From positions 1-14,399 of the forward strand of contig CAYUTF010000083.1 in the NCBI GenBank assembly GCA_964447495.1: a DNA stretch of 14,399 bases. The letters run 5' to 3'. Positions within the stretch are counted from its first letter, which is position 1. The number at the start of each line of letters is the position of its first letter. A model generated the notes under the pieces. The model had not been told where the DNA came from. It saw nothing but the letters and a program-made list of their open reading frames with translations, and did no database searches. This DNA comes from an uncultured archaeon. Lineage in GTDB: Archaea > Asgardarchaeota > Lokiarchaeia > Sigyniarchaeales > SOKP01. Below are positions 1 through 14,399 of the stretch, in pieces. Both the position numbers and the translations under genes were made by a program.

Positions 1-2
1 AT

Positions 3-1529
3 CAAGATTTAACCATCTTAGATTCCATTTCTTTTGATGGATGGTGTCGATGTAGTTATCCTATTGATATCACTAAAGACGGGTGCGATGAAATTTTAGT
101 AGGAGCGGGTGATGGCAACTTTTTAGTGGTTAAATTCGTAAAGGGATTGAATAAATTAGCTGGAATTATGAATTATAAGATCACAAAAAAAGTTTTATGT
201 GTTAATGCGGGAGATTTTACTCGCGATGGAAATATCGAGCTTATTCTAGGAAGTGAAGACAAAACGCTTAAAATCTTTGAAAATATTGAAGCAAAGGAAC
301 CAAAATATATATTCTATTATGATTCATGGGTAACAGCATGTGCTTTAGGTTATTTGAAATTACCAAAACTAGAGATACCAATTTATGGTTTATTAGTGGG
401 TACCAAAAATGGGTTTCTTCAATTAGTCCAATTTGAAGATAACAAACCTGATGTCATCTGGCAGAAGAATCTAGGTTTTCAGATAAATGTAATTGCAATT
501 GGGGATGTCACTAATGATGGTTACCATGAAATTGTTATTGGAACTGATGATTCAAAACTAATGATAATAAATAGTGAAGGAGAGATACTAAATTCATTAG
601 AGATTGAAGATGGACGGCCAATATCGATAAAATTAGAAGATATTGATGGAGATAACGCGAAAGAAATCTTGGTTGGATGCGCGGATGGGTCCTTAAGAAT
701 ATATCATAATCCAAGGTTAAACTCATCCGATATTGAATTAAAATGGAAAACTTCCACCTCATCTTCAATTAAAATTGTATCATCCATGAAAGACCCTGAG
801 AAAGGTTTGCCTAAAATCCTATATGGGGGATATGATAGAAGCATACGCTGTATTTCAGATTGTGAATGGGGAGAGAAACCTCCCTTGGATATACCCTATA
901 ATATTGTTATTCCTGAAACCCAGCCAAAAGAGAAAGAGAAATCAGTCGAAGAACTGATTAAACTTGAAACAGTTCCTACAAATATTAGAGAATATATATT
1001 AAAAATTTTAATTGATAAGAGAATCATTGAAGGGATCGCTAACGATTTAGTAAAACGGGGTTATGTAAAGGAAAAAGTGGTTGAAGAATTTGAAAAAATG
1101 TTAACTCAAAAATCAGTAAACATTGAAACGAAACAATTTTCACTCTGGGACCTACCTAAAGAGAGATTAGAAGAAGGGCTTGTTATCGAGCCAAAAATAG
1201 GAGCTAAAAGCAAAAAAATAACTCCTGTTGTAATTGAAGGGGATATTGAAGAAAAAGGAACCGCATTGATTGATGCTTTAAGTAAAGAAACTAAAGATTC
1301 CAATAATCAAAACATTTCTATAAAGAATGAGAATCTAAGATACATTATCATAGATTATTTAGAAAGAAATACTATAATTACATCAAAAACCAAATTTGTT
1401 AATGATATAGTTATCCTTGGCTATGATAAAAAATCAGTGTCTGATTTAATAGAAACTATGAAAGATGAGGGTAAAATTATTTATTCCCGCTCCGAACCAA
1501 AAGGTTGGACGCTAAATTCTGAACATTAA
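3..1529 (+). CDS. FG-GAP/WD40-like beta-propeller protein (BBS2/BBS7/ITFG2-like) with two C-terminal winged-helix-like repeats; 5'-truncated by the window edge
   Basis: The frame is open from nt 3 (QDLTILDSISFDGWCRCSYPIDITKDGCDEILVGAGDGNFLV...), so GTG 126 is not the true start. Four DxxxD(G/N)xxE(I/L)hhG blade motifs occur: DITKDGCDEILVG, DFTRDGNIELILG, DVTNDGYHEIVIG, DIDGDNAKEILVG. A charged linker and two related helical domains follow. Confidence 0.8.
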   Translation, partial: QDLTILDSISFDGWCRCSYPIDITKDGCDEILVGAGDGNFLVVKFVKGLNKLAGIMNYKITKKVLCVNAGDFTRDGNIELILGSEDKTLKIFENIEAKEPKYIFYYDSWVTACALGYLKLPKLEIPIYGLLVGTKNGFLQLVQFEDNKPDVIWQKNLGFQINVIAIGDVTNDGYHEIVIGTDDSKLMIINSEGEILNSLEIEDGRPISIKLEDIDGDNAKEILVGCADGSLRIYHNPRLNSSDIELKWKTSTSSSIKIVSSMKDPEKGLPKILYGGYDRSIRCISDCEWGEKPPLDIPYNIVIPETQPKEKEKSVEELIKLETVPTNIREYILKILIDKRIIEGIANDLVKRGYVKEKVVEEFEKMLTQKSVNIETKQFSLWDLPKERLEEGLVIEPKIGAKSKKITPVVIEGDIEEKGTALIDALSKETKDSNNQNISIKNENLRYIIIDYLERNTIITSKTKFVNDIVILGYDKKSVSDLIETMKDEGKIIYSRSEPKGWTLNSEH

Positions 1530-1537
1530 ACCTTTAA

Positions 1538-1972
1538 TTAATAAAAAAAACCTTTTATTTCTTCGGCAAATGGTTCAAATTGATTTAATTCTGTAAAATC
1601 TTTATTTTTGAATTTAGAGATAAATAAACTCAGAATAGGTTCTACTTTTTCAAAAAATTTCCTTACTAATTTATCTGTATCTTTTTTTGACTTATATATT
1701 AATCCGTATAAAATTATAGGTTCTTCACAATTACAATCTAATGCTTTTACTTGAGCTAATTTAAACACAAATAAAATCTTATCAGATTCTAAATATTCTA
1801 AAGAGATATTATTAAATGCATTTGTTGCAAAGGAATTAATGGCTGATATAAATGCTCCCCGTAAATCTTTATTACTTTCCTCAATTCCATTTATCTCTGA
1901 TACCTTTTTGAATTTATGCTTTACAAGTACAAAACCCCTGAAAACAATCCCCAATTCAAATAGTTCTTTCAT
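1538..1972 (-). CDS. Longin-domain protein (stand-alone, Asgard type)
   Basis: 144 aa with the beta-beta-alpha-beta-beta-beta-alpha-alpha pattern: LFELGIVFRGFVLV, helix DLRGAFISAINSFA (typical D-L-x-(S/G)-x-F-h-S-A-I-x-x-F), strands LEYLES/ILFVFK/IILYGLI and C-terminal F..F...I..F helix. Confidence 0.75.
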   Translation of the reverse strand: MKELFELGIVFRGFVLVKHKFKKVSEINGIEESNKDLRGAFISAINSFATNAFNNISLEYLESDKILFVFKLAQVKALDCNCEEPIILYGLIYKSKKDTDKLVRKFFEKVEPILSLFISKFKNKDFTELNQFEPFAEEIKGFFY

Positions 1973-2089
1973 AATATTATTTTTTTATGCATAATAATTA
2001 GTCTAAGATAGAATCTATTAAACTAAAAAAAATCCAGATATTTAATTTTACACAATTACAAGATTCTTTTTATAAAATCTATCATTGGA

Positions 2090-2899
2090 TTATTGAGACG
2101 CTTTTAACTTTAATGTTATTGCCTTCTGTGCGCATTTTTCAACACATATTCCGCATCCAAAACAAAAACTTTGCTTAAACTCTAAATGATGGTCGGAATA
2201 GGTTCTTGCTCCAAAATAGCACCATTCTACACATTTCCCACAATTTACGCACAATTGAGGATTAGTTTCCGTAACAAAATCACTTTTGACCATCTGAGGC
2301 GACCCATTGCGAAGAAATTTACTTAAAATTACACAACAACATGGACAACAATTACATACAATATAATAAAAATTAGGATTCGGATAATATATCAATTGAT
2401 GAACCAAGCCCTCTTGATCACATTTTTCTAACAAATTAACAACTTCTTCTCGTGACACCTTCTTTAGGTTATTTGATTTAAATGGAATATCATATAATGA
2501 TTTTCCTGAACCAATATGAATACAAGTTTGGAGAGGATGGTCACAGTTCGGTTTTTCATTATATCGACGTTGTGTTTCTCTACAATAGCAATTTGATATA
2601 CCAGTTACATTCGATCGACTTAAAAGCTCAAAAATTTCTTGACTTGGTAAAAATCGTATCTCTCCTGCAATATTTTTATTTAGGGGGACTATTTTACCGC
2701 CCCATCGTCCTTTTAATACATAGCAATTTAGTTTATGCATCAAATTAATCTTGAACTTTTTTTCTATTTTTCTGGTAAATTCAAGCATGATCCATTCTTG
2801 AATTCCAAAAAACGAAGTCAATATTTTTCCCAATAAAGGAATTCGTTCCAAAAGTCTGTCTATTTTCTTATAAAAAGGTCTACGATGAGAAAGGGACAA
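2090..2899 (-). CDS. Cys-rich 4Fe-4S dicluster (ferredoxin-domain) protein
   Basis: C-terminal CVNCGKCVEWC and CFGCGICVEKC ferredoxin motifs, preceded by the CYCR...C....TC...GLVH...CNCCPCCC domain typical of this anaerobe family. The TTG start is uncertain. Confidence 0.88.
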   Translation of the reverse strand: MSLSHRRPFYKKIDRLLERIPLLGKILTSFFGIQEWIMLEFTRKIEKKFKINLMHKLNCYVLKGRWGGKIVPLNKNIAGEIRFLPSQEIFELLSRSNVTGISNCYCRETQRRYNEKPNCDHPLQTCIHIGSGKSLYDIPFKSNNLKKVSREEVVNLLEKCDQEGLVHQLIYYPNPNFYYIVCNCCPCCCVILSKFLRNGSPQMVKSDFVTETNPQLCVNCGKCVEWCYFGARTYSDHHLEFKQSFCFGCGICVEKCAQKAITLKLKASQ

Positions 2900-2964
2900 T
2901 ATAATGATAAAGTATTAGTTATAGATTATTAGGAAAAAGAGTATACTTAATTTATTTCTTACGA

Positions 2965-3165
2965 TTTTATAGCAGAATTAATATTTAGTTAGAATTAGAT
3001 ATATAATTATCTTAAAAATGTGGCTAACATCATGAATAGAGTTATCAACATTCAATTAGATAAAAAAATTGCTGAACCAATAGAAGCCTTACCTCAATTG
3101 AAAAAAGGAGTTAATATACCTTTATTACACATAATTTCATTAAATTTTTATAGCAAGAATTAATA
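2965..3165. repeat. Imperfect 19-20 bp direct repeat pair (2965-2983 and 3146-3165)
   Basis: TTTTATAGCA-GAATTAATA versus TTTTATAGCAAGAATTAATA: identical except for one inserted A. Confidence 0.5.
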
Positions 3166-3228
3166 ATTTTTTAAACTAATAATATTTTATTTAAATTATT
3201 AGAAAAAAACAATTGTTTAAGAGTTATT

Positions 3229-3474
3229 ATGAGTATTGAAGAAGAATCGCGATTTTGCCCTTACTGCGGAATAGCATTAACGAAACCCTATTGGGTTCAC
3301 ATCCAAAAAGAGCACCCCGAAAAATACGCTCAAAAAGAGACATGGATTAAATTATATCAAGATTATAAAAAGATTGGTATGGACCAAGAAGTCAGCATAA
3401 AAGTAATTTCAGAATTATTTAATTCTACTCCTGAAGAAATAAAATCCTTTCTAAAAAATTCGAAAGCATTATAA
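3229..3474 (+). CDS. Small C2H2-type zinc-finger protein with C-terminal helical/HTH-like segment
   Basis: CPYC-x10-H-x4-H (CPYCGIALTKPYWVHIQKEH) followed by QEVSIKVISELFNSTPEEIKSFLK; ATG start, protein-like composition. Confidence 0.75.
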   Translation: MSIEEESRFCPYCGIALTKPYWVHIQKEHPEKYAQKETWIKLYQDYKKIGMDQEVSIKVISELFNSTPEEIKSFLKNSKAL

Positions 3475-3596
3475 ATATTATTATAAAATAGTCTAAAATT
3501 CTTTTAAACTAAAAATTACTCTTTCTTTATCTAATTAATTATTTTAAAATAAGAATAGTAACAGGAAAATAAATTAGCAATTATTAAATAATTAAG

Positions 3597-3884
3597 TTAA
3601 AAATCTTCTTCATCTTCTTCTAATAATCCTGCTTGCTTTAGTAAATCCTCAACAGTATCTCGTGCTTTCATAACCTGTTCATTTTCTGAAAGTTTTAAGT
3701 TATCTAACACCGAATCAGAAAACTCCATAAACTTTTTTATTGATTGAGTTGAAAAATCTTTTAGCTTGTCAGATGTGTCTTTTATAAAGTCCTTCCCACT
3801 CTCTCCAAAAGCTCCCCCGACGAAATCTTCGAACGCTTTATTGAGCTTATCGATAGGAGTCTCCTTCTTTTCATCATTACTCAT
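3597..3884 (-). CDS. Small acidic amphipathic-helix protein with 11-residue periodicity, function unknown
   Basis: 95-aa ORF with ATG start, purine-rich leader, TTTATATA box at 3940-3933 and acidic tail EEDEEDF. Confidence 0.8.
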   Translation of the reverse strand: MSNDEKKETPIDKLNKAFEDFVGGAFGESGKDFIKDTSDKLKDFSTQSIKKFMEFSDSVLDNLKLSENEQVMKARDTVEDLLKQAGLLEEDEEDF

Positions 3885-4123
3885 ATTTCATTCTCTCATT
3901 CTTTCTTTGTAGTAAGTTTTTTATATGTTTATTATATAAATCAGCATTTAATAAATAATTTTCCATATATTTCTAAATATGAATCATAAAAAAAATTTCT
4001 AGATTGAGTCCATAATAATTATAAACAGAATGTTAAATTTTGAAAAAAAATACCTCCATCCTTGCGAATGATAAGAAAGTCTTGATAAAAAATATTAAAT
4101 ATTTGTAAATAAAAATTATAATA

Positions 4124-4870
4124 ATGTCAGAATCGAAAAATAATGTAAATTTTTCTCCTAACTCTAAAGAGATAGAAGTTAAAAAAATGAGTGATATTCT
4201 CCTTATCATTTTAAGTATCTTTTCAGTTTTAATACAATTACCCCTCCTATTTATTCCGGCTGGTAGATGGGATTGGATCGAAGCATGGATTTACTTATTG
4301 ATGTTTTATGTCTTTATAACATGCGATATGCTTCTTATTAATAAGAAAAATCCACAGTTGCTTATCAATCGAATGAAGACGAAAAAATCGGGAATAACGA
4401 AAGCTCAAGGATCGGATAAATGGTTGCTACCCCTTATATCAATTAATTTCATTGGAATTTTTTTAATTCCTGCGTTTGATGTGCGCTATAGTTGGTCAAG
4501 AATCTCAATATATGTTGAAATTGCTGGTTTTGTTCTCCTAGCCGTAGCATTCTATTTCTTGTTTCGATCAATGTTAGATAATGCCTATGCATCTAAAGTT
4601 TTGGATATTAGAAAAGAAGGCGGTCAAAAAGTCATTGATACGGGGTCTTATGCGATTGTACGCCATCCTATGTATACGGGATTCATGATAATGGGATTTG
4701 GTGTTACTTTAGGACTGGGATCATGGTTTGGATTGATTCCCGCGGTAATCCTGACAGCTTTACTTATTGCAAGAATTTCATACGAAGAAAGGATGCTCAT
4801 TGAAGGTCTTGAAGGTTATGAAGAATACAAGAAGAAAGTCAAGTACAAACTTATTCCCAAGGTTTTTTAA
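4124..4870 (+). CDS. Isoprenylcysteine carboxyl methyltransferase (ICMT/Ste14/PEMT) family membrane methyltransferase
   Basis: Multiple TM segments plus the family signature VIDTGSYAIVRHPMYTG ... RISYEERML ... YEEYKKKVKYKLIP. Confidence 0.92.
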   Translation: MSESKNNVNFSPNSKEIEVKKMSDILLIILSIFSVLIQLPLLFIPAGRWDWIEAWIYLLMFYVFITCDMLLINKKNPQLLINRMKTKKSGITKAQGSDKWLLPLISINFIGIFLIPAFDVRYSWSRISIYVEIAGFVLLAVAFYFLFRSMLDNAYASKVLDIRKEGGQKVIDTGSYAIVRHPMYTGFMIMGFGVTLGLGSWFGLIPAVILTALLIARISYEERMLIEGLEGYEEYKKKVKYKLIPKVF

Positions 4871-4959
4871 AGCTTAATTTTTATATGTTAATTTTTCCCA
4901 TATAAGACTAAGGTTGTATTATGTCTAAACGATTAGATACTAAAATAAAAATAAAAAAA

Positions 4960-5745
4960 TCAGAGATGAATATATTCTCTACTCATCTTTTCTTGGATAT
5001 TATGGAGAAGTTCTTTTATCGCTTTCTTATCGAAACTCTCCATATTTTCTATACTTGAAATCATGGAATCTAACTCTTCCTTAATTTGAGTTACGTTTTG
5101 AATTCGGGAATTGAGCCTCTCTAATGAGAATTTTAATTTAGAACGCATCCCTCGAAAATAATCAAGTGCATCCTCTCTTGATTCACATCGTTCCAAAAAT
5201 CTCAAGATTTTCATGCGATGTGGTCTCCTCACAAAAGGATGGCCGTATTCTTCAGGTGGTGCCATATCTGACATCATGGCAAATTCATTAGCCCATTTTT
5301 CCTTTAATGTCTCAAGATATTGTTTACCTTTGTCAGATATGAAATAAATCTTTTGCTCTCGTCCCTCTATGGTTGCATCTTTCACATTGAGATATTCCCC
5401 CTTTTCAAGCTCTTCCAAACTCCTCATCATACTCCCCCGTGGAATCTTATATTTTTCCTGCAATTGATATCCATTTATCCCTTCTACCTTATCAATAATT
5501 ATTGATAATATGAAGAAATACTTAATTTCTTTGAAATCTTCACGTGAAATAGGTATTGGTGGCATCGGAGGAGGGTGATGTCTATACTTGCTTCGTCTAC
5601 TGTAAGGAAAATAACCAGGGGGAGGCATAGGGTGCTGATTTCCTGGGTAACCATGAAAACGAGGAAGGTGATTAAATTCCATGCTATCTTTTTCTTGGTC
5701 TTTTTCATTTTTTTTAAACAATTTTCTCACTAAACATATGATCAT
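4960..5745 (-). CDS. PadR-family transcriptional regulator with Pro/His-rich N-terminus and C-terminal coiled coil
   Basis: wHTH core ILSII...GINGYQLQEKYKIPRGSMMRSLEELEKGEYL...GREQKIYFISDKGKQYL, with heptad-like C-terminal helix. The start is uncertain (ATG 5745, GTG 5730 or a later ATG). Confidence 0.88.
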   Translation of the reverse strand: MIICLVRKLFKKNEKDQEKDSMEFNHLPRFHGYPGNQHPMPPPGYFPYSRRSKYRHHPPPMPPIPISREDFKEIKYFFILSIIIDKVEGINGYQLQEKYKIPRGSMMRSLEELEKGEYLNVKDATIEGREQKIYFISDKGKQYLETLKEKWANEFAMMSDMAPPEEYGHPFVRRPHRMKILRFLERCESREDALDYFRGMRSKLKFSLERLNSRIQNVTQIKEELDSMISSIENMESFDKKAIKELLHNIQEKMSREYIHL

Positions 5746-5755
5746 ATGATCATAT
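5736..5755. promoter_or_regulatory. Perfect 20-bp palindrome, putative operator 1 of the PadR gene
   Basis: ATATGATCATATGATCATAT is its own reverse complement and overlaps the expected transcription start and first ATG. Confidence 0.75.
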
Positions 5756-5776
5756 AATATACTAATATAAATTAAC

Positions 5777-5784
5777 CTATATAA
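5777..5784 (-). promoter_or_regulatory. Archaeal TATA box of the PadR gene
   Basis: TTTATATAG on the minus strand, about 30 nt upstream of ATG 5745, between the two palindromes. Confidence 0.65.
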
Positions 5785-5804
5785 ATGTGATCATTTGATC
5801 ATAT
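5785..5804. promoter_or_regulatory. Second copy of the palindrome, putative operator 2 (over the BRE position)
   Basis: ATGTGATCATTTGATCATAT, 18/20 identical to operator 1 and 49 bp away. Confidence 0.75.
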
Positions 5805-5876
5805 TAGCAATAACTCTTGAAATGTTCAAATAACAATATAAAAAATTCTGGAGTTAATGAAATCTTCCTAAAAGTA

Positions 5877-7098
5877 CTATATTACTCTCCTTTTCTTCCA
5901 CTGTTTCAAATCGTCTTCAGAATAACCCAAGAGATCACAAAATATTTCATGATTATGCTCTCCAAATTCAGGACCAGCAGACTTGACGTCTCCTTTGGTT
6001 TCAGAAAAATTGATTAAGCGATTAGGAATTGTAGCGTGATCCACTCCCCATTTTTTAAAATCAAAATCTTGACATAACATTCCTCTTGCTTTTAAATTAG
6101 GATGATTTGGAATTTCACTCATTTTACGAGATTTTCCACAAGGTATTCTTTGGGATTCAAGGTGAGAAATGGCCTCTTCTTTTGTAACTGTACGGGACCA
6201 GCTTTCAATAATTTCATCTAATAAATCTACATGATTGAATCGTTTAATTGGGTTATCAAATTTTGAATCAGTAATTAACTCCGGTTTTAGTAATATATAA
6301 TTACATAAACGCTTCCATTGATTTTCAGTAAGAGTGGTCATGGTGATTAGACCATTTTTAGTATGATATTGATTATAAACTGGGAGAAATTTAGAACCAA
6401 GATCTAGTTTCTTGGTTAAGGGCATGAATTCTCTTGCTTGTGCCCTCATATTTATAGCAAACATTAAATCATGCATACTAATATCAATAAATTGTCCTTT
6501 ACCCGTTTTTTCTCTATAGTATAATGCTTGAGATATTCCAATTGCAGCAACATGACCCGCAGTATAATCTGCTATAGGTAATTTAGGAGGTCCCTCTTTT
6601 AAGTCTAAAGCATCAAGAATTCCGGATTCCGCTTGGATGATTATATCAAATGCAGTTTTTTGGATATACTTTTCTAATCCTTCATTTCCGAAACCAGAAA
6701 TTTTAGCATATATCAATTGAGGGTTGATGTTAATTAAATCTTTGTACCCTAACCCCCATTTCTCCATGGTCCCCTTTACAAAGTTTTCGACCAACACATC
6801 AGATTTTTCTACAAGCTTAAAAAAGATTTCTTTTGCTTCTTGCTTTCTTAAATCTAATGAGATTGATTTCTTGCCTCTATTTAGTATAGAAAACAAGGGA
6901 AATATTGTTCTATCGTAAAGAACAAAAAGCCTGAAGCTTTCTCCAAACGGAGGTGGTTATAGGTCTACGTTCGAGATGAATTTAGCTTTCTACCTTAATA
7001 ACTTCAGCTCCTTGATCCGCAAAAAAAATTAACGACCATGGTCCAGAGATAAACTGTGAACAATCAAGAATCCTTAGACCTTCAAATATTTTAACCAT
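5877..7098 (-). CDS. Family III CoA-transferase (CaiB/BaiF/Frc family), interrupted by a 31-nt insertion; intron-containing gene or recent pseudogene
   Basis: ATG 7098 gives MVKIFEGLRILDCSQFISGPWSLIFFADQGAEVIKVE (canonical N-terminus). After the insertion the frame of ORF 5877-6896 resumes at 6956 with PPPFGESFR...LNRGKKSISLDLRK...SDVLVENF...ISGFG...AFDIIIQAESG...IADYTAG (catalytic Asp region)...GPEFGEHN. The joined product is 396 aa. Confidence 0.9.
6957..6987 (-). other. 31-nt intervening sequence in the CoA-transferase gene (boundaries can slide by 2 nt, to 6959-6989)
   Basis: AAG GTA GAA | AGCTAAATTCATCTCGAACGTAGACCTATAA | CCA CCT CCG. It contains TAA in both the upstream and downstream frames, and exact removal restores KVEPP. 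Confidence 0.85.
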
Positions 7099-7147
7099 AA
7101 AGGGTTAAAATTAAAAATTTTTAATATACTTTTTTATGAGAAGTATT

Positions 7148-8074
7148 CTAAGCAAAACTTAGTTCATAGAGTTTTTGATTCGCTTCCATAGGAGTTTTCG
7201 CATTTTTTACTACTTCAAAGAAATCTTTTGAGAGCTTTTTCATCTCCTGTTCAGCATGGTTGGCATGTCCCGACAATGCGATTCTCCCAAAATCAGAATT
7301 AATGAGGTTGAGAAGTTTATTCCTTATTATCGAAAGGGGAATCCACGTAAACATTTTATATTTCTTGGGAAGAATTGGAATATTGATATCTTTTAGAGCT
7401 TTAATATTCTCTCGGAACCCCTTAATTGCTAAGGTAGCAAGCTCTATGTCTTCCCCAAGCCTAATATTTCGGTGCCTTGCAGCATAACTTCCCATAGCTA
7501 ATGGGCTTATTAATGCTGCATGCGTTTTCAACCATGCATCAATATTTTCGCTCAACTCAACTTTAATCCCCGAATTGGTAAATTCTTTTTCAATACTTTT
7601 TAAGCGTTCACTAATTGTTCCATCAAGTTCCCCGACATATAATATAACGTCATCTACATAAGCTGCAAATATCTTATAATCTTCTCTATATCCACCAGGT
7701 CCTCCAAATCCAAGAAGTATTCTACTTCTCTTTATATTTTCTAGATACTCAGCAGCTCCAGAGGGATTATTTCCAGTAAATATTATAGTTGGGCTTATAT
7801 TCTCCCTTAAGATAGGTAAAATTAGACTTACTTGTTGTCGTTGCATGATTACCAATATAACATCGTAGTAATCTTCTTTTTCTAGTTTCTCTACTACATT
7901 TATATCCGTTTTGTACTCTTTATGGAATATGTCGTCCTGAATAATCAATCCATATTGCTTTAGATCTTGTAAACGTTTTCCTCTTGCAAGAATTGAGACA
8001 TCATTCCCACCATTCTTAAGTTTATAGGCAAACATACTACCAATAACTCCTGCTCCATATATTAATATTTTAAT
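7148..8074 (-). CDS. Ketopantoate reductase (PanE/ApbA) family protein, probable ATT start
   Basis: The Rossmann motif (I)KILIYGAGVIGS lies upstream of the listed ATG 8035. It also has LARGKR, YYDVILV, GELDG and WLKTHAA motifs. AGGTGA RBS at 8086-8081. Confidence 0.88.
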   Translation of the reverse strand: MKILIYGAGVIGSMFAYKLKNGGNDVSILARGKRLQDLKQYGLIIQDDIFHKEYKTDINVVEKLEKEDYYDVILVIMQRQQVSLILPILRENISPTIIFTGNNPSGAAEYLENIKRSRILLGFGGPGGYREDYKIFAAYVDDVILYVGELDGTISERLKSIEKEFTNSGIKVELSENIDAWLKTHAALISPLAMGSYAARHRNIRLGEDIELATLAIKGFRENIKALKDINIPILPKKYKMFTWIPLSIIRNKLLNLINSDFGRIALSGHANHAEQEMKKLSKDFFEVVKNAKTPMEANQKLYELSFA

Positions 8075-8160
8075 AATTTTTCACCTGAAAACAAAATTAA
8101 ATTCATAAATAATGAATAGATGAAATCATATTTAAATTTAGTCATGCCTAAATTATTATT

Positions 8161-8198
8161 TTAACTAGGGATAAATGAAGCTTAATATCCTTTGTTAA
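8161..8198. repeat. Imperfect 13-bp inverted repeat in the divergent panE-like/acyl-CoA synthetase intergenic region
   Basis: TTAACTAGGGATA-N12-TATCCTTTGTTAA (11/13 matching). Confidence 0.4.
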
Positions 8199-8411
8199 TT
8201 AATCTATATAACGATCATTAATATCTATAATTAAAAGCTTCAAGAGTGAATCTTTTAAACAATTTAGATTCTAATCCGTCTTATAACAAATATCCTTCTT
8301 TACTAATTAAAAATTTACTCTTTAACTTGAAAATCATATAACCTTTTAATTTTGCCATTAAAAATTCACATTTTAAAGGTATGGTATATTTTCTGATATA
8401 AGTGCATAATA

Positions 8412-9893
8412 GTGATTGAAAAACATTTTCTATATGGCTTTTTAAACCCAAAGAGCGTGGCTTTTTATGGTGCAAATAATAAAGGAAGCTCGTTAGCATC
8501 AATTCAAATAATGAACCTCATAAAATCACGATATGATGGTAATATCTATCCTATCCATCCTAAATTAGAATCAGTTATGGGTTTCAAAGCTTATAAATCA
8601 ATTTCAGATGTACCTGAAATCCCTGATTTAGTAGTGATAGTCCTTCCCGCAAAAATTGTCCCTGAAATTTTTAGAGAATGTGGTGAGAAGGGGGTAAAAA
8701 AGATAATTCTTATTTCAGGAGGGTTTCGTGAACTAATTGAAGACCGTAAAAACACATTAACAGAAGAAATAAATGAAATCTCTCGCAATTATGGAATAAG
8801 GTTTATTGGTCCAAACTGTTTAGGTGTTTTTAATAATTATTATGGGGACTTAGATGAAGATAAAGCATTTAATACCGCAATTTGGGAAAATATTAAAAGA
8901 GGTAACTTTTCAATAGCTTCTCAGAGCGGAACACTCTCAAGCCATATCTGGTTTGATCCAGAAAACTTAGATTTAGGTTTAAGTAAATCACTTTCAGTAG
9001 GGAATGAAGCGAATATTGATATTGTCGATTGTTTAGAATATTATAAAGATGATCCCTATACCAAAGTTATAGGGTTATATATTGAAGAATTAAAACGTGG
9101 AAAACAATTTTTGGCATTGGCAAAACAAATAACCCCACATAAACCAATATTAGCAATATATGTTGGTGGGTCTGAAGCAGGAAACCGTGCTTTACAAAGC
9201 CATACCGGTTCTTTGGCAGGAAATGCAAAAATATATGACGCAGTTTTCAAGGAATCAGGAATAATTAAAACCGAATATGTACAAGAGTTTTTAGATATTG
9301 CTTTAGTTTTATCTAAAGGTGTCTTACCTAAAGGTAGAAGGTTGGCAATAATTACCAATTCAGGGGGTCCTGGAGCGATGATCGCAAATAATGCTGAAAA
9401 ACAAGGATTAGATGTGCCAGAATTATCAAATTTCCTTCAGGAGAAATTGAAAGAGGTTTTACCAGTCACTGCTAGCTTTAAAAACCCAATTGATTGTACA
9501 TTTGATATGAATTTACCCTATTTTTATATTGACCTACCAGAAATGCTAATGAAATCTGGTGAGGTTGATGCAATAATTCAATATGGCGTTGTTGGATTCC
9601 AAGATGTAATGGATGATTATCTCTCCTACGAAAGAATAGCAAAATATGCTGAATTTAAAAGTCAGCCAAGTGAGGTTATGGATGGATTAGCTAAAAAATT
9701 AATGTTGCCTACAATCGCTAATTCAAAAAAATACTCCATTCCTATACTACATATTAGCCCTAAGTGCTTTACAAGTCCATGGTCAAAAAGACTTCGGGAT
9801 AACGGCGCTCTTCTTTTTAAATTTTGGGACAGACCGGTAAATTGTCTTTCAAAAGTATGTGATTATATTGAATTTAAACAAAAAATTTCTTGA
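8412..9893 (+). CDS. acdA: Acyl-CoA synthetase (NDP-forming) alpha subunit / CoA-binding protein
   Basis: NPKSVAFYGA, IYPIHPK, PDLVVIVLP, ISGGFRE, RFIGPNCLG, SQSG, VGNEA, SHTGSLAG (phospho-His), ITNSGGPG, NPID. There is no ATP-grasp domain. Substrate is unknown, so the symbol is family level. Confidence 0.92.
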   Translation: MIEKHFLYGFLNPKSVAFYGANNKGSSLASIQIMNLIKSRYDGNIYPIHPKLESVMGFKAYKSISDVPEIPDLVVIVLPAKIVPEIFRECGEKGVKKIILISGGFRELIEDRKNTLTEEINEISRNYGIRFIGPNCLGVFNNYYGDLDEDKAFNTAIWENIKRGNFSIASQSGTLSSHIWFDPENLDLGLSKSLSVGNEANIDIVDCLEYYKDDPYTKVIGLYIEELKRGKQFLALAKQITPHKPILAIYVGGSEAGNRALQSHTGSLAGNAKIYDAVFKESGIIKTEYVQEFLDIALVLSKGVLPKGRRLAIITNSGGPGAMIANNAEKQGLDVPELSNFLQEKLKEVLPVTASFKNPIDCTFDMNLPYFYIDLPEMLMKSGEVDAIIQYGVVGFQDVMDDYLSYERIAKYAEFKSQPSEVMDGLAKKLMLPTIANSKKYSIPILHISPKCFTSPWSKRLRDNGALLFKFWDRPVNCLSKVCDYIEFKQKIS

Positions 9894-9906
9894 AAAAATA
9901 TTAATT

Positions 9907-10350
9907 TTATATTTTAATTTTCTCAAGTACAAATGAAGGTAATTTACCTTCTTCTATTAAAATCTTTATTAAATTAGGCATACTATTCCACTGTCGAATA
10001 CATAAATTATACTCTTCTTCTGTGATATCTTTCAAATTTTTATATCCATAAGTCAACATTGCTGCAGGATGAGCTATAAGAGGCTTCACTTTTTCACAGG
10101 GAAACGCATCACACTGAGCACAACTATCTAAACCTTTTTCTTTTGCACAAGGTCTAGCTTTGCATCGTTTATCGGCAACTTTATCTCCCTTACTTTTACA
10201 TCCTTCACAGGCTACATTTTCGGCGGTATACATTTCATGGCCTAGGTATTTTCGCCATGCATCAACTAGTTTTTGCCTGACGTTAATATCATCAGATCGA
10301 GCAGCGCATAGATGACAATTATAGCCACAATAACCAATTAAATCGTTCAT
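9907..10350 (-). CDS. DUF3795-like Cys-rich metal-binding protein
   Basis: IGYCGYNCHLC ... CEGC ... CKARPCAKEKGLDSCAQCDAFPCE cysteine pattern. Confidence 0.85.
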   Translation of the reverse strand: MNDLIGYCGYNCHLCAARSDDINVRQKLVDAWRKYLGHEMYTAENVACEGCKSKGDKVADKRCKARPCAKEKGLDSCAQCDAFPCEKVKPLIAHPAAMLTYGYKNLKDITEEEYNLCIRQWNSMPNLIKILIEEGKLPSFVLEKIKI

Positions 10351-10436
10351 AATTACTTCAAATTAACTTTATTAATTGAAAATTTAAGTTTTAGAATTAT
10401 TAAATTAGACTTATTTAATAATGACTCTATTTCCAT

Positions 10437-10616
10437 TCATAACCAAGTATATTCACTTTCATCAATTTTTTTATGAAATTTTTTTTCATCTTTTTTTAAT
10501 TGACTTACTTTACTGTTTGGCGAATAAGAACTTATTGCTTCTTGGTGTGGTTTCTCTTCTTTATCACGTTTATGATCTTTAAGATGATCTACTCTATGTT
10601 CGTATTTTTTACTCAT
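10437..10616 (-). CDS. Small highly charged hypothetical protein (59 aa)
   Basis: MSKKYEHRVDHLKDHKRDKEEK...; ATG 10616 follows an RBS-like GAGTGAT and is preferred over ATG 10652. Confidence 0.6.
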   Translation of the reverse strand: MSKKYEHRVDHLKDHKRDKEEKPHQEAISSYSPNSKVSQLKKDEKKFHKKIDESEYTWL

Positions 10617-10772
10617 ATTAATCACTCTTTTAGAATTAAGTAACTTATTCATAGCTCTTATAATTAGTTTTCGTACATCTTTTGAAAATTTAGGTTTTAA
10701 AATTACTCCGGAATTCTATCAAATCTCCGTGAAAGTAAAAAAGAATCGAAATAAATAATCTTTGATAAATTT

Positions 10773-11180
10773 TTACTCTTCAAATAGATCATCGAATTTT
10801 TCCCCAAGTATATTAGCTATTTTTTCTAATTCGTTTTTATTGAAATACTCTTCGAGTTCTTCATTAGTTATCGCATTTAATTTAATTAGCTTGTCTGTTG
10901 TAATTCCCACTTTAGACGATATATTATCTAAATCTTCAAGAGTCTTGGTTTTTAGCAAATCTTTTACTTTAGGTTCTTGATAAAAGATTTCATTTAATGG
11001 TTTATTTAAAATTTCAGCTATTTTAAAAGAAATAGTTAAAGATGGATTATATGATCCTTTCTCTAAATAATAAACAGTTTGGCGAGAAACTCCTATAAGT
11101 TCAGCTAATTCTTGCTGACTTAAATTAAACTCTTCCCTTATTTCCTTTATGTGTGATTTTACTTTAATCTTAAACTTCAA
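10773..11180 (-). CDS. XRE/Cro-C1 HTH regulator (COG1476-like) with a second degenerate HTH domain
   Basis: IKEIREEFNLSQQELAELIGVSRQTVYYLEKGSYNPSLTISFKIAEILNKPLNEIF, then ISSKVGIT...LEKIANILGEKFDDLF. TTG 11180 follows GGTGGGA; ATG 11216 is the alternative start. Confidence 0.9.
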   Translation of the reverse strand: MKFKIKVKSHIKEIREEFNLSQQELAELIGVSRQTVYYLEKGSYNPSLTISFKIAEILNKPLNEIFYQEPKVKDLLKTKTLEDLDNISSKVGITTDKLIKLNAITNEELEEYFNKNELEKIANILGEKFDDLFEE

Positions 11181-11250
11181 ATAATTCCCACCAAAACTCC
11201 AAAATTCTATTTTCATAGAGAAATTTATGTAAAATAAGCCCTTTTAAAAC

Positions 11251-12072
11251 TTATTTTAGCTTAAAAAGTTCCTCTATTGTACAATTTAAAACTTCAGCTA
11301 TTTTATAAGCTAATACTAAACTAGGATTATATCGCCCCTCTTCTAAATATTTAACCGTTTGTAAGGGAACTCCAACACTTTCAGCTAATTGTGCTGCACT
11401 CAGATTAGCTTTCTCTCTCAGTTCTTTGATTGAGGTCTGTAAGCTTTCGCCTTCCCGAATTTTTGAAAGTATATAACTAATAAAGTTGTCAAATGCTAAT
11501 TCCTGTGGCTTGAAAATTTTATCCTCTAAACCTTCTGGAGTTAGTGATAATTTAGAAATCATCTTCTTAATACTATTTTCAATAATAAAAGGATCTCGTA
11601 GCCCCGGAATATATCCTTCAGGTCCTATCCCTCTTGATTTCGTACCTGAACTTACCGCGCTATGTCCTGCAGTTTCAATTTTAACGGTGTACGTTTTAAA
11701 CATCCTATCGAATACTCCATTTACAATATTTATATTTTGAATTCTTTTATACGGAATTGTCGCTCGCATCTTGGTGAACACTCCATGATTAATAATAATA
11801 TTCTCTTTTTGTATAACATAAGAAAAATTTCGAACATATGCCGAAAAATACCAAGCAGAAATTAGAGCAATTACTAGATATGGAATAGCAACACTACTTA
11901 CTAATAATATTAGAAGAGAATTGAAATCAAGTTGTTTATTAATAAATAACACTAAATATATAGTAATCATTGCGATTGAAGCTATGATTAAGATTAAATT
12001 GTTTTTTAAAACTTCTTTCTTTATGAAATCTCGAGATACTTCACCTTCATATGCATCACTCTCTTTGTTCAC
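11251..12072 (-). CDS. Membrane protein: 2 TM helices + bacterial-type PH domain (bPH_2/YdbS-like) + C-terminal XRE HTH
   Basis: TM pair, then FSYVIQKENIIINHGVFTKMRATIPYKRIQNINIVNGVFDRMFKTYTVKIETAG...IPGL (bPH_2 signature), then IKELREKANLSAAQLAESVGVPLQTVKYLEEGRYNPSLVLAYKIAEVLNCTIEELF. GGAGGA RBS at 12086-12081. Confidence 0.88.
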   Translation of the reverse strand: MNKESDAYEGEVSRDFIKKEVLKNNLILIIASIAMITIYLVLFINKQLDFNSLLILLVSSVAIPYLVIALISAWYFSAYVRNFSYVIQKENIIINHGVFTKMRATIPYKRIQNINIVNGVFDRMFKTYTVKIETAGHSAVSSGTKSRGIGPEGYIPGLRDPFIIENSIKKMISKLSLTPEGLEDKIFKPQELAFDNFISYILSKIREGESLQTSIKELREKANLSAAQLAESVGVPLQTVKYLEEGRYNPSLVLAYKIAEVLNCTIEELFKLK

Positions 12073-12106
12073 TCTCTTTATCCTCCTTTAATTAAATTTA
12101 TTATTA

Positions 12107-12316
12107 TTTATATAAATAAAGTTTACATTTATATTAAAATCTATTGCTTTATTAATTCTTTATAATTTAAGCTACTCTAACAATGTATAATAGACTTTAC
12201 TAGGGAATTAATATTAAAATATTGGAATCTAAATGGAAATTTAATCAAAACATTTAAATGGTCAAAATATTTATATATTATTGTAAAGTATGCTAGTCAT
12301 AAATTAGGTATGACTA
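12107..12316. promoter_or_regulatory. Divergent promoter region with TATA boxes and candidate operators
   Basis: TTTATATAAA 12107-12116 and TTTATATA 12270-12277; TGTATAA-N4-CTTTACT 12184-12201; TGTAAAG-N4-CTAGTCA 12282-12299; perfect inverted repeat TAGTCATA-N7-TATGACTA 12294-12316. Confidence 0.5.
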
Positions 12317-12347
12317 ATAAATAATTAGAAAACGGAAGTGGGAAAAT

Positions 12348-12782
12348 ATGACTAATAGGTCTGAATTGATCTTTTTTAGTAATTATATCGAAGAAAATGA
12401 TGAATCTGCATCACTACATGCCGATAAAAAAGAACTTAATAAATCTTATATCCTTATAGATGAATTTAAGCTGTTAGATTACAAATCAGATGTTGAATCT
12501 AAGAAATCTGTAAAAGATAAGAATCAACAAACCGAAGAAACCTTAATAAAATCATCCAAAATCATAATTCTTACTATCTTTACAAGTTCAGTAATTCAAT
12601 CAATATTCTTTGTATTTATACTTCCTACTAAATTTACTTGGCCAGATCACGTATTAGTATTTTTTCTTGTATTTGGTTGGTGCATGTTCTTCAATAGTAT
12701 TTTCTTTGAATCAGGTGTTATAAAAAAAGTGTCAAATTATTTGAATGTAGCTCTTACAGATTACGATAATTTGGGAGTATAA
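12348..12782 (+). CDS. Hypothetical membrane protein (charged N-terminus, 2 TM; possibly truncated by a premature TAA, extended form ending at 12860)
   Basis: Hydrophobic segments IIILTIFTSSVIQSIFFVFILP and VLVFFLVFGWCMFFNSIFF; in-frame hydrophobic continuation after the stop. Confidence 0.7.
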   Translation: MTNRSELIFFSNYIEENDESASLHADKKELNKSYILIDEFKLLDYKSDVESKKSVKDKNQQTEETLIKSSKIIILTIFTSSVIQSIFFVFILPTKFTWPDHVLVFFLVFGWCMFFNSIFFESGVIKKVSNYLNVALTDYDNLGV

Positions 12783-12909
12783 TGGTACCTATGGTGCCTA
12801 ATAATACTTTTGTCTTCCATCCTAATTCCAAGAACATATTTAATTGAAAAAAAAATTTAAGTAAAAAAGTGTGAAGAAAGCCAAAAATTTGCGATAGAGG
12901 TGATAATTT

Positions 12910-13239
12910 ATGACTGAAATTAAGGAAGATTTAGAAACAAGTAAGTTTGGGTTAATTGATCAAGATTGGCCAAAGTTCAGTTCAGATAAGCTTTTAAAAA
13001 GGAATAATATAAAAGGAAGTTTGGCGTATGCTCTCTTCTTTAATTCTTTATTAATATTTAGCTGTATTGCTCTAATCTGCTTATTCTATGTAATTGGAGG
13101 AATTCTACTTAATCCATTATTTATTTTCGGTATTGTGATTGTCATATTACTCTTTGCACTAATTGAAACGATCTCTCTAGTTGAAAAAGATATTCCAAAA
13201 AAAAACGTTGGTGAGGATAATGATGCTAATAATCACTAA
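12910..13239 (+). CDS. Hypothetical small membrane protein (2 TM)
   Basis: GAGGTGA RBS at 12897-12903; long hydrophobic hairpin LAYALFFNSLLIFSCIALICLFYVIGG/LFIFGIVIVILLFALIE. Confidence 0.8.
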   Translation: MTEIKEDLETSKFGLIDQDWPKFSSDKLLKRNNIKGSLAYALFFNSLLIFSCIALICLFYVIGGILLNPLFIFGIVIVILLFALIETISLVEKDIPKKNVGEDNDANNH

Positions 13240-13369
13240 ACTAAGAAATCTCCGAATTAAAAAGCTAAAATTTTATATTGCAGTTTTCTCATATTTAATA
13301 TTCCTTTCTGTTCCAGCAATTTTAAAAATGGGAATTAAAAGTAGAAAAGATAATACTAACATCTATTAG
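13220..13369 (+). CDS. Putative 49-aa single-TM basic protein
   Basis: GGTGAGG RBS at 13210-13216 before ATGATG at 13220, overlapping the end of the upstream gene; TM segment FYIAVFSYLIFLSVPAIL flanked by Lys/Arg. Confidence 0.45.
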   Translation: MMLIITKLRNLRIKKLKFYIAVFSYLIFLSVPAILKMGIKSRKDNTNIY

Positions 13370-13381
13370 GTTCTCTGAAAT

Positions 13382-14272
13382 TTATCGTTTTTGAGCGATC
13401 ACTATCCCTATTTCAAACCATTCTCCTTCAAACGGTAGAAGATCTAACTCATTCTTCTTACCGATACTCTCTCCAACACTCTTAAATTCAACTTGATTAA
13501 ATCCTCCATCTGAGTGGAAATTAATGACTTCATTTTTTAGAAAAAATTGCGCGATATCCTTAAATCCCTTCTCTTTAAAATAATTTTTAAGGATACTATA
13601 ACCTTTAGAATCCTCCTTAATAACTAAGGTACAATTTAAAAAATTCTCATTCTTCTTCAGAACTCGATATGCTTCCTCTAATCCATCAATGATCTTGTCT
13701 TCCATATTTGTTATTCCTAAGAGTGAGATTACTAAATCGATTCCTTTTTCAATAATTGGGAGGTTTGTGGCATCACATGAAATAAAACTTACTTTTATTT
13801 TTGGATGATACTTCATAATTTTAAGTCTATCTGCCTCCAGAACGGTAAAGCTTAAATCAGTACAAATTAAATGAATTTCTCCATCATTAACATGTTGTAT
13901 TAATTTATTCAGCATTAAACCTCTTCCAGTTGCTATATCCAAGATCACTTTTAGTTGTTTTTCATTAATATAACGAATAATTTCATCTTTTGCCCGATTA
14001 ATTAACTCAATTTGATTTTTTGGGGTTTGAGATAGTATCATCTCGTCCAATTCTTCAAAACTCATCTCCTTTGTTAACTCAGACCATCTATTTATCTTCT
14101 CTTGTTCTTCAACTTCAAAATCAATAACTCCACTTCGAATTTTCCAGATCTTACCGCAATTGCATTTCAATTCTCCAGTAATAATCTCTCCTTTTTCAAT
14201 TATTTGAGATTCTAATTTTAACTTATTCCCGCAATTTGGGCATATAAGCAAGGGAAGAATTTTTTCATACAT
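13382..14272 (-). CDS. Class I SAM-dependent methyltransferase with N-terminal Trm112-like zinc domain
   Basis: ILPLLICPNCGNKLKL...EIITGELKCNCGKIWKIRSGVIDF (Trm112 pattern); motif I VILDIATGRG, CTDLS, CDATNLP, IDLVIS, EAYRVLK. Confidence 0.9.
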   Translation of the reverse strand: MYEKILPLLICPNCGNKLKLESQIIEKGEIITGELKCNCGKIWKIRSGVIDFEVEEQEKINRWSELTKEMSFEELDEMILSQTPKNQIELINRAKDEIIRYINEKQLKVILDIATGRGLMLNKLIQHVNDGEIHLICTDLSFTVLEADRLKIMKYHPKIKVSFISCDATNLPIIEKGIDLVISLLGITNMEDKIIDGLEEAYRVLKKNENFLNCTLVIKEDSKGYSILKNYFKEKGFKDIAQFFLKNEVINFHSDGGFNQVEFKSVGESIGKKNELDLLPFEGEWFEIGIVIAQKR

Positions 14273-14399
14273 ACTAAATCAACTATCTTTTATTTCATAA
14301 TTAGAATAACCAATACTATTTTTAATCAATAAAATAATTAAAACTTTTAATTTAGGAAGGTTTAATACAAAATATTAAAAGTCAATAGATTTAAAATTA

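Follow-up and report, generated by a model that had tools for sequence, protein, structure and literature searches.

A probable endonuclease-type intron in the CoA-transferase mRNA of an Asgard archaeon and related short inserts in tRNA and protein genes

Background

The intron in the cbf5 pre-mRNA of Crenarchaeota was reportedly described by Watanabe in 2002, and Marck and Grosjean are said to have treated the non-canonical bulge-helix-bulge (BHB) introns of archaeal tRNA genes in 2003. According to one study, the cbf5 intron is of the BHB type, is located in the coding region, shows lineage-specific loss and is presumably cleaved by a splicing endonuclease of the hetero-oligomeric kind (PMC2738675). 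Another mRNA, HVO_1309 of Haloferax volcanii, possesses a BHB intron in its 5' UTR and is a substrate of the endonuclease in vivo and in vitro; besides it, that paper names only the crenarchaeal cbf5 mRNA intron as reported until then (PMC7714728). The tRNA genes of Asgard archaea are heavily interrupted, and the two papers concerned, in the sections at hand, describe tRNA introns only (PMC11291895; bioRxiv 10.64898/2026.10.13.758758). The Asgard splicing endonuclease EndA is characterised in a further source as an (alpha-beta)2 enzyme with an L1 loop that is associated with broad specificity, and relaxed motifs are said there to be cut only by (alpha-beta)2 and epsilon2 enzymes (PMC5829648). 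Our search of the full-text literature covered few subscription journals, so that an earlier report is possible; in it, endonuclease-spliced introns of coding sequences were reported for one gene only, crenarchaeal cbf5, and no paper was found on BHB introns in Asgard protein-coding genes.

Here we describe an insert of 31 nt in the coding sequence of a gene for a family III CoA-transferase (CoA_transf_3). The window that was analysed, 14,399 nt in length, is the entire 14.4-kb contig C83 of an assembly (G000; 3.8 Mb, 31% G+C, 98% complete) the relatives of which belong to the Promethearchaeota/Promethearchaeia. An earlier note on this DNA, made from the sequence alone, had proposed a BHB mRNA intron in a metabolic gene of an Asgard-like archaeon, with a mobile-element footprint or an assembly error as the alternatives. 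Its proposal is supported by the results presented here, that is by the anatomy of the locus, the conservation of the insert among orthologues, the covariation between exon and intron, the existence of related tRNA introns, the genes for EndA and the ligase RtcB, and the kinship with Promethearchaeota. The best explanation for the 31 nt is a BHB intron of the endonuclease type within the coding part of the CoA-transferase mRNA, with a probability of about 0.85.

Like the cbf5 intron, the insert is of the BHB type and lies within a protein-coding region. It differs in that the host belongs to the Asgard/Promethearchaeia and the host gene codes for a CoA_transf_3 enzyme and not for the pseudouridine synthase of Desulfurococcales or Sulfolobales. 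In relatives, related inserts also interrupt RNA polymerase A'', proteasome alpha, Rag-like GTPase and histone genes. The CoA-transferase gene has two such sites, insert length is only 29–35 nt, the sequences are similar to those of tRNA introns in the same genomes, and presence and absence change far more often than in cbf5 (at least 14 changes for one site over 48 tips). Furthermore, splicing was shown by experiment for cbf5, whereas here it is predicted from DNA. The CoA-transferase intron would work like the cbf5 intron and is not a member of that family. With the BHB introns of archaeal tRNAs it has in common the geometry of the motif, a covariance model, a hairpin with a C-NNNUC-G loop and, presumably, the machinery; its host, however, is an mRNA. 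As in HVO_1309, an mRNA is the predicted substrate of the splicing endonuclease, but the insert is situated inside a coding sequence and breaks the frame, unlike the intron in that euryarchaeal untranslated leader. In eukaryotes, XBP1/HAC1 are known for an unconventional, spliceosome-free splicing by IRE1/RtcB, and the XBP1 intron of 26 nt changes the frame. The likeness lies in a very short frame-changing intron and in the predicted cutting within RNA loops by an endonuclease, followed by a tRNA-type ligase. The nuclease IRE1, the twin stem-loops and the regulated stress switch set that system apart, and we do not claim homology.

Results

The interrupted CoA-transferase gene

The gene is located on the reverse strand and consists of two exons separated by the insert, the position of which is called site A (Table 1). 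Exon 1 ends with GTA GAA (6993-6988) and its frame then continues with AGC and the stop codon TAA at 6984-6982. The frame of exon 2 opens at 6956 with CCA CCT CCG and runs to the stop codon at 5877-5879; followed backwards, it is closed by TAA at 6959-6957. The stops in both frames had already been pointed out in the earlier note, and because of them neither read-through nor a single frameshift restores the gene. When the exons are joined in silico, an open frame of 396 aa results. The reading frames and the way in which the Pfam match is split bear out the claim of a 31-nt break in an otherwise intact gene of 37 + 359 codons. The insert can equally be written as 6988-6958 or 6989-6959, hence there are three equivalent placements of 31 nt, in agreement with the AA redundancy noticed before. 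A gene for an ApbA/PanE-like reductase is found upstream on the same strand and one for an ADP-forming acyl-CoA synthetase is the divergent neighbour; judged by these neighbours, this is a locus of CoA metabolism.

The reality of the insert was checked with Logan contigs of four DNA runs, compared over 6700-7200. Contigs of two runs, X1 (6895-7200) and X3 (6811-7016), span the insert, and those of the other two (X2 and X4) end within it. No indel, deletion form or joint across the insert was seen in the contigs of these four runs. The support from the runs is modest, and the best-matching run may be the sample of origin; the comparative evidence given below is much stronger. In the 3.8-Mb assembly no second copy of the 31-mer exists and none of its 16-mers recurs. 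Terminal repeats are absent from it, as the earlier note had stated. With contigs of two runs bridging the insert and with orthologues carrying inserts at the same site, we reject a misassembly. A mobile-element footprint is likewise rejected, as the 31-mer is unique in the genome and inserts are conserved across orthologues.

Table 1. The CoA-transferase gene with its predicted BHB motif (positions in the window) and related inserts in protein genes (by genome)
Feature	Location	Strand	Details
CoA-transferase exon 1	6988..7098	-	37 codons, ATG 7098 to GAA 6990-6988; Pfam CoA_transf_3 profile 2-33 (E 6e-9)
Intron at site A	6957..6987	-	31 nt, phase 0, at the boundary of codon 37 (GAA) and codon 38 (CCA)
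CoA-transferase exon 2	5877..6956	-	359 codons + stop; CoA_transf_3 profile 53-366 (E 1e-74)
Whole BHB motif	6955..6994	-	includes outer helix h, pair G6994-C6955
Helix H, exon strand GUAG	6990..6993	-	pairs with 6959-6962
Helix H, intron strand CUAU	6959..6962	-	helix H paired in 94.6-94.7% of cells
5' bulge AA|A	6987..6989	-	predicted cut 6988/6987; register from 6 unambiguous orthologues
3' bulge AA|C	6956..6958	-	predicted cut 6957/6956
Intron helix h' and hairpin	6963..6986	-	G6986-C6963; CUA 6985-6983/UAG 6967-6965; UUC 6980-6978/GAA 6972-6970; loop AUCUC 6977-6973
RNA polymerase A''	G077		30-nt insert at L135:1208-1237 between GEPGTQ and MTLRTFHYAG; Pfam profile 66-88 / 89-265
Proteasome alpha	G081		29-nt insert; Pfam profile 1-98 / 101-189
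Rag/Gtr-like GTPase	G077		31-nt insert just before DFGGQ; Pfam profile 1-41 / 54-211
Archaeal histone	G092 and G110		30-nt insert, same site in both
Histone-like ORF L131	G141		good BHB, no Pfam match

Conservation among orthologues

When all 154 genomes of the order were searched, 47 orthologues were found in the family of the window, the source genome included, with 65–75% identity over exon 2, and three distant ones (46–47% identity) in another family. For 49 of them the 5' region could be aligned; in G114, the one left over, it lies on a separate contig. In 24 of the 47 family orthologues an insert is found exactly between GAA and CCN; 19 of these have one of 31 nt and the other five one of 30 nt. 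A second position, site B, is located after the first base of codon 16 and holds an insert of 32–35 nt in 11 of the 47. Both sites are filled in nine genes, only site B in two and neither of them in 21. None of the three distant orthologues has an insert at A or B.

The sequences of the inserts are widely divergent between species. All inserts which would keep the frame by their length, those of 30 nt and 33 nt, carry in-frame stops, which means that the length of the insert is not tied to the reading frame. Excision in silico opened the frame up to the normal stop in 24 out of 25 genes, of which 23 are complete with 395–398 aa and one is cut by a contig end. The only failure (G108) is due to a separate 1-nt deletion, at which a third intron had been suspected. 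The intron-less orthologues are continuous at the very nucleotide where the others have the junction. Exon 1 is under purifying selection: leaving out rows without an aligned start, its pN/pS is 0.16 in 21 genes with a filled site A and 0.13 in 21 intron-less alleles. At synonymous positions, moreover, the exon string AAG GTA GAA is fixed in 19 out of 21 bearers of the site A insert and in none out of 23 non-bearers.

Structure of the insert and its flanks

From the orthologues a register was derived that fits all species: an exon strand GUAG followed by the bulge AA|N, and an intron strand CUAY followed by the bulge AN|C. The boundary is unambiguous, that is free of terminal redundancy, in six of the 24 site A inserts, and these six fit only the register GUAG/CUAU. 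In the window all four pairs of this central helix H are formed, one of them as G-U; the 5' bulge is closed by G6986-C6963 and the 3' bulge by G6994-C6955. The register suggested in the earlier note, an AGGU/ACCU helix with cuts after AG and AU, lies 2 nt upstream of the conserved one and has to be given up, as it fails to yield the conserved product in those six inserts. The 5' bulge is not effectively 6 nt long, as had been thought, but is a canonical one of 3 nt with G-C closure; only the helix on the exon side is weak. The additional pairing CUA/UAG and UUC/GAA that it had seen inside the insert appears as the two inner stems of the h' hairpin in the minimum free energy fold, and in the orthologue alignment two-sided changes occur at seven of the nine pairs of h'.

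In the alignment of 23 site A sequences 84.1% of the cells are paired in the BHB structure, against 30–53% in slid controls; two-sided changes are seen at 8 of 15 pairs and the covariation score was reached by none of 500 shuffles. For A and B jointly, 86.3% of the cells are paired (slid 34–47%), those of helix H to 94.7%, and the covariation score amounts to 0.54 versus 0.19 in shuffles, again with none out of 500 as high. In both alignments the shuffled and the slid controls flatter the result, as the structure was drawn from the same, related sequences. All 23 A sites have G-C as their outer pair, whereas U-A is found in this position at all 10 B sites. Two orthologues show the compensatory combination of GUGG in the exon with CCAU in the intron.

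An independent argument for the BHB motif comes from the set of 41 introns in protein genes at seven sites, including those described in the next section, since at each of the seven sites the intron strand is complementary to a different exon sequence. The matching strands are GUAG/CUAU, GUGG/CCAU, GCUC/GGGU, AAAG/CUUU, GAAU/AUUC and GCUA/UAGC. The comparison of orthologues for covariation that the earlier note had proposed speaks for its reading, and the exon-intron helix also covaries between sites. Helix H is paired at all four positions in 32 of the 41 introns and at three in eight. The spacing of a 3-nt bulge, a 4-bp helix and a 3-nt bulge is constant at these seven unrelated sites, and the outer pair between the exons is retained in 41 out of 41 introns.

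A second outer pair is present in about half of the introns only. With an outer helix of 1–2 bp the 3' bulge is poorly closed, and in eight of the 41 introns the helix pair adjoining this bulge is mismatched. A weak h together with a present h' would fit the relaxed HBh' class (the 'HBh' form). The folding energy of the insert of the source genome is not unusual compared with shuffled sequences (z -1.21 and +0.56), so that this sequence by itself would not tell the insert from chance and the decision comes from the comparative data; RNAalifold, when run alone on the orthologues, returned the inner hairpin only and no BHB motif.

Related inserts in tRNA and protein genes

Two covariance models, R1 and R2, were built from the A and B inserts and run over the 135 genomes of the family. 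In the search of the window R1 matches 6955-6994 with 35.8 bits and an E value of 2.9e-7. Outside the CoA-transferase sites the models matched 30 loci: 20 in a tRNA context, six in protein genes and four that are false or unclear. Most of the 20 tRNA-context loci read GGUUCRA|...|(AU)CC, which corresponds to position 58/59 in the T-loop. Once the insert had been excised at the boundaries given by the model, 11 of the 20 were recognised by ARAGORN as containing a tRNA that spans the junction, as compared to one of the 20 before excision. The Rfam tRNA model does not recognise these T-loop-interrupted tRNAs. The six matches in protein genes are listed in Table 1. Among the four others, L107 and L117 were rejected because the unspliced frame is open, and L112 and L116 are false or unclear.

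In the source genome, the genes for RNA polymerase A'', proteasome alpha and the GTPase are uninterrupted exactly at the junctions of its relatives. The genome with the interrupted RNA polymerase A'' gene (G077) is 100% complete and the interrupted copy is its only one; it follows that the insert must be removed for this cell to live. The inserts at site B and those in the proteasome, histone and GTPase genes split a codon (phases 1 and 2). Inserts at A and B, those in the other genes and the tRNA introns all have a central hairpin with the loop C-NNNUC-G, which suggests a common descent of the intron body. Beyond the family, R2 was applied at E <= 0.005 and with strict filters to 151 genomes sampled across the phylum, giving matches in 6 of 25 genomes within the family and in 0 of 125 elsewhere.

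Non-exhaustive scans of the source genome brought up no second convincing intron, which is to be read as not found and not as absent. The R1/R2 scan scored 150 out of about 2,900–4,300 candidates and missed the known intron; one match (C158:81-121) lies inside an open frame and was counted as false. A first descriptor combined with an ORF scan gave 43,347 candidates. A tighter descriptor matched 16,825 times in the genome and 15,704 times in the reversed genome, hence without enrichment. ORF filters reduced the candidates in this genome to 958 and further to 153, none of them convincing. With a profile of the alignment, nhmmer placed the true intron fourth (E about 10), the other top matches looking like chance. 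ARAGORN made 56 calls in this genome, many with implausibly long introns, which were not used.

The source genome contains the genes for the enzymes that such splicing would require. Two genes belong to the EndA family (PF01974), with scores of 104 and 69 bits, and RtcB is encoded by a single gene, with 561 bits. As read from the translations, the EndA encoded on contig C196 retains the catalytic His and Lys, and the copy on C3 lacks the His. This suggests that they may represent the alpha and the beta subunit.

Discussion

The insert in the CoA-transferase gene belongs to a family of mini-introns that tRNA and protein genes have in common in these archaea. From the conserved motif, its processing can be pictured as follows. 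In the transcript, GUAG of the exon would pair with CUAU of the intron to form the central helix of 4 bp. The 5' splice site would be placed in one bulge of 3 nt (AA|A), closed by the intron's own hairpin, and the 3' splice site in a second one (AA|C), closed by one or two exon-exon pairs. The tRNA-splicing endonuclease, probably an (alpha-beta)2 enzyme, would cut both bulges, and RtcB would ligate the exons to ...GAA|CCA... in frame, which would restore the conserved motif VIKVE-PPPFGE in an enzyme of 396 aa. The excised intron would probably take the form of a circle. A regulatory use of these steps may be imagined.

The other readings have to be weighed against the same observations. Another nuclease and ligase, or an unknown small ribozyme, could remove the insert from the RNA, the BHB-like pairing then serving only to bring the ends together. 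This would agree with the weak outer helix, with the mismatch of helix pair 1 in 8 of 41 introns and with the poor thermodynamic support for the BHB fold, and the sequence by itself does not identify the cutting enzyme. Still we regard it as unlikely, since the tRNA introns are covered by the same model with identical boundaries, excision restores tRNAs at 11 of 20 loci and the 3-nt/4-bp/3-nt spacing is retained at seven unrelated sites. Moreover, neither a group I nor a group II intron would fit into 29–35 nt. A quite different reading is that the insert is never removed and the gene is a pseudogene or bears the footprint of a mobile element. The frame is broken, after all, and one orthologue (G108) carries a 1-nt deletion in addition. 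Against this stand the occurrence at one exact site in 24 species whose exon proteins differ by 25–30% and have no other lesion, the pN/pS of 0.16 in exon 1, the compensatory changes between exon and intron, the lack of other copies or terminal repeats of the 31-mer, and the same kind of insert in a single-copy RNA polymerase gene. We therefore judge it very improbable. An equally small chance is given to the expression of two polypeptides, an N-terminal peptide of 38 residues and a C-terminal protein started within exon 2, which would assemble with each other. Both parts are conserved and a TTG is available at 6896; however, the 20 codons from 6956 to 6896 (codons 38–57, PPPFGE...) show in-frame conservation and contain no start codon, the intron-less alleles are continuous exactly at the junction, and neither the exon-intron pairing nor the codon-splitting inserts would be explained.

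The remaining possibilities place the solution in the ribosome. Bypassing in gene 60 of phage T4 acts at this level and needs matching take-off and landing codons. With it our locus shares a short untranslated gap in an intact coding sequence and a stop right after the break; in the source genome this stop lies one codon past the putative take-off site and is followed by a hairpin, as would suit a hop over the 31 nt. Unlike in gene 60, though, matching codons occur in none of the 24 site A inserts: take-off would be at GAA, and the last codon of the insert is UAA, AAA, CAU, UAC, AAU, AUA, UAU or UAG, depending on the species. Moreover, inserts that split a codon (site B, proteasome, histone, GTPase) are beyond repair by hopping, and the same element is present in tRNA genes, which are untranslated. 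So bypassing has a still slighter chance than the pseudogene. Programmed frameshifting through the insert is the least probable of all. Its length of 31 nt is 3n+1, and a U-run follows directly after GAA in some orthologues; but the target frame of the source genome and of G019 is closed by a stop immediately ahead of CCA and, with stops in both frames, no open overlap across the insert exists, five orthologues have 30-nt inserts that are in frame and carry in-frame stops, and ten extra residues would interrupt the conserved VIKVE-PP motif.

The inserts described here are known from seven sites, which are distributed over six kinds of gene. They are similar to the tRNA introns found in the same genomes and show a rapid turnover between species. 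Should splicing be confirmed, it would follow that the gene models produced by gene callers for such genes of Asgard archaea are systematically too short or split. Spliceosome-free splicing of mRNA would then be a part of normal expression, even for the only RNA polymerase A'' copy of one genome. Furthermore, the spread of BHB introns would become testable, because filled and empty sites coexist in closely related genomes.

How fast this turnover is can be seen from a quick maximum-likelihood tree of 48 spliced proteins (leaving out G108 and G114), which requires at least 14 changes of state for site A and at least eight for site B, many of its forks being weakly supported. The branching of the CoA-transferase gene tree also does not match the genera. 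An insert at one exact nucleotide thus comes and goes fast, be it through repeated losses that were precise, through repeated gains, through allele transfer or through a combination of these. Taking all observations together, it is conceivable, although we put the odds of the complete scenario at somewhat less than even, that one family of BHB mini-introns of about 30 nt has moved repeatedly between tRNA genes (T-loop position 58/59 and other positions) and protein genes within one family of Promethearchaeia, each copy having a 3' segment complementary to its new exon. With hosts that include a single-copy RNA polymerase gene, mRNA splicing by the endonuclease would then be routine and necessary for gene expression in these archaea, which are relatives of the eukaryotes, and could gate expression as the splicing of XBP1/HAC1 does. 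Such a pattern would be expected if insertion were the reversal of splicing by endonuclease and ligase and the product were then reverse-transcribed and recombined, precise losses going back to spliced copies. Around site A the exons read GGUAGAA|CC, similar to GGUUCGA|CC in the T-loop of tRNAs, and this likeness may, speculatively, hint at the way in which an mRNA site might have been colonised.

Related inserts in other genes

The CoA-transferase gene holds a second predicted intron site besides site A, the predicted bulge-helix-bulge (BHB) intron of the window. At this site, termed B, inserts of 32–35 nt are found in 11 of 47 orthologues. The site B insert is absent from the CoA-transferase gene of G000, the assembly that contains the window, and no copy lies within the window. 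One of its bearers, L065 (G108), shows a 1-nt deletion within an A-run, by which exon 2 is disrupted; either the sequence is in error here or the gene is genuinely a pseudogene.

Further protein genes of relatives carry comparable BHB-type inserts, among them the single-copy gene for RNA polymerase A'' and that for an archaeal histone, where two genomes have them at the identical site. Introns related to the CoA-transferase inserts are also located in the T-loop (58/59) of the family's tRNA genes. Since the genes interrupted in this way are not recognised by the Rfam tRNA model, standard annotation probably under-counts the tRNAs of this family.

When G000's own genome was searched with RNA models built from the CoA-transferase inserts, only 150 of several thousand candidates were scored and the known intron (35.8 bits) was missed; negatives from such searches are weak.

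Positions of predicted inserts and of further features
Feature	Location	Remarks
CoA-transferase, site B	L031, L032, L034, L036, L038, L043, L051, L053, L062, L065, L118	codon 16, after first base; helix GCUC/GRGY
RNA polymerase A''	L135:1208-1237 (G077:C71)	30 nt, BHB-type; trigger-loop coding region
Proteasome alpha	L115:1208-1236 (G081)	BHB-type
Rag/Gtr-like GTPase	L128:1208-1238 (G077)	BHB-type
Archaeal histone	L105:1003-1032 (G092), L125:1208-1237 (G110)	BHB-type
Histone-like ORF	L131:1208-1236 (G141)	BHB-type; no Pfam match
tRNA T-loop introns	L106, L108-L111, L113, L114, L119-L123, L126, L127, L129, L130, L132, L133
1-nt deletion	L065, about 610-620
Loose ends, run X1	window 6981 and 7026
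tRNA array	G000 contig C80, about 10-13035	sixteen ARAGORN calls
Beta-propeller ORF	window 126-1526 (+)	Pfam E 1e-16
TGATCA-motif repeats	window about 5745-5800	ATGATCATATGATCATATG and related copy
Winged-helix gene	window 4960-5745
A+T-rich box	window 7099-7147	AAAAAGTATATTAAAAATTTTTAATTTTAA

Coexisting alleles and other observations

The sample of DNA sequencing run X1, in which two loose ends were seen, contains a second allele with an insert like that of G081 (L045). Hence, at least two intron-bearing species are present together.

Contig C80 carries its tRNA calls on a single strand within 13 kb. This dense array differs from the remainder of the assembly; it might represent a mobile element or a virus, or else contaminating DNA.

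Within the window, an ORF of this archaeon matches BBS7/BBS2-type and FG-GAP beta-propellers, a domain family of eukaryote-like character. The TGATCA-containing repeats, directly upstream of the winged-helix gene, may be operator sites. The A+T-rich box upstream of the CoA-transferase ATG, almost the same in several orthologues of other genera (e.g. L028, L029, L035), is probably the promoter.
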